This document shows, in pieces, positions 1-64,000 of a DNA stretch of 64,000 nt. The notes below the pieces were generated by a model, which ran no database searches, was not told the DNA's origin, and saw only the letters and a list, made by a program, of their open reading frames with translations. The position numbers were made by a program, and so were the translations under genes. This DNA comes from Candidatus Latescibacterota bacterium (GTDB lineage: Bacteria; Latescibacterota; UBA2968; UBA8231): assembly GCA_965200315.1 (NCBI GenBank), contig OZ241362.1:3456001-3520000 (forward strand), in the 5' to 3' direction. The first letter of the stretch is position 1, and each line of letters opens with the position of its first letter.

Positions 1-1500
1 GGGCAAACCCGGTCGCTGCTGCTCGCCGTCGAAATAGCGCACCCGCCCTTGCGCCAACCCACCCCAGTAAATGGTCTGCGGCGCGCCGGTCGTTAGCTGC
101 ACCAAGGCTTCGGTTACCACCGGGTTGACCTGCTGCCACCAGTGAACGTCGAGTTGAGTCAGGTCCTGTTCGTCGTCGATAACCTTGGCGATGCGGTCGC
201 AGACCTCTCGGTAGTTGGCCTGCAAGATGCGTTCGGGGTACTCTGGGGACTCGCCGGCGAGAAAGCGGGTCCAAGCGCGGTCGTCAAGCGAACGCGGTCC
301 GCGCTGCCCCACCTGCTTCCACTCATTTTCGGCTCCCTCGCGCAAGGTCTCCAGCCGCTGCCTGTCGCACTCCTCCATGGACGCGGCCCACAAGTGGATC
401 GGCGCATCGGAATTGATGGGGTTGAAGTCGGTCCAACCTTCGTCCGTGTACTTGTAGGGCACGAGCAGTCGCCCCCCTTCCTCGCGGCCGTGCTCGACTA
501 GCGCATCCATGTGCATGCGGAGCAAGTCCAAGTAGCGGGTCTCGCCCGTGACCAGCAGCGCGGCTTCTACCGCCGCGGTGATTGAGTGAGCCATCATGCC
601 GTGGCCATAGCGCCCGGTCCAGCCGTACAGCCCGCCCCACCACTGCCCTTGGCGCATCTCGCCGACAATACCGTTGGGGCCGATGTTGTCTGGGACGATG
701 CCGCCGTTGGCCTCGGTTCGCTCTATCCAAGCACCCACGTATTCCTCGATCCACTCCCGGTAGCGCGTCTCCCCGGTGTGGAGAAAGGCCGTTGCCACCA
801 GTGCCACGACTCCTAGGTTGACGGTCACATCGCCCTGCATGACTACTTGGTCGAATTGCTCCTCAACGCGGCGTTTAGTCTCGGGGTCCTCCCACCAGTT
901 AGCGGGCAAATCAGAGCCAGGCCCCAGCGTGGCGTGACCGTGGGTGAGGTCGTAGTGGATTTCGCCGCGTCGCATCTGGAAGAGCGGCCCCTTGCTGCCG
1001 CTACAGGGCGAGCGCACGATGCGGTGCTCGGGGTCGTAGTTGGGCACGGCCGGGTCGTCGTTTAAGTACAATCCGGCAAAGCGCTGTGCCCGGCGGCGCG
1101 TCTCGGCGTTGGTCGGATCGGCCATCCCCAAGTGATAGAAGTAGATGTAGTTTTCCGCGTTGTGGAACCAGTCGTCGTCGTTGATAAACTCTCGAGTGAC
1201 GCGACCGTAGTCGTGCTCTAGCTGCCGAGTAATGGCGTTCCACTCCTCTAGGGCTTTGACGCCCGTGTACTCGCTGCCGCCTAGGGCGTAGTAGTGAGGC
1301 CAATTGAAAAATGCCTCGTACAGGTCGTCGGCCCAGACCCCATCCCCGGGGTATTCTTCCATCCATATCAGGCTGCCGCCGGGACGGGTGTACTTTTCGA
1401 GAAAAATCGGTGCCGCCTCGTCGATAGCGTCGATCAGTCGCCGCTGCAAGACTGCCCATAGCGGCGGCGCAGTGCGGGTTTGGCCTTTTAGCGTTTTCAC
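1..1500 (-). CDS. Conserved hypothetical protein, >=500 aa, runs off the window's left edge; possibly a helical-toroid carbohydrate-active enzyme
   Basis: Manual translation from GTG at 1500 (MKTLKGQTRTAPPLWAVLQRRLID...DDLYEAFFNWP...WWGGLYGW...) stays open to base 1. Missing from the ORF track because its stop lies outside the window. Confidence 0.75.
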   Translation of the reverse strand, partial: MKTLKGQTRTAPPLWAVLQRRLIDAIDEAAPIFLEKYTRPGGSLIWMEEYPGDGVWADDLYEAFFNWPHYYALGGSEYTGVKALEEWNAITRQLEHDYGRVTREFINDDDWFHNAENYIYFYHLGMADPTNAETRRRAQRFAGLYLNDDPAVPNYDPEHRIVRSPCSGSKGPLFQMRRGEIHYDLTHGHATLGPGSDLPANWWEDPETKRRVEEQFDQVVMQGDVTVNLGVVALVATAFLHTGETRYREWIEEYVGAWIERTEANGGIVPDNIGPNGIVGEMRQGQWWGGLYGWTGRYGHGMMAHSITAAVEAALLVTGETRYLDLLRMHMDALVEHGREEGGRLLVPYKYTDEGWTDFNPINSDAPIHLWAASMEECDRQRLETLREGAENEWKQVGQRGPRSLDDRAWTRFLAGESPEYPERILQANYREVCDRIAKVIDDEQDLTQLDVHWWQQVNPVVTEALVQLTTGAPQTIYWGGLAQGRVRYFDGEQQRPGLP

Positions 1501-1626
1501 GGATTCATCCTCTCGCAAAGGGCTCCGATACAATAGATACGCACTCAGCCGCACCGATGGCAAGTTTGACAATGTGGGCGCATTTTATAGGACAGACGTC
1601 GCCACTCAAAGAAAGCGAGCCATGCC

Positions 1627-2164
1627 ATGACCACTGCCAAGACAGCCCCTTTAGTCGAAACGGCGCAGATTCTTGGGGTACGCCATAGGCTGCACAATGG
1701 CTTCGACCTAATTGAAATGAGCAATCGAGGCATTGCGCGGTCGGAGTTGATAAAACTAGCGGAATACCTCGCTATATCGCCGGGACAACTCATTCGCCTG
1801 CTGCCCATTAGCGAACGCACGGTGCAGCGACACGGCGACGCCAAACCATTCGGTCGGACCGATTAGTTCTCTGCGGGTTTATCTTCCAACTAGTGGGAAC
1901 CTTGTGCGGCGGTTTCCGATGATGTGTCAGCAGAGGCTCGAGGAGATGTTGCCAAACAACTGGCGGCAACATCCGGCCCCTGTCGAGCTAGAGGATATCG
2001 GCACCTGTTGGGCGGCGGAAAGGCGGTCTTTGCTGCCGTGCGTACCCTCGGCAGCAGTCAAGGGCGACTACAATGTGCTAATCAATCCAGCGCATTCAGA
2101 TATGAAAGGAGTGGAAGTCTCGGCAGGTGAACCGTACTTGCTTGACGAGCGGCTAGTGAGATAG
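1627..2164 (+). pseudogene. Xre/MbcA-type antitoxin + RES-domain toxin pair fused by an internal deletion
   Basis: 1627-1866 encodes only the Xre HTH part (..LIRLLPISERTVQR..). 1904-2164 encodes only the RES C-terminus (LPNNWRQHP..GTCWA..CVPSAAV..NVLINPAH..LDERL). The antitoxin C-terminus and toxin N-terminus are missing. Confidence 0.75.
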
Positions 2165-2200
2165 CCAGAAGTCTAAGGGGAGTTAATCAGTGTGCGATTT

Positions 2201-2299
2201 TAGGCGGCAGCAGATGTAAGCCGTCGGAATTGCAATCAGCAGAATGAGTCCTAGGCGGCAGAAGATGTACGCCGGCACTACAATCAGCAGAACGAGTAC
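2201..2299. repeat. Imperfect tandem repeat, 2 units of ~50 bp, downstream of the tRNA 3' end
   Basis: TAGGCGGCAG..AGATGTA.GCCG...CAATCAGCAGAA.GAGT occurs at 2201 and again at 2252. Confidence 0.6.
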
Positions 2300-2381
2300 G
2301 GAAACGATGTCGAGGAGTCGCCTAACCTCTGGAGATGTCACGGCGGGTTACCTCTTTTTAGCTTGCAACGGTTAGTAAAAA

Positions 2382-2468
2382 TGGTGCCGGAGGTGGGACT
2401 CGAACCCACACACCCTTGCGGATACAGGATTTTGAATCCAGCGCGTCTACCAATTCCGCCACTCCGGC
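2382..2468 (-). tRNA. tRNA-Leu (CAA)
   Basis: GCCGGAGTGGCGGAATTGGTAGACGCGCTGGATTCAAAATCCTG...GGGTTCGAGTCCCACCTCCGGCACCA: acceptor stem, D-loop GG, anticodon CAA, long variable arm, TTCGA T-loop, encoded CCA. Confidence 0.97.
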
Positions 2469-2476
2469 TAGACCAT

Positions 2477-2965
2477 TTACCTCTCCTCTCGTTCGCTCTT
2501 CGGCTTGCCGAGGATTTCCATATAGACGATCGCGTCGCGCGCCGTCTGAGGGTTGAGAAACCAACGGTTCCCAGTGCGACGAGACCGATGTTTCTTGCCT
2601 GTATCCTCGGGCTTGGTCTCCGTCAGCCGCTCCATAGCCTGTTTCTCGGCCGCCACGGTGCGCCGTTTGGCCTCTAGAGCCTGCCGCTCGGCTTCTAGTG
2701 CCTCCCGCTCAGCCTCGGCCGGATCGACTTCGGCGAGCACTGGCTCCTCAAAGGGATCGCCGTCAAAAGGCCACCCAAAGGTCGGCTTTTCTTCCTTCTT
2801 CTCCTCGACGACAACGGGCGCAGCCGGATTGACCTCGGCGTACTGTTCTTCGATCTCGGTGTGCTGCTGTTGGGCCTCTTCAACCTCTTTGCGGCGCCGG
2901 CGCCGCTCCATCAGCGCCGAAAATATGCTGAACAGGATGGCGAGGAGAAATATTAGGAGTTCCAT
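2477..2965 (-). CDS. Membrane-anchored acidic coiled-coil protein (YqfB-like last gene of the floA operon)
   Basis: N-terminal TM helix, Glu-rich body, C-terminal 'RDAIVYMEILGKP' motif; 3 bp downstream of floA. Confidence 0.7.
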   Translation of the reverse strand: MELLIFLLAILFSIFSALMERRRRRKEVEEAQQQHTEIEEQYAEVNPAAPVVVEEKKEEKPTFGWPFDGDPFEEPVLAEVDPAEAEREALEAERQALEAKRRTVAAEKQAMERLTETKPEDTGKKHRSRRTGNRWFLNPQTARDAIVYMEILGKPKSEREER

Positions 2966-2968
2966 GGA

Positions 2969-3973
2969 CTAGTTGTCGCGGTTGTCGCGGTTGTCGCGGT
3001 TGTCGCGATCCTCGCCGCTTTCGGAAATCGAGTCGCGCATATCCGTGTCAGCTTGGATATTGCGCATGCGGTAGTAGTCCATAATGCCCAGATTGCCCTC
3101 GCGGAAGGCCTCGGCCATTGCGCGCGGCACCTCGGCTTCGGCTTCCTTGACTCGCGATTCCATCTCCACAACTTGGGCGGTCATCTCCTGCTCGCGCGCT
3201 TGGGCCATGGCCCGGCGTTCCTCGGCCTTAGCTTGGGCGATTTTGAGATCGGCATCCGCCTGATCGGTCTGCAACTTAGCGCCGATATTCTCGCCCACAT
3301 CGACATCGGCGATGTCAATCGAGAGAATCTCAAAGGCCGTCTCCGAGTCGAGGCCCTTTTCCAACACGCGCCGGGAAATCAAATCGGGATTTTCGAGCAC
3401 CTCTTTGTGCGTCGTAGCCGAACCGATGGTGGTGACGATCCCTTCGCCAACCCGGGCGATGATCGTCTCCTCGCCAGCACCGCCGACCAAGCGGTCGATA
3501 TTGGCGCGCACGGTTACTAGGCAGGTGGCCTTGACCTGAATGCCGTCTTTGGCAATCGCCGCAATCAGAGGCGTGTTAATCACCTTGGGATTGACGCTGA
3601 CTTTGACTGCATCGAGCACATCGCGGCCAGCCAAGTCGATGCTGGCAGCACGCTCAAAGCTCAGGTCGATGTTGGCCTTGTCGGCCGAAATCAGCGCCAA
3701 AATCACGGCGTTGACGTTGCCGCCGGCCAAGTAGTGAGCTTCCATGCTCTCCAAGCCGACGTCCAACCCCGCTTTAGTGGCGCTGATTTTGGGATCGACG
3801 ATCTGTCGCGGCGGCACCTTGCGCAGTCGCATACCCACCAAGTCCTTGAAGATCCCCACTCGGACTCCGGCGAAATAGGCCGAAATCCACAGCCCCACCG
3901 GAATGAAATAGGTGAAGAGCGACAAAAAGACGATGATGCCAAAAAGCGCCAAGACCAAAAACAGGACTTCCAT
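2969..3973 (-). CDS. floA: Flotillin-like protein FloA (YqfA)
   Basis: Family motifs [78 protein letters not shown]. Confidence 0.95.
2972..3007. repeat. 9-bp tandem repeat (GTTGTCGCG x4) encoding the (RDN)n tail of FloA
   Basis: Four perfect copies read directly in the sequence. Confidence 0.9.
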
Positions 3974-3998
3974 TTATTAGCTCCTTGAAGGGAGTGAA

Positions 3999-4508
3999 CT
4001 AAGGTTCGGACTGGACTGACTGAACCACGACTCTGTTGCCAGCCACGTTCAATACCTCGACCTGCTCGCCACGTTCAATATAGCCACCCTCACTGACTAC
4101 GTCGACTACCCGTTCGCCAAATTGCGCCCGCCCCGCTGGCCGCAGCGTCGTAACCGCCTCGCCCGTCTGCCCGAGCAATGACTCGCGGCCCGGCTTGACC
4201 GAATCGTAGCCGGCCTTGCGCGTCATGCCATCGCTGAGTACCAAGCGGTTCCAAGCGCGGACCTTGAGCATTACCCGCACCAAAATGGCGGTCCCCAAAA
4301 GCCCCAAGCCCGCCACGACTCCAGCCGCCAAGCCGCCCATATTCACATAGGCATAGGCAATGCCGGCGACCGCGGCCAGGAAACCAACGATGCCGAAGAT
4401 GTTGATCCCTGGAATGACGAAAATTTCCAACAGCACCAGCACAAAGCCGAGCACTAGCAAGGCCAGCGAATAAACCCATTCCAACATCTCTCCCCCTAAA
4501 AAGCTCAT
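3999..4508 (-). CDS. nfeD: Short NfeD-family protein (TM segments + C-terminal OB fold)
   Basis: LEIFVIPG TM region; GEAVTTLRPAGRA..VDVVSEGGYI..GNRVVV. Confidence 0.85.
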   Translation of the reverse strand: MSFLGGEMLEWVYSLALLVLGFVLVLLEIFVIPGINIFGIVGFLAAVAGIAYAYVNMGGLAAGVVAGLGLLGTAILVRVMLKVRAWNRLVLSDGMTRKAGYDSVKPGRESLLGQTGEAVTTLRPAGRAQFGERVVDVVSEGGYIERGEQVEVLNVAGNRVVVQSVQSEP

Positions 4509-5824
4509 AGCGCCTTCACCACCACTCGACTGCCGCGCGCTTCTACTACTTTAATGGGCCGCTGCGCCTCGATGAATTCGCCCTCGGCGATCACGGTGAG
4601 CCGCTTGCCCTCAAACAGGGCGATACCTGCGGGCCGCAGGTAGCTGACCGTGACCCCCTCCTTGCCCAACAGCTCCTCGTCGGTCTTGCGCGAAGAGGAA
4701 GTGTACCCATCGGCGGTCTTAATCTCGTTGTGGAGTACTAGGCGATTGAAGGCGGCGAACTTGGGCAGGGAGCGCAAAACGATGAGCGAGAATATAAACG
4801 CGCCGATCATCGATCCAGCGAGACGCCCTATCACCGAGACGATTTCCTCGAAACTCCACAATTGAAAATCGCCCAATTGGGTAATCACCACGCTGGCAAT
4901 CATCGCGCCGATACCCAACACGCCCACAATGCCAAAGCCCGGAATGGCCACCAACTCGACGACCAACAGCGTCGCGCCGACGGCAAAGAGAGCTAGCTCT
5001 TGCCATTCGGCTAAGTGGACTATCAGGTGGCTACCGAAGAAAAGCCCCAGTGCCACTAATGCGAGCGTACCGCCCAAGCCCCAACCGGGCGTGCGCACCT
5101 CGGCGATCAAGCCGAACATGGCCACCGCCAGCAAAATCGAAGTGACGACCGGGTGGGTCAACATGCGCAAGACGTGCTCGGTCCAGTTGAGTTCAACCTC
5201 GACGATTTCGGCCTCGCCTAGATCGTAGATGCGCAACAGCTCGATCAGCGTCTCGGCTGTCTCGTCGGCCATCTGGTAGTTGAGCGCCTGCTCGGTGGTC
5301 AGGGTGGCCGGCCGGCCCGCTTCGGCGCTCAGGCCCGGCACATCGACGCGCTCGTCCACCATGGCCTCGGCGATCTTGATGTTTCGGCCGGTGCGCTCGG
5401 CCGTAGCGCGCATCTCGGCGCGCATATAGGAGGTCACCTTGTCGCTGGCTTTGTCGCCCGTGGCATCGACTGGGGTGGTCGCGCCCATGGTTGAGGCTTG
5501 CGTCATGACGATCTTGTCGCAGGCCAGCGAGATGAGTGCCCCGGCCGAAATTGCCCGCTTATTGATAAAGGCAATGGTCAGGGTTTCGGCATCGAGAATG
5601 GCGTCGCGGATCACAGCGGCCGCATCGACGCGCCCGCCAAAGGTGTCGATCTCGAAAACGATCGCGTCGGCTTCGGTCTCGTCGGCCTCGACGATCACGC
5701 GCTCGACAAAGGCCGCTACGCCCGGGTCGATCATGCCCTCTAGCTTGAGGTGGACGCGATAGACGGTCTGAGCGTGGGCGCTGCCGGCCGACAAAAGTAA
5801 GAGTGTGTAGATAAGGCGTCGCAT
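4505..5824 (-). CDS. nfeD: Long NfeD (YqeZ-like): ClpP-like serine protease + TM + OB fold
   Basis: Signal peptide, IDTFGGRVDAA, AISAGALISLAC, multi-TM region, LRPAG OB domain. Confidence 0.9.
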   Translation of the reverse strand: MRRLIYTLLLLSAGSAHAQTVYRVHLKLEGMIDPGVAAFVERVIVEADETEADAIVFEIDTFGGRVDAAAVIRDAILDAETLTIAFINKRAISAGALISLACDKIVMTQASTMGATTPVDATGDKASDKVTSYMRAEMRATAERTGRNIKIAEAMVDERVDVPGLSAEAGRPATLTTEQALNYQMADETAETLIELLRIYDLGEAEIVEVELNWTEHVLRMLTHPVVTSILLAVAMFGLIAEVRTPGWGLGGTLALVALGLFFGSHLIVHLAEWQELALFAVGATLLVVELVAIPGFGIVGVLGIGAMIASVVITQLGDFQLWSFEEIVSVIGRLAGSMIGAFIFSLIVLRSLPKFAAFNRLVLHNEIKTADGYTSSSRKTDEELLGKEGVTVSYLRPAGIALFEGKRLTVIAEGEFIEAQRPIKVVEARGSRVVVKAL

Positions 5825-5834
5825 TTAACTATTG

Positions 5835-5863
5835 AATATATGAGGCAATAGATTGTAATCCAA
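5835..5863 (-). promoter_or_regulatory. Putative sigma70-type promoter (TTGGAT-17-TATATT) of the nfeD-floA operon, near-leaderless
   Basis: Same -35/-10 pattern as at 55415 and 56929; the -10 box lies about 10 nt upstream of the ATG. Confidence 0.45.
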
Positions 5864-5955
5864 GCATCTGATCATTGTCAACAACCTCATTTGACCCTCC
5901 TTTTGCCCCAGCCTACTTTTTGATTTTCGCTGATAATAACCCAAACGAAAAAACC

Positions 5956-7224
5956 ATGCCCCGCAAGCTCGAAATAGTGCTCAAAGGCGGCCACGTAATC
6001 GACCCTGCCAACGGTATCGACGGCGTCGCCGATGTCGGCGTTCTCGACGGCCGCATCGCCCGCGTCGAAGAGGACATTTCCCCGGCGGACGCCCATCGCG
6101 TCATTGACGTGGGCAACCTCGTCGTCGTGCCGGGCCTGCTCGACATCCACGTCCATTCGTACCATACCCGCGCCCGCCAATCCGGCGGGTTAGTCGGCAG
6201 CCTCAATGCCGACGCCCACTTCCTCAAAGAGGGTGTAACCACCTGCGTTGATACAGGCACGGCCGGTGCCGAGGAGTTTGAACATTTCCGCGAGACGGTG
6301 ATCGATCACTCCAAGATCCGCATGTTCGCATATATCAATATTGCCGCCCCAGGCATGGGACCTCCCGAACAGGTCGTCGCCAACCTCGATCCTCAGCGGG
6401 CGGCCGAGATGGCTGCGGCCCACGACGATGTGTGCGTCGGCATCAAGACCGCCCACTATTGGACCACCAAGCCCTTTGACGACGAGCATCCGCCTTGGGC
6501 CTCGGTTGATGCGGCCGGCGAGGCCGGCGAGTGCTGTAAAATGCCGGTGATGGTTGACTTTTGGCCGCGCCCACCCGAGCGCTCCTATCCCGATCTCCTC
6601 CTCAAGCACCTACGCCCCGGCGACATCCACACCCACGTCTTTGCCCGCCAGTTCCCCGTCATTGATGAAAACGGCGCGGTGTACGACTATATGCGCGAAG
6701 CGCGCGAGCGGGGCATTCACTTCGACCTTGGCCACGGGGCGGCCAGCTTCTGGTACCGCGCCGCCATGCCGGCCATTGCCGACGGCTTCCCGCCCGATTC
6801 CATTAGCACCGACCTGCACATGGGCAATATCAACGGCCACGTCCACTCGATGCTCGACACCATGTCCAAGTGCTTGGCCATGGACATGTCCTTACAGGAA
6901 GTGATCTACCGCTCCACCGTCACGCCCGCCAGTGCCATCCGCCGGCCCGAGTTGGGGACTTTGACGCCCGGCTCTGAAGCCGACATTTCCGTGCTGGGCG
7001 TCCTCGAGGGCAATTTCTACTTTCGCGACTGCGGTTGGGCCTGTATCGAAGCCCGGCACCGCCTCGAATGCGCTCTGACCTTGCGGGCGGGCGAAGTAGT
7101 GTGGGACCGCCACGGCATGACCTGCCCGCACTTGCAGGAAATCCCGCCCGAAGAACCCTACTGGCACCTGCCCGAGCACCAAGCCACCAGCCCTATCCCG
7201 CGCCTGTGGCGCACTGATGCCTGA
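5956..7224 (+). CDS. Amidohydrolase / dihydroorotase-like deacetylase family metallohydrolase
   Basis: PGLLDIHVH metal motif, GVTTCVDTG, LRPGDIHTH, FDLGHG, DSISTDLH; ATG at 5956 preferred as start. Confidence 0.88.
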   Translation: MPRKLEIVLKGGHVIDPANGIDGVADVGVLDGRIARVEEDISPADAHRVIDVGNLVVVPGLLDIHVHSYHTRARQSGGLVGSLNADAHFLKEGVTTCVDTGTAGAEEFEHFRETVIDHSKIRMFAYINIAAPGMGPPEQVVANLDPQRAAEMAAAHDDVCVGIKTAHYWTTKPFDDEHPPWASVDAAGEAGECCKMPVMVDFWPRPPERSYPDLLLKHLRPGDIHTHVFARQFPVIDENGAVYDYMREARERGIHFDLGHGAASFWYRAAMPAIADGFPPDSISTDLHMGNINGHVHSMLDTMSKCLAMDMSLQEVIYRSTVTPASAIRRPELGTLTPGSEADISVLGVLEGNFYFRDCGWACIEARHRLECALTLRAGEVVWDRHGMTCPHLQEIPPEEPYWHLPEHQATSPIPRLWRTDA

Positions 7225-7242
7225 ATGGCCGGCAAGTAATTT

Positions 7243-10200
7243 TTGAGCGAAACACCTACCAAACTTCACCCGATCACGGCACTTAAAACCCTTCTGCCTC
7301 AGTGTATGCTCCAGGATCGGGTGCGTATCGAACGGCGTCTGAATCGCCGCCGCCTCAACTCCGAAGAAATCGAACGCCTCTTGGGCCAAGCTCGCAGTTC
7401 GGCTCGTCTGCACAAACGGCGGCGCACAAACCGCCCGATCCCCACCTACCCCCCGGCCCTGCCCATCAGCGACCGCCGGGACGAAATCCTCGCGGCGATC
7501 AAGGCGCACCCCGTCGTCATCGTCGCTGGCGAGACCGGCTCGGGCAAGAGTACGCAATTGCCCAAAATCTGCCTAGAGGCTGGCCGCGGCGAGGCCGCCC
7601 GCATCGCCGTCACGCAGCCGCGCCGCGTCGCCGCTCTCTCCATCGCCCGCCGCATCGCCGAGGAACTGCGCGTTTCCTATGGCCGCGATGTGGGCTGCAA
7701 AATCCGCTTCCGCGACCAGACTGCGCCCGAGAGCTACATCAAGGTCATGACCGACGGCATGCTGCTGGCCGAGACTCAAACCGACCCGGATTTGCTCGAA
7801 TACGACACCATTATCGTGGACGAGGCCCATGAGCGCAGCCTCAACATCGACTTCCTGCTCGGCTATCTGCGGCTTCTCCGTCGCAAGCGGCCCGATCTCA
7901 AGATCGTCATCACCTCGGCCACCATCGACACCGAAACCTTCTCTAAAGCGTTCGATGACGCCCCGGTCATCGAGGTCTCGGGCCGAATGTTCGCAGTCGA
8001 GGTCCGCTACTGGCCACTCGACGAGATCCTGCAGGACCGCGGCGACTATACGTATTTGGATGCGGCTGCCAGCGCAGTGGACGAAATTTTGCGCACGTCG
8101 CGAGAGGGCGACCTGTTGGTCTTTCTGCCGTCCGAGCGCGACATCCGCGAAACCCGCGAGCGGCTCGAAGGGCGCAAGCTGCGCGGCGTCGAGGTCTTGC
8201 CGCTGTTTGGCCGCCTGACCGCCGGGGAGCAGCAGCGCGTATTCGCCCCGCGGGAGCGTCGCCGCGTAGTGTTGGCCACCAATATCGCCGAAACTTCGCT
8301 GACCATTCCCCGCATCCGCTACGTCGTCGATACCGGCTTGGCGCGCCTGTCGCGCTACAACCCCCGTACGCACACCCAGCGCCTGCCCATCGAGCCGATC
8401 TCGCAGAGCAGCGCCCGCCAACGGGAGGGGCGCTGTGGGCGGGTTGCGGACGGGGTGTGCATTCGCCTCTACTCTGAGCAGGATTTTCTCTCGCGGCCCG
8501 AATACACTCAGCCCGAGATCCAGCGCGCCAATCTCGCCGAGGTCATCCTGCGGATGATCAACCTCAAGCTGGGCGACGTCGAGGCGTTTCCCTTTATCGA
8601 CCCCCCGGCAAAAGCCGCCATCGCCGGCGGGTTCCAGCTCCTGAGCCAGCTCAACGCCCTCGACGAAAATCGCGCACTCACTCCCACTGGCCGCGCCATG
8701 GCCCGCCTGCCCATCGACCCCACGGTCTCGCGGATGCTGCTCCAAGCCCGCGAGGAGCAAGCCCTTTCCGAGGTACTCGTCATTGCCGCGGCCATCAGCA
8801 TTCAAGATCCGCGCGAGCGGCCTCTCGAGGAGCAGGATGCGGCCGACCAAATGCACCGCCAGTTCCACGACAAAAATTCCGATTTCCTAGGCTATCTCAA
8901 CATCTGGAACGCCTATCACAAACAAGTGGAACGCGCCTCTCAGAACCAGTTGCGCAAATTCTGCAAGGCGCACTACCTCTCCTACATGCGGATGCGCGAA
9001 TGGCGCGATATCCACGCGCAGCTCCGCGAGGCACTAAACGAAATAAGAGGCTTTCGCTTCAATAGCACCCCCGCCGAATACGACGCGATCCACCGCTCAG
9101 TACTCACCGGCCTGCTTTCGAGTGTGGCGCGCCAAGAAGAGGGCAATGTCTATCAGGCAACGCGCAACCGCGAGGCGATGATTTTCCCCGGCTCGGGACT
9201 CTTCCGCCCCAACAAGGGCCAGAAGCCGGGCGAGGGCGGGCCACCCGACTGGCTGGTCGCGGCCGAGATCGTCGAGACCTCGCGCCTGTTCGCCCGCACC
9301 GTTGCCCGCGTCCAGCCCGAATGGCTCGCCGAGCTAGGCAGCCACCTGTGCCGAGTTTCCTACGACCAGCCCTACTTCAACCCGCGCTCGGGGCGAGTGC
9401 TGGTGCGCGAAAAGCGGACCCTCTACGGCCTCGAAGTACTCAGCCGCCGCATCCCTTACAGCCGCATCAACGCCCGCGAGGCCACCGACATATTCATCCG
9501 CGAGGCATTGGTGCCCGGGGCGGTGCATACTCCACACAAGTTTCTCGCGCACAACATTCGCCTGTGTCAGAAGATCGAAACTTGGCAGACCCGCGCCCGC
9601 GGCTGGGCCGATGTCCACGTCGAAGAGGCCGCGGCCCGCTTTTACGCCCAGCACCTCGACGATGTTTCCTCCCTGCCCGACCTCAACCGGTTCCTCAAAG
9701 ACAAAGCCGACGACTTCCTACTGATGCAGGAGGAAGACCTGCTCGGCACCACCCGCGCCGATTTCGACCAGCAAGCCTTCCCAGACGCGCTCGACCTCGA
9801 CGGCAAAAAATTAGCCCTCAGCTACGCCTATCGCCCGGGGCAAGACGAGGACGGCATCACCGTCAAAGTGCCCTACAAACTAGCCCACGCCGTCGATCCA
9901 GAAGTACTCGAATGGCTGGTGCCGGGCCTGCGCGAAGAAAAAATTACCGTCCTGCTGCGCTCGTTGCCCAAGTCCATCCGCAAGCAACTGGTGCCGATTC
10001 CCGCCAAGGCCCAGCGCATTGCGGCCGTGCTCAAGCCGACGCATCCCACCTTTTTGGAGTCGCTGCAAGATCACATCCGCCAGCACTACCATATCCAAAT
10101 CCAAGCGTCGGACTGGAACGCCGACGCCCTGCCCGACCACCTCAAAATGCGCGTCGATATCCAAGGCACCAACGAGCAATCCGTTGCGGCCGGCCGCGAT

Positions 10201-11121
10201 TTGCAGCAACTGACCCAACACCTCGAACAGCGCGACACTCCTGTCGAACTCGACGCTTGGAAAAAGGCAGCCCAACAGTGGGAACGGGAAGGGATCACTA
10301 CGTGGGATTTCGGCGACTTGCCCGAACGAATAGAAGTGACCCAAGCGGGCGGGGTGCCGCTCTATGGCTGGCCCGGCCTCCGCCGCGACGAAGGCGGCGT
10401 GTCGCTGCGGCTCTACAAGAGTCGCGCCGAAGCCGAAGCCCGCTCGCGGGAGGGGTTCTTGGGCCTTTGTGCTCTCGCGCTCCGCGACGAGCTAGCGTGG
10501 CTCCGGCGCGAGCTCCAAGAGCTGGCGCAATTCAAGACGCGCTATCAAGGCAGTTCCCTAGAACTGCGCACCCAAGCATTTGAACATCTCGAGCGCTATC
10601 TCTTCCACCGCGAGCAAATTCTACCCCTGCGCCAAGAGGATTTCGACGCCGTGCTAGTGCAGGCCAAGCAGCGGATGCGCGGCTTGGCCCCGCGCTTCAT
10701 TTCTTTGGTCGACAGCTTGCTCGAAGCCCGCCGCGAAATTCGCCTCTCAGGCCGGTCCTATCGCGGGCTGGACGCGGACTTGGAGCGACTGCTGCCAGAC
10801 GACTTCCTCGCTCGCGTCCCCTTCCACCGTCTCAGCCACTTAATCCGCTACCTAAAAGCCGTTGAGGTGCGCACCGAACGCGCCGCGACCGATCCGCGCA
10901 AGGACGCGCAGAAGGCCGGGTTGATCGAGGTATACCAAAGCGAGTTGGAAAAGCTCGCTAGGGAAACCAATTCGCCCGAGCGGGAGGCCCAAATCGAGGA
11001 ATTGCGCTGGATGCTGGAGGAATATCGCGTCTCGGTCTTCGCCCAAGAGCTGGGCACCGCCCACCCGATTTCCCCCAAGCGGCTCGACAAGAAGGTTGAG
11101 CAGATTCGTCAAATCCGGTGA
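7243..11121 (+). CDS. hrpA: ATP-dependent RNA helicase HrpA
   Basis: GETGSGKSTQLP, TQPRR, DEAHER, SAT, TNIAETSLT, QREGRCGR, C-terminal WMLEEYRVSVFAQELGT. Confidence 0.96.
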   Translation: MSETPTKLHPITALKTLLPQCMLQDRVRIERRLNRRRLNSEEIERLLGQARSSARLHKRRRTNRPIPTYPPALPISDRRDEILAAIKAHPVVIVAGETGSGKSTQLPKICLEAGRGEAARIAVTQPRRVAALSIARRIAEELRVSYGRDVGCKIRFRDQTAPESYIKVMTDGMLLAETQTDPDLLEYDTIIVDEAHERSLNIDFLLGYLRLLRRKRPDLKIVITSATIDTETFSKAFDDAPVIEVSGRMFAVEVRYWPLDEILQDRGDYTYLDAAASAVDEILRTSREGDLLVFLPSERDIRETRERLEGRKLRGVEVLPLFGRLTAGEQQRVFAPRERRRVVLATNIAETSLTIPRIRYVVDTGLARLSRYNPRTHTQRLPIEPISQSSARQREGRCGRVADGVCIRLYSEQDFLSRPEYTQPEIQRANLAEVILRMINLKLGDVEAFPFIDPPAKAAIAGGFQLLSQLNALDENRALTPTGRAMARLPIDPTVSRMLLQAREEQALSEVLVIAAAISIQDPRERPLEEQDAADQMHRQFHDKNSDFLGYLNIWNAYHKQVERASQNQLRKFCKAHYLSYMRMREWRDIHAQLREALNEIRGFRFNSTPAEYDAIHRSVLTGLLSSVARQEEGNVYQATRNREAMIFPGSGLFRPNKGQKPGEGGPPDWLVAAEIVETSRLFARTVARVQPEWLAELGSHLCRVSYDQPYFNPRSGRVLVREKRTLYGLEVLSRRIPYSRINAREATDIFIREALVPGAVHTPHKFLAHNIRLCQKIETWQTRARGWADVHVEEAAARFYAQHLDDVSSLPDLNRFLKDKADDFLLMQEEDLLGTTRADFDQQAFPDALDLDGKKLALSYAYRPGQDEDGITVKVPYKLAHAVDPEVLEWLVPGLREEKITVLLRSLPKSIRKQLVPIPAKAQRIAAVLKPTHPTFLESLQDHIRQHYHIQIQASDWNADALPDHLKMRVDIQGTNEQSVAAGRDLQQLTQHLEQRDTPVELDAWKKAAQQWEREGITTWDFGDLPERIEVTQAGGVPLYGWPGLRRDEGGVSLRLYKSRAEAEARSREGFLGLCALALRDELAWLRRELQELAQFKTRYQGSSLELRTQAFEHLERYLFHREQILPLRQEDFDAVLVQAKQRMRGLAPRFISLVDSLLEARREIRLSGRSYRGLDADLERLLPDDFLARVPFHRLSHLIRYLKAVEVRTERAATDPRKDAQKAGLIEVYQSELEKLARETNSPEREAQIEELRWMLEEYRVSVFAQELGTAHPISPKRLDKKVEQIRQIR

Positions 11122-11164
11122 TCCGCGCCCTGATCTTCGATCTTTGCTTCGGCATAGTAAAGTT

Positions 11165-11439
11165 GGAAGGAATCCAGCGTGTACCAACGCCGACAGACCG
11201 CTGACATACGAACCGCTCACCAGTCAATTGGCCACGAGGAAGGGATGGGGTGCGGTGTGGCGGTGTGGCGGTGTGGCGGTGCCAGCGCGTACAGCCCGCG
11301 CCGGAGCTTGGGTGCGCGGGCGTCGCGCCCGCTGCGCAACGCGGTCGGCCGGGCACTTGCAGACGGCTGCGGCCAAGAGCAGGCCAGTTTCAAACACCGG
11401 CTCATCGGCCACGATGGCGAGCAATTGATCGAATTTCAC
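11165..11439 (-). pseudogene. AbiEi-like (type IV TA) antitoxin remnant
   Basis: Pieces across frames: MKFDQLLAIVADEPVFETGLLLA / KLRRGLYALAPPHR / PHPFLVAN*LVSGSYVSGLSAL. Interrupted by a 75-bp repeat copy, a GTGTGGCG expansion and an in-frame TGA; no cognate toxin follows. Confidence 0.6.
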
Positions 11440-11540
11440 CGCAATAAATTGCCTTTTGAGCCTGTCGCCGGAGCTTGGGTGCGCGGGCGTCGCGCCCGCT
11501 GCACAACGCGGTCGGCCGGGCACTTGCAGACGGCTGCGGC
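11299..11540. repeat. Two 75-bp direct repeats (11299-11373, 11466-11540) containing the REP-like hairpin GCGGGCGTCGCGCCCGC
   Basis: 74/75 identical; related hairpins occur at ~14009 and ~59625. Confidence 0.9.
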
Positions 11541-11571
11541 AAGAACCGATCCGCTCCATGGGAGCCGACCG

Positions 11572-13895
11572 CTATAGCGGGTTCAAACACTGCGTTGTCT
11601 CCGCCCGGTCGCCTATCTCCTGCCAATCCCACAACTGCGGTATAAATTCCACATCGGCCCAAAGCCGGGCTTGGTCGGCGTAGTGCGGGCTAGCCGGGTG
11701 GCCAGAGGCCCCCAGCGGCGCGATCCAGCGCGACCGGGTCCAGTCAGACGGGTCGAAGATATAGCGGTTGACCGAAAGGCCCGTAACTGTGAAGTCGTCG
11801 AAGGCATAGCTGCCGGCCAGAGGCGTGTCGCCATCGCCGTGGACGGGAAGCGACGGGGGGTCGAACAAGGAAGCGGCTGCGGGGAAAACCGCCGAGAGCG
11901 GATGCTGAGGCTGGATGCGGTGCAAGCGGCCCCAACGCCATTGGCCCATGTCCTTGCCGAGAGCTTCTTTGAGCGCGGCGAGCGCGCCAGTCAGGGCCTC
12001 AGTCAGGGCTTGGGACCACGTTTGGCCGGGCGGCAGCAGCGCCGTGTCGCCGCGCTCGATAGCGAGGGTTGCTTCGAGGTGTATAAGACGCCAGTGGGCG
12101 TCGCCGCCAGCCTCTGCGAGCAAGGTCAAGGCGTCGCCGCCGAACAGGTTTTGCGCAATGTGGTAGCCAAGCAGGGCGCGAGTTTGGGCATAGATCGCCG
12201 GCTGGACTTGGTCGCGGTCCATCCGGCAGTCCCATTGGCTCAGCAGGTTGAGGGCTTGGGCGCAGTCGGCGTCGGGTGGCTCGATGGCGAGCAAGGCCCG
12301 CGTAAAAACCTCGGCCGGCAGCGAGACGCGTTCGGCGTGGATGCGGCCCATAGCCTCGGGCGTGGCCGTGCCCTTTGCTAGTTCGCGGATGCGGGTCTGG
12401 ATGCGGCGGGCTCGGTAGTCCGGGCTAAAGACAAGCCCGACATAGTAGGGATAATCCGTGCCGGTCACGCGCTGGTTGCAGGTGATGGCATAGCCTGTTG
12501 CCGGGTCTATGGCTTTGGGCAACTCGGCGTGGGGGATGTAGCCCTGCCATTCGTGCTCGCCGCTCCAGCCGGGGACGGCGCACCAGCCGTTGGCGGCCTC
12601 GCGCACCGGGATCCGGCCCGCGTGTAGATAGCCGAAGCAGCCGTGGACATCGGCGACAGCGTAGTTGTTGACGCGGTCGGTCCAGCGGGCGAAGGCTTGG
12701 TGCAAGTCCGCGACCGAGCGGGCGCGCATGGCATCGCGGGCCGCATCGGCCCAAGGGGTTCCCTCGATGAGGCCGGGGTCGCTGATAGCGATGGCTTGGC
12801 CCTTGCGCGGGTCGCCAGCAATGATAGGCCCGTGGTGGGTAATGACGACCTCGGAGGTGACGGATGCCGCGCCGCGGACGTGAATTTCTTCCCGCAGGAT
12901 TTCCGCGGGTCGCCACGCGCCGCTGAATTCGTACTCCAAGCCGTCGGCCGTTTCGCGGAAGCGCTCGACGAACAAATCTTGAGTATCGGCACTGCCGTAG
13001 GTCATGCCCCAAGCCACGTATTCGTTGTGGCAAAAGTGCAAGGTGCCGGGGAGCCGGGGACCGAATAGCCGCTGACGGCGAAGTCGGGGCAGGCGAGGTG
13101 GACTTGGTAATAGACGGAAGGAGTGTCGAGGGCGCGATGCGAGTCGCCGGCCACCAGCGGCAAGCCCGAATCCGTGTACGCACCCGCGATGGACCACGCA
13201 TTGGAGCCGGGGTCGGTTTCGCGGCAGAGAGCGGCGAGGCCATCGAGAGGTTCTCCTTGGTACTCGGTGCCGGGGGGCACGGTGAGCAGGTGGCCTTGGG
13301 GATAGCCTTTGATGAGCCGAGCGAGGTTTGCGGCCACAATACTGTGGCCGGACTGCTCAGGGCCGACGGCTTGGGCCAGACGGGTGCGCCAGAGCTTGGA
13401 TTCAAAGGTGCCGAGCAGGCTATTGCGCATCTTGTACACGGCGAGGCAGTGCCAGCTTTCCCACGGCTCGGGCTGCTGGCCGAGGAGTTGGTATTCGACG
13501 GGTAGGGCCGTTGTCGTCGCCAAAAAGGCGTTGACGCCCGCGGCGTATGCGTCGAACATGGCGCGGGCTTGGGGGCTGGACGCTTCGTAGTCCAACTTAG
13601 CAGTGCGGCCCATGCCGGCGGCGCGCAGGAGGCGGTCGCGGCCCAGCCCGGCGGGGCCGGCCCATTCGGCCCAGCGGCCTAGGGCTTGGTGGCGATCGAA
13701 GTCCATCTGCCACAGGCGGTCTTGGGCGGTGGCGAAGCCTTGGGCGAAAAACAGGTCGGCTTCCGATTCAGCTTGGATATGGGGGATTCCCCAAGGGTCG
13801 CGGTGGATGGTGACGGTTTTTTCAAGGCCCGCGCAATACTGGGTGCTTTCGAGATCGGGGAGGGCCGCTTGGAGGTCTTTGGCAGTGATAGGCAT
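11572..13895 (-). pseudogene. Penicillin acylase family Ntn-hydrolase with a 1-bp frameshift near 13052 (pseudogene or sequence error)
   Basis: IHRDPWGIPHI, AQGFATAQDRLWQMD, beta-chain start GSNAW, AGDSH, then in the other frame HNEYVAWGMT..GASGHPASPHYADQ. Adding one base at ggc tcc ccg restores PG(F)PGTLHF. Confidence 0.85.
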
Positions 13896-13952
13896 GGCGT
13901 TCCTCGTGTGGGTTGGTTCAGGGTATTCTGCAAGGCAAATGCGTTTGCCGCA
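13843..13952. repeat. 110-bp direct repeat, copy 1 (5' end and leader of the acylase gene)
   Basis: 109/110 identical to 16447-16556. Confidence 0.95.
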
Positions 13953-13980
13953 AGGCACATCCGTAGCTTTGTCTCCGAGC

Positions 13981-14094
13981 CTAAGTACCCGACAGTAGGG
14001 CCGTCTCTGGGTGCGCGGGCGTCTCGCCCGCATGGCCGGGCCGAGGTCCGCACTCATAGAGGGGATACATGCACAGGAAGTGTCGCGTACTTAG
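13981..14094. mobile_element. MITE-like element with CTAAGTAC.CGACA terminal inverted repeats and 8-bp TSD CTCCGAGC; internal REP-like hairpin
   Basis: Ends CTAAGTACCCGACA / TGTCGCGTACTTAG; CTCCGAGC at 13973-13980 and 14095-14102. Confidence 0.75.
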
Positions 14095-14447
14095 CTCCGA
14101 GCCCCCGACTCTTATATGCGTTCATCATCTTGACAAAATCCAAAAAATTGGGGTTTGTCTGATACGGCTCCTTAACGTGCTGGAGGGCTACATGACCAAG
14201 ACATAGCAGGCGATCGGCCCCGTAGCCACCGCGGCCAACGACTGCGCTGCAGCAGACTTGCGACTTATTTTTACCGAATCCCGCCACAGTATGCCTCTGT
14301 ATTCGTCTCTATCGGTCTGAAAAACGGCTAGAGGGCTGTTGCGAGCCGGGCTTTAGCTTGAGCGGTCTCGCTCAGGTGCTGTGGTCGCCCGACAAACGGC
14401 TTCCGGTGCTGGAGGGTAATTGGCTATGAAATCGAGAGACATCGGCT

Positions 14448-15485
14448 ATGAAGCGTTTTTGGTCCACTTACGAGTTCACTCTCCGTCAGGAACGGCGGCG
14501 GCGAAAATTCGACCAGCGACGGCGCCATGTACAGGAACGGCAAACGGCGTTGCGGAAGCGACCTCCGAGACTCCGATCAACACGCTCTCGTCAACAAGAA
14601 TCATCGCTGCCAGCACCCGAAGCACTCAGTCTTTTCGACGAACCTGACAAGACTCTCGAGTACTGCAACACATTACGGGGGCATCTTAACCAACGGGGCA
14701 CCAAGATCTTTCTTGACCTTGGCGATGTCCAACATTTCACCAGTGATGCGCTCCTTCTGATTCGAGCAATTATAGCCTCCAGTGTCCATCACAATCAGGT
14801 CAGCGGAAATTTACCACGGGATCCAGCTATAGCCTCCGAATTCAAAGCATCTGGTTTCTTCGCCGGCTTTGCCAAGCCACCGGCTAACCTTCCTCCTGCA
14901 AAAGGACTGATATTAAAAAAATCAAGCGACAAGGTGCTAGCGGAAATGGCTGCGGAATTAGTCGACTTCGTAAAGAAACACGTACCCATCACCAAGGAAT
15001 GCGCTAATGCCTGTTCCCAGACTCTTGTCGAGGTCATGACAAACACTCACAATCACGCGGGAGGCATGAAACCTGTAGGACGTCAGAAGCGACGTTTTCC
15101 CCAAAAATGGTTCGTCAGCGTCTATTGCCGAGATCAGACTGCTTACTTCAGCTTTATAGATCTTGGTATTGGTATTCTAGAGAGCGCACCAGCAAGAAAC
15201 ATACTGCAAAGAGCTGGGGCTTCGCTTTCCTCGTATGGACGAATCAGTTTACTAGAAGACGCCTTCAAGGGGCGCATCGGATCTGCTACAGGTAAACCCG
15301 GCAGGGGACTCGGACTGCCTAGGATGAAACAGGATGCGGAGAGCGGCATGTTATCGGACCTTCAAGTATTGACATCTGACATCGTCGGATCTGTTGCTTC
15401 TCTTGACTTCAGAACAGTCGCCCATTCTTTGCGCGGCACAATGTTTCGTTGGCGCGCCCTTCACAAGGAGTCGAGCAATGATTGA
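14448..15485 (+). CDS. Anti-sigma-factor-like GHKL kinase/ATPase with N-terminal STAS-like region (CapK-like)
   Basis: IFLDLGDVQHFTSDALL (STAS-like), N-box EVMTNTHNHA, G1 FIDLGIGI, G2 GRGLGL, G3 GT. Confidence 0.75.
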   Translation: MKRFWSTYEFTLRQERRRRKFDQRRRHVQERQTALRKRPPRLRSTRSRQQESSLPAPEALSLFDEPDKTLEYCNTLRGHLNQRGTKIFLDLGDVQHFTSDALLLIRAIIASSVHHNQVSGNLPRDPAIASEFKASGFFAGFAKPPANLPPAKGLILKKSSDKVLAEMAAELVDFVKKHVPITKECANACSQTLVEVMTNTHNHAGGMKPVGRQKRRFPQKWFVSVYCRDQTAYFSFIDLGIGILESAPARNILQRAGASLSSYGRISLLEDAFKGRIGSATGKPGRGLGLPRMKQDAESGMLSDLQVLTSDIVGSVASLDFRTVAHSLRGTMFRWRALHKESSND

Positions 15486-15831
15486 AATCAATATCGCCAA
15501 AGACTTCACGACACTACCAGGTCCACGATACAAGGAACAGGGGCCTGGATCCGGCCAGCAATTCCTAGAAAAACATCTAAGGCCTGCGTTCCTGAGGGCG
15601 AAAGAGACCAAAGAGCAGGTGACCATTCAACTCGATGGCGTCAAATACGGTTATCCCACGTCGTTTCTTGAAGAAGCGTTCGGCGGACTCGCCAGAGAGT
15701 TCGGGATAGAGGAGGTTCAGAGTTTTCTACGCTTCGAATCGGCAGCTGAACCGATGCTCGATTTCGAGATTCGCCACTACATCAAGCATGCCAACGACAC
15801 GCCAGGGACAAGCCCACGACCAGCGACATGA
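15478..15831 (+). CDS. Stand-alone STAS-like protein (DUF4325-like)
   Basis: MIEINIAKDF..PGPRY..GPGSGQQF..IQLDGVKYGYPTSFLEEAFGGL; AAGGAG RBS; 8-nt overlap with the kinase gene. Confidence 0.8.
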   Translation: MIEINIAKDFTTLPGPRYKEQGPGSGQQFLEKHLRPAFLRAKETKEQVTIQLDGVKYGYPTSFLEEAFGGLAREFGIEEVQSFLRFESAAEPMLDFEIRHYIKHANDTPGTSPRPAT

Positions 15832-16385
15832 GTAGCTTCAATATCCCCGCGATCATACTCAGTGCCCTCCTCGGCGCACTCGCCATGTCATTAGTGCGTG
15901 AACCCCAACTTCCGATTTCCGGCTTGATCAGCGCGACGGCAACCTTTGCCATCGGTTGGTGGATTCACAGGGCCGTGCGGCGCAGAGGAGAGCTTGACCG
16001 AATCCCGATCGATTACTTGTCGGATCTTAATCGCCGGATCAACGAGTTGATTTCGGCATGTCTGGGCCCTGCAAATGCAGAAGGCGAATCCAAACGCTTA
16101 GTGAATCTTACGCTGCTCTCCAATGAGATTCATTGGCTCCGCATCATTGCCAATAGGGTGCAACCCAAGCTGAGAGTGCAACCTAGGCTGAATCAGTTGG
16201 GAGACGAACTTGCCTCGCATTACGTGGACTTCAAGAGGCATCTGACCGAGAGCGATTCGGTCGATCTGGTAGCGGCCTCGAACGCCAGCCACGAGATACG
16301 GATGACCGCTCTGATGGTCCAATGGCGCATCTGCCGGCATATCCTCGATCGAAAAACAGACATCGACATCTTCACATCCCTTTGA
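15828..16385 (+). CDS. Hypothetical protein with two N-terminal TM helices and a helical cytoplasmic domain
   Basis: ATGA overlap with the STAS gene; hydrophobic IPAIILSALLGALAMSLV and ISGLISATATFAIGWWI followed by a basic stop-transfer segment. Confidence 0.7.
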   Translation: MSSFNIPAIILSALLGALAMSLVREPQLPISGLISATATFAIGWWIHRAVRRRGELDRIPIDYLSDLNRRINELISACLGPANAEGESKRLVNLTLLSNEIHWLRIIANRVQPKLRVQPRLNQLGDELASHYVDFKRHLTESDSVDLVAASNASHEIRMTALMVQWRICRHILDRKTDIDIFTSL

Positions 16386-16446
16386 TGCTGAAACGCTAGC
16401 ACTCGTGTGGGTTGCGTTATTCTAGCGTCGCGGGCTAGAAAAAGGA

Positions 16447-16556
16447 GTGCTTTCGAGATCGGGGAGGGCCGCTTGGAGGTCTTTGGCAGTGATGGGCATG
16501 GCGTTCCTCGTGTGGGTTGGTTCAGGGTATTCTGCAAGGCAAATGCGTTTGCCGCA
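16447..16556. repeat. 110-bp direct repeat, copy 2
   Basis: Matches 13843-13952 with one mismatch. Confidence 0.95.
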
Positions 16557-16564
16557 GGCATACC

Positions 16565-16607
16565 TATTGAACTATTCTTTAGTTCAATATAGTTCACTTT
16601 ATAGTTC
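16565..16607. promoter_or_regulatory. Probable VapBC autoregulatory operator
   Basis: Perfect inverted repeat TATTGAACTA-N5-TAGTTCAATA plus repeated TAGTTC, just upstream of the antitoxin ATG. Confidence 0.65.
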
Positions 16608-16619
16608 GGAGTTTATAAC

Positions 16620-16865
16620 ATGAAATCAATTACCATTCACGGAATGGACGATGAAATGGACCGGCAAATTAGGGAGAAAGCCGCAGCCGAGGGCAAGAGC
16701 CTGAACAAGACCATTAAAGGGTTGCTCAAACAGGCACTGGGAGGGCGGCGTTCGCGGCGAGAAGAATTTGTCGATCTCTTTGGTTGTTGGTCGGCAGCGG
16801 ATCTGGCCGAGTTTGAACAAGCGACAAAAGACCTTCGCCAGATTGATCCCGGCGACTGGAAATGA
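16620..16865 (+). CDS. vapB: FitA/VapB-like ribbon-helix-helix antitoxin
   Basis: MKSITIHGMDDEMDRQIREKAAAEGKSLN; ATGA-coupled to a PIN gene. Confidence 0.85.
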   Translation: MKSITIHGMDDEMDRQIREKAAAEGKSLNKTIKGLLKQALGGRRSRREEFVDLFGCWSAADLAEFEQATKDLRQIDPGDWK

Positions 16866-17254
16866 AGCGCATACTTCTCGACACCAATGCCTATACCGCA
16901 TTTCTAACTGGAGACGAGCGCGTACTGAATGCGCTAACTGAGGCAGAAACAGCGTTTTTATCCGCCATTGTCATTGGAGAATTGTACGCTGGCTTTTGCG
17001 GCGGCAATCGGCTCAAGGAAAACAAGGCTCTGCTAGCGCGTTTTTTGCAAAAGTTTAATGTGCGCGTCCTTGACGTCACCGCTGAAACCGGGGAAGTCTT
17101 CGGCCAAATCAAAAACGCGCTACAAGAGGCCGGAACGCCGATCCCGCTAAATGATGTATGGCTGGCGGCACAGGCCATGGAAACCGGCTCGGTTATCGTC
17201 TCCTTCGATGCGCACTTCGATCAAGTCAGCGGACTTAGACGCTGGACGCATTAG
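16862..17254 (+). CDS. vapC: VapC PIN-domain toxin, apparently intact
   Basis: ILLDTNAY, IVIGEL, GTPIPLNDVWLAA, SFDAHF acidic tetrad. Confidence 0.92.
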   Translation: MKRILLDTNAYTAFLTGDERVLNALTEAETAFLSAIVIGELYAGFCGGNRLKENKALLARFLQKFNVRVLDVTAETGEVFGQIKNALQEAGTPIPLNDVWLAAQAMETGSVIVSFDAHFDQVSGLRRWTH

Positions 17255-18401
17255 GCCGATCGTGGATCGGCCCGGGGTGGTCGCGGAGCGAGCCTCCCTG
17301 GCGGCCGGTGAGCGCGGCTTGGATTTCGCCGAGAATGGACAGAGCGATTTCCTCGGCTGCTTCCGCGCCGATGTCGAGGCCGACGGGGCTAAAGAGGCGT
17401 GCGGTCTGCTCATCGCTGGGCGCGATGTTTTCTTTTTTTAGATCGGCGAGCAGGCGCTGGGTGCGCTGATGCGGGCCGAGGACTCCCAAGTAGGCGAGAG
17501 GCGCGCCGAGTAAGTCCCGCAACAGAGCTTGATCCTGTAGATAGTTGTGGCTCATGATGACGGCACACGAGCGGTTGTCGAACTGAAGATCCGCGGGCAG
17601 ATGACCGGGCTGGGCGAGGAGGACTTGCCTAGCCCAAGGGAAGCGCTCGGCGCGAGCGTAAGCTGGCCGGTGGTCGGCGACGGTGACGCGCCAGCCGAGT
17701 TCGCTGGCTAGCTGGGCGAGAGGCACGGCGTCGTAGCCAGCGCCAAAGAGATAGAGGGCGATGGGGGGCAGCAGGGGTTCTATGAGGACGGCAGCCTTGC
17801 CGTGCGTCAGCTCGTAGTGGCGAGTATAGCCCGGGGCAATGGGAAGTCGGGTGGCATCGAGGGCCGCGAGGCTTTCGCTAGCGGCGTTGAGCGCAATCTC
17901 GCGCAGCTCCAAGTCGGCGATGTCGTCGCGGGCCTTTTCCCGCTCGTCGAGGATCAGATGCTGGCCCGGCGCAGCATGGGTTGCGCCCTCGGTAGCAAAG
18001 ACCGTGACGAGGACGCCGTGCTGATCCTCCAAGGCGCAGCCGTGCAAGAAGGTTGGATAGTGGAAAGGGCCGTCTTGGGGCAGGCACTCTAAGAGCACGT
18101 CCACCGTGCCGCTACAGCCCAGACCAGTGCCCCAGAGGATGTCGTCTTCCGAGGTGGCGTCGTAGTGGAGGAGACGGGGTTGGCCATCGGCGAAGACGGC
18201 TTGCGCGTTTTCGCGCACATCGCCTTCGAGGCAGCCGCCGCTGATGGTGCCCAAGCTCTGGAGATCGGCTTCGATGAGCATGCGGGTACCTGGGCCGCGA
18301 TAGACCGAGCCAGAGGTTTGGACGACCGTGGCCAAGACATAGGGCGCACCCGCCTCGTCGAGCACCCGGGCGCGGCCGAGGATCGTCTGCAAGTCTTTCA
18401 C
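17235..18401 (-). CDS. xdhC: XdhC/CoxI-family molybdenum cofactor insertion chaperone
   Basis: ATVVQTSGSVYRGPG, GTISGGCLEGDV, GLGCSG, FGAGYDA, YLGVLGP, SPVGLDIGA. Confidence 0.9.
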   Translation of the reverse strand: MKDLQTILGRARVLDEAGAPYVLATVVQTSGSVYRGPGTRMLIEADLQSLGTISGGCLEGDVRENAQAVFADGQPRLLHYDATSEDDILWGTGLGCSGTVDVLLECLPQDGPFHYPTFLHGCALEDQHGVLVTVFATEGATHAAPGQHLILDEREKARDDIADLELREIALNAASESLAALDATRLPIAPGYTRHYELTHGKAAVLIEPLLPPIALYLFGAGYDAVPLAQLASELGWRVTVADHRPAYARAERFPWARQVLLAQPGHLPADLQFDNRSCAVIMSHNYLQDQALLRDLLGAPLAYLGVLGPHQRTQRLLADLKKENIAPSDEQTARLFSPVGLDIGAEAAEEIALSILGEIQAALTGRQGGSLRDHPGPIHDRPNASSV

Positions 18402-19675
18402 GGCTCAACTCCAAAGCGCCGATACCAGTCGTCCCTTCGGCTGAGCTCAGGTCGAAGCCTCGGCGCGGCGGGCGGCGCAGAGCGTCGGCGCCGGTACTGC
18501 GCAGCCGTCGCACCGCGCCGCGTCATTAGGTATCCGACGAGTGCCTTGAGGCTGTCGATATTGTGGGCGGGGGCAAAGAGGTCGATGTACGGCAAGGCGG
18601 CCTGCATGCCGCGCGTGGCGGGCCGGTAGTCCGGGCTGCCCAACAGGGGGTTGAGCCAGATTAGGCAGCGGCTGCGGCGCTGCAACGCACGCATACTTTC
18701 TTCGAGGATCTCAATGTCGCCGGTGTCCCAGCCGTCGCTGACGATGACCAGCGCGGTCTGGTGATCAACGAGATCGGCGTGTTTGCTGCGGAAGGTCTCC
18801 AGCGCAGTGCCGATGCGCGTACCGCCCGACCAGTCTGGCACCTGTGCGGCAATCGAGTCCAACCCCGCGCTTAGGTCGTTGCCCCTCAGCAGGGGCGCGA
18901 CGTGGTGTAGCGAGGTCGCAAACACAAACGTCTCGATGCGGCGATAGGCGTTTTGGAAAGCGTACATGAACTGGATCAAGAAGCGGCTGTACAGGTCCAT
19001 GGACTTACTGACATCGCACAGCAAGACCAGCTTGGGCTTCTGGCGGGTGCGGCGGCAATAAGAAAGGTCCAACAGCTCGCCGCCGCGGCGCAGGCTGGCG
19101 CGAAGGGTGCGCCGCAAGTCGAGGCGGCCCGGCGGGCGGGTGGGCCGATAGCGGCGGCTAAAGCGCGTGGCGAGCGTGCGGGCAATGGCTTGCAGCAATC
19201 GCCCGATCTCCTCCAGCTCTTCGGCGTTAAAGTCCTTAAAGTCGCGCTTTGTATGCACCTCGATGGGGCTGTACCCGGCGGCCTCGCGCTCCTCTTCGGT
19301 CGGCTCGCCCTGTTTGAGCCAATCGCGGACGCTCGTCAGGCCGTTCTTACCGGGTCGGCGGGCACTGGCTTTTCCAGAGGCAGAGGGCTCGGGCTGGGGC
19401 TGACCCAATTCGCCAGCGCGATCCCATACGGACCAATAGACATCGAAAAGCGCGTCGAAGAGCTGCTGCTCGGCCGGCGTCTTGGCCAAAATCGTCCGCA
19501 AGCTTAGCCGAAAGTCCTCCGGGTCTGACAGGTCAATGGCCGCGAGGGCGCGCAGCGCGTCTTGCTCCTCGCCCAAAGCCACGCCGGCACACTGGGTGCG
19601 CAACAGGCGGCAGAAGCCGACCACATTCGCGCTCAACGCGCCGTGCAATGCGATGTCGTCGATCTTGTGATTCAT
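18398..19675 (-). CDS. coxE: CoxE-like VWA-domain protein
   Basis: LDLRRTLR, MIDAS DVSKSM, WSGGTRIG, SDGWD, WLNP. Confidence 0.9.
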   Translation of the reverse strand: MNHKIDDIALHGALSANVVGFCRLLRTQCAGVALGEEQDALRALAAIDLSDPEDFRLSLRTILAKTPAEQQLFDALFDVYWSVWDRAGELGQPQPEPSASGKASARRPGKNGLTSVRDWLKQGEPTEEEREAAGYSPIEVHTKRDFKDFNAEELEEIGRLLQAIARTLATRFSRRYRPTRPPGRLDLRRTLRASLRRGGELLDLSYCRRTRQKPKLVLLCDVSKSMDLYSRFLIQFMYAFQNAYRRIETFVFATSLHHVAPLLRGNDLSAGLDSIAAQVPDWSGGTRIGTALETFRSKHADLVDHQTALVIVSDGWDTGDIEILEESMRALQRRSRCLIWLNPLLGSPDYRPATRGMQAALPYIDLFAPAHNIDSLKALVGYLMTRRGATAAQYRRRRSAPPAAPRLRPELSRRDDWYRRFGVEP

Positions 19676-20568
19676 CGTTCTGGAGCCAGCTTGGCGCGGA
19701 CCCCCAATCCTGCCAAGAACTCGGCCAGCGATTGCTTAACCTGCGCCACGTCGCGTTGGTCCTTGAACACAATGCCCAAGGTATCCGCCACGACTTCGAG
19801 GTCGAGGTGGTGCTGGTGCAGGGCGACGAGGGCCTTGGCCCAGTCGAGGGTTTCGGCGACGCCGGGGACCTTTTCGAGGCGCTGCAGGCGGATCTTTTCC
19901 ATGAAGCGACATATCTGCTCGGCGAGCTGGCCGTCGATCCCAGCGACCTTGCCGCGCACGATCTCCACTTCCTTGGCAAATTCCGGGTAGTCGATCCACA
20001 AATAGAAGCAGCGGCGGCGCACGGCGTCGGAAAGCTCGCGGGTGCGATTGCTAGTCAAGATCACGTGCGGCCGCGCCGCTGCGCAGATGGTGCCGATTTC
20101 CGGGATGGTGATCTGCCAGTCGGACAGCACTTCAAGGAGAAAGCTCTCAAATTCCTCGTCGGCCCGGTCGAGTTCGTCAATCAGCAGCACCGGCGGGACG
20201 GGCTGGGTAATGGCTTGCAGCAAGGGGCGCTTGAGCAGGAAGTCCTCGGAGAAAAGGTCGGCCTCGCGCTCGGCTAGGGGGCGTTGGCTGTTCTCGTCGA
20301 GCTTGAGGTGCAATAGCTGACGTTGGTAGTTCCACTCGTACAGGGCGGCGTGGGCATCTAGCCCTTCGTAGCACTGCAAGCGGATCAGCTCGGCGTCGAG
20401 GGCGCGGGCTACCACCTTGGCAACCTCGGTTTTGCCGACGCCAGCCGGCCCCTCGATGAGCAAGGGACGCTCCAAGGTCTGAGCGAGGTACACGGACATA
20501 ACAACTTGGCGATCGGCGACGTACCCATGCTCGGCGAGCATCTCTTGGATCTCAGCAGTGGCACTCAT
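19672..20568 (-). CDS. coxD: CoxD-like MoxR AAA+ ATPase
   Basis: EGPAGVGKT, RLQCYEGLD, LYEWNY, LLIDELDRAD, TSNRTRELSDAVRRRC. Confidence 0.9.
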   Translation of the reverse strand: MSATAEIQEMLAEHGYVADRQVVMSVYLAQTLERPLLIEGPAGVGKTEVAKVVARALDAELIRLQCYEGLDAHAALYEWNYQRQLLHLKLDENSQRPLAEREADLFSEDFLLKRPLLQAITQPVPPVLLIDELDRADEEFESFLLEVLSDWQITIPEIGTICAAARPHVILTSNRTRELSDAVRRRCFYLWIDYPEFAKEVEIVRGKVAGIDGQLAEQICRFMEKIRLQRLEKVPGVAETLDWAKALVALHQHHLDLEVVADTLGIVFKDQRDVAQVKQSLAEFLAGLGVRAKLAPER

Positions 20569-20647
20569 CAGGCCCCTCTCGTTGCGCGGTATAATGTCCT
20601 ATTCGCCGCCTGCACGGTCGGAGTCGCAGGCGGTGCAAGTTACCTAA

Positions 20648-20790
20648 CTGATTTACGCACAGGAGGCTTCTTGGGTAGGAGATGCTTCGCTTCGCTCAGC
20701 ATGCCAGCGTCGGCGTTCTTTCTTGTCATGCTGAGCGGAGCGAAGCGGAGTCGAAGCATCCAATACCTAGGTGTCCGTGCGTAACGTCAG
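20648..20790. mobile_element. MITE-like element with CTGA..TTACGCAC ends enclosing a long palindrome
   Basis: CTGATTTACGCAC / GTGCGTAACGTCAG; internal GATGCTTCG..CTCAGCATG / CATGCTGAG..CGAAGCATC; flanks TTACCTAA vs TGCCCTAA (6/8). Confidence 0.6.
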
Positions 20791-20913
20791 TGCCCTAATA
20801 TCACGTGCCGACTTCCGTACAGCAAGAACGTGCCGACGCCGCCTGACGTTGCCCACTATTAGGGATTCTCTATATTTTCAAGTCTCTTTTACTCCGTCTG
20901 TGGACGCCTTTGT

Positions 20914-21963
20914 ATGGCCCTTGAAACACCCGCCAAAACCGAGTTAGTGCGCGACCTTTTGGGCCGCCCGCTGGCCTCTTTGCGCGTGTCGGTAATCGAC
21001 CGTTGCGATCTGCGCTGCCAGTACTGCATGCCCGAAGAGCACTACTCTTGGCTGCCGAGTGCAGACATCCTCAACGTCTCCGAGCTTGAGCGCGTGGTCG
21101 ATGCCTTTTGCCAAGTTGGCGTTCGCAGCGTGCGCCTGACCGGCGGCGAGCCGCTATTGCGCACCGACCTGCTCGAACTCGTCGCCCGCCTCACACGGTT
21201 ACCACTGGTCGAGGACCTAGCGCTGACGACCAATGCGAGGCGACTGGCGAGCCAAGCTGAACCGCTACGAGAAGCCGGGCTGCGGCGTATCACCGTCAGC
21301 TTGGACTCGTTGCAGCCGGCGCGCTTTGAGGCCCTGACGCGGCGAGCCGCGCACGCCAAGGTCCTCGGGGGAATCCGCGCCGCCGCCGCAACTGGCTTTG
21401 ACGCGCTCAAGATCAATTCGGTCGTGATGCGCGGCTTCAACGACGACGAACTGGTGGATCTGCTCGAATTCGGACGGGAGGTGGGCGCGGAGGTCCGCTT
21501 CATCGAATACATGGACGTCGGCGGGGCCACGAACTGGTCGCTCGGAGAGGTGGTGTCTCAGCAGGAGATGCTAGCGAAGCTAGAAGCGCACTACGGGCCT
21601 ATCGAGCGCGAGGCGGGGCGGGGCTCTGCGCCCGCAGAGCGCTTCCGCCTGCGCGACGGGACGAGCTTTGGCATCGTCGCGTCGGTCACCGAGCCGTTCT
21701 GCGGGGCCTGCGATCGCAGCCGCCTAACAGCCGACGGCCTGTGGTACTTGTGCCTCTATGCTCAGCAGGGCACCGACCTGAAGCCTTTGCTGCGCAACGG
21801 AGCGGACCGCGAGCGATTAGTGCGACGCATTTGCGCCGGGTGGGCGGGACGAACGGACCGCAGCGCCGAAGAGCGGCGCGATGATCCGCACCGCGGCGTG
21901 CTCTATCAAGTCGCGGAATTGCAAGCCGATCCGCACCGCGAGATGCACACCCGCGGCGGCTGA
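20914..21963 (+). CDS. moaA: GTP 3',8-cyclase MoaA
   Basis: CDLRCQYC radical-SAM motif, LTGGEPL, FCGACDRSRL, C-terminal GG. Confidence 0.95.
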   Translation: MALETPAKTELVRDLLGRPLASLRVSVIDRCDLRCQYCMPEEHYSWLPSADILNVSELERVVDAFCQVGVRSVRLTGGEPLLRTDLLELVARLTRLPLVEDLALTTNARRLASQAEPLREAGLRRITVSLDSLQPARFEALTRRAAHAKVLGGIRAAAATGFDALKINSVVMRGFNDDELVDLLEFGREVGAEVRFIEYMDVGGATNWSLGEVVSQQEMLAKLEAHYGPIEREAGRGSAPAERFRLRDGTSFGIVASVTEPFCGACDRSRLTADGLWYLCLYAQQGTDLKPLLRNGADRERLVRRICAGWAGRTDRSAEERRDDPHRGVLYQVAELQADPHREMHTRGG

Positions 21964-21983
21964 GCCGCACCTTCCCCCACTAC

Positions 21984-24095
21984 ATGGATTACGCTCGCGC
22001 CAAACGCTATTTGGACGCCTTGCCCGATTGGGAGGTTGGCCGTCCAGCAGTCGGGCCTCTCGCGGATTACCTGCCGAGAATGTGCGCCCTGCTGGACCGC
22101 CTCGGCGACCCGCAGACGCACTTCCGCTCAATCATTGTCGGCGGCACCAACGGCAAGGGAACAGTCGCTAGCTTGCTCGCCGCCATCCTCAAGGCACACG
22201 GGCACAAGGCCGGGCTGTACACCTCGCCGCACCTGCACACCCAGCGCGAGCGGATCCGCATGGACGGCGATATGCTCAGCAAGGAACAATGGGCCGACGC
22301 CGTGTCGCACCTCGACGATTGCACCCGCGACTTTGGCCGAGAGGCGTTGGGCTCGTTTAGCAAGTTTGAGGCCCTAACCGGCCTCGCGGCCCATCTCTTC
22401 GCGCAGCAGAAGGTAGAGTTCGGGATTTTTGAGGTAGGGCTAGGGGGGCGTTATGACGCGACCAACGCTTGGGACTCGGAGCTGGCCGTTCTGACGGCTA
22501 TTGGCCTAGACCACGTGGACCTGCTGGGCAATACCTTGGAGGAAATCGCCGCTGACAAGCTGCACATCGCCCGGTCGGGTCGTGCGCTCATTACTACGGC
22601 GGCGCAGTCCCCCGAGGTTATGGACCTAATCCGGCAGACCTGTGCAAAAAAAGAAGTGAAGTTGCAAATCGCCGGAACGGAATGGCCCCTAAGTCACCTA
22701 ACGGGCTGTCCAGCGACCTACGCGGAAAATGCGCGGCTAGCCCTTGAAGCGGCGCAGGGACTCGTCCAATGCCTAGACGACGAGATAATGCACCAAGTCG
22801 TGGCCGCCCATCACTGGCCGGGTCGCTTTGAAGTGGCGCACGAGAGGCCGTTGGTCTTGCTCGACGGTGCGCATAATCCAGCGGCTGCTGAGGCGTTGGC
22901 CGGGGAGTTACAGCGGCTGAGCGGCGAGCGTCCCGGCGCCAATACTGACGACTCATGGGTACTGGTCGTCGGCGCGGGAACAGGGCACGATGCGGCGGGG
23001 ATTTTGCACTCCCTAGCACCGGTGGCGCAGCGGGTCTTGCTGACTTCATCGGACCATCCACGGGCGCAGGCACCAGCGGTACTAGCAGACCTAGCACCGG
23101 ACGGTCTAGCCGTCGAGCAGGTCCCTACAAGCAGCCAAGCTCTCAAGCGCGCGCTGGCACTGGCGGGCCGTAAAGGTCGAGTCTGCGTGGCCGGGTCGCT
23201 GCACTTGGTGGCGCGGGCGCGGGAGTTTTTCAACCTGCCCGGCGAGCGCGACAGCATCACCGAAGACATGGCGCTGGAGAATCTGGAGTGCGTCGCCGAA
23301 GCGGGCCGGCGACAGGGACTCATCTGTGAGTGGATTTCGGACGACGGCACGCGGCTCAAGCTGTCGGGCGGACGGCGGCCCCTGCGCTTCTGGCGCAACA
23401 AGCATCCCTTCAACGACTACGTCGAAGCCCGGCTCGCCGAAGACAAGGCGTACCAATACGAGGATTTCACCGCGGCCGGATTGCCAGTCCCCGATACGCT
23501 CAAGCTCTTCAACCCGCTGGCCGACGCGCGCTTCGATCGCTACAAGAGCCACGCCACAGTCGCGGAGATCGTCGAGGAGGTCGTGGCGCGGTTCGCGTTC
23601 CCCCTATTGGTCAAGAAGTGCCACAGCTCACTGGCGCAGGGCGTGTTCTTGGAGCGCAACTCAACAGACCTCGGTACGCGGCTCGAAGCCCTCTTTGCCA
23701 ACAGCGCCTTTTTGGACAACATCGCACTGGTGCAGCAATACGTGGCCGGGCCAGAGTATCGGATCGTCGCTAGCCGCGACGAACTGTTGCTGGCCTATCG
23801 CAAGGAGAGCGAGGCCGTAGGCGCAGACGGGGACCTCAATCCGCTGCATCAAGCCACAGGGCGCGCCGTGCGCTTAGAAGACGCGGCCCTGCTAGCGCAA
23901 ATGCAACAGCTAACCTCGCAAGTGGCCGGCGTGTTCTCGCTCGGTTTTTACGCCATCGACCTCATCCACGGCGCGGACGGTTTCTCCATTATCGAGATCA
24001 ATCCCAACCCCATGTGCTACGCTTACAACCGCGACAACGGCCGCCGGGACTTCATTCGGCTATACGAGCGGCTGCTCACCCAATTTGCCCTGTAA
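21984..24095 (+). CDS. folC: FolC-type folylpolyglutamate/dihydrofolate synthase fused to a C-terminal ATP-grasp ligase domain
   Basis: GTNGKG, YTSPHL, EVGLGGRYDATN, WPGRFE, LDGAHNP, GSLHLV; then DKAYQY, GLPVP, FPLLVK, QQYV..EYRI, AIDLI..IIEINPNP. Confidence 0.8.
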   Translation: MDYARAKRYLDALPDWEVGRPAVGPLADYLPRMCALLDRLGDPQTHFRSIIVGGTNGKGTVASLLAAILKAHGHKAGLYTSPHLHTQRERIRMDGDMLSKEQWADAVSHLDDCTRDFGREALGSFSKFEALTGLAAHLFAQQKVEFGIFEVGLGGRYDATNAWDSELAVLTAIGLDHVDLLGNTLEEIAADKLHIARSGRALITTAAQSPEVMDLIRQTCAKKEVKLQIAGTEWPLSHLTGCPATYAENARLALEAAQGLVQCLDDEIMHQVVAAHHWPGRFEVAHERPLVLLDGAHNPAAAEALAGELQRLSGERPGANTDDSWVLVVGAGTGHDAAGILHSLAPVAQRVLLTSSDHPRAQAPAVLADLAPDGLAVEQVPTSSQALKRALALAGRKGRVCVAGSLHLVARAREFFNLPGERDSITEDMALENLECVAEAGRRQGLICEWISDDGTRLKLSGGRRPLRFWRNKHPFNDYVEARLAEDKAYQYEDFTAAGLPVPDTLKLFNPLADARFDRYKSHATVAEIVEEVVARFAFPLLVKKCHSSLAQGVFLERNSTDLGTRLEALFANSAFLDNIALVQQYVAGPEYRIVASRDELLLAYRKESEAVGADGDLNPLHQATGRAVRLEDAALLAQMQQLTSQVAGVFSLGFYAIDLIHGADGFSIIEINPNPMCYAYNRDNGRRDFIRLYERLLTQFAL

Positions 24096-24113
24096 ACCCG
24101 TTAGGAAACCTCA

Positions 24114-25250
24114 ATGGATATTCAGACCCGACTCGTCCATACTGGCGAGGAGCGCATCAAAGGTGCCGTGGTGACACCGATCTTCCAGAGCTCGACTTTT
24201 GTCTCGCAAGACGAGCAGGACTACGACGCCATCCGCTATCTCCGCCTCAACAACACGCCCAACCACCGCGCCCTGCATGCCAAACTGGCCGCTATCTGCG
24301 GCGGCGAGGACGCCTTGGTCGCCGGCTCGGGAATGGCGGCGATCACCACCGCATTGATAACCGTGCTCAACAGCGGCGATCACCTGCTGATCCAAGACTG
24401 CCTCTACGGGGGGACGCACAGCTTTGTGACGCAGGATGCGCCGGGCTTGGGGCTGCGCTACGACTTTATCGCCGGCAACGCGCCTGAGACGTGGGCGGCC
24501 AAGCTGCGGCCCGAGACGCGGGCGATCTACGTGGAGACCATGACCAACCCACTGATGGAGGTAGCGGATTTAGAGTCGGTCGTGGCGTTTGCTCGCGAGC
24601 ACGGGCTAGTGTCCCTGATCGACAATACCTTTGCCTCGCCGTGCAACTTCCGCCCGCTGGAAATCGGGTTTGACATAGAGCTGCACAGCGCGACCAAATA
24701 CCTCAACGGCCATTCGGACCTCGTTGCGGGCGCGGTCGTCGGCTCGGCGGCATACATCAAGGCCATTCGGCACAAGCTGAATCACTTGGGCGGCTCGCTG
24801 GATGTCCACGCCTGCTTTCTGCTGCAACGGGGCTTGAAGACCCTGTCGCTGAGGATGCGGCAACACGACGAAAATGGGTTGCGGCTGGCACGCTTTTTGG
24901 CCGAGCAGGCGCAGGTAGCGCGAGTGAACTACCCAGGACTAAAAGGCCATACGCAATACGAGCGGGCGCAGCGGCTGTTTGCCGGGGCGGGCGGCGTGTT
25001 GAGCTTTGAGCTGCACGGGGGCGTGGAGGCGGCCGAGCGGTTGCTGTCCAAGCTGGTTCTGCCAGCGTCAGCCCCCAGTCTCGGCGGGGTCGAAACCCTC
25101 ATCACTCGGCCCGTCACCACGTCGCACAGCGGCTTGAGCCGAGAGGAGCTAGCGGCCATGGGCCTAGCCGACGGCTTGGTGCGAGTGGCGTGCGGCATTG
25201 AGGCCGCCGAGGATTTGTGCGCGGACTTTGCGCAGGCGCTGGCTGGATAG
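24114..25250 (+). CDS. Cys/Met metabolism PLP enzyme (cystathionine gamma-lyase/synthase family)
   Basis: PIFQSSTF, SGMAAI, YGGT, ETMTNP, DNTFASP, HSATKYLNGHSD, SLGGVETL. Confidence 0.92.
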   Translation: MDIQTRLVHTGEERIKGAVVTPIFQSSTFVSQDEQDYDAIRYLRLNNTPNHRALHAKLAAICGGEDALVAGSGMAAITTALITVLNSGDHLLIQDCLYGGTHSFVTQDAPGLGLRYDFIAGNAPETWAAKLRPETRAIYVETMTNPLMEVADLESVVAFAREHGLVSLIDNTFASPCNFRPLEIGFDIELHSATKYLNGHSDLVAGAVVGSAAYIKAIRHKLNHLGGSLDVHACFLLQRGLKTLSLRMRQHDENGLRLARFLAEQAQVARVNYPGLKGHTQYERAQRLFAGAGGVLSFELHGGVEAAERLLSKLVLPASAPSLGGVETLITRPVTTSHSGLSREELAAMGLADGLVRVACGIEAAEDLCADFAQALAG

Positions 25251-25259
25251 TTCTGTTAC

Positions 25260-26301
25260 GGAACCTCTGATCAAGTTAAATTTTTAAAAACCGGAAGATT
25301 TGGTTGAATTTTAGTTCTGTATCGACGAGCTAATAGTTTTCTTTCGGGGTGTATTGGTACCCTTTTTTTGTTCTAATCTGGGCTGTAGACGGATTGCGCC
25401 CTACGTCGCCGCTAATGCTCTACGTGCTAGGTATACATTGGCCAACGCAAACAAGGTGAACCCCTGGGCGGCGTTCTTGGCCAAGCCGCGATAGCGCACC
25501 TTGCTATAGCCCCATAGGTGCTTGATGATGCCAAAGGAATGTTCGACCCGGGCGCGTGTGCGGTTACTCTTTCGGTTAAACGAGCGGTCCGCACCGGTGA
25601 GTTTCCTACCGCGCGTGGCCTTGCGCAGGACGCGCCATGCAATTCCCTCAGCTTGGGCGTCCTGCTGGCGTTGGGCATCCACATAGGCTTTGTCGCCATA
25701 AATGGCCTCTTCGGCGCCATGCAAACACTCGTCCATCCTCTGCCAATCATGCACCGACGCCGAGGTCACTACGACGGGATGTACCCGTCCCTGAAGATCA
25801 CTACCCACGTGCGCTTTGAGACCCAAATGCCACGTCGTTCCCTTCTTGGTCGAACCCATCTGCGGAGCCCGGGCCTGATCCCGGTTCTGGGTCGAAGTCG
25901 GCGCCGTGAGCATGGTCGCGTCCACAATGGTACCTTCGCGCAGGAGCAAACCTCGATCCGACAAATACTGACCGATGCATTCAAACAAGCACTCCGTCAA
26001 CTGATGCCGTTCCAAAAAATGGCGAAATTTGCCGATCGTCGTCTCATCTGGAATGGCATCCAACGCCGCCCCCGCAAAGCGGCGCATCGACGCTATGTCA
26101 TACAGACTATCCTCCATCGCCGGGCCGGAAAGCCCATACCATTGTGGCATGAAATAGAGGCGCAACATCGTTTCCGCAGCAAGCGGACGACGACCCCGAC
26201 CCGGCTTGGGATAATGCCGAAGAATCGGTGGCAGAAGGGCATCCCACGGCAACAATTCATTCATCTCGCCGAGAAAGCGCTCTTGGCGCGTTGTTTTCTT
26301 T
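25260..26301 (-). mobile_element. IS5-family element, 5'-truncated at the IS1595 boundary; transposase remnant 25401-26301
   Basis: RFLGEM..PW, PDETTI..FRH, GTIVDAT, GLKAHVG, YGDKAY, RARVEH.F..IK; IR-like GGAACCTCTGATCAAG at 25260. Confidence 0.85.
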
Positions 26302-26357
26302 GGCAATTAGTATTTAAGGGCTTGACTGTCCCTTGATTCTCTAGTACTTTTCTCTGT

Positions 26358-26868
26358 ATGAACAGAGTTAGACTTGGCGATATTTGTACCGTCCGCAAGG
26401 GGGCTGCTCCGACCGCCTTTGATGGAGATATACCCTATCTGACGATGGAGTACCTTCGCGGGGAAAAAAACGAACCGCCGCTAGTCAAACCCGATTCTAA
26501 TAGCCTTCTGGCGTCCGATGGAGACATCCTACTGCTATGGGATGGGGCAAACGCTGGGGACTTTATACGAGCCAAGAGAGGCGTAGTATCTTCGACGGTT
26601 GCCCTGCTTAATCCCAATACTCAAATCGTTGATCTTGACTTTTTCTACGCAGCCTGTAAGAGAAAAAGCAACAAGAACGGGTACTACGATCCCCCACGTA
26701 CATGGGAAATCTCTTGCAACTATCCTCTTCGATCTACCCCCCCTCTCCGAACAACAAGTTATAGCGGAACTATTGGGGAAAGCCCGTCAAAGCGTTGAAT
26801 TAGCCCAGCAGCTAACCGAAAAATACCGACTACAAGAAAAAGCACTAAGGAAACGTTTGATACCATGA
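26358..26868 (+). pseudogene. Single-TRD HsdS-like (type I R-M specificity) passenger gene, frameshifted near 26660
   Basis: VRLGDICTVRKG, GDILLLWDGANAG; then in the +1 frame TGTTIPHV, LPPLSEQQVIAELL. Confidence 0.75.
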
Positions 26869-26870
26869 GA

Positions 26871-26902
26871 AAGCCCGTAGAAGGTGCGAACTTCTACGGG
26901 CT
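26871..26902. terminator. Strong hairpin after the HsdS-like passenger (terminator or regulatory stem)
   Basis: AGCCCGTAGAAG-N8-CTTCTACGGGCT perfect 12-bp stem; no long U-tract. Confidence 0.5.
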
Positions 26903-26935
26903 AAGTACTACCCCTAACCAACAGAAAGGACGACG

Positions 26936-27187
26936 ATGGCGATTGTGCCAATTACGGGGAAAAATCTCTTGCATGTACTAGCCGAGATGGGGATAGAAAA
27001 ACAATTTCAAATCTATAAGGCAGGAGAGATTCGCGTTTTGCCTGTTGAGCCGGACCCTGCTTCTCACTTTTTGCTGTCTTTCGATGAATGCCACTATTTG
27101 ATTCCTCGAAATGAGGCTCTTGTACTGGCTGATTTTTTTGCAAATTACCACCAGAACCACCCTGCTGAGGAGCAGTCATTTGATTGA
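26936..27187 (+). CDS. Small hypothetical passenger protein in the IS1595
   Basis: 83-aa ORF with GAAAGGA RBS, converging on the transposase. Confidence 0.55.
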   Translation: MAIVPITGKNLLHVLAEMGIEKQFQIYKAGEIRVLPVEPDPASHFLLSFDECHYLIPRNEALVLADFFANYHQNHPAEEQSFD

Positions 27188-27197
27188 CTCCGTATGG

Positions 27198-28070
27198 CTA
27201 CGCAAAGCAGGCCCGCAAGAAACCGTTGAAGGCGTCGGCGTCTTTGCGGTGGTTGTATTTCCAGACCGCTTCTGCTACGAACAAGGGCGACCAACCTTTC
27301 GTGTACTTATGATGCGAGCCGTACCAAGCGCGTTTGAGCAACGACCAAAAGCCTTCAATGGTATTGGTGTGTAGGGTCTTGTTGCTGGCGTCAACGTATT
27401 CCTCGGTGCGGTGGTTGACGGTGCGGTGCGGCATCAGCTTGTGAGCGTTGAAATAAACCGTGTACTCGTCCGTAATCAACGACGATTCTTCTACCTCGAC
27501 AGACTGCGCGATAAAGTCCAAGACGGTCGCGGCCTTAGTGTCGTCTGGTACAGCGGCTTTGACGCGCCCCCCGCGCTGGACGGCTCCAACGACGGGCGTT
27601 TTGCCAGTACCGCGCCCGCGCTTGTTGTTGTCGTTCTTGTAGCGAGGCTTACCGCCTACATACGTTTCGTCGGCCTCGATGATGCCGCGCAGTAGGGCCT
27701 TTTCGTCCGATGCCATAGCGGCGCGAATCCGCTGTTGCATGAACCACGCGCTTTTCTGGTTGAGTTCCAGATCGCGGGCTAGCTGGCAACTCGACAAGCT
27801 CTTTTTGGCGTTGGCCATTAGCGAGATGGCCAAGAACCACTTTTGCAGCGGGATTTTGGTCCCCTGAAAAATGGTTTGGGACAAGACATTAAAACTAGAA
27901 TGGCAGCCGTGGCAGTTCCAGCGGCCTACACGCTCATTCTCCGCTTTGCGGGCAACATCACAATCGCCGCACAGCGGGCAATAGGGGTCATTATTCCAGC
28001 GGATTTGCTCTAGATGAGCGATGCAAGCGGCTTGGTCGGGGTACTGATTGAAGATGCTTATTAGGTTCAT
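27198..28070 (-). CDS. IS1595-family transposase
   Basis: Zn ribbon CPLC..CHGC, IEADETYVGG, LITDEY, HTNTIEGFWSLLKR; AAAGGAGG RBS before the ATG at 28070. Confidence 0.93.
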   Translation of the reverse strand: MNLISIFNQYPDQAACIAHLEQIRWNNDPYCPLCGDCDVARKAENERVGRWNCHGCHSSFNVLSQTIFQGTKIPLQKWFLAISLMANAKKSLSSCQLARDLELNQKSAWFMQQRIRAAMASDEKALLRGIIEADETYVGGKPRYKNDNNKRGRGTGKTPVVGAVQRGGRVKAAVPDDTKAATVLDFIAQSVEVEESSLITDEYTVYFNAHKLMPHRTVNHRTEEYVDASNKTLHTNTIEGFWSLLKRAWYGSHHKYTKGWSPLFVAEAVWKYNHRKDADAFNGFLRACFA

Positions 28071-28144
28071 TTTCGTACCTCCTTTAACTACTATAAAGAT
28101 AGGAAAATAAAGAAAATATGGCAAGCCCTTAAATACTAATTGCC

Positions 28145-29041
28145 ATATCTCTTTTATCTAACCAAACGTGGGTCAACACCTCATAATCTCTCGCATGCCG
28201 GCGAAAATGCGGCCGCCATACGGCGGCCGGACTGCTCATCAACCCCGCCAAGGGGCGCTCGACGCCCCACCGGCGTGGTAACACCTCAAAGCCGCCGCCT
28301 TGTTTGGCGACGACTTCCCAGTCTATTTTGTGCGTCTTTTTTTGGTTGGCCCCCACGTTGGGATGGCCGCGCCTTGGTAGCCGCCATCCGCCCATAGCTT
28401 CCGTAAGCGGGCCACGCCAGCGGCTCCTAAGCAGGTCAACACCTGCTTGAGGCCGTCGCGATCATCCACGGCGGCGGCCGTGACCACCCCCTGTCGAAGC
28501 AAGCCCAACGTATCCACCAACAGAGGCCGTTTGCGTCCCTTGATCTTTTTACCGGCTTCATACCCGGTTGTTCTACCATGCGTTGCGGTCTTAATCGTCT
28601 GCCTATCGACGATGCCAGCCGACGGCAGCCCAGCCCGTCCGTTCCGGCGACGCTCCCTTTGGGTACGCTGATCCAGCACCGGCGGCCAGACCCCTTGCAG
28701 GCTCCAACGACGAAAGTAATCATACACCGTTTGCCACGGCCCAAAACAACCAGGCAACAAAGCCCAAGGACACCCCGTCTTGTTCAAATACAAAAGGCCG
28801 TTGACGATTTGGCGGCGATCCCGCGGGGGCCGGCCCGGACCGTGAAGACGCCAGCGCGGCACCGGCCGCAACGGTGCGATCCGCCGCCATTGGGCATCGG
28901 TTCGATCGGTGGCATATGGCATAGGCGGCGTACTCATCACACAAGCCTTTCTGTTCAGATTTTGTGGTGAACACCTGAATAGGGCTCGATGAGTACGCCG
29001 GTTCAAATAGCGACTACATTAAGGGTTTGCAGACGCCTTCT
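28145..29041 (-). mobile_element. IS5-family (IS1031/IS427-like) element with a frameshifted, 3'-truncated transposase
   Basis: YATDRTDAQW, GCPWALLP..FGPWQTVYDYFRRW, GKKIKGRKR, WADGGY, then FEVLPRRWGVER..RDYE in another frame. Confidence 0.82.
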
Positions 29042-29143
29042 GAAGGTTTTTGCATTGGCCACATGCCTCCTCCCGTCTGGTGTTTCTTAAACTCGGCACT
29101 TGCACAACGCGCTTGTTGACGTTAACGCTTCTGTGGTATAATC

Positions 29144-29238
29144 CTAAGCACACGACAGTAGAGCGGTATGCGAAGCGGAGTCGAAGCATCTCAAATCGCC
29201 CATGCCTAACGTCCATTGGAGTACTGGCGTGTACTTAG
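29144..29238. mobile_element. MITE-like element (same family as 13981) with 8-bp TSD GTATAATC
   Basis: CTAAGCACACGACAGTA / TACTGGCGTGTACTTAG; GTATAATC at 29136-29143 and 29239-29246. Confidence 0.75.
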
Positions 29239-29284
29239 GTATAATCATCATAATTACTCGCAATGCAAAAGGAATCTTAAAAAT

Positions 29285-29722
29285 ATGAGTGAAACCCGTC
29301 CCGTAATCGTGTACGACGGCGAATGCCGCTTCTGCCTGTGGAGCGTCGGCCGCATTCGTCGCTTTGACCGCAATGGCCGCTTTGAGTATCTGCCGCGCCA
29401 AACGGCCGGCATTGAAGAGCGGTTTCCCATCCTCTCCAGTTCTGACTTTAACACCGGCCTGCGCCTCATTCACGCCGGCGGACAGGTCGATGTTGGGGCG
29501 GATGCTGTGTACCAGATTTACCGCCGGCTTCCCCCTTGGAATCTGTTCACCGGGGTGTACCACATTCCGGGGCTGAAGCAGATCTTTCGCGCTGGCTATG
29601 GTCTCGTCGCGCGCAATCGGCACCGGTTTGGCAGGGTCGAATGCGCCGATGAAGCGTGCGAAATCCCGTACGGCGAGCGGCACAAGGGTGCCTCCGCTGA
29701 TTCCGCCACAAAGGCCCTATGA
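29285..29722 (+). CDS. DCC1-like thiol-disulfide oxidoreductase (DUF393)
   Basis: VIVYDGECRFC motif; GYGLVARNRHR. Confidence 0.88.
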   Translation: MSETRPVIVYDGECRFCLWSVGRIRRFDRNGRFEYLPRQTAGIEERFPILSSSDFNTGLRLIHAGGQVDVGADAVYQIYRRLPPWNLFTGVYHIPGLKQIFRAGYGLVARNRHRFGRVECADEACEIPYGERHKGASADSATKAL

Positions 29723-31056
29723 CCGCCCAGCGCAACGTCCTATTCCTCATCGCCGACGACTGGAGCCGCATCGCCGACTGCTACGGCAATAGCGTCGTCC
29801 GCACGCCCCGCATTGACGCGTTCGCCCGCGAGAGCACGGTCTTCGCCCAAGCCTTCTGCACCAGTCCTTCGTGTGCAGTCAGCCGCGCCTGCATCCTCAC
29901 GGGATACCACAGCCACACCCACGGCCAGTACGGCCACTGCCACGGCATCCACGGTTTCTCGACTCACCCCCATATTACCTCGACGCCCTCTAGCCTCAAG
30001 GAACATGGCTACGCCACGGCTTGCATCGGCAAAAAGCACGTAGAACCGCCCAGCGTGTACCCGTTCGACTTTGAGCCTGAAGTCAATGCCAGAAACGGCG
30101 TTGAATTGGCCCGCGCCGCTCGCGACTTTTGGGGTGCTTACCCCGACCAGCCGTTTTATATGCACGTGGGGTTTACCGACCCTCACCGCGCGGGTCGGGG
30201 TTTTGGCAATGAGCGTCCTTATTCCAACGTGCCGGAAACTCAGTACAGCCCCGACGACTTGGTAGTGCCGCCCTATCTGCCCGATGTGCCGGATGTGCGC
30301 GCCGACCTCGCTGAGTACTATCAGGCGGTCTCCCGCTTCGACTTTGGCGTGGGCTGTCTGCTCGACGCGCTGGAAGAATCGGGCCGGGCCGACGAAACCT
30401 TGGTCATCGTCACAACCGACCACGCCATGCCCTTCCCTGGGGCCAAGGCATCCTTCTTCGACAGCGGCCACCACTGCCCCTTTATCCTGCGGGCACCGGG
30501 CATCACCGCGCCTAGCACTCGCAGTCAATCCCTCATCAATTGGACTGATATTCGCCCGACCCTGCACGACTGGTGCGGAGTGCCCGCCCCAGAGGATTTG
30601 CCCGGTCGTTCCCTCCTGCCGGGCTTGGCCGATCCGTCCGTTCCCGACTGGGATCACACGTTCTTTTCGCACTGCTTTCACGAGGTGGTTGATTACAATC
30701 CCTACCGGGTGCTGCGCGGACGGCGCTACAAATTTGTGCGGAACTTGGCCGCTGGTCTCACCACTATGCTGCCTACGGACCTGTTCCGCTCGACTACGTG
30801 GACGGCAGTGCGGCGCGACGCGATTCCCACCATGGGCGAGCGTCCGACTCGCCACGTGATCACGCGGGAGCCCGAGGAGTTATACGATCTGGAGGCCGAT
30901 CCCACCGAAAGCGTCAATCGGATCGACGACCCCTACTTGCAGGAGGTGGCCGCCCAGATGCGCGCCCAACTCTACCAGTTCCGTTGCGACACGGCCGACC
31001 CTTGGCTGGAGGTGGACTTTCAGGAAGGGCGCATTGATCGCCTCGGCCCCAGATGA
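29719..31056 (+). CDS. Sulfatase (N-sulfoglucosamine sulfohydrolase-like)
   Basis: NVLFLIADD, SPSCAVSRACILTG, GKKH, DPHR, TTDH, EELYDL..DP.E. Confidence 0.9.
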   Translation: MTAQRNVLFLIADDWSRIADCYGNSVVRTPRIDAFARESTVFAQAFCTSPSCAVSRACILTGYHSHTHGQYGHCHGIHGFSTHPHITSTPSSLKEHGYATACIGKKHVEPPSVYPFDFEPEVNARNGVELARAARDFWGAYPDQPFYMHVGFTDPHRAGRGFGNERPYSNVPETQYSPDDLVVPPYLPDVPDVRADLAEYYQAVSRFDFGVGCLLDALEESGRADETLVIVTTDHAMPFPGAKASFFDSGHHCPFILRAPGITAPSTRSQSLINWTDIRPTLHDWCGVPAPEDLPGRSLLPGLADPSVPDWDHTFFSHCFHEVVDYNPYRVLRGRRYKFVRNLAAGLTTMLPTDLFRSTTWTAVRRDAIPTMGERPTRHVITREPEELYDLEADPTESVNRIDDPYLQEVAAQMRAQLYQFRCDTADPWLEVDFQEGRIDRLGPR

Positions 31057-31088
31057 TCCTAACGGTATAGGTGGCCGGTCAAATCGCC

Positions 31089-32276
31089 CTATTCAAACTG
31101 CTGTCGGCTCTGGCTGACCGCCTTGCCCTTGCCCCGAATTAGATCCGCTCTGTGCCAAGTCGAGACGGCGCGGCAGATGGTGTGCGACTCGCCGAGCATG
31201 TTCAGGAGCTGGTCTTGCGTGAACCAGTTTCCATCGCCGAGTGAGCCGCGGTCCACTTCGGCGTCTGCATACCCGTAGAGCCGTGAGACTCCGCCATCGG
31301 CTGCGCCGTCTTCGATGTAGGATGCCCAGGGGATATCGACGCTCAACTGACTCTTGACGAGCGACTGCAAGGAGCCGATCCGAGCGCCGACGTCCCAGCC
31401 GACCTTTTCTTCTTCCCAACCTGCGCCGCCGGGCAGTTCCCAGCTTCCATTGCTGTCCGCGCTGGTAAGGAGATACCGCGACTCTGAACCGGATGTCGAT
31501 TCGATGAGCAGGCGGGTGTCGGCGATTGGTTGGTCGAAGTGGATGGGTATTAGCCGCTTGCCAGCGTCGCTCAACGCATCGTAGGCGGTGCGGTCGTATG
31601 AATAATAGCCGGCGGCGGGCGGTGCTTTGACAGCGCAGTACTTGTTGAAGATCCCAACGCGGTCATCAGAAGTGGTGCCTCCCGGTGCCTTGTGCCAAGT
31701 ATGTGCATCCAGTAGCAGCAGATCGCCGGCTTTTAGTTCGGGATCGACAAAGTCGGGCAGTTGCTCGGGATCGGGGCGCGTGAGATCCAAGATGTGCGCA
31801 TCTGGGGCGATGACTTGCGCGAGTTTGTGCGATCCGGGCGAGACCAGTAGCGGGCCGTATTCGCGGTTGAAGTCGTTCAACGGAATGATGGCAAAGAGCC
31901 AACGCATTGAAGACCCCACCGGACGCCAGCGCTTGTAGTCGCAGTGAACGCCGCCGCCTTTGTCGCCTGGGGAGCGCAGATAGGCGACGTACGCGGTTAG
32001 ATGAGCGGGTTGCCCAAGGAGGGTTTCGACCGCATCGACGACCGCAGGATGCTCGGCAATGGGAGCCAATCCGGGCTCGGCGATTCGGTTGCCGCTGATG
32101 GTGTACTTGCCGGGCGTGGGGTACTTCAGAGAGGATGGGTACGCTCCTGCACGGGCCATTTGCTGGACGATGCTTCTCAGTTCGGAGGTCTCCTGCGAGG
32201 AGACGACGTCGCGGATGATGAGGTAGCCGTTTGTGCGGTAATCGGCAATTTGTTGATTGGTCAGGGTGCTGGTCAT
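31089..32276 (-). CDS. PhyH-family Fe(II)/2OG dioxygenase with a C-terminal degenerate Nudix-like domain
   Basis: NGYLIIRDV, HCD, PGSH, AGDLLL..TWH; C-terminal WELPGG without a Nudix REuxEE box. Confidence 0.75.
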   Translation of the reverse strand: MTSTLTNQQIADYRTNGYLIIRDVVSSQETSELRSIVQQMARAGAYPSSLKYPTPGKYTISGNRIAEPGLAPIAEHPAVVDAVETLLGQPAHLTAYVAYLRSPGDKGGGVHCDYKRWRPVGSSMRWLFAIIPLNDFNREYGPLLVSPGSHKLAQVIAPDAHILDLTRPDPEQLPDFVDPELKAGDLLLLDAHTWHKAPGGTTSDDRVGIFNKYCAVKAPPAAGYYSYDRTAYDALSDAGKRLIPIHFDQPIADTRLLIESTSGSESRYLLTSADSNGSWELPGGAGWEEEKVGWDVGARIGSLQSLVKSQLSVDIPWASYIEDGAADGGVSRLYGYADAEVDRGSLGDGNWFTQDQLLNMLGESHTICRAVSTWHRADLIRGKGKAVSQSRQQFE

Positions 32277-32399
32277 AATGGCCTCGCCATGTGGTAGCAG
32301 CGCGAAGTTATCACTGGGTCAATAGAATGAAAAAGCTCATCTTATGCAATTACCGTCGAGATTGACCGCCTTTGGGCAGGTATCTATTATTGCAACTTC

Positions 32400-34301
32400 T
32401 TGAGTATTGAAACGACAGAAGATGTACTCTGCAAACGAAGAAAGCTGGTCCCCATGCTGCTTGATTCCATTTCACTCCGATTCCTCTATCGAATAGGTTG
32501 CCTCATGGTCATTTCCGCCGGACTTGCCGCGGCTGATACCTTGCCCGACGGGCCGGGCCTTCTCCTCGAAGATCGCGACGGACGCGTCTATGTCGCTGTC
32601 CTTGGCTCCGAAGGAATTGTCGCTCGCAACGCCTCTGATGACGCCGACACTTGGGATGTCGTCGCCGAGGGGCGCGTTGAAGGTCTGCAGATTGCTCCCG
32701 ACGGGGATTTGTGGATGGCCCGCGACGACGAGGTCTTGCGCTACCCGCGCCAGGGGGGCGAGCCGGTTTCTCGGACGCCTTCCTTCCTTCTTCAAGGGTC
32801 GCCGGGCCCGTTGTTGGCGACGCGCTGGGGCGACGTCTGGTGCGCCGGGTGCGGCGCCGTGCGTCGGGGCGACGCCATGTTCGAGGCCGCGCCTGCCTCC
32901 CCAACCGGGTGGGAGATCGCGCCGGTGTGCGACGATCCCTTCGGCAATGTGTGGGCTATTGCTGACGATGGCCAGCGGCGGGATATCGCCGTCCTGACGG
33001 ACCAACGTCCCCACGGCTGGCAGCGCCTCGACCTGCCGGCCGATCAACTCGCTGGCTCTTGGCAGGGTGCTGTCGCCGACGATGCCGGCTTCGTCTGGGT
33101 GGCTTTAGAGGCCGCCGTCTTGCGCGTCGATCCCCGCTCGTCCGGGCCTCACCGCTCCTTTGCCAATCCCGTCGATGCCCGCATCACTGCGATTGCGCGC
33201 GGCGGCGATCAGATCGTAGTCGGCTTTGCCGATGGCAGCTTGCGCGAGCTGACTGTGAATGCCGACGGTCCGCCGGCTTGGCGGGCGATTCAGACGGGTG
33301 GCGATGGTCCGGTGCAGGCGCTGCTGCACGCCCGGTCTGGTAGTCTTTGGGTGTTGAGGGCCGGGAAAGTTCAGCGTCTCGCCGATCTTGAGCAGTCTTG
33401 GCACGAGCACTGGGACGAGCAGCCGCGAATGCCAGCGGGCAACCACGACCACATTTTTGCTCGCATCGGCGACCGCCTGTACACCGCCGGGGGCAAGACC
33501 TTTTTCGGCTGGCCCGCATCGGAGTGGGTAAATCTCGACCACGTGTGGTCCTATCACATCCCCTCGGGCACGTGGCGCGTGGAGCCGCCCTTGCTGGAGC
33601 CGGGCAAGGCCTATTCCGGTATCGCCGCTCTCGACGACGAACTCTGGCTTTTAGGGGGTCTCTTCCGCGCCGGCAGCGGGACGCAGGCGACGGCGACCGT
33701 CGAGATCTTCGATCCCCGCACGCGGCGTTATCGCCTCGGCCCGCCGCTACCGCGCAAAGCAGGCCAAGTGGTGGCCCTCACCGTCAATGACCGGTTGTAC
33801 GCCGTGGGCGGTGCCGATGACGAAGGCCCGACGGCAGAGGTCTTGAGCATCGGAGCCGGGGAGACGAGTTGGCGGATCGACGCTCCTGCGCCCGGCCCAG
33901 TGTTGCAGGCCAGCGGCTGCGTTCTGGATGGCAAGATCTACATTGCCGCGGGCCCTTCGTCCCAGTGCCCGGGTCTGTTCGTCTATGACCCCGAGCGGGA
34001 TAGCTGGAGCCAGATTGAGCACCCGTCGCGGCCTCCGAGTGCTCCTCTCTGCACGGCCTTCAACGGCAGCGTCTGGGTCATGGGAGGACGGGGAGCCGAT
34101 AGCGGCCAGACAGCGACCTTTGCCTACGCGCCGGATACCGGCCAGTGGCGTCGCGGCCCCGACCTGCCCCTGCCGGTTAGCTGGGCTGCGGCTGCTGTTG
34201 TCAACGGCCGCCTGCTGATCGCCGGTGGTGCCTACCGCGACGAGCGGGTCGGCGACTTCTTCAACAGCGATAGCGTGTTCCTGCTGCGCGAGGCTAAGTG
34301 A
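32400..34301 (+). CDS. Beta-propeller protein with C-terminal Kelch repeats (start uncertain)
   Basis: Repeated LY.(A/V)GG..VE.(F/Y)DP...W units (LYTAGG, LWLLGG, LYAVGG, VWVMGG, LLIAGG). Confidence 0.8.
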   Translation: MSIETTEDVLCKRRKLVPMLLDSISLRFLYRIGCLMVISAGLAAADTLPDGPGLLLEDRDGRVYVAVLGSEGIVARNASDDADTWDVVAEGRVEGLQIAPDGDLWMARDDEVLRYPRQGGEPVSRTPSFLLQGSPGPLLATRWGDVWCAGCGAVRRGDAMFEAAPASPTGWEIAPVCDDPFGNVWAIADDGQRRDIAVLTDQRPHGWQRLDLPADQLAGSWQGAVADDAGFVWVALEAAVLRVDPRSSGPHRSFANPVDARITAIARGGDQIVVGFADGSLRELTVNADGPPAWRAIQTGGDGPVQALLHARSGSLWVLRAGKVQRLADLEQSWHEHWDEQPRMPAGNHDHIFARIGDRLYTAGGKTFFGWPASEWVNLDHVWSYHIPSGTWRVEPPLLEPGKAYSGIAALDDELWLLGGLFRAGSGTQATATVEIFDPRTRRYRLGPPLPRKAGQVVALTVNDRLYAVGGADDEGPTAEVLSIGAGETSWRIDAPAPGPVLQASGCVLDGKIYIAAGPSSQCPGLFVYDPERDSWSQIEHPSRPPSAPLCTAFNGSVWVMGGRGADSGQTATFAYAPDTGQWRRGPDLPLPVSWAAAAVVNGRLLIAGGAYRDERVGDFFNSDSVFLLREAK

Positions 34302-34305
34302 TTTT

Positions 34306-35346
34306 TCAATGTTCCACTAAGCGTCGGGTACAGGCTAGGACGTACTCGATATCGTCTGCCTTGATGTGGCGGTGAAAAACCAAGCGCACCCGGTGCGGCG
34401 GACGGGGATGGCTCAGGATGCCGCAAGCCTTCCAGCGGTCCACCAATTCTTGGCCGCTCCAGCCCAGACGGCTGCAATCTACGGTCGCGAAATTGGTCGG
34501 GTGCGGCGGTTGAATGGATTCGAGTCCATCAATGTTGGCCAGCCCCTCGTGCAGCAATTGGGCGTGGGCTTGGTCCTCGGCTAGGCGCTCGACCATGGTC
34601 TCCAAGGCCACGATGGCCGCGGCCGCGACAATCCCGGCCTGTCGCATGGCACCGCCTAGGCGCGAGCGCACCTGCCGGGCCCGCTCGATAAACTCGCGCT
34701 GCCCGCACAACAGCGAGCCCACGGGTGCGCTGAGGCCCTTGGAGGCGCAGAACATTACTGAATCGGCGTGCTTGGTATAGGCGCGCACATCCACGCTCAC
34801 GGCTATGGCCGCGTTGAAGATGCGCGCTCCGTCAATGTGCAAATTGAGCCCGCGTTTGTGGGCGGCTGCGGCCACGGCTTCCACTTGGGCAGGCAACCAA
34901 GCCGAGCCGCCGCTCAAATTGTGAGGATTCTCAATCCACACCAGCGAGGGACGGGCGCGGTTGGGGTTGGCTTGGTCTGCGATCTCGTCCACTTGCTCGG
35001 GCCGCATGACGCCGAATTCCAGCGGCACTGCGCGCGCGGCTAGACAGGCTTCGGCCGCGGATTGGGCCCGGTAGCCGCCAAAGACGTGTGCCCCGGCCGC
35101 GTACACCACCTCGTCGCCCGGCCGCGTGTGCGCCACTAAGGCACAGCGGTTGCCCATGGAGCCAGAGGGCACGTACAGCCCCGCCTCCATGCCCACTTTG
35201 GCGGCCGCCAGTTCCTCCAGCCGATTGACCGTGGGGTCTTCGCCGTACGCGTCGTCGCCCACGGGTGCCGCCATCATGGCTGCCCGCATCGCCTCGGTCG
35301 GCCGGGTCACTGTATCGCTGCGCAAATCCACTCTTCGCTCTGTCAT
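34306..35346 (-). CDS. ltaE: Low-specificity L-threonine aldolase
   Basis: [47 protein letters not shown]. Confidence 0.92.
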
Positions 35347-35463
35347 GGAATGCTCCTTTCTGTCGTGATAATTTGGGAGTTGGGGTCAAATTTCTCGCTT
35401 GAGAACTTTCTGTTCGAGTACGAACAATTAAACGCCGGCGAAACAATAGAAAAGATATAATCA

Positions 35464-36339
35464 ATGCCTACAATGACGGTGAATGGCGCGTCCATTGTAT
35501 ATGAAATTTTTGGCAAGGGACCGCTGCTGGTATGGACGGAAGGAGGGCGCTTTGGTCGCAACGAATTGAGCTATTTGGTGGCTGGCCATTTTTCTCGTCA
35601 ATACTCAGTGCTGGTTTGGGATCGGCGCAATGGGATCGGCGCGTCTGATGTTGCACTGGCGGATAGTCCGAGCTATATGACTACAGACGTAGCGGATCTT
35701 CATGCACTCCTGAGGAACTTAGCGCTAGGTCCCGCTTGTTTCGCTGGCGCGTCAGCCGGTAGCAGTTTATCGCTTTGGATGGCGCATCGATACCCAGAAG
35801 ATGTGAAGTCGCTCATTCTGTTTTCTGCACCTACTGACGATGTAGCATTGTTTAGAATAGGTGTTTACAAGCATTGTTTTAGCCTTGCAGAGATAGCGGA
35901 ACGCGGAGGTATGCAAGCCGCGATTGATGCGTCAACAGAGTCGTGGTTCTGCGAACTCGAGGGCCAATCCTCCGAACGGGGCACTTGGTTGGCGCAAACG
36001 ATCTATCGGAATCCGAGCAATCGAGCGCGCGTTTTGGCGATAGAGCCGCAGTTGTTTGCCGCAACAATGCGTCGCTGGGGCAAATTCTTCTTATCAATGA
36101 GCTGGCCCGCAGGACTGACCGAAGCGGATCTACGCTCGATTTCTTTTTCCGTTATGATTGTGCCGGGGGACGATGAAATACACCCTCGACGAAGCGCCGA
36201 GCGACTCCTAGCTCTGCTAGCGCAAGCGGAAATGATAGAGTTCCCCGCTACAGTCCCTGCGGAAGCTGCGGCGATGGAGAAGTTTTATTCCGTCTTTCCA
36301 GCGATGGATGAATTTCTGACGCGGACATTACTTGATTGA
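35464..36339 (+). CDS. Alpha/beta-fold hydrolase
   Basis: WDRRNG.G.S, nucleophile elbow GASAG, GDDEIHP. Confidence 0.82.
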   Translation: MPTMTVNGASIVYEIFGKGPLLVWTEGGRFGRNELSYLVAGHFSRQYSVLVWDRRNGIGASDVALADSPSYMTTDVADLHALLRNLALGPACFAGASAGSSLSLWMAHRYPEDVKSLILFSAPTDDVALFRIGVYKHCFSLAEIAERGGMQAAIDASTESWFCELEGQSSERGTWLAQTIYRNPSNRARVLAIEPQLFAATMRRWGKFFLSMSWPAGLTEADLRSISFSVMIVPGDDEIHPRRSAERLLALLAQAEMIEFPATVPAEAAAMEKFYSVFPAMDEFLTRTLLD

Positions 36340-37133
36340 GCGATGATAAACCTTGCATCGAGACGTGTAAACGAGCTAACGTGAAGTCGCATAAATTCAT
36401 TGACTATACATATCTGGAGATCAAGTCGCTTATTGACGGTGGGTGTTTGGCGATTGTACCCACTGGATGTACAGAGCAGCAGGGGCCACATTTGCCGGTG
36501 GATTTCGATACTTGGTTTGCGGAAGCGGTCGCCCTAGAAGCTGCACAGCACGCGGCACGCTATCACACTGTGCGTGCTTTGGTTTTGCCGACCATGCCTT
36601 TTGGACCCACGCCCGAACATCGGGGCTTTGGCTCGGGATATGTCAATATCCCACACGCTGTGCATGAACAGTACGTCTATTTCGTCCTTGAATCACTTGC
36701 AGAGCAGGGTTTTGATACTATCGTTGTCTGGCGCGGCTGCGGCGAGCATCGACTAGAGGAGGCATTGAACAGGTTTAACGCAAAATTCCGCCCTTCATGC
36801 GTGGCCTACCTTCCCTCTCTGCCTTACCATGACATTTGGTGCCGTGTAGCTGATCCAAGCGTCTTAGGGGGACACGCCGACAGTTTCACGACTTCAATCG
36901 CCCTGCATCGGCGTCCAGACACGGTCCGACTCGACAGGATCCCGTCAACTAGCTCAAGGGAGGTGGATTGGAACGATCCGCAGCTCGATTTCACGAACTA
37001 TTCAGACACTGGTGTCATAGGCGACGCGACTCAAGCGAGTGCCGAGTTGGGACACAGGCTTTGGCAAGAGGTCATATTGACCGCGGCAGCGATATTCAGA
37101 GATTGCCAAGATCAATCAATCAGCGGCCTGTAG
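36336..37133 (+). CDS. Creatininase-family amidohydrolase (start uncertain)
   Basis: PTGCTEQQGPHLPVDFD, GGHAD, TGVIGD...AS.ELG. Confidence 0.85.
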   Translation: MSDDKPCIETCKRANVKSHKFIDYTYLEIKSLIDGGCLAIVPTGCTEQQGPHLPVDFDTWFAEAVALEAAQHAARYHTVRALVLPTMPFGPTPEHRGFGSGYVNIPHAVHEQYVYFVLESLAEQGFDTIVVWRGCGEHRLEEALNRFNAKFRPSCVAYLPSLPYHDIWCRVADPSVLGGHADSFTTSIALHRRPDTVRLDRIPSTSSREVDWNDPQLDFTNYSDTGVIGDATQASAELGHRLWQEVILTAAAIFRDCQDQSISGL

Positions 37134-37159
37134 TGATCGCCTGAGAACTACCGGCCAAG

Positions 37160-37465
37160 TATTCTATAACTTTCATCGGCAGACACCCGACGAGGGAAGA
37201 GTCCGCGAAGCCATTGAACAACTGGGTGAAAATCAGGCGGGTATATTGGTGCTGCACCACGCCATCCTCGCGTTTCCGCAGTGGCAATCGTGGTCGGACC
37301 TGTGCGGCATTCAAGAGCGCAGTTTCTATTTCAAGGTTGACCAAAACCTGCATGTTGACGTCGTGAATCCGCAGCATCCCATCCTCCAAGGATTGGCGAC
37401 ATCAATGCCGACCGTCTGGAGATTGCCGAGCAGATTGGCGCGGCTGAAATCGTTGTGAATGTTGC
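37160..37465 (+). pseudogene. Patchwork of a ThuA-like internal fragment and a short Zn-dependent dehydrogenase-like fragment
   Basis: FYNFH..GILVLHHAILAFPQW..QHPILQGL (37160-37396) abuts DINADRLEIAEQIGAAEIVVNV (~37398-37463); neither has a native start or stop. Confidence 0.55.
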
Positions 37466-37469
37466 AGGG

Positions 37470-38459
37470 ATTGGTCACCCCGGTCGCCCAACCCACTACG
37501 CCTCCGTGCGAACTCCCTCCCGTGAGAAAATCCGTCACCTCTTCCCACTTGCCGTACCAATGCCCGCCCAACAACGCGGTGGAGGCGGGAAACACATCGC
37601 TGCCAAAGACCTTATCGCGGCCCCCAGCCTTCTGCACGGCGGCGCGAAATTCTCCCATGCGCTCGGCTAGTATATGGGCGCGGAACTGCACCCAATCGAG
37701 CACGGCCCCATCTTGAGCCAACAACCCCAGAAAATCCATCAAGCCCGGACGGCCCGCAGCCAAAGCCCGCACGTCGCCCAAAGTCAATTGCTGTAAGCTC
37801 TGGCGCAGGGCCAGCACGCCGCGCCGCATAGCCGCAAAATCGTAGCCCAAGCGCACGGCTTCGTCCTCGCAGTTGGCACAGCCGCAGGCCATCAGGCTGT
37901 GCACGTTGGCCGGGGCTGGATAGCGGGCGTGATCCACGTCAAAGCCGTCGATAGCGTGGCGCTGCACCGCTTCCACCAAGCAGTCGCGCGTCCACTCGTT
38001 GATCGCCTTGTGGCTCGGACACAGGCCAATGCCCCACTCCTGATAGCGCCGATCCAATAGCCGCCCCTCCAGATCGCGCAGGGCGAATTCGGGATAGACC
38101 TCGCCGCCGTAGCTCCACAAGCCGATGTGTCCCCACACCTCAATCCCCGTGCTTTTACACGCTTCGATGACGCGCTGCAAGGGCGCATCGTCAAAGCCGC
38201 TGATAATCCCGGCCACCGGCGGATAGATACCCTCTGCGCCGCGTGGCCAGGCATCGAGACGCTGACGCCAGTCTTCAAAGGGGCCCCGCTGGGCCAACTC
38301 CGCGGAGGCGCTGAAGCCCGAGGTATGGCACACCGGACTTTCGGGCATAATCGTCGTCAGGCCGACCGCGTCCTTGAGCTTTTGCAGGGATTCGGGATGC
38401 CGGGCCACGTATTCTGTCTGGCAAAACCAGATGCGGCGAGATTTATGCGTGGACGTCAT
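37470..38459 (-). pseudogene. Glycoside-hydrolase-like TIM-barrel protein, 3'-truncated
   Basis: GIEVWGH, LCPSH, IDGFDVDHARYP, CGCANC; ATGA-coupled to the Nudix gene; runs into foreign fragments at ~37470. Confidence 0.6.
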
Positions 38460-39055
38460 ACGTTGTCTGGCTCCATCCAAGCGACCAACTGGCGCACGAT
38501 GCGAAAGGTTAGCCCCCACAACAGCGGCCGGCCCGGCCCCAACAGGTCAAGCGCCGGAAATGTCTGCTCTGCGCCGCGGCGTTGCAGTCGGTACTGAGTC
38601 CGCTTACCGGGATCGCGCAATGGGTCGGCCCCCACCCAAAAGACCGACTCGATCTCGTGATTGAGGACCAAGGCCGCTGGCGTCTCCAGGCAATAGACGA
38701 AGCCAGATACCACCACTGGCAACATGTGTCCGGTCAAGTCATCGACTCGGCCCCAATACTCGGCATTGGACAGATCGAGCCCGACCTCCTCCAAGGTCTC
38801 GCGCTCGGCCGCCGCTCGCGGCGACGGATCGTCTGCCTCAATGCGCCCGCCGGGAAAGGCGATATGCCCGGACCAAGGATCGTCCGGGTGCTGGGCGCGT
38901 TCGATAAAGAGCAACTGCAAGCCCTCCGGCGTCGGCCCCAAGACCACGGACACCGCGGCTCGCGTCTTGTCCGTAGCGCCGACGAGGTAGGGTTGGTGCT
39001 GAGCGAGCCTCACCTGCACCGCAGCCCAAGCGCCTAGATCCACGATCGCTTCCAA
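38456..39055 (-). CDS. Nudix hydrolase, CoA pyrophosphatase (NudL-like)
   Basis: WSGHIAFPGG, AAERETLEEVGL, LWGLT. Confidence 0.9.
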   Translation of the reverse strand: MEAIVDLGAWAAVQVRLAQHQPYLVGATDKTRAAVSVVLGPTPEGLQLLFIERAQHPDDPWSGHIAFPGGRIEADDPSPRAAAERETLEEVGLDLSNAEYWGRVDDLTGHMLPVVVSGFVYCLETPAALVLNHEIESVFWVGADPLRDPGKRTQYRLQRRGAEQTFPALDLLGPGRPLLWGLTFRIVRQLVAWMEPDNV

Positions 39056-39058
39056 TCG

Positions 39059-40522
39059 CTAAATGTCGTCGAAGGGATAGAGTTTGCGACCCAGCCGCTT
39101 AAAGGCCAGTTTGGCATCGGCCGGAGCGTGTACCGACGGTTCGGAGATCACTTGGATTTGGCCGGCCCACGGCTCAAAACCAGCGCGGAAATGGGCTGCG
39201 GACTTGACGCCGACATAGCGCATCTGCTTTGGGTCCAAGCCCAAAGTGCGGGAAAACGCCGTGCAAAACGGTTGCTCGCGCTTGTTCACCAACAGCACGT
39301 GTACGCCGCCTTGGCGGATGTGGGCTGAGGGCCCCATGGTGCCATCTAAGCCGGCGTACATCGGTCCGTCGTAGCGGAAGGCTCCGTCGCTCAAGGCCAC
39401 TACTTCGGCCCGCATGGCGCAAGGCTCGCCTTGTAAGGAAGACGCCTTGCCGCCCACCTCTAAATCGATCACCGCACCGACGCCCGCTTGGTGGCAAGCG
39501 GCCACGGCTTCGGGGTCGACGATGTACAGTACGCAGGCGTCTTGTAGATCGGCTGCTAAAAAAGTCCGCAATAGCCCGGTGCTGTCGCCGGGCGAACCGC
39601 CGCCGGTATTGTCGTTGCGATCGGCCAAGATCACGGGGTAGCGATCCGTCTTGTCGGCTGCTTGCAGTGCTTCTGTGGTAGAGGGCATGGCCGCCTGCCA
39701 ATCGGCCCGACGCTCCCAGAGCCAAGCGGCCAACTCGTCGGCGCAGGATTGGGCTAGGGCGGGGTCGTTGTCGGTGGCTACGTACACCGATGCACCCATA
39801 TCGGGGATGTCGGCTAGGGGGAAACAGGTGGCTATGGAGCCGCAGATCACGCCGGGCCGCGCCTCAATCCGCTGCAGGTATTCGATGGCTTGGCGCATGG
39901 GTGGATGGGCCGTCACTTGGTTCATGCCCCAGACTAGGGGCAGTTGGTGCAAGGCCATGGTCGGCCGCACGCCTTCCCGCACCATGCTCACCAGCACATC
40001 GGCGCACTCGCGGCCTCTCGGTGCCATATCGACCTCTGGATAGGTCTCCCGCCCAATCAGGACATCGGCAGTCTCGATCATGGCGTGGGAGACATTGGAG
40101 TGGATGTCCAGTTGCCCGACAACGGGCATATCTGGGCCGACTAAACGGCGCACCGCAGCCAAGATGTGCCCTTCGGCGTCGTCAATGCCCTCGGCTACCA
40201 TGGCCCCGTGCAATTCCAGTAAAACCCCGTCGATAGCACCCGCCGCTTCGATGCCGTCGAGCAGTTCGTCCACTAGCCGGTCGAAAATGGGGCGAGGTGT
40301 CGGGGCGCTGGGGAAAGCCTCGGCTAACATCGTTGGCACTGCTTCAAAGCCGTGCGCCTCGGCCCCTTCGATGAAACCGCCTATAGGCGTATTGACCCCG
40401 GTAAAGCGCTCGACGATTGCCGCACCGTGGAGATAGCTGCGCTCCCGGAAACTGTCCAAGGTGGTGGCTACGTTCGTGAAGGTACTGCTCTCGTGGGAAA
40501 TGCCTCCGATTGCTACGCGCAT
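39059..40522 (-). CDS. mlrC: M81/MlrC-family metallopeptidase
   Basis: GGISHESSTF, LHGAMV, DAEG, LDIHSN, DNTGGG.PGD, VKSAAHFRA. Confidence 0.9.
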   Translation of the reverse strand: MRVAIGGISHESSTFTNVATTLDSFRERSYLHGAAIVERFTGVNTPIGGFIEGAEAHGFEAVPTMLAEAFPSAPTPRPIFDRLVDELLDGIEAAGAIDGVLLELHGAMVAEGIDDAEGHILAAVRRLVGPDMPVVGQLDIHSNVSHAMIETADVLIGRETYPEVDMAPRGRECADVLVSMVREGVRPTMALHQLPLVWGMNQVTAHPPMRQAIEYLQRIEARPGVICGSIATCFPLADIPDMGASVYVATDNDPALAQSCADELAAWLWERRADWQAAMPSTTEALQAADKTDRYPVILADRNDNTGGGSPGDSTGLLRTFLAADLQDACVLYIVDPEAVAACHQAGVGAVIDLEVGGKASSLQGEPCAMRAEVVALSDGAFRYDGPMYAGLDGTMGPSAHIRQGGVHVLLVNKREQPFCTAFSRTLGLDPKQMRYVGVKSAAHFRAGFEPWAGQIQVISEPSVHAPADAKLAFKRLGRKLYPFDDI

Positions 40523-40613
40523 CTGCTGCTCCTTTCGGTTTTTTGCCCTAAAAACTTGGCCTGCGGTCATGTCCTCAATGCAAAGCCGCTTGAACTGATA
40601 TATATTTTTTGAA

Positions 40614-40880
40614 CTGATGTTACGTAGTTTTCATATAGCCTGTGCCGCTTCCTGCCGCTCCCCGTTGTCATTCCCGCGCAAGAACGTCACCCCGTGCCCC
40701 GACACGGGGCAGGAATCCAGCTCAACCCCTCGGCCTGTTGTCTATGGGCAGGCTCCGGCCGGCGGCTTTGCGGCGCGTTCTAGATGCCTGCTTGCGGAGC
40801 GCAGGCAGGACCGGCGGGGATACAGGGATACCATCCTGCCCGGGCAGTGCCCAAGCGGGCTGAAAGATGCGTAACATCGG
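40614..40880. mobile_element. MITE-like element (same ends as 20648) filled with REP-like hairpins
   Basis: CTGATGTTACGTAGTTTTCA / TGAAAGATGCGTAACATCGG inverted ends; internal GTCATTCCCGCG..GGAATCCA, CCCCGTG..CACGGGG, GCCTGC..GCAGGC. Confidence 0.6.
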
Positions 40881-40929
40881 TTGCAAATATAAGGCTCTAA
40901 TACTTCCATTCCCAAAGGAGCAATAATTT

Positions 40930-43302
40930 ATGCACAAGGTGGTCTATATGTCGATCTTGGCGACCTTGTTGGTCGTCTGCCCGCTAGCAGCCCAGACGGA
41001 GGCCAGCCTAAGTGGCGCAGTAACCGACGAGACTACTGGCGAGCCGCTGTTCGGGGCCACTATTCGCCTCGTGGGGACCTTGCTGGGGACCTCTACGAAT
41101 ATGAACGGTCAGTTTACATTGCCTATCGTGCCTCCGGGTGCCTATCAAGTGGAAATCAGTCTCATCGGTTATTCTACCTTCACCGATACCGTGCGGGTAG
41201 CCCCTAAAGAGAAGGCCCGCTTGGTCGTCGCCCTGACCCCCAGCCCCTTGCACATGGGCGAAATGCTGATTCATGGCGAACGGGCCTTCTCGGCGGCTTC
41301 CTCGCGGGCCGTGCGCCAATTCGACCTGCACATCCGGCCCAATCGCACGGCCCATCAGATGTTGCAACTCATGCCAGGGCTCATCATTGCCCAGCACGCT
41401 GGCGGCGGTAAAGCCGAACAGATCTTTCTACGCGGCTTTGACGCCGACCACGGCACCGATGTGGCCATTTCGGTGGATGGGGTGCCCGTGAATATGGTCT
41501 CCCACGGCCACGGGCAAGGCTACGCCGACCTGCACTTCCTCATTCCCCAAGTAGTCGAGAGTTTGGACGTCAAGAAAGGGCCGTACTTCGCCAAATTTGG
41601 CAATCTGGCTACGGCCGGGGCCATCGCCTATCACACCCGCGACCATCTCGACAACAATGCCATTCATCTCGAAGGAGGAGGTTTCAATACGGCCCAGTAC
41701 ACCATGCTCTATCAGATTCCGCTGGCCGGTCCCGAGCAAAGTGCCTATTTCGCCGGCAAGTACTATCGCACCGACGGCCCGGTCGAGCAGCCTCAGGGCC
41801 TACAGCGACTCAACATCTTCGGCAAGTACCATACTCGTCTTTCCGATCAAGCCATCCTCACCCTGACCACCAGCGGGTTCAGTTCGGCTTGGAACGCCTC
41901 TGGGCAGGTCCCCCAACGGGCAATAGACGAGGGCCTCATCAACCGCTGGGGGGCTATTGACGATTTGGAAGGTGGCATCACCGGCCGCCAAGATGTCCAA
42001 GTCAACTTCCACGTCCAAGGGACGGACCACAGTGACTTCAACCTACAGGCGTACTGGGTCAACTATCAGTTCAAACTGTTCTCCAATTTCACCTTCTTCC
42101 TCGATGATCCCGAGCGCGGCGACACCATCGAACAGACCGATGCCCGCCGGGTCGCCGGGATCAACAGCGACTATACCTTCCACCACGACTGGGGGCCCCT
42201 AGCCCATACCACCATAGGGGGCGGCCTGCGCACCGATAATGCAGCCGTGGGTTTGTGGAAAAGCCCCGATCGCCAACGCCTCGCCCCTCTGGTCGAGGCC
42301 GATGTTGTGGAGCGCAACCTGTTTTTGTGGGCCCAAGAGGAGATTGTCCTCACCCCGCGCCTGCAACTGGTGCTGGGCCTACGCGGCGATTATTTCACCT
42401 TCAATGTCGACGACCATCTCGAAGGGCACTCCACCGACTTGCCTCACGCTTCGGGCTTTGCCCAAGCCTCCATACTCAGCCCGAAAGCGTCCCTAGTGTA
42501 TAGCCCTATCCACGCCCTAGACCTTTTTGCCAATTTTGGCACCGGGTTTCACTCCAACGACGCCCGCAACAACGTCATCGACGCCCGCGCCTCGCAGATT
42601 CGTCGGGCCATACAGCGCGATGGGCGCAGCGAGGCCGATGTTGCCGCCGAGTTAGCAGAGTGGAACATCGATCCGGGACACCTCGAAGAAGGGACCTTAC
42701 CTCGGGCTGTGGGGGCCGAAACCGGCCTTCGGACCCGCTTGTTCGACCGGTTGACTTTGGGGGCGGCTCTGTGGTGGATGGACTTGGAGAGCGAATTCGT
42801 ATTTGTCGGCGATGCCGGCACCACCGAAGCCAGCGGAAAAACTCGGCGGTCGGGGCTGGATCTAGAAGCCCGTCTCCAACTGTGCTCTTGGCTGTGGGTT
42901 GATACCGACCTCAATTTTTCCCGAGGTAAGGCGGTGGACGAACCCGATGGTGCCGATAAAATTCCGCTGGCTCCCAACGGAACCTCTACTGGCGGCTTGA
43001 CTTGGCACCACCCCAATGGCTTGGAAGGCAGCTTGCGCTACCGCCATATCGACGATCGGCCCGCCAACGAGGATGGCAGTGTCACGGCTACGGGCTACAC
43101 TGTAGTCGATTTCAGCGGTGCCTATCAGCGAGGGGTTTGGCGGTTTAATTTGGGCGTAGAGAACGTGCTCAACACGACGTGGAACGAAGCGCAATTCGAC
43201 ACCGAATCGCGCCTGCGGGACGAAAAGGAACCTGTTTCCGAGATCCACTTCACCCCGGGAAACCCTATCAATATGCGGCTGGGGGTGAGTTTGCTGTTTT
43301 AA
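40930..43302 (+). CDS. TonB-dependent receptor with N-terminal carboxypeptidase-regulatory-like domain
   Basis: Signal peptide, GAVTDETTGEPL, plug QHAGGGKAEQIFLRGFDADHGTD, HGHGQGYAD, terminal Phe. Confidence 0.92.
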   Translation: MHKVVYMSILATLLVVCPLAAQTEASLSGAVTDETTGEPLFGATIRLVGTLLGTSTNMNGQFTLPIVPPGAYQVEISLIGYSTFTDTVRVAPKEKARLVVALTPSPLHMGEMLIHGERAFSAASSRAVRQFDLHIRPNRTAHQMLQLMPGLIIAQHAGGGKAEQIFLRGFDADHGTDVAISVDGVPVNMVSHGHGQGYADLHFLIPQVVESLDVKKGPYFAKFGNLATAGAIAYHTRDHLDNNAIHLEGGGFNTAQYTMLYQIPLAGPEQSAYFAGKYYRTDGPVEQPQGLQRLNIFGKYHTRLSDQAILTLTTSGFSSAWNASGQVPQRAIDEGLINRWGAIDDLEGGITGRQDVQVNFHVQGTDHSDFNLQAYWVNYQFKLFSNFTFFLDDPERGDTIEQTDARRVAGINSDYTFHHDWGPLAHTTIGGGLRTDNAAVGLWKSPDRQRLAPLVEADVVERNLFLWAQEEIVLTPRLQLVLGLRGDYFTFNVDDHLEGHSTDLPHASGFAQASILSPKASLVYSPIHALDLFANFGTGFHSNDARNNVIDARASQIRRAIQRDGRSEADVAAELAEWNIDPGHLEEGTLPRAVGAETGLRTRLFDRLTLGAALWWMDLESEFVFVGDAGTTEASGKTRRSGLDLEARLQLCSWLWVDTDLNFSRGKAVDEPDGADKIPLAPNGTSTGGLTWHHPNGLEGSLRYRHIDDRPANEDGSVTATGYTVVDFSGAYQRGVWRFNLGVENVLNTTWNEAQFDTESRLRDEKEPVSEIHFTPGNPINMRLGVSLLF

Positions 43303-44068
43303 GAAGCGGTCTGAACGGGGCTCTCCAACATCAAAGTGCTTTAGTATCGTCTTTATCGCTTCAATGCTGTTATCTACACCTATCCAGTTGCGTTGCATTT
43401 CGTCTGCAACAGCAAGGGTTGTCCCAGAACCAGCAAAACAGTCAAGCACCATATCACCAGGATTAGAAGAAGCAGCAATAATTCTTCTAACTAATCCTGG
43501 ATTCTTTTCAGTTGGGTAGCCAGTAATTTTTATATTCTGGTTATGTGCATCGCCGAACTCCAACCATATATCCTGAACACCAACGCCCGGGTGTTTGTCG
43601 AGATAAACCTTTCTTCTTGGATTTCCGTTCTTCGACCAGCATATTTCTCCTCTCGCGTCCATTTCATCCAGCATTTCAGGCGTGTACTGCCAGTGTTTGC
43701 CTGGGGGAGGCATTTTATTCCTCCATGGCTTACCAGTTTTTCCCTTGCGCGTTCCCGGAGCATGAACAGGGACTTTCATATACTTCCGCCCAGTGCCCTC
43801 TTCGAAGTACTGGTATTCTTTTTTGCTGTCTACAGATAACGGAACAGTTTGTTTATTCCAGATATAATTATCTGTTTTGGTATAGAAGAGTACGAAATCT
43901 GCGATGTTGCCGTATGTTTTTCGCGTATAGTTTTTAGGATTACATTTCTTCCGAACAATTATATTTCTGTAGTTTTCTGATCCAAATACTTCATCCATGA
44001 TGAGTTTCATTTCAAAAATCATTTTTTCATCTAAGGGCATTGTCTTTTTTGGGGATACCGATTGCCAT
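43303..44068 (-). pseudogene. Beta-class amino-DNA methyltransferase remnant (catalytic DPPY region deleted)
   Basis: Start MAIGIPKKD joined out of frame to LDEKMIF..MDEVFG; retains YPTEK and motif I VLDCFAGSGTT; AT-rich. Confidence 0.8.
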
Positions 44069-44080
44069 ATCTAATACCCT

Positions 44081-44740
44081 TTAGGAGTGTAACCAGTCCA
44101 TAGTGATACGCTCAGAGAACATTCTGAGTGTTACGACTTTCACTCTCCCAAGCCATGAATCTTCAATATAGGCGTAATCGCTTCACATTGAACCAAGAAG
44201 TAAACCTGGGCCATCGTTTAAGAATATCACTTTCACGTCTATGCCTTTTGATTCAGCATACCCGAGGATTTCACTTGCACAATCTCGATACTGACCTGTT
44301 CTATCGTCTTCTTGTGTTCCACCTCGATCAGAATCATAACGGGCCAAACCTATGGCGATTGGGTTGCCGTCGCTGAGCAATACAAAATCGACTGGACGTC
44401 CGGTTTGGGATAGTTTTCAAAAATTTCGCCAAGGGGCACGTCTTTTCCGGCACACTCTGGCCCAATAATATCAAGTTCAGAATATCCCTCTCGGATTATT
44501 GCGAATAAACGTTCTGTCAGGTCATACCCCTTCTCGCCGCGAACCTTATATTCCCAAAGAATAGCGCATAATGCCTCATCGGGCATGGGACGCGATTGGA
44601 ATGCCGACTGCACTTCGTTAATTGCACGAAAGCCTTTGCCAAACTGGTCGCATATATTTTGAGCCGCAGATTTCTTCTTCAGCATTTCTACTGGAGTTTT
44701 CGGGCTTACATATTTCCTAAATACTCGGCATAACTGTAAC
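44081..44740 (-). pseudogene. Type II restriction endonuclease remnant (possibly BstEII/EcaI-like)
   Basis: EYKVRGEKGYDLT, frameshift, ARYDSDRGGTQEDDRTG, IFLNDGPGLLLGSM* nonsense; 5' end missing; directly upstream of the MTase. Confidence 0.6.
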
Positions 44741-44976
44741 TTGCGAAACGGCTCGCACCGAGGCTGCTCCCAAGCCAACATGCCGCCTAAATCCTTGCAC
44801 CGCAAGGTGCCTTGCATCGCCTGCGAATCGTCGGCCGGCGAGCGAGCGATCTCGCCCATAAGGTCGCGGTGGCGGTCGATACTAGCGTTGAATTGGGCTA
44901 CCTCCTCGGCAGTCAGCACATCTTTGAGAACCGAATAGCCCGTCAGGTCAAAGAGGTACTTGCCGCCTGCGTTCAT
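44741..44976 (-). pseudogene. N-terminal fragment of a PhyH-family dioxygenase fused in frame to the REase remnant
   Basis: KYLFDLTGY..GMLAWEQPRCEPFR parallels the intact paralogue at 53354-54190 (KFLFDLQGF..GMLTWEQPHCQPFR). Confidence 0.75.
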
Positions 44977-45069
44977 GGCGGCTCCTTTGGAGTAAGTTAC
45001 GCTGAGAAGATGGCAAACTATCGCGCAGCAGAGTAGCCCATTGTCGCTGATTTTCCGTAATTATTGCTT

Positions 45070-46991
<1,922 letters not shown>

Positions 46992-46995
<4 letters not shown>

Positions 46996-47372
46996 AACGC
47001 AGAAACATACCGACTAGCAGCCCGTTTGGCGCAGAATTCGGTTATTCGCGCGCCGTGCGCGTGGATCGTCACGTCCACGTCGCTGGCACCTGCGCCCAGC
47101 CCCCGCACGACCAAGGCGATGCCTACGAGCAGGCCAAGGGCGCGTTGGGGATCATCGCCAAGGCGCTTGAGGAGACCGGAGCTAGCCTCGGCGATGTGGT
47201 GCGGACGGTCGTGTACATCACCGATGAAGCCCATGCCGCTGGCGTCACCCGCGCTCACCGCGAGGTGTTTGGCGCGATTTTGCCGGCCTCGACCTTGGTC
47301 GTAATAGCCGCGCTGCTAAAGCCGCACTTGGTCGTCGAGATCGAAGCGTACGCCATTTTGCCCAGCGCGTGA
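46992..47372 (+). CDS. RidA/YjgF-family protein
   Basis: GYSRAVRV, DVVRT, PASTLV, VEIEA. Confidence 0.9.
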
Positions 47373-48442
47373 ACAAAGATAGTCAGGTCCTGTCCATCGG
47401 CGTGTTGGGCTGCGGCCCCATCGCCCAATTCGCCCACTTTGAGTCGTGCATTAAGGGGCGCAATACGCGCCTGTACGCGCTGTGCGACCAAGCGCCGGAT
47501 TTAGTCGAGCGCATGGCGGCCGTTCACCAGCCGGAGAAAACCTACGCCGACTTTGCCGACATGCTCGCGGACCCGCAGGTGGAAGCGGTCATCATCGCCA
47601 CGGCCGATCCGTTCCACGTTCCGCTCAGCTTGCAGGCGCTGGCGGCTGGCAAACACGTCTTGGTGGAAAAGCCGCTGGGCACCAGCGTGGAGGAGTGCGA
47701 GGACTTGCGCCGGGCCATCGCCGACTCGGGCTGTACGCTCCAAGTAGGGCACATGAAGCGCTTTGATCCCGGCATTGCTTTTGCCCGGCAGTTCATCCGC
47801 GAGGAGATGGGGTCGCTGTTGGCCCTGAAGGCTTGGTACTGCGATTCGACCTATCGCTACACCATGACCGACAACCTCCAGCCCCTGCCGCTGCACAGCG
47901 CGGCGGCGCGCAAGCCAGCGGGCGATCCCAAGGCTGACAAGCGGTGCTACTTCATGCTGACGCACGGCTCGCATCTCATCGACCTAGCTCGCTTTTTGGG
48001 CGGCCCGCTCGCGGCCGTGCGCGGCCGATGCAAGGAGATGTTCGGGGCGTATTCTTGGTTTGTCGAAGTGGAGTTCGCCAGCGGCGGCCAAGGGCATCTC
48101 GACCTGACGGTCGCCGTGCGCATGGACTACCACGAGGGCTTTCACATTTATGGAGAGCACGGCAGTGTGGTCGGCAAGACCTACCTGCCGTGGTTTTTGA
48201 AATCCAGCGATGTCGAGTGCTTCTCCACGCGCGATGGCCAGTATCGCCGGCCGCTAGGGGCCGACGCGCATTTCTACCGCCTCCAACTCGAAGGTTTTGC
48301 CGACGTCGTCCTGCACGGTGCGCCCCAAATGGGGGCCGATGTGGAGGATGGAACCCAAACGATGCGGGCCATGGCCGCCATTGCCCGCTCGGTAGCCAGC
48401 GGCGATTGGGTCCGCTTGGCGACCGTCACCGGCGGCGTATAA
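47369..48442 (+). CDS. Gfo/Idh/MocA-family oxidoreductase
   Basis: GVLGCGPIA, GKHVLVEKP, HMKRFDP. Confidence 0.9.
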   Translation: MNKDSQVLSIGVLGCGPIAQFAHFESCIKGRNTRLYALCDQAPDLVERMAAVHQPEKTYADFADMLADPQVEAVIIATADPFHVPLSLQALAAGKHVLVEKPLGTSVEECEDLRRAIADSGCTLQVGHMKRFDPGIAFARQFIREEMGSLLALKAWYCDSTYRYTMTDNLQPLPLHSAAARKPAGDPKADKRCYFMLTHGSHLIDLARFLGGPLAAVRGRCKEMFGAYSWFVEVEFASGGQGHLDLTVAVRMDYHEGFHIYGEHGSVVGKTYLPWFLKSSDVECFSTRDGQYRRPLGADAHFYRLQLEGFADVVLHGAPQMGADVEDGTQTMRAMAAIARSVASGDWVRLATVTGGV

Positions 48443-48447
48443 TACCT

Positions 48448-49971
48448 ATGTCCTCAGCCAACCCTCGCTTATGGCCCCTCTACCTGCTCGGCGGCGTTGT
48501 CGTCCTAGCGCTCCTGTGGGTCTGGTTGCCCGAAGCCCCTCATCGACAGCGACAGATGATGAGCACGATGGCCGTCTTCATGCTGGCCGTTTTCTTCGCT
48601 TTGCTCTGGTTGCTCTTTGCGTCGCGGCTAGCTTGGGGCCGGCGCCTGCGCTATTTTGGCGGCATCGTCTTTGCCATTGCGCTTGGCATTGGGCTTTTTC
48701 GCATCAAGGGTATGAGCGGCGACTTCGCCCCGATTCTCGAATGGCGTTGGAGTACTGAGGGCGATGCCACCGCGGTCGAAGGAGGAGACGCAACCGCGCT
48801 CGACGCCCGCGATTGGCCGCAATTTCTCGGCCCCGAGCGCAACAACCGCCTGCGCGGCGTCCGCCTTGAGCGCGACTGGACCAAGCACTCGCCGCGCGAA
48901 ATCTGGCGTCGCCCCGTTGGCGCAGCGTGGTCTTCCTTTGCCATTGTCGGCGGCCGGGCCGTAACGCAGGAGCAACACGGCCCCGAGGAGCAGGTCGTCT
49001 GCTACGACTTGGCCACGGGCCGCAAGCTCTGGCAACACGCCGATTCGACTCGCTACGAGACCGCCATAGCCGGCATTGGTCCGCGCGCTACGCCCACCAT
49101 CGCCGGAGACCGGGTTTTCACGCTGGGTGCTACTGGGATCCTCAATTGTTTAGATCTGGCCAGCGGGGCGCTGATTTGGTCGCGGGATATTCTCACCGGC
49201 AACCAGGCGAAGGCCCATATGTGGGGCATTAGCTGTTCGCCGTTGGTTCTCGACAGCTTGGTTGTGGTCAGTGCTGGAGGCCCGGATGAGCGCTCGCTAG
49301 TGGCCTATCACCGCCAAACCGGCGCGTTTGTCTGGGGCGGGGGCGCAGACAAGGCCGGCTTCAGCTCGCCGCGTCTGGTCACTTTGGCTGGACGCGAGCA
49401 GATCTTGATCTTCAACAGCTACAGCGTCGTTGCACACGATCCGCAGAGCGGCGTTCCCCTCTGGCGTCAGCCCTGGGATCAGGTCGAATGCGTCGCCAAT
49501 CCCCTGCCTTTGCCCGGCGATCGGGTTTTGGTCTCCACCGGCTATGGCATTGGCGCCAAGCTGTACCAAGTAAACGCCGCGCCCGACGGCCGCTTGACGA
49601 GCGATGTCGTCTGGAAAAGCCCCCGGCTCAAGGCCAAGTTTGCCAACATGGTCTATCGCGCTGGTTTTGTCTATGGTCTCGACGATGGGGTGCTCGTCTG
49701 CCTCGACCCGCAAGACGGCAAGCGCCGCTGGAAGCGCGGGCGCTACGGCCACGGCCAGCTCATCCTGATAGACGATATCCTGCTAATAATGAGCGAATCG
49801 GGCGACGTGGTACTGGTCGAGGCCCGCCCGGACCGCCACGTTGAACTGGCGCGCATGACGGCCTTCGCGGGCAAAACTTGGAATGCCCCGGCCCTTGCCA
49901 CACCCTATCTGTTGGTGCGCACCGACAGCGAGGCCGCCTGCTACGAGCTGGCACTGGCAGATGGTGCCTAG
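48448..49971 (+). CDS. Membrane-anchored PQQ-like beta-propeller protein
   Basis: Three N-terminal TM helices, DWPQFLGP, repeated C.D..TG..LW units. Confidence 0.85.
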   Translation: MSSANPRLWPLYLLGGVVVLALLWVWLPEAPHRQRQMMSTMAVFMLAVFFALLWLLFASRLAWGRRLRYFGGIVFAIALGIGLFRIKGMSGDFAPILEWRWSTEGDATAVEGGDATALDARDWPQFLGPERNNRLRGVRLERDWTKHSPREIWRRPVGAAWSSFAIVGGRAVTQEQHGPEEQVVCYDLATGRKLWQHADSTRYETAIAGIGPRATPTIAGDRVFTLGATGILNCLDLASGALIWSRDILTGNQAKAHMWGISCSPLVLDSLVVVSAGGPDERSLVAYHRQTGAFVWGGGADKAGFSSPRLVTLAGREQILIFNSYSVVAHDPQSGVPLWRQPWDQVECVANPLPLPGDRVLVSTGYGIGAKLYQVNAAPDGRLTSDVVWKSPRLKAKFANMVYRAGFVYGLDDGVLVCLDPQDGKRRWKRGRYGHGQLILIDDILLIMSESGDVVLVEARPDRHVELARMTAFAGKTWNAPALATPYLLVRTDSEAACYELALADGA

Positions 49972-50164
49972 GCGCAACGCTTCTAACAGGGAGGCCGTGG
50001 GTCAGCTCGGCGTCCTCGGGCTCGGTCAAAGCCCACTCCCTAGGACCATCCACGCTTCTTTTATCTCGCTTTTCGCTCCCCGATGCCGACGCAACCGGGC
50101 GGATTTGCCCGCTGCTCTGCCAATCGCCTTAATAGAGGGCCAAGCACTCGTAAGGAGGAAAGTC

Positions 50165-51034
50165 ATGGAAGACTATTCGCACATTCAGAAGCCAGACTTG
50201 GGCTATCGCTATGAGTTTGCCACCGACGAGCTCGACGCGATGGACAAATGCTTGGAGGCGCATGGCTTCGCGATAATTAAAGACGTACTGCCGCCGGAGA
50301 TCGTCGCCCGGCTCAAGCAGGCGGTGTGGGACGGCACGGACCCAGAGCGCACGTTGCAGCCGGGCGAAAGCCGCACGCGGCACGCTTGGATCGAGTCCGG
50401 CCCGGGTGCTTGGGAGGTGCTCGACTACGCGCCCTTCATGGACATTCACCGGCACCTGATCGGCACCGACGAGTTGACGATTCACCGCTCGGCTGCCATC
50501 ATCCGCCTGACCGGTTCCGCTCCGGTAGGGTGGCATACTGATTGGTGCGGCTATTCGACTGAGATCAAGCACTCGGGCGATGTGCTCAATCGCGGGTTGT
50601 GGCCGTCGGGTAAATGGTTTTACCTGACCGGTTCGCGGCCCGAGCACGGCGGCCTGTGCGTCATTGAGGATTCTCACGTTGAAAATTGGGAGGGGCCGGA
50701 GGGATTTTGCCTGACGGCCGACCGGCGCTCCTTCTACCCAGAAGGCACGGAGGAACGCAGCTACAACGGCTTCGACATCCCCGGCCTCGTCCCCCTTTTC
50801 ACCAATGGCGGCGACATGATCGTCTTCGCCCATCGCACGTATCACGGCGCGTTCCCCAACCGCACCGAAGAGACACGCCTCTCCTGCGGCATCGGCTTCC
50901 GCGCCCGCAGTCACCGCATCGACATCCCCTGGGAAATCCCCGAGGAAGGCCAGCGGTTTTTGGCCAACCTACCCGATCACTTGCGCCGCTATACGGATGG
51001 GTACACGAGCATCAATTTGGCGTGGCAGGGGTAG
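50165..51034 (+). CDS. PhyH-family Fe(II)/2OG dioxygenase
   Basis: HGFAIIKDVL, WHTD, GDMIVFAHRTYH, RLS; AAGGAGG RBS. Confidence 0.82.
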   Translation: MEDYSHIQKPDLGYRYEFATDELDAMDKCLEAHGFAIIKDVLPPEIVARLKQAVWDGTDPERTLQPGESRTRHAWIESGPGAWEVLDYAPFMDIHRHLIGTDELTIHRSAAIIRLTGSAPVGWHTDWCGYSTEIKHSGDVLNRGLWPSGKWFYLTGSRPEHGGLCVIEDSHVENWEGPEGFCLTADRRSFYPEGTEERSYNGFDIPGLVPLFTNGGDMIVFAHRTYHGAFPNRTEETRLSCGIGFRARSHRIDIPWEIPEEGQRFLANLPDHLRRYTDGYTSINLAWQG

Positions 51035-51072
51035 GGACAATTCCATAAGCAAACCAAAGACAGCAAGCGAAG

Positions 51073-51106
51073 GCCCCGGTAGTATTTCTACTATCGGGGC
51101 TTTTTT
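51073..51106 (+). terminator. Rho-independent terminator
   Basis: GCCCCGGTAGTA-TTTC-TACTATCGGGGC followed by TTTTTT. Confidence 0.85.
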
Positions 51107-51166
51107 AATTTTCGTCTAGCTGTGTCTCACCCATGTTGGGAGTTGTTGAGACGGAGAAATTTTTAA

Positions 51167-51196
51167 TTGACAAGGGAGAAATATCCCTTTTATTAT
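51167..51196 (+). promoter_or_regulatory. Sigma70-type promoter with an operator-like palindrome in the spacer
   Basis: TTGACA-18-TATTAT; AAGGGA-N6-TCCCTT overlaps the spacer. Confidence 0.6.
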
Positions 51197-51200
51197 TTTT

Positions 51201-51334
51201 TGTCTCCATTAAGCGTAGTGCCCGCTCTGTCGGGTCACTTGCTGAATAAAATAGCCTTTCTTCGGCACAGGGGTGGCTCCCTGGCGCCCGGCAAATAGGC
51301 AGGACTTCTCACTTCACTACGCGAGATGGAGACA
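51201..51334 (+). ncRNA. Candidate structured RNA / 5' leader of unknown family
   Basis: TGTCTCCATTAAGCGTAGTG pairs with CACTACGCGAGATGGAGACA (17 of 20 positions, one 3x3 internal loop) and encloses hairpins CCCG/CGGG, GCTGAA/TTCGGC, CAGGG/CCCTG; begins at the predicted TSS. Confidence 0.45.
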
Positions 51335-51392
51335 TGGCCTGGCACCCTGCGAGGTCAGTGGCTCCTTATACCCTATTCTTGTGGAGGGAAGT

Positions 51393-51542
51393 ATGGAAGT
51401 TCTGACCAAAAGTTATCTCCCATATAATATCTCTCAAGTGGGTCAGAGCATCTGGAAACGAGGGTATCTCTTCGTCAAAAAATGCTTGACGCCAAAGGGC
51501 CAACGGGGTTTTACACAACGCTTCTTACGGGGGGTGACATGA
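51393..51542 (+). CDS. Small basic ORF (49 aa), possible leader peptide
   Basis: GGAGGG RBS; its stop overlaps the next ATG (ATGA). Confidence 0.35.
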   Translation: MEVLTKSYLPYNISQVGQSIWKRGYLFVKKCLTPKGQRGFTQRFLRGVT

Positions 51543-51652
51543 GATGGTTTTTCATCTTTATCGGTACGTCCTTTATCGTGGTATTAATCGGTTTTCTTTA
51601 TAGTAAAATTGCCTCACGTCTCCTTAATAAGAAGTACAAAAAAAATGAATAG
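51539..51652 (+). CDS. 37-aa single-TM peptide with a basic tail
   Basis: MRWFFIFIGTSFIVVLIGFLYSKIASRLLNKKYKKNE; GGGGGTG RBS; below the ORF-track size cutoff. Confidence 0.55.
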   Translation: MRWFFIFIGTSFIVVLIGFLYSKIASRLLNKKYKKNE

Positions 51653-51740
51653 AAGGTCAATTCCCAGTTTCATCTATAACCTCTTATCCTTTTGTATCAT
51701 GTGGTAAGCCCGCACTCACCATTTCTCTAGGAGTAATCCC

Positions 51741-52874
51741 ATGGCTAAAAATAAGGCTTCGGATGATTTGCAATTTGAACCTGATCTTGGAGGTTACGAA
51801 AAAGCGTTCGAGGAATCTTTTACAAGAGAAAACGAGAAGTTTGAGGAAATCAAGAGGCAAAAATTAATTATATCAATGTACGGTAGTGTGAATAGTGGAA
51901 AATCTACCACTATCAATGCTCTTACTGGCCGCAAACTGGCCGATGTAAAGGCTGTAGCAGGTTGGACTAAAGAGATTCGGTTGTATGAATTCAGCCGAAA
52001 TGTCTATATCACCGATACACCTGGACTAGATGATGTCAACGAGGAGAATAGTGCCCGAGCACAAGAATTTGTCGAAAAGGATACAGATATCATCCTTTTC
52101 TTTTTTAACGCCAGTGTCGGTGCTTCAAAGTCCACAGTTGATGCTTATAAAGAATTACAGAAACTCGGGAAACCAATCATTCCCGTGCTGAACAAGATTG
52201 ATTCACTCACCTTTGATGAACGGGAGGAAGTGGCGGAAGATATAAAAAACAGGACGGGTGCTCGGGTTGTGTCTATCTCCGCTCGCGACAATAGCGGCAT
52301 TGACGTTTTAAACCGAAAAATAGTGGAAATGCTGGAGTCTGTGGGAAAGGAATTACTCTACCTAAAAATCTCAAAATATAAAGACGAACAAGTAGATATA
52401 TGGATAATGGGCGCAGCAACCACTGCTGCAGGCCTTGGTGCAATTCCCGTACCGGGTGCAGATATACTCCCATTAACTACGCTGCAAGTTGGTCTTGCAC
52501 TAAAGATAGCGCATGTATATGAATGCGAAGTGACTAAAAAGGATGTGATGCAATTGGTCGCCGCTACAGTAACGGGAGGGCTTGGGCGACAAGTTTATCG
52601 TTGGGGCATTCAAGGCTTGAAAGGGTTGGGGTGGCTTGGAGGACCTATTGGTGGAGGAGCTGTTATGGCTTTAGCCGCCAGCGTTGCGGCATCGGTCACT
52701 TATGGCTTTGGCCAGACGTGTAAGGCATATTACAAAAGCGGAATGGCGTTTGATTTAGATGAAGCTGGTGAGATGTTCAAAAAATATGCCGCCGTTGCCC
52801 TTTCAACTCTCCGCCTCGACGAGGGGTTAGCGGCGGCCCTACGCGCACTTTTGTCGCTTAAAAATAAATCCTAA
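51741..52874 (+). CDS. TRAFAC GTPase with C-terminal DUF697/YcjF-like hydrophobic domain; last ~25 aa probably non-native
   Basis: G1 GSVNSGKS, G3 DTPG, G4 NKID, G5 SAR; AAGLGAIPVPGADILPL..LQ; AT-rich except the final GC-rich ~60 bp. Confidence 0.85.
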   Translation: MAKNKASDDLQFEPDLGGYEKAFEESFTRENEKFEEIKRQKLIISMYGSVNSGKSTTINALTGRKLADVKAVAGWTKEIRLYEFSRNVYITDTPGLDDVNEENSARAQEFVEKDTDIILFFFNASVGASKSTVDAYKELQKLGKPIIPVLNKIDSLTFDEREEVAEDIKNRTGARVVSISARDNSGIDVLNRKIVEMLESVGKELLYLKISKYKDEQVDIWIMGAATTAAGLGAIPVPGADILPLTTLQVGLALKIAHVYECEVTKKDVMQLVAATVTGGLGRQVYRWGIQGLKGLGWLGGPIGGGAVMALAASVAASVTYGFGQTCKAYYKSGMAFDLDEAGEMFKKYAAVALSTLRLDEGLAAALRALLSLKNKS

Positions 52875-52937
52875 GCGTTGAAGTGCATTTTGGGCTTTCT
52901 GCGACGAGATGCCAGAGGGAATTTTAGGATTAGGCAA
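52839..52937 (-). pseudogene. hicA: HicA toxin truncated just before the catalytic GSH motif
   Basis: TTG start overlapping the hicB stop: MPNPKIPSGISSQKAQNALQRLGFIFKRQK|CA*. Confidence 0.7.
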
Positions 52938-53127
52938 GGTGCAACTCTCTCTGATGGCTTTCTGTAACTTCTTCTAAGTAGAGAGATACGGCTTCTTTGA
53001 GATTGTTAAAAGCCTCTTCCTCATCCTTGCCTTGGCTGGCTATTCCGATCTGAGGACAATGAGATACGTACAGTCCTTTTTTCTCTTTATAGATTTCAGC
53101 CGTTAGGATTGTTCCTTGTTTCGACAT
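52930..53127 (-). CDS. hicB: Short HicB-family antitoxin
   Basis: YVSHCPQIGIASQGKDEEEAFNNLKEAVSLYLE; AAGGAG RBS. Confidence 0.88.
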   Translation of the reverse strand: MSKQGTILTAEIYKEKKGLYVSHCPQIGIASQGKDEEEAFNNLKEAVSLYLEEVTESHQRELHLA

Positions 53128-53253
53128 AAGCAACTCCTTTCTTTGGGATAAGTAATTAGAACAGACTTCACCCGGCGACTCCATAGGGAGGGTGGGGTTG
53201 GGCGAATTTAGAAGGTGCTCTTTTCCTTAGCAAGTTGGGCCATTTTTCCCTTG

Positions 53254-53268
53254 GCAAAACCCGTGCCA
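53254..53268 (-). promoter_or_regulatory. Sigma54-like -24/-12 promoter pointing at hicB
   Basis: Minus strand TGGCACGGGTTTTGC matches TGGCACG-N4-TTGC with correct spacing. Confidence 0.5.
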
Positions 53269-53353
53269 AAAGCGCGGTTTTTTCGTACTAGCCCACTACC
53301 CGAGTTTTGCGTTGCGTGGGATGGATGTAGCCTGCGTAATAAGCTGACCAGAG

Positions 53354-54190
53354 CTAATCCTCGCGGCGCGGCCGGACCACAGTTTCACCGTCCGGTTCGA
53401 TGAGGGGATGGTGGTAGATGTAAGGCGGCTCGAGTACCGCCTGTTGCGCCTCGGTCAATTCCGCCACCCATGCTGGCTGCGCGACCTCGTACGTACCGCC
53501 GTCGTAGTGCAGGTACTTTGGCGTGTACCGATAGAGCAGGGCGCGGCGGTCGTGGTCCGCCTGCCACGGCAGGGTGCCGTGCAAGGTGTTCTCGCTAAAG
53601 ATGACCATGTCGCCGGCCTTCAGGGGCACTTGGTAAACGACCTCTTGGTGCTCTTCCCAAGTGGTGATTTTTGGAGGGCAGGAAAAGTTCGCCTTATGGC
53701 TGCCCGGAATGACGCAGAGGCCGCCGTCACCGGGGTTTTGGTCGTGCAGCGTGTACTGGACGACGAGCAGGCCACAGCGCATCTGGCCGTTGGAGTACGC
53801 GTAGAAGCGGGAGCCATTGAAGAGGACGTTGGTGGTGCCGTGGATGCGCAGGCCCTCGATCCCCTTGGAACCGGTGATCATAAACGGCTCGTGGTCGAGC
53901 TTCCAGCCGCGTCCGTGTAGGGTGTCGAGGTAAGGCAGGAGTTTGCGGTGTGCAAGCAGGTCGCGGAAGGGCTGGCAATGGGGCTGCTCCCAAGTGAGCA
54001 TGCCGGTGAAAATGCTGCGCTTGTTCAGCCCGGCCATGTTGCCGCTGGGATCGCCGATTGGGTCTTCGCGGCACTGGTCCCGGTTGGCGTCGAAAGCGTC
54101 GTTGAGTGCTTTGACTTCGCCCGGCGAGAGAAACCCGCGGACGACGATGAAGCCCTGCAAGTCGAAGAGAAATTTTTCAGTGTCGTTCAC
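53354..54190 (-). CDS. PhyH-family Fe(II)/2OG dioxygenase
   Basis: FDLQGFIVV, GGLCVIPGSHK, AGDMVIFSENTLHGT, RRALLY. Confidence 0.88.
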   Translation of the reverse strand: MNDTEKFLFDLQGFIVVRGFLSPGEVKALNDAFDANRDQCREDPIGDPSGNMAGLNKRSIFTGMLTWEQPHCQPFRDLLAHRKLLPYLDTLHGRGWKLDHEPFMITGSKGIEGLRIHGTTNVLFNGSRFYAYSNGQMRCGLLVVQYTLHDQNPGDGGLCVIPGSHKANFSCPPKITTWEEHQEVVYQVPLKAGDMVIFSENTLHGTLPWQADHDRRALLYRYTPKYLHYDGGTYEVAQPAWVAELTEAQQAVLEPPYIYHHPLIEPDGETVVRPRRED

Positions 54191-54220
54191 GTCGATTCTG
54201 ACCTCCTATCAGTTGTTGAA

Positions 54221-55393
54221 TCACCCACTCCGCCCCAAGCGCACGTCCTCGGCCGCCAGCCACTCGGAGTAGGGGCGCGGCATAGGATCAGGGGCGGGCA
54301 GGCCGTTTTCGCGCCGCCAGCGCAAGAGGGGATGGGTGCGGTCCTGCTGGGGCAAACCTACTCGTTTGCCGTACGCGGCGGACTCGAAGATGCCCATCAT
54401 AATTTCTACGATGTGATGGCCGGCTTGGCCGCTGCATTCGTGTTCGCGGCCTTCGTCGAGTGCCGCGACGTATTCCTCTACATAGGCGTAGTCGTCTGGG
54501 TGGGCCGAACTCTGCGGATCGTAGCTCTCGCAGTAGATAGGCGAAAGCACTTCCCACGGTTCTCTTGCGTTGTTGAGGGCGTAGTGCGGCTGCGGCAGCA
54601 GGAACGCGCCGAGGTCCCTTTTCCAGACGAGCTGGGAGAGCACTAAGCGGCCTTCGCTGCCGCAGAATTCTATCACCGGATTGACCGAGGTGGGAAAGCG
54701 GTGTTGCAGGAGGGTTGCGGTGACGCCGTCGGCAAAGCTGAGCGTCGCCGTGATGTGCTCGCCAGCGATGGTGCCCATGCCCTGCGGCGAGGGCACCACA
54801 TCCGTCGGGGTGATGGGGCGACCAGCGGTGGTGGCCGTGGCCACGACGCTGTGGCACGGGCCGGCGACCTTGAGCATGTTGTTGATCATGTGTGTACCAA
54901 TGTTCATCAGATTGTAGCCGCCGTAGTAGTTCTTGCCGTGGCCGTGGATGTGGCGCAACTGGCCGATGCGCCCTTCGGCAAGGGCTTTGGCCACGGCTTT
55001 CATATAGACGCCGACGCGCCCTTGATGATGCACGGCGATGCGTGCGTTTTTTTTCTGGCCCTTGGCTAGCACTTCGTCGGCCTGCTGGCAATCGACGCAC
55101 AGGGGTTTTTCAATGTCGATGTGGACGCCGTATTCGAGTGTGCGTAGTGCCAGCGGGTGGTGGAATTCCGTGCCAGTGGGAATGGCGATGATGTCGGGTT
55201 GGTGCTGGCCGATCATCGCGTCTAGATCGGTGTAGCGGGCTGCGACCCCGAGTTCGTCGCCTAGGGTGTTGAGCCGGTCTTGCACGAGGTCGCAGAGAGC
55301 GACGATTTCCGTGCGGGGGTGGGCGTGGTACGCGCGTGCTGCGGCCGTGCCGCGGCCCCGGCAACCCAGTATGGCCACGCGATAGGTTTTCAT
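54221..55393 (-). CDS. Gfo/Idh/MocA-family oxidoreductase
   Basis: AILGCRGRG, IEKPL, NIGTH. Confidence 0.88.
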   Translation of the reverse strand: MKTYRVAILGCRGRGTAAARAYHAHPRTEIVALCDLVQDRLNTLGDELGVAARYTDLDAMIGQHQPDIIAIPTGTEFHHPLALRTLEYGVHIDIEKPLCVDCQQADEVLAKGQKKNARIAVHHQGRVGVYMKAVAKALAEGRIGQLRHIHGHGKNYYGGYNLMNIGTHMINNMLKVAGPCHSVVATATTAGRPITPTDVVPSPQGMGTIAGEHITATLSFADGVTATLLQHRFPTSVNPVIEFCGSEGRLVLSQLVWKRDLGAFLLPQPHYALNNAREPWEVLSPIYCESYDPQSSAHPDDYAYVEEYVAALDEGREHECSGQAGHHIVEIMMGIFESAAYGKRVGLPQQDRTHPLLRWRRENGLPAPDPMPRPYSEWLAAEDVRLGRSG

Positions 55394-55414
55394 AGAAATC
55401 TCCTAGTCTGAGTG

Positions 55415-55464
55415 TTGGAAGTCGAGAAGTCGACGCCTATATTGAGCGTGGTTCGCCTCGGCGC
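55415..55464 (+). promoter_or_regulatory. Promoter block TTGGAA-17-TATATT, duplicated at 56929-56978
   Basis: Same -35/-10 and 32/41 identity over the downstream 41 bp. Confidence 0.55.
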
Positions 55465-55513
55465 CAAAGGGTGCTGAGGTATTATAACAAAATGTGGTAC
55501 TAAGGAGAAAAAT

Positions 55514-56395
55514 ATGGGACAGTTCCACGGCGTGGTGCCGGCGATTATCAGTCCAAAAAACGAGGATGGCACCTTAAACGAAGCGGCCTTCCGCGCCACA
55601 ATGGAGTTCAATATACAAGCCGGCGTACACGGATTTTGGGTCGCCGGCGGCACTGGCGAGAGCGTCCTGCTCGACGACGAGGAAAACCAGCGCATCGCCG
55701 AAATCGCCGCCGACCAGAACGCGGGACGCACCCAAGTCATCATGCACGTGGGGGCCAACACTACGGCACGGGCCGAAAAACTGGCGGCCCACGCAGCCCA
55801 AACCGGCGTGGAAGCCGTCTGTGCGGTGCCGCCCTTTTTCTACCAAGGCGACGATGATGGCGTGGTAGCATACTATCGGGCCGTGGGGGCTGCGGCCGAC
55901 CGGCCGTTGTTCATCTACAATTTGCCTGGCTGCACCGGTCTCGATGTCGGCCCGGCCCTAATGCAGCGTCTAGTCGAGGAAGTAACCCAAACTGTCGGTT
56001 TGAAACACTCGTCGCCGATATTCGCCAATCTGCTCGAATTCGTCGGCATGGGGCTAGCCGCCTTTATCGGCAGCGGCAAGCTAATGTTGCCGGCCATGAC
56101 CGTCGGGGCTGTCGGGTCGGTTGATGGTCCTTTGTGCGCGGCCCCAGAACTGTGGATGGCCATTTGGAATGCCTACCAAGCGGGCGATTTGGCCGCCGCA
56201 AAACAAGCTCAGGAACGGGCTAATGCTTTTCACCGCACGGTGACGCAATTCGGCTATTTCGGCAGCGTCTTGGCCGTGGTCAGTCAGCGCATCGGGATGG
56301 AGTGCGGCGACCCCCGGCGTCCGTTGCGATCTGTGCGCCCCGATGAGCGCGAGACGCTGTTGGCGCAGGCGGAGGCTCTTGGGCTTAGCCGTTGA
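55514..56395 (+). CDS. DHDPS/N-acetylneuraminate lyase-family aldolase
   Basis: GGTGE, IYNLP..TG, GLKHS Schiff-base Lys. Confidence 0.9.
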   Translation: MGQFHGVVPAIISPKNEDGTLNEAAFRATMEFNIQAGVHGFWVAGGTGESVLLDDEENQRIAEIAADQNAGRTQVIMHVGANTTARAEKLAAHAAQTGVEAVCAVPPFFYQGDDDGVVAYYRAVGAAADRPLFIYNLPGCTGLDVGPALMQRLVEEVTQTVGLKHSSPIFANLLEFVGMGLAAFIGSGKLMLPAMTVGAVGSVDGPLCAAPELWMAIWNAYQAGDLAAAKQAQERANAFHRTVTQFGYFGSVLAVVSQRIGMECGDPRRPLRSVRPDERETLLAQAEALGLSR

Positions 56396-56490
56396 GTTCG
56401 CGGGCGACGAAAAGATTAGAAAAAATAAAAAGGGGATGAGGTGTGTTGAACCTCGTCCCCTTTTTTGCTGCCTTGCCGGTATGCAGAGCG

Positions 56491-56765
56491 CTAGTGGCCG
56501 ATGTGGTTTTTGATGCGGCCCCAAGTGGTGTATTCTATGGCGGTTCCTGTGTCGGCAAAGGAGTCTGGGTAGTTTTCGATGTCCGTGGTCAGCAGGCACA
56601 GGGCGTCGGCAGCTTGGCCTGCATCTCCCAATCGTCTTCCATGCCGTCGATGTTGATGGCGAGCGGGTCGGGAACGGTGGGCAGGAAATTGGTTAGGCCA
56701 TTGTGGCCGAAGGCAGTGCCGGTAAAGGCGACTGCGAGGATGAGCAACAGCCTTGCGCGTTTCAT
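56491..56765 (-). pseudogene. Secreted protein collapsed by internal deletion: signal peptide + IDG..DDW start + C-terminal TAIEYTTWGRIK motif
   Basis: N-terminal part (MKRARLLLILAVAF..INIDGMEDDW) and C-terminal part are in different frames within 275 bp. Confidence 0.6.
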
Positions 56766-56928
56766 CCGATCGCCTTTGCAGAGTGAACGATATGGGGTGC
56801 CCACAGAAGGACATCCATATTGTTAAGGGCAGGCTATGGAAACGATAGGGGATAGAGGGGTTTTTTGTCGAGTTTTAGCGGTTTTTCCCCGACAAAAGGA
56901 GGGGAAGCAGGTGGTCTTGTATGCTATT

Positions 56929-56978
56929 TTGGAAGGAGAGAAATCCAAACCTATATTGAATCTGATCCGCCTCGGCGC
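56929..56978 (+). promoter_or_regulatory. Second copy of the TTGGAA-17-TATATT promoter block, upstream of the sugar ABC operon
   Basis: See 55415-55464. Confidence 0.55.
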
Positions 56979-57021
56979 GCCGTTGCCGAGCAAACGTTTT
57001 AACCGATAGAAAGGAACGCCA

Positions 57022-57951
57022 ATGTTTAAGACGAGGATGGTTGCGCTTGCCAGCGCACTGCTGGCACTGAATGCGCCGTTAGCCGAGGCCAAAACCTTTT
57101 ATTGGATTTCGCACGGCTCGCCCGCCGACCCGGTGTGGACCTACTTTCTGGCTGGCGCACGTCAGTGGCAACAAGATACCGGACACGAGGTCAACACGTC
57201 CTTCCACAACGGCGACGTGGCTTCCCATCAGGAGGCTGTGCGCGCTGCTATTGCCGCTGGGGCCGACGGCATTGTCACCAGCAGCCCCGACCCGGGCAGT
57301 TTGGTGCGAGTGGCCAACGAAGCCAACGAAGCCAACATACCCATCATCAACATGAACACGCCCGACCCCACCGCCAGTTTTGACGCTTATGTTGGGGGCG
57401 ACCTAGTAGCGGTCGGTCGGCAGTGGGCGCAGTACTTGGTTGACAAGGGCTTGGTCGAATCCGGCGACTTCGTGTGGTTGCCGGTGGAAGTTCTTGGCGC
57501 GACCTATGGAGTCCAAGAGGAACAAGGCGTCGCCAGCGTCTTTGAGCCGTTGGGCATCACGTGGGAAGTCACCGACGCTACCCTCGACCAAGCCGAAGTC
57601 ATCGCTCGCATGGTCGATTACATGACCGCCAACTACGACAAAATCGACGCGATCATCGGCCTCGGCGACTTGGTGACCGGCAGCATCAAGCGCGTGTTCG
57701 ACCAGTGCGGTATCGCGCCCGGGGAGATTCCGGTCGTCGGCTGGGGCAATTCCCTCGACACGACCCAAGAGGTGCTAGCCGGATACGTGAATGCCGCCCA
57801 GTGGCAAGACCCGCATGCGACTAGCTACGTGGCCCTGTCGTTGGCGGCCATGGCAGCGAGCGGCATCCCCCCGGGCTTTGACGTGATCACCGGCATGCTC
57901 TACGAGGCCGATAAGGCCCAGCTATACGACGACATCCTGTCGGGCAAATAG
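57022..57951 (+). CDS. Sugar ABC transporter substrate-binding protein (RbsB-like)
   Basis: Signal peptide, AIAAGADGI, IPIINMN, YVGGD. Confidence 0.9.
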   Translation: MFKTRMVALASALLALNAPLAEAKTFYWISHGSPADPVWTYFLAGARQWQQDTGHEVNTSFHNGDVASHQEAVRAAIAAGADGIVTSSPDPGSLVRVANEANEANIPIINMNTPDPTASFDAYVGGDLVAVGRQWAQYLVDKGLVESGDFVWLPVEVLGATYGVQEEQGVASVFEPLGITWEVTDATLDQAEVIARMVDYMTANYDKIDAIIGLGDLVTGSIKRVFDQCGIAPGEIPVVGWGNSLDTTQEVLAGYVNAAQWQDPHATSYVALSLAAMAASGIPPGFDVITGMLYEADKAQLYDDILSGK

Positions 57952-58932
57952 ATGAACGCGGCCGTACAGCGCATTCTGTCGCGCCCCGAATGCGGGCCGT
58001 TGGTCCTGCTGGTTGCCATGATCTTCGTCTTTTGGCAGCTCAATCCGGCGTTTCTATCGCCGCGCAACATCGGCAACATGCTGGCCTTCACGGTGGAGCT
58101 GGGGCTGATCGCGCTGGCCATGACCTTGCTGATGACGGCCGGCGAATTCGACCTTTCGGTCGGCTCGCTGTTCGGGTTCTGCCCGGTGCTCATGTGGACC
58201 CTGTACAACACGGGGACTGCGTCCATTGAGGTCGGCTTTATCCTCGCCTTGGGTGCGGCCGCGGCTCTCGGCCTGTGCAGCGGCCTGTTCGTCACGCGCC
58301 TGCGGATTCCCTCGTTCTTAGTGACGCTCGGCATGTTGTTGGTTGTGCGAGGCAGCGCGCTGGTGGTGACGAGCGGGTTTCCGCAGCGGACTTGGGACGC
58401 TGCCGATCTCTTGCTCGCCAAGGTGCTGGTCGGGGATTTCAACATGGCCGGCCTGCGCGTGTACATGTCGCTGTTTTGGTTTGTGGCGGCTGCGCTGTTG
58501 CTCGGCTATTTGCTGACGCAGACCAAGATGGGGAACTGGCTCCAAGCTGCGGGCGGCAATGCCGAAGCCGCGCGCGCCCGCGGGGTGGCCGTAGAGCGCA
58601 CCAAGGTCAAGCTGTTTGTCCTCTCGGCCGTCATGGCGGGTTTCGCTGGCATCATCAGTTCCATTCGCACGGCCGCGGCTAACCCCAACAGCGGCACGGG
58701 CTACGAGCTGGAGGTCATCGCCATGGTGGTGATTGGCGGGACGGCCCTGACGGGCGGGCGCGGCACGATCATCGGCACGGTGCTCGGCGTGTTCATCTTG
58801 CGTCTGATGCGCAACGGCATTGTGCTCATCGGCGTACCTGGATTGGCGTACAACATTTTCATCGGCGCGATCATCTTGGCTATGATGGCTCTGCATTCGT
58901 GGGTTGATCGTCGGCGACAGGAAAGGTACTAG
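57952..58932 (+). CDS. Sugar ABC transporter permease (RbsC-like)
   Basis: GEFDLSVGS, IPSFLVTLG, GGNAEAAR, YELEVIAMVVIGGTALTGG.G. Confidence 0.93.
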   Translation: MNAAVQRILSRPECGPLVLLVAMIFVFWQLNPAFLSPRNIGNMLAFTVELGLIALAMTLLMTAGEFDLSVGSLFGFCPVLMWTLYNTGTASIEVGFILALGAAAALGLCSGLFVTRLRIPSFLVTLGMLLVVRGSALVVTSGFPQRTWDAADLLLAKVLVGDFNMAGLRVYMSLFWFVAAALLLGYLLTQTKMGNWLQAAGGNAEAARARGVAVERTKVKLFVLSAVMAGFAGIISSIRTAAANPNSGTGYELEVIAMVVIGGTALTGGRGTIIGTVLGVFILRLMRNGIVLIGVPGLAYNIFIGAIILAMMALHSWVDRRRQERY

Positions 58933-59201
58933 GCGATGACTACGGCACTGGTATGATTCGATTTATTCATTTTTCTGGATTAGAGATAAGCAAAAGATCG
59001 GGCACTGCTGCTCGGGTCGCATAGGGGTTTTGGGTACTCGTTTAATGACCCTCCGAATAAGCCATTTTCGTTGACGATGGGAGTTTTTCTCGTTAGAGTA
59101 CTAATTAACAAATGGCAGGTTTCGGGATGTCGGATTGTCTCTTGGCAAATTCCCGCCGTGCTCATCTGATCTTGGATTGTTGGAAGGCACAGGAGAAACG
59201 T

Positions 59202-59414
59202 ATGAAGTCAATAGACTCCTTCAAAATAGATAAGAGCGTCCTTTCAATTGTATCCCTTTCTGAAGCATCAGACGAAAGGGAATACTGGCACTCGAAAACG
59301 CCGCATGAACGCCTGGAATCCATTGAATTGATGCGGCAAATTAACTATGGCTATGATCCAACTACCACCCGACTTCAAAGAGTTCTTGAAGTTGCTCAAC
59401 TCACATCGAGTTGA
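59202..59414 (+). CDS. Small protein typically paired with a downstream nucleotidyltransferase (antitoxin-like)
   Basis: YWHSKTPHERLESIELMRQINYG..RLQRVLEV; AGGAG RBS; AT-rich insert within the ABC operon. Confidence 0.65.
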   Translation: MKSIDSFKIDKSVLSIVSLSEASDEREYWHSKTPHERLESIELMRQINYGYDPTTTRLQRVLEVAQLTSS

Positions 59415-59588
59415 GTATCTGCTCTTTTGACGACAATATCAGGTGTTGGTTTTGACGCTTGTTATTCAGAACGAATTGTTGATGTGATTGATAATGTCGA
59501 AGTTCACATTATCAATCTGAAACATTTGAAGCAGAACAAGCAAGCGAGTGGCAGGCATAAAGATTTGGATGACTTACAGTACCTTTGA
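59347..59588 (+). pseudogene. Nucleotidyltransferase-like protein with its catalytic core deleted
   Basis: DFKEFLKLLNSHRVEYLL joined out of frame to TTISGVGF..NKQASGRHKDLDDL; the GG..A..D.D region is absent. Confidence 0.7.
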
Positions 59589-59691
59589 AGCGTTCTAACA
59601 TTCCTGGTTGGGTCTCCATCCGCTGGGAACGAGGGCGTCTCGCCCGCGAAAAACGCTGAACGCCAAGGCTTCTTTGAGAGCTTATATACCG

Positions 59692-60456
59692 ATGACAGCG
59701 GCGCTAGTCCAAATGAAAAACATCAGCAAGTCCTATGGCCAAGTGCGCGCCCTCGAAAACGTCCACCTGACGGTCGGCGAGCGCGAGATCGTCGGCTTGC
59801 TCGGCGACAATGGAGCAGGTAAATCCACCCTGATCAAAATTCTTTCCGGGGCCGTCCCCGCCAGCAGCGGCGACATCTTCATCCGCGGCGAAAAAGCCGA
59901 CATCAAGAACACAGCCGACGCCATTGGCTACGGCATTGAAACCATCTATCAGGACTCCGCCCTCGTAGCGGAATTGTCCATTGCGCGGAATTTTTTCTTG
60001 GGACGCGAGCCCCTGAAAGGCCCGGCGTTTTTAGGGCGCATGGACCAAGAGGCCATGGCGAATGTGGCCCGCACCTTGCTCAAGCAGGTGGGTATTGAAA
60101 AGGACATTCCCCCGACGACGCCCATCGGTGCGCTGTCAGGCGGCGAGCGTCAATCCGTAGCCATTGCGCGGGCCATGTACTTCGATAGCGAGCTAATCAT
60201 TCTCGACGAACCGACCAACAATTTGGGCGTGGCCGAGACGCAGGGCGTCTTGCGCTTCGTCCGCAGTGCCCGCGACTCGGGCCACTCCTGCATTTTCATC
60301 GCCCACAACATCCACCACGTCTTTGAGGTCGTGGACCGGATCGTGGTGCTGCGCCAAGGCCGCGTCGTCGCCGACGACATCGACCCCAAGGAGACGACCG
60401 TTGCCGAGGTGGAGCAGGTTATTACGGGGATGGCTAGGGGCGAACCTCGCGGTTAA
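59692..60456 (+). CDS. Sugar ABC transporter ATP-binding protein
   Basis: GDNGAGKST, LSGGERQ, ILDEPT, H-loop. Confidence 0.93.
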   Translation: MTAALVQMKNISKSYGQVRALENVHLTVGEREIVGLLGDNGAGKSTLIKILSGAVPASSGDIFIRGEKADIKNTADAIGYGIETIYQDSALVAELSIARNFFLGREPLKGPAFLGRMDQEAMANVARTLLKQVGIEKDIPPTTPIGALSGGERQSVAIARAMYFDSELIILDEPTNNLGVAETQGVLRFVRSARDSGHSCIFIAHNIHHVFEVVDRIVVLRQGRVVADDIDPKETTVAEVEQVITGMARGEPRG

Positions 60457-61536
60457 TCCGCGTTGTTGGCGATGGACACCTCGCCCGCCGCGGCTCGCTC
60501 CGCCAATTCGGTCGCTTCGCTCGTAGGTAAGTTGCCGTTTTCAACGATGAGTACGTTGCCGCCAATGCCGACGAGATTGGCTAGTCCCGGTGAGGCTGGT
60601 CAATTTTTCGTTGTTGTAGATGTTGAGGTCTTGGGCGATCTGTGCAAGGCTTTCCAATCCCGCCAACGTGGTGAGTTTTTCGTTGTTGTAGATGTTGAGA
60701 TTGCCGCCGACGCGGCTGAGACTGGCCAACCCGATGATGCTCGTCAGTTGCGGATTGCTGTAAATGCTCAGATCTTGGCCGACGTCCGTTAGGCTAGATA
60801 CGTCTTCAACCATGTCCAACGCGGCATTTCGCCCGATGCGCAAGCTGCCGCCAATCTCCTTTAGAGACGATACATCTTCTAGCGCAGTGAGAGACAAGTT
60901 GTCTTCGATGACGAAATCGCCGCCTACGCTGCTGAGATTCGAGAGGTCCTCTATGAGTTCAAGAGACGGGTTGAATGCGATGGTGAAGCTGCCGCTGACC
61001 GCGGTGAGGCCGAACAGGCCGTCGATATTGGCCAATTGGTTGTTGTTGTCGATGTGTGCATTGCCGCCGACCGCTTTGAGTTTGGTTAGGCCATCTACGG
61101 AGGTCAACTTGTCGTTGTGGGAGACTCTGAAGTGCCCGCCGATTGCGCTGAGGAAGGACAATCCCTCGATATCGGCGAGGTCGTCGTTGTCGCGGATGGT
61201 GACGTCTCCGCCCACGGAGGCGAGGTCGTTCAGCCCGTCAAAGCTTTTGAGGTTTTTGTTATCGTGGATGGTGAGGTTGCCGTCCACGGCGCTGAGTTGG
61301 TTCAAGCCCTCAAAAAGGGCGAGGTCTAGGCGCGTAATTTCGAGGTCGCCAGCAATGGTGTATTGGCACTTCCCTTCCTTTTCCAGCGCATCCGCGTCTT
61401 CGCGCGAGCGCACGATGCGGTCGCCCGGCAGAATGTTACCTGCACAGTCGCCGTTTGAGGTGCTATCCACGCCCGCGTCCTCGCCGCACCCGGCCAAGAC
61501 GAGCAACAAGACGAATAGGTTGGCCGCGGCGATCAA
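60453..61536 (-). CDS. Leucine-rich-repeat (receptor L-domain-like) lipoprotein with a +1 frameshift near 60587
   Basis: Lipobox LAG-C; about ten 25-aa repeats L..V.G.L.I..N..L....GL; removing one G restores GLANLVGIGGNVLIVEN..IANNAD* ending at 60453. Confidence 0.82.
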
Positions 61537-62777
61537 TCTAGGTACCCGAGGGCGCGCAGGCGTTCTTTGAGAATATCGGCCTCGCCGGCTGACGCATCTT
61601 GACCCTGCATCTGTTGGTAGGCGGAGCGATCTCGCAAGGCGCGATATTGCGTGCGGTAGTGGGATGGGTCAGCGCAAACTAAATCGTCGCCGTGGCGCAG
61701 GTCGCGCAGGACGTATGCGCCCGTCTGTTCATTCTCGCGGTAGAAGTGCCGCCCATCGCACAAGCACCACTCGCGGATGCCTTCGGCATAGCGCGCTATT
61801 TCCTCGCCGTCGATAGCCGTAGGCGACGTGACGCGCTCGGCGGGCAGGCGCAGATTGTCGGGGCTGAGAAAACCGATGCCGTACAGGCTGTCTAGCTCGG
61901 ATAATACCCAACGATTGGCCAACGTTGCGCTCGGCTCCAGCCAGTTTCGTCCGAACCCTTGGTAGTCAACGGGTAGGCCAGCCAAGGCCGCGATTGTCGG
62001 AAAGAGGTCTATGGCAGAAAACACCCCGTCGTGCGGAAAGGAAAATCCGCCCGGTACGTGCGCCAGCATGGGCACGTGGACCACGTTGGGATGCAATCGG
62101 TCGCCATGCGCCATAACCTCCCCACAAAACCCCTCGCCGTGATCGCCGCAGATAAAGACCGCCCACTCGTTGAGGTCGATTCGCTTGAGCAGCTCGACGA
62201 GGGAAAACTCCAGCACGTGGGTCACGGCCGCTTCGTAGTAACGCAGTGCTTCGTCCACCTGCCCGCCCGCCACCAAGTGCCCCAAATCGGGCCGATGGGG
62301 TATGTCGCCCAAGCCGTAGCCGCCATGCGTGTACCAAAAGTGGAGGAACTTAAACTGCGGTCCGCTCGGCTCGATCAGCTCGGCGCACAGGCGTTCGAGC
62401 GATCCTAAGTGCTGCTCGGTGGCCGCTGGATCAACGGGCCCGATAAAAGGCGCGAAGTCGAGGAAACGGAATACGTCCGGCCGCTCGGAAAACCCCCGGA
62501 CGCTGTACCCGGCCGCGGCAAAAACGTCGAACAGGTTGGCCACGCCGGCGAACATCTTCAGGTAGGTCTGCCCCAAAAGCCCGTGCTCAAAAGGATACAG
62601 CCCAGTGAACAGTGAGGCGTGCGAAGGGCGGGTCGCCGGCGCGGTGACAAAGTAGCGCTCGGCAAAGGCGTAATCCCGAGTCAGCAGATCGAATTTGGGC
62701 GTGTTCATCCTCGGGTTCGTCCGGCTCAGCGCATCGCGGCGCCAGCAGTCGATGGAGACAATTAGGAATTTGGACAT
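61533..62777 (-). CDS. Sulfatase-like alkaline-phosphatase-superfamily hydrolase/transferase (Thr at the nucleophile position)
   Basis: SIDCWRRD, APATRPSHASLFTGLYP..HG, GDHGE, terminal LRALGYLD. Confidence 0.85.
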   Translation of the reverse strand: MSKFLIVSIDCWRRDALSRTNPRMNTPKFDLLTRDYAFAERYFVTAPATRPSHASLFTGLYPFEHGLLGQTYLKMFAGVANLFDVFAAAGYSVRGFSERPDVFRFLDFAPFIGPVDPAATEQHLGSLERLCAELIEPSGPQFKFLHFWYTHGGYGLGDIPHRPDLGHLVAGGQVDEALRYYEAAVTHVLEFSLVELLKRIDLNEWAVFICGDHGEGFCGEVMAHGDRLHPNVVHVPMLAHVPGGFSFPHDGVFSAIDLFPTIAALAGLPVDYQGFGRNWLEPSATLANRWVLSELDSLYGIGFLSPDNLRLPAERVTSPTAIDGEEIARYAEGIREWCLCDGRHFYRENEQTGAYVLRDLRHGDDLVCADPSHYRTQYRALRDRSAYQQMQGQDASAGEADILKERLRALGYLD

Positions 62778-62837
62778 GGATTTATGGGATGGGGTAGGGG
62801 AACAGGATTTATGGGATTTTCATGTTGAATCAGCTCG

Positions 62838-64000
62838 TCAATCGAGCAGCCGTGCGTTGTACTGGCGCGGCGTATGTCGATAGCCGCCAAACCGCCCTTC
62901 TTCGAGCGGCGCGGGCGTATAGACATACACGGCATCGCCATAAGGATCGTAGAGCACTACTTCCTCGCGCCCGTCGCCGCAAACATCGGCCGGGAAGCAG
63001 TGGTACCACCCCATCTTGCCGCCGGTCGGCGCTGGCAGTTCCGGGAAGGTTGCGACCTTGTGGCCGTGGCCGTCGAAGAGGGCCGCTGGGCTGTAGAGCA
63101 AGTCCGCCTGTCCGTGGCCATTCCAGCGCACGATTTCCATGCCTGTGTTGTTGGGCGACTCATCTACTTGGAAGCGACTGAGCACCGCGCCGTCTTGCGC
63201 GACGATCATCACGTCTGCATGGTGCCCATTGTAGCGGATAGCTAATTCGCGCCCCGGTAGCTCGGGCCGCAAGTTGCCACAGCGCACCTCTTGCCCGTGC
63301 GGCACTACATCCGCCCCCAAGTGCAGCAGGCGGCGGCCGCGGCCGTCGAGCACTTGGCCGCCGCCCGAGACTATGGCGGCTGGTTCCGTTCCCCACCGAT
63401 CTACCAACACGCTGTCTGCATGGTCGCCCAGAAAGGTTTCCCACAAGACGCTTCCGTCGTGGTCGAGGCCGAAGTGCCCGCCGTTGACCTCGTCGCACCC
63501 ATCGCCGTCCAAGTCGCCGACGGCCGGAATGTACGCCGCGTGTGCTGGATAGCGATGCCACTTGCTGCGATAGTGCCACAGCACTTCGAGCCGGTCGTTG
63601 AACGCGAGGACATCGCTGCCGAGCTTGACGACAAAATCGCGTGGCTGGTCGTGCCCGGCGAAGTTGGCGATCAGCAGCCGCTGATGCACGTAGTTGGGGA
63701 TGTGCATTGCCCCATCTGCGTAGGCATTGCAGCGCGCCAGTTCCGCGGGCGCGGCGCAGTGTTTGACCGCGCCCGTGCGCCCGTCGAGGATGGCGATGTG
63801 CATGTCTACGAGGTTCCATTTGCTGGTGAGTTTTACCTCGGGATCGACGAGCAAGCAGAGGACCTCTTGCCGCCCGTCTTGGTCTATGTCGCAGATGGCC
63901 ACCGGCCCCGGGCGGTCGGGAGAAATGGTCGTGAGGCGGCCCGGCCCATCCGCGTCGAGAGCGGTGAAATCCCGATCCCCCACCGCCCACAGCGGCTCGC
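62838..64000 (-). CDS. FG-GAP/rhamnogalacturonan-lyase-like beta-propeller protein; 5' end outside the window
   Basis: Ca-binding DIDQDGRQE, DLDGDGCDE, DVCGDGREE motifs; frame is open to the window edge. Confidence 0.75.
   Translation of the reverse strand, partial: EPLWAVGDRDFTALDADGPGRLTTISPDRPGPVAICDIDQDGRQEVLCLLVDPEVKLTSKWNLVDMHIAILDGRTGAVKHCAAPAELARCNAYADGAMHIPNYVHQRLLIANFAGHDQPRDFVVKLGSDVLAFNDRLEVLWHYRSKWHRYPAHAAYIPAVGDLDGDGCDEVNGGHFGLDHDGSVLWETFLGDHADSVLVDRWGTEPAAIVSGGGQVLDGRGRRLLHLGADVVPHGQEVRCGNLRPELPGRELAIRYNGHHADVMIVAQDGAVLSRFQVDESPNNTGMEIVRWNGHGQADLLYSPAALFDGHGHKVATFPELPAPTGGKMGWYHCFPADVCGDGREEVVLYDPYGDAVYVYTPAPLEEGRFGGYRHTPRQYNARLLD

Follow-up and report, generated by a model that had tools for sequence, protein, structure and literature searches.

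A mobile kinase–STAS cassette that may gate a membrane protein in place of a nuclease toxin

What does a kinase–STAS pair control when the gene that follows it encodes an unannotated membrane protein? The question is raised by three overlapping plus-strand ORFs spanning 14448–16385 of the window, the whole stretch of 64,000 nucleotides from a Candidatus Latescibacterota bacterium that was analysed here. The genes encode a putative kinase (K), a small STAS protein (S) and a predicted membrane protein (M) (Table 1). An initial annotation had read the trio as a candidate phosphorylation-gated membrane-effector defence system. The reading preferred here, with a probability of roughly 0.55, is that the cassette is a VapKSC-type, kinase-gated toxin–antitoxin or abortive-infection module in which a membrane protein has replaced the nuclease toxin.

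Table 1. Features of the cassette and its borders, in window positions.
Feature	Position	Strand	Basis or remarks
Direct repeat copy 1, left border of the cassette	13843..13952		110 nt, 99% identical to copy 2
Leader 5′ of the K gene, presumed promoter/regulatory	13958..14447	+	No long ORF
Gene 1 (K), 345 aa	14448..15485	+	ORF; basic helix, STAS and SpoIIAB-type GHKL
K residues 8–37, long basic helix	14469..14558	+	AF2 helix
K residues 49–144, STAS domain	14592..14879	+	VIA-align of the AF2 model
K residues 152–342, GHKL ATPase/kinase domain of anti-sigma-factor kinase type	14901..15473	+	VIA-align; boxes intact
Gene 2 (S), 117 aa from ATG	15478..15831	+	ORF; single-domain STAS, short C-terminal helix
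Thr61-Ser62 codons of S, presumed phospho-acceptor, start of helix 2	15658..15663	+	ACG TCG
Gene 3 (M), 185 aa, presumed gated effector	15828..16385	+	ORF
M residues 5–51, helical hairpin	15840..15980	+	AF2 helices 5–24 and 30–51
M residues 55–174, up-down four-helix bundle, predicted cytosolic	15990..16349	+	AF2, block pLDDT 82–96
Direct repeat copy 2, right border of the cassette	16447..16556		Repeat search and alignment

Direct reading of the sequence confirms the coupling of the three genes that had been described, with an 8-nt overlap between K and S, ATGATTGA, and an ATGA overlap between S and M. The cassette lies in an islet of low GC content (0.48–0.55 over about 13750–17250, against 0.63–0.68 on either flank), again as first described. 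It is also intact, as claimed: all three ORFs are complete and every catalytic and interface residue is present. K, S and M are all real genes under constraint. The 110-nt direct repeat that borders the cassette occurs in two copies only in the whole 5.36-Mb genome, and its left copy includes the start codon and 5′ end of a minus-strand penicillin-amidase gene. Six related loci (L001–L005 and L013) have the left copy only. The leader recurs at the same position in L001, L003, L004, L005 and L013, with 77–81% identity over about 360–540 nt, and scans of leader and cassette for sigma-70-like promoters and for Rfam families gave no match. Three metatranscriptome libraries of one study, in which DNA carry-over is possible, each contain one contig that covers the whole cassette; the contigs end at the 110-nt repeat, as they do in a DNA run, and they demonstrate neither transcript ends nor, strictly, transcription.

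Downstream of M lie the second repeat copy and then an independent VapB/PIN pair, and there is no immune operon. The PIN gene (16862–17254) is partnered with a FitA/VapB-like antitoxin, not with S. No prophage or obvious defence island was seen around the cassette in the window, and neither a sigma factor nor a PP2C phosphatase gene is present in the cassette or its flanks. The statement that most neighbouring conflict loci are broken is poorly checkable. One HsdS fragment was seen in the window, amid three transposase genes at 25.4–29.0 kb; the VapB/PIN pair is intact, and the split gene beside the cassette is the penicillin amidase rather than a conflict gene.

K consists of a basic helix, a STAS domain and a GHKL domain, and neither the AF2 model (pLDDT 84, pTM 0.77) nor its comparison by VIA-align reveals a further domain. 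Residues 1–50 contain 19 K/R against 4 D/E, a basic composition preserved across 29 homologues, and the helix is possibly a nucleic-acid-binding element. In VIA-align, the STAS domain matches an anti-sigma-factor antagonist, 4qtp_A (Z 9.3, rmsd 2.3, 91 residues aligned), together with 1sbo_A (Z 9.1) and SpoIIAA 1tid_B (Z 7.8). The GHKL domain matches SpoIIAB 1l0o_A (Z 13.6, rmsd 2.7, 137 of 141 residues aligned), RsbW 6m36_A (Z 10.6) and UsfX 8ih8_C (Z 10.2). Foldseek likewise returned 11 matches to K at E ≤ 0.001, with SpoIIAB 1th8_A at the top (E 7.6e-6). None of the nucleotide-binding boxes (N, G1, G2 and G3) varies across 29 aligned homologues; they comprise E195/N199/H203/A204 in the N box, D238/G240/G242 in the G1 box and G285-R-G-x-G-L290 in the G2 box, with G330-T331 and W335 further on. 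The STAS-like N-terminus and the full set of GHKL boxes reported for gene 1 are thereby upheld, and clusters near gene 1 in the ESM Atlas lead toward names containing HATPase_c or STAS.

Sequence searches returned little for K. It has no Pfam hit above cut-off, HATPase_c and HATPase_c_2 included, and none of its 79 homologues has a recorded Pfam domain. Sub-threshold HATPase_c_2 or HATPase_c scores (E 5e-5 to 1e-2) were obtained for 31 of 63 viral K relatives, none of which reaches the cut-off (best score 23.6 bits against 27.4). PDB sequence searches with genes 1 and 2 and their profiles found only AgrC (G2 box, E 2) and PsaE (E ~1); no CapS or VapS chain was found with the S and K profiles in the structure library up to 2026-04-08. 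An hhalign comparison of the K profile with an RsbW-like protein of the same genome (L101) gave a probability of 0.4%, which is no evidence against the fold of K because a single-sequence template is weak. Because the Pfam, PDB-profile and L101 searches are empty, the assignment rests on predicted fold and motifs, by which K is an active-looking Ser/Thr kinase of the SpoIIAB/RsbW type.

Residues 25–92 of S correspond to PF14213 (DUF4325, STAS-like; 42.4 bits against a cut-off of 23, 5.9e-11). As this is the sole Pfam match, S has no DNA-binding domain, in keeping with its first description as a bare STAS protein. S is a single-copy gene in the genome, and its mean column identity over 14 loci is 78%. 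Thr61 and Ser62 are both invariant over these 14 loci, and Ser62 is present in 66 of 67 distinct S relatives. S is predicted to serve as the kinase substrate and to bind M.

The third protein belongs to no named family. M has 44 homologues and, by profile search, 89 cluster representatives, and it matches no family in Pfam (E ≤ 1), PHROG or PADLOC. None of its 30 nearest ESM Atlas clusters is named. Its first predicted helix is clearly hydrophobic (Kyte-Doolittle 2.04) and the second borderline (1.40), so the initial description of M as a two-helix membrane protein fits the model, with this qualification on the second helix. The second helix closes with a G43-W44 motif, of which 44 of 58 viral relatives have the Gly and 47 the Trp; a basic stretch follows (5 K/R in residues 48–62). 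M is predicted to be anchored in the inner membrane by this N-terminal hairpin. The bundle that follows yields nothing by Foldseek at E ≤ 0.001 and, by VIA-align, generic bundles only (TLNRD1 6xz3_A, Z 14.2), such matches being uninformative for helical models. The fold and family searches disclosed no feature that would mark a pore. M was also considered as a SLATT two-helix effector, and this was rejected: the NCBIfam SLATT_4 match (E 0.14) scores 12 bits against a cut-off of 55 and covers residues 4–40 only.

Modelling of S with M, which had been suggested as a check, gave a prediction that passes its controls. For S with residues 46–185 of M, the ipSAE is 0.87, against 0.00 for the best of three controls; of 157 solved complexes 116 attain the ipSAE mark applied, and of 215 mismatched pairs 2 do so. 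Three runs have at least 92% of contacts in common, with a partner pLDDT of at least 74. The predicted STAS-binding face of M is formed by bundle helices 2 and 3 (residues 87–105 and 129–142), including K136 and T140. In the contacts with the lowest error, Thr61 of S lies against K136, R137, L139 and T140 of M, and Ser62 against T140. All 23 close relatives and 48 of the 58 viral relatives have T140, and the contact residues are the most conserved positions of both families. S is therefore predicted to bind the cytosolic bundle of M through its Thr61/Ser62 face, which the model supports but does not show. The predicted interface also places the basic residues K136 and R137 next to the phospho-site, and for this reason phosphorylation could strengthen S–M binding instead of breaking it. 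The opposite direction, in which phosphorylated S would release M, is the one we infer.

The genomic record of the family offers a further view of how the three proteins may depend on each other. Co-occurrence of gene 3 with the STAS gene had been named as a way to examine the proposal, and in a search seeded on M, S adjoins M in all 14 genome loci, which are distributed over two phyla. Intact K-S-M triples make up seven of the 14. In four others (L002, L007, L008 and L011) K is lost or broken with S and M intact, and intact M without S occurs in none of the 14. M is truncated in L003, K and M are both broken in L012, and L014 holds remnants only. Such an asymmetry, with K lost and S retained, would be expected were S the neutraliser of M and K no more than the trigger; the loss of K at four loci could also come from plain decay alone. 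Decay of this kind among relatives, together with the split amidase gene next door, gives some support to the view that the cassette in the present genome is an inert passenger that was passed down as part of the islet and is heading for decay. That view is countered by three intact ORFs with all catalytic and interface residues in place and by the metatranscriptome contigs that span the cassette, carry-over of DNA being possible there, and it is the least probable of all the readings weighed here.

The trio is far from confined to bacterial chromosomes. IMG/VR contains 195 viral stretches that encode an S relative. Among the best 80 of these, a K-like gene lies directly upstream of S in 72, a gene of the M superfamily directly downstream in 71, and the full trio is present in 68. 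None of 76 third genes of viral relatives encodes a PIN domain. Marinobacter phage AS1 carries the trio. The M family of the window is linked to most viral third genes, AS1-like ones included, only by several profile iterations, and hhalign found no similarity between the gene 3 profile and AS1 gp39. In controls for these iterations, none of 340 shuffled and none of 68 reversed sequences matched. Six of 719 other ORFs did; L048, L073, L096, L098 and L099 start at the 3′ end of the STAS gene, which is the third-gene position, and the sixth is probably L100. Ten viral third genes were not joined to M (L021, L025–L029, L032, L036, L048 and L073, the last two as first picked). At E ≤ 0.001, PADLOC v2.0.0 matches none of 105 viral K and third-gene proteins, and two trio proteins are entered in PHROGs as ‘unknown function’. 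Six plasmid examples were also found, in which the trio adjoins MazEF, MNT/HepT and RelE-type pairs; tblastn with gene 1 against plasmids gave no match, and the plasmid kinases were reached via the STAS gene. K, S and M thereby travel together between phyla, phages and plasmids, and the trio is common in phages.

Of the 26 viral loci sampled, 11 have the trio directly behind a co-oriented CI-like repressor gene; in others it is found between terminase, portal or tail genes, in moron positions. Such placements in lysogeny operons and as morons, and the predicted nature of M as a small inner-membrane protein, would suit non-lethal superinfection exclusion, in which M blocks DNA entry or a membrane step of the phage at the inner membrane and K and S tune it. 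This is distinctly unlikely: the trio is also carried on plasmids beside classical toxin–antitoxin pairs and in chromosomes without a prophage, as in the present window, an exclusion protein has no evident use for a kinase-controlled inhibitor, and the asymmetric decay points to a harmful M.

A classical anti-sigma switch, in which K inhibits a sigma factor, S acts as its antagonist and M is an accessory, would make the cassette a transcription regulator. Its attraction lies in the solved folds closest to K, since SpoIIAB, RsbW and UsfX work with STAS antagonists, and in a sigma-factor-like gene downstream of the trio in the AS1-like group (L046). That neighbour occurs in only one of the 26 sampled loci, however, and the window cassette has no sigma factor or PP2C gene in or beside it. 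Mobility between phyla, phages and plasmids is also more in keeping with a self-contained module than with a regulator tied to one host. This reading is very improbable.

In switches of the stressosome type, and in further partner switches, STAS proteins serve as relays. By this precedent M could be an input rather than an output: a membrane-anchored sensor or scaffold to which S is tethered and which responds to events at the envelope, for instance the entry of phage DNA, the action of a holin or membrane stress. Release of S would then control K, and K would act on another host or phage protein. M has no recognisable effector fold, and the predicted S–M interface would fit such an arrangement equally well. 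Yet K has no domain beyond the three described, no further conserved output gene accompanies the three-gene module in the 68 of the best 80 viral loci or in the plasmid examples, and the survival of intact S and M in the four loci without K is odd if K carries the output. A sensory role for M is, on balance, unlikely.

The preferred reading, a kinase-gated toxin–antitoxin or abortive-infection module, suggests the following course of events. In the resting cell, S would sit on M and keep it harmless. A stress or infection signal, which by analogy with CapK and VapK could be single-stranded nucleic acid, would activate K, perhaps being read by the basic helix and the STAS–GHKL interface. K would then phosphorylate S at Ser62 or Thr61, S would leave M, and free M might perturb the membrane by oligomerisation, leak or depolarisation, so that growth of the infected or plasmid-free cell stops. 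The analysis shows the domain folds, the linkage of the genes, their conservation, their broad distribution in phages and plasmids, and a predicted S–M interface around the phospho-site; that K acts on S, that M is toxic, what the signal would be and that phages are held back are steps which we infer. The phosphorylation-gated membrane-effector reading proposed at the outset is supported by the results above; on that reading, gene 3 may be toxic or pore-forming, phosphorylation may release it, and the system may defend against phage. More broadly, and tentatively, at somewhat short of an even chance, K-S-M may be a widespread module that confers immunity by itself and resides in temperate phages, on plasmids and in chromosomal islets, often at a rexAB-like site behind the prophage repressor. 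In it, a nucleic-acid-sensing kinase of the SpoIIAB type would phosphorylate a STAS ‘antitoxin’ and so unleash a new family of membrane-disrupting four-helix bundles.

The cassette suggests that the kinase–STAS switch gates a different kind of output, an unannotated membrane protein family. If the immunity-module reading is true, the trio would represent a new abortive-infection or defence family, and M a second, much commoner effector class for this switch. Confirmation would give annotators a defence or addiction module to mark on plasmids and in the immunity regions of prophages, would establish M as a new small membrane effector, and would provide a clean model for asking how a STAS domain lets go of a partner once it is phosphorylated. 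The predicted interface names precise positions for mutants, Thr61/Ser62 of S against K136/T140 of M.

Among described systems, several share parts of this architecture. The lambda cI-rexA-rexB operon is an abortive-infection operon whose genes lie behind the CI repressor and whose last product is a small inner-membrane protein; neither a kinase nor a STAS protein is known as part of Rex. The viral trios resemble it in being co-oriented behind a CI-type repressor at the 11 sampled loci and in ending with a small, predicted inner-membrane protein, whereas no kinship of sequence or fold is seen, M matching no PHROG. SpoIIAB–SpoIIAA and RsbW–RsbV provide the best structural matches to the kinase and STAS domains of K, and these switches share with K-S the logic of a kinase and a phosphorylatable STAS antagonist. 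K-S-M differs from them in having no sigma factor or PP2C in its operon, in the fusion of a STAS domain to the kinase and in being a mobile module.

The triple as a whole matches no named system. In PADLOC-DB v2.0.0, genes 1 and 3 have no match and gene 2 matches only IetA (E 0.032), and no description of K-S-M was found in the literature, which agrees with the initial statement that its third component is undescribed. Papers on a jumbo phage, by Kaur et al. and on MtvS were considered and set aside, as they mention STAS in unrelated contexts only. A relative of the arrangement is the PIN.4 group of VapC proteins, ‘transcriptionally coupled to DUF4325 genes’ (Matelska et al., NAR 2017, PMC5499597). 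It resembles K-S-M in coupling a DUF4325 STAS gene to a putative toxin gene, and unlike the M-bearing cassette it is the PIN, or VapKSC-type, version (PMC5499597).

Kinase–STAS control of immune operons and of one nuclease toxin was first shown in 2026 (Chambers et al., EMBO J 2026, PMC13373217), and the CapK/CapS regulators and the VapC-gating variant named in the initial annotation are both described there. CapK, like K, combines a STAS domain with a GHKL kinase, and its STAS partner CapS has a conserved helix-2 Ser, at which CapK phosphorylates it on a stress signal, ssDNA (PMC13373217). In contrast to K, with its single basic helix, CapK carries an N-terminal HTH, and CapS represses transcription through a C-terminal winged-HTH where S consists of STAS only (PMC13373217). 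CapK/CapS also lie upstream of an immune operon, whereas K-S is followed only by gene 3 (PMC13373217).

VapKSC is the closest parallel, as judged from gene layout, domains and published description. As that paper describes it, VapS binds VapC with the conserved Ser48 buried in the interface, the S48E substitution abolishes both binding and antitoxin activity, and the system protects against one phage (PMC13373217). The gene order is that of K-S-M: a kinase with both STAS and GHKL domains comes first, and the next gene encodes a STAS protein of only about 115 aa, which carries a short helix at its C-terminus and a Ser/Thr that is absolutely conserved (PMC13373217). For S and M, burial of the phospho-site in the interface with the third protein is a prediction of the complex model. 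The word ‘transmembrane’ is absent from the main text of PMC13373217. K has an extra Arg-rich N-terminal helix compared with VapK, and the third protein is a PIN nuclease in VapKSC (PMC13373217) where, in K-S-M, it is a predicted membrane-anchored four-helix bundle.

The cassette consists of three genes, K (kinase), S (STAS protein) and M (membrane protein), which overlap by 8 nt and 4 nt as the initial annotation had read them. They lie in the lower-GC stretch that it had also described (0.48-0.55 over ~13750-17250, against 0.63-0.68 outside). This islet, with a penicillin-amidase gene on one side and an XdhC-type gene on the other, houses in addition an intact FitA/VapB-like and PIN pair, PIN being the nuclease domain of VapC-type toxins. 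On one metatranscriptome contig (run X4), position 16865 is joined to 17254 through 276 letters of different sequence; that strain variant has something else in place of the PIN gene. The sole broken conflict locus noticed in the window is a restriction specificity fragment. Arg/Ala-rich peptide motifs recur several times, three ORFs being examples, with copies between the HrpA-like helicase and amidase genes (11096-11577) and again immediately left of the cassette leader (~13990-14060); they have the look of a short GC-rich repeat element, dispersed or in tandem.

Coordinates of the cassette and of neighbouring features in the window
Feature	Position	Strand	Description
Gene 1 (K)	14448-15485	+	ORF, 345 aa
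K basic helix	14469-14558	+	
Gene 2 (S)	15478-15831	+	ORF, 117 aa counted from its ATG
Gene 3 (M)	15828-16385	+	ORF, 185 aa
M Thr140	16245-16247		codon
Direct repeat	13843-13952 and 16447-16556		110 nt, 99% identical; brackets cassette
FitA/VapB-like RHH antitoxin and PIN toxin	16620-17254		81 aa and 130 aa; intact pair
Penicillin-amidase	11572-13197 and 13002-14057	-	two overlapping ORFs
Examples of ORFs with Arg/Ala-rich motifs	11096-11428, 11179-11577, 13002-14057		
Type I restriction specificity subunit fragment	26358-26798		146 aa; between transposase genes
Three transposase genes (DDE_Tnp_1, IS1595-type, IS4/5-type)	25401-29006		around HsdS-type fragment

K has no significant match in Pfam, NCBIfam or PADLOC and none among PDB sequences. 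Its AF2 model, built from 29 sequences (pLDDT 84, pTM 0.77), begins with a long helix spanning residues 8-37; an alpha/beta domain covers 49-144 and a further domain 152-342. SpoIIAB (1th8_A) tops the Foldseek list (E 7.6e-6; 11 matches at E<=0.001). In VIA-align comparisons, residues 152-342 resemble SpoIIAB 1l0o_A (Z 13.6, rmsd 2.7, 137 aligned), RsbW 6m36_A (Z 10.6) and UsfX 8ih8_C (Z 10.2), and residues 49-144 resemble the STAS antagonist 4qtp_A (Z 9.3, rmsd 2.3, 91 aligned), 1sbo_A (Z 9.1) and SpoIIAA 1tid_B (Z 7.8). The GHKL boxes are all invariant among 79 homologues. The STAS-like N-terminus and complete set of boxes first ascribed to K are both borne out. Matches to HATPase_c_2 or HATPase_c fall in the same region of 31 of 63 distinct viral relatives, always below the cut-off, and some of the ESM Atlas look-alikes are clusters that bear the name histidine-kinase-like ATPase or STAS. 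Residues 1-50 hold 19 K/R against 4 D/E, and the Arg-rich helix is conserved in composition, not in sequence. From these fold matches, invariant boxes, sub-threshold matches and charges, K is thus made up of a basic helix, then a STAS domain, then a kinase of the anti-sigma type whose active site is intact.

S matches DUF4325 (STAS-like) and no other domain, in agreement with its initial description as a bare STAS protein. It is the most conserved member of the trio, with a mean column identity of 78% over the 14 genome loci found by a scan seeded on M, K reaching 54% and M 53%. Neither Thr61 nor Ser62 varies across these loci, and Ser62 is kept in 66 of 67 distinct S sequences, viral relatives included; the adjacent FLEEAFG motif is invariant by construction, since it served to find the viral relatives.

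M has 44 homologues at E<=0.01, and its profile finds 89 cluster representatives among 1.84 billion proteins, with no family match in Pfam, PHROGs or PADLOC. SLATT was considered and rejected, SLATT_4 matching at E 0.14 over the first hydrophobic helix only. The AF2 model (pLDDT 76.8) has helices at 5-24 and 30-51, followed by a confident up-down four-helix bundle (55-174) for which fold searches return generic bundles only. The first helix has a Kyte-Doolittle value of 2.04 and the second a borderline 1.40; five K/R after the second helix place the bundle on the cytoplasmic side. Within the close family Thr140 never varies, and 54 of 58 viral relatives have Thr or Ser there.

Complex prediction paired S (14-sequence alignment) with M residues 46-185 (23-sequence alignment) and gave an ipSAE of 0.87 (0.87, 0.87, 0.88), the best of three controls reaching 0.00. 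Among solved complexes 116 of 157 reach that mark, as do 2 of 215 mismatched pairs; these calibration counts are a rough guide only, since the alignments of S and M were custom-made. Runs share at least 92% of contacts, with partner pLDDT of at least 74. This supports, rather than shows, binding of S to M. The predicted interface joins S 17, 56-62, 65 and 90-100 to M 87-105 and 129-142. Its best-defined contacts are those of Thr61 with K136, R137, L139 and T140 and of Ser62 with T140, so the presumed phospho-site of S would meet the most conserved motif of M. Thr140 might itself be phosphorylated.

The M-seeded scan of a genome collection found, by record title, eight of its 14 loci in Latescibacterota MAGs and six in Vicinamibacterales MAGs. 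S adjoins M in all 14, and intact M without S occurs in none of them. The triple is intact in seven (L001, L004, L005, L006, L009, L010, L013). Four others have intact S and M but a missing or damaged K: its last 51 residues remain in L002 and its last 29 in L011, none remain in L007, and L008 has an internal deletion. In the syntenic MAG locus L002 (5467-5655), a clean deletion runs from the conserved leader into K and the VapB/PIN pair is absent; it is a natural kinase-less allele, comparable with the intact one of the window. The remaining loci have a truncated M (L003), frameshifted K and M (L012) or remnants only (L014). Within the phylum, M is carried by 10 of 168 genomes, namely 8 of 31 in the window's own genus and two of the three in another genus, and was found in none of 13 other families. 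The cassette belongs to the accessory genome and is transferable as a unit.

The 110-nt repeat occurs in two copies only in the 5.36-Mb genome; within it lie the amidase gene's start codon, its first ~17 codons and ~60 nt of upstream sequence. Only the left copy is present in six syntenic relatives (L001-L005, L013), so the right copy is a duplication private to the window's genome; it may have arisen by Campbell-type insertion or be a tandem-duplication remnant. In the same six relatives the amidase is a single ORF of 767-825 aa, and here its halves cover Pfam model positions 1-224 and 219-673. RNA-library contigs of related strains have 1-2-nt insertions at 13051/13052 and 13225/13226, and the DNA run that may be its source agrees with the window. 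The split is a frameshift specific to this strain or else an error in the consensus. In three metatranscriptome libraries of one study, single contigs span the cassette (13923-16493, 13923-16556, 14216-16865). Contig ends coincide with the repeat, where short-read contigs break, as they do in the DNA run. These contigs are at most a weak hint of expression, DNA carry-over being another possible source.

An IMG/VR scan with the S alignment found 195 stretches with a relative, of which the best 80, all chosen via S, were analysed. In 72 of these 80, S is immediately preceded by a K-like gene (E<1e-3 with an HMM of the K alignment). In 76, a gene follows within a few bases 3' of S, and none of the 76 contains a PIN domain or scores above cut-off for any Pfam family. 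Iterated profile searches from the M alignment, which define the M superfamily, joined 58 of 68 distinct third-gene proteins to M. The controls gave no match among 340 shuffled or 68 reversed sequences and six among 719 other ORFs; five of these six start at the STAS gene's 3' end, the expected spot of a mis-picked third gene. An M-superfamily gene directly follows S in 71 of the best 80 and the full trio is present in 68, both tallies counting L096, L098, L099 and L100. Members have an N-terminal hydrophobic helix ending in G-W, a basic juxtamembrane stretch and the motif [FL]-[KR]-x-x-[ILV]-T; T140 is conserved in 48 of 58 viral relatives and in all 23 close ones.

In Marinobacter phage AS1, gp41-gp40-gp39 form a trio beside the Cro/CI region (gp41 against the K profile, hhalign probability 97%). 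Plasmid trios occur in Leptospira, Vibrio (two), Acinetobacter (two; in one, K is interrupted by an IS) and Novosphingobium, and the third genes of the annotated examples share the M design. A published table of a Francisella prophage lists, one after the other, a protein of 293 aa, a DUF4325 protein and a TM protein (PMC7924643). In PHROGs, K is phrog_3364 and S phrog_5816, both of 'unknown function'. S and AS1 gp40 align to positions 340-439 only of the 441 of phrog_5816, which suggests that in some phages the kinase and the STAS protein are fused into a single chain. Of 26 sampled viral loci, 11 have a co-oriented CI-like repressor gene immediately upstream, and other sampled trios sit between terminase, portal or tail genes.

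PADLOC v2.0.0 gave no match to the trio, and full-text searches of non-subscription journals gave the paper on CapK/CapS, regulators of immune operons, and its preprint as sole relevant items. The word 'transmembrane' is absent from the main text of that paper (PMC13373217), whose appendices and datasets EV1/EV2 might mention variants with a membrane protein. The closest precedent is VapK-VapS-VapC (VapKSC), in which VapK is a kinase with STAS and GHKL domains and the antitoxin VapS is a STAS protein that buries its Ser48 against VapC. With the substitution S48E, VapS neither binds VapC nor rescues. A role for ssDNA as trigger is proposed, and protection against one phage is described (PMC13373217). 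By this analogy we propose that S neutralises M, that K would act as a kinase on Ser62 or Thr61 of S and so free M, and that freed M would damage the membrane, presumably in defence and on a signal received through K. The proposal fits the linkage asymmetry and the predicted interface. What the analysis itself shows is the folds, the linkage, the spread and the predicted interface, whereas the activity of K on S, the direction of the switch, toxicity of M, the signal and a defence role are inferred. The switch may also run the other way: given the basic residues at the predicted interface, phosphorylation might strengthen S-M binding. Four rival readings stand beside the proposal: M as a sensor, a non-lethal exclusion device, a true anti-sigma switch and an inert remnant. 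K-S-M differs from VapKSC in its toxin and from CapK/CapS in lacking both DNA-binding domains. The Arg-rich helix of K is without counterpart in the published VapK description, and CapK has an HTH domain at that position (PMC13373217). By analogy, then, K-S-M would work like VapKSC and CapK/CapS while belonging to neither.
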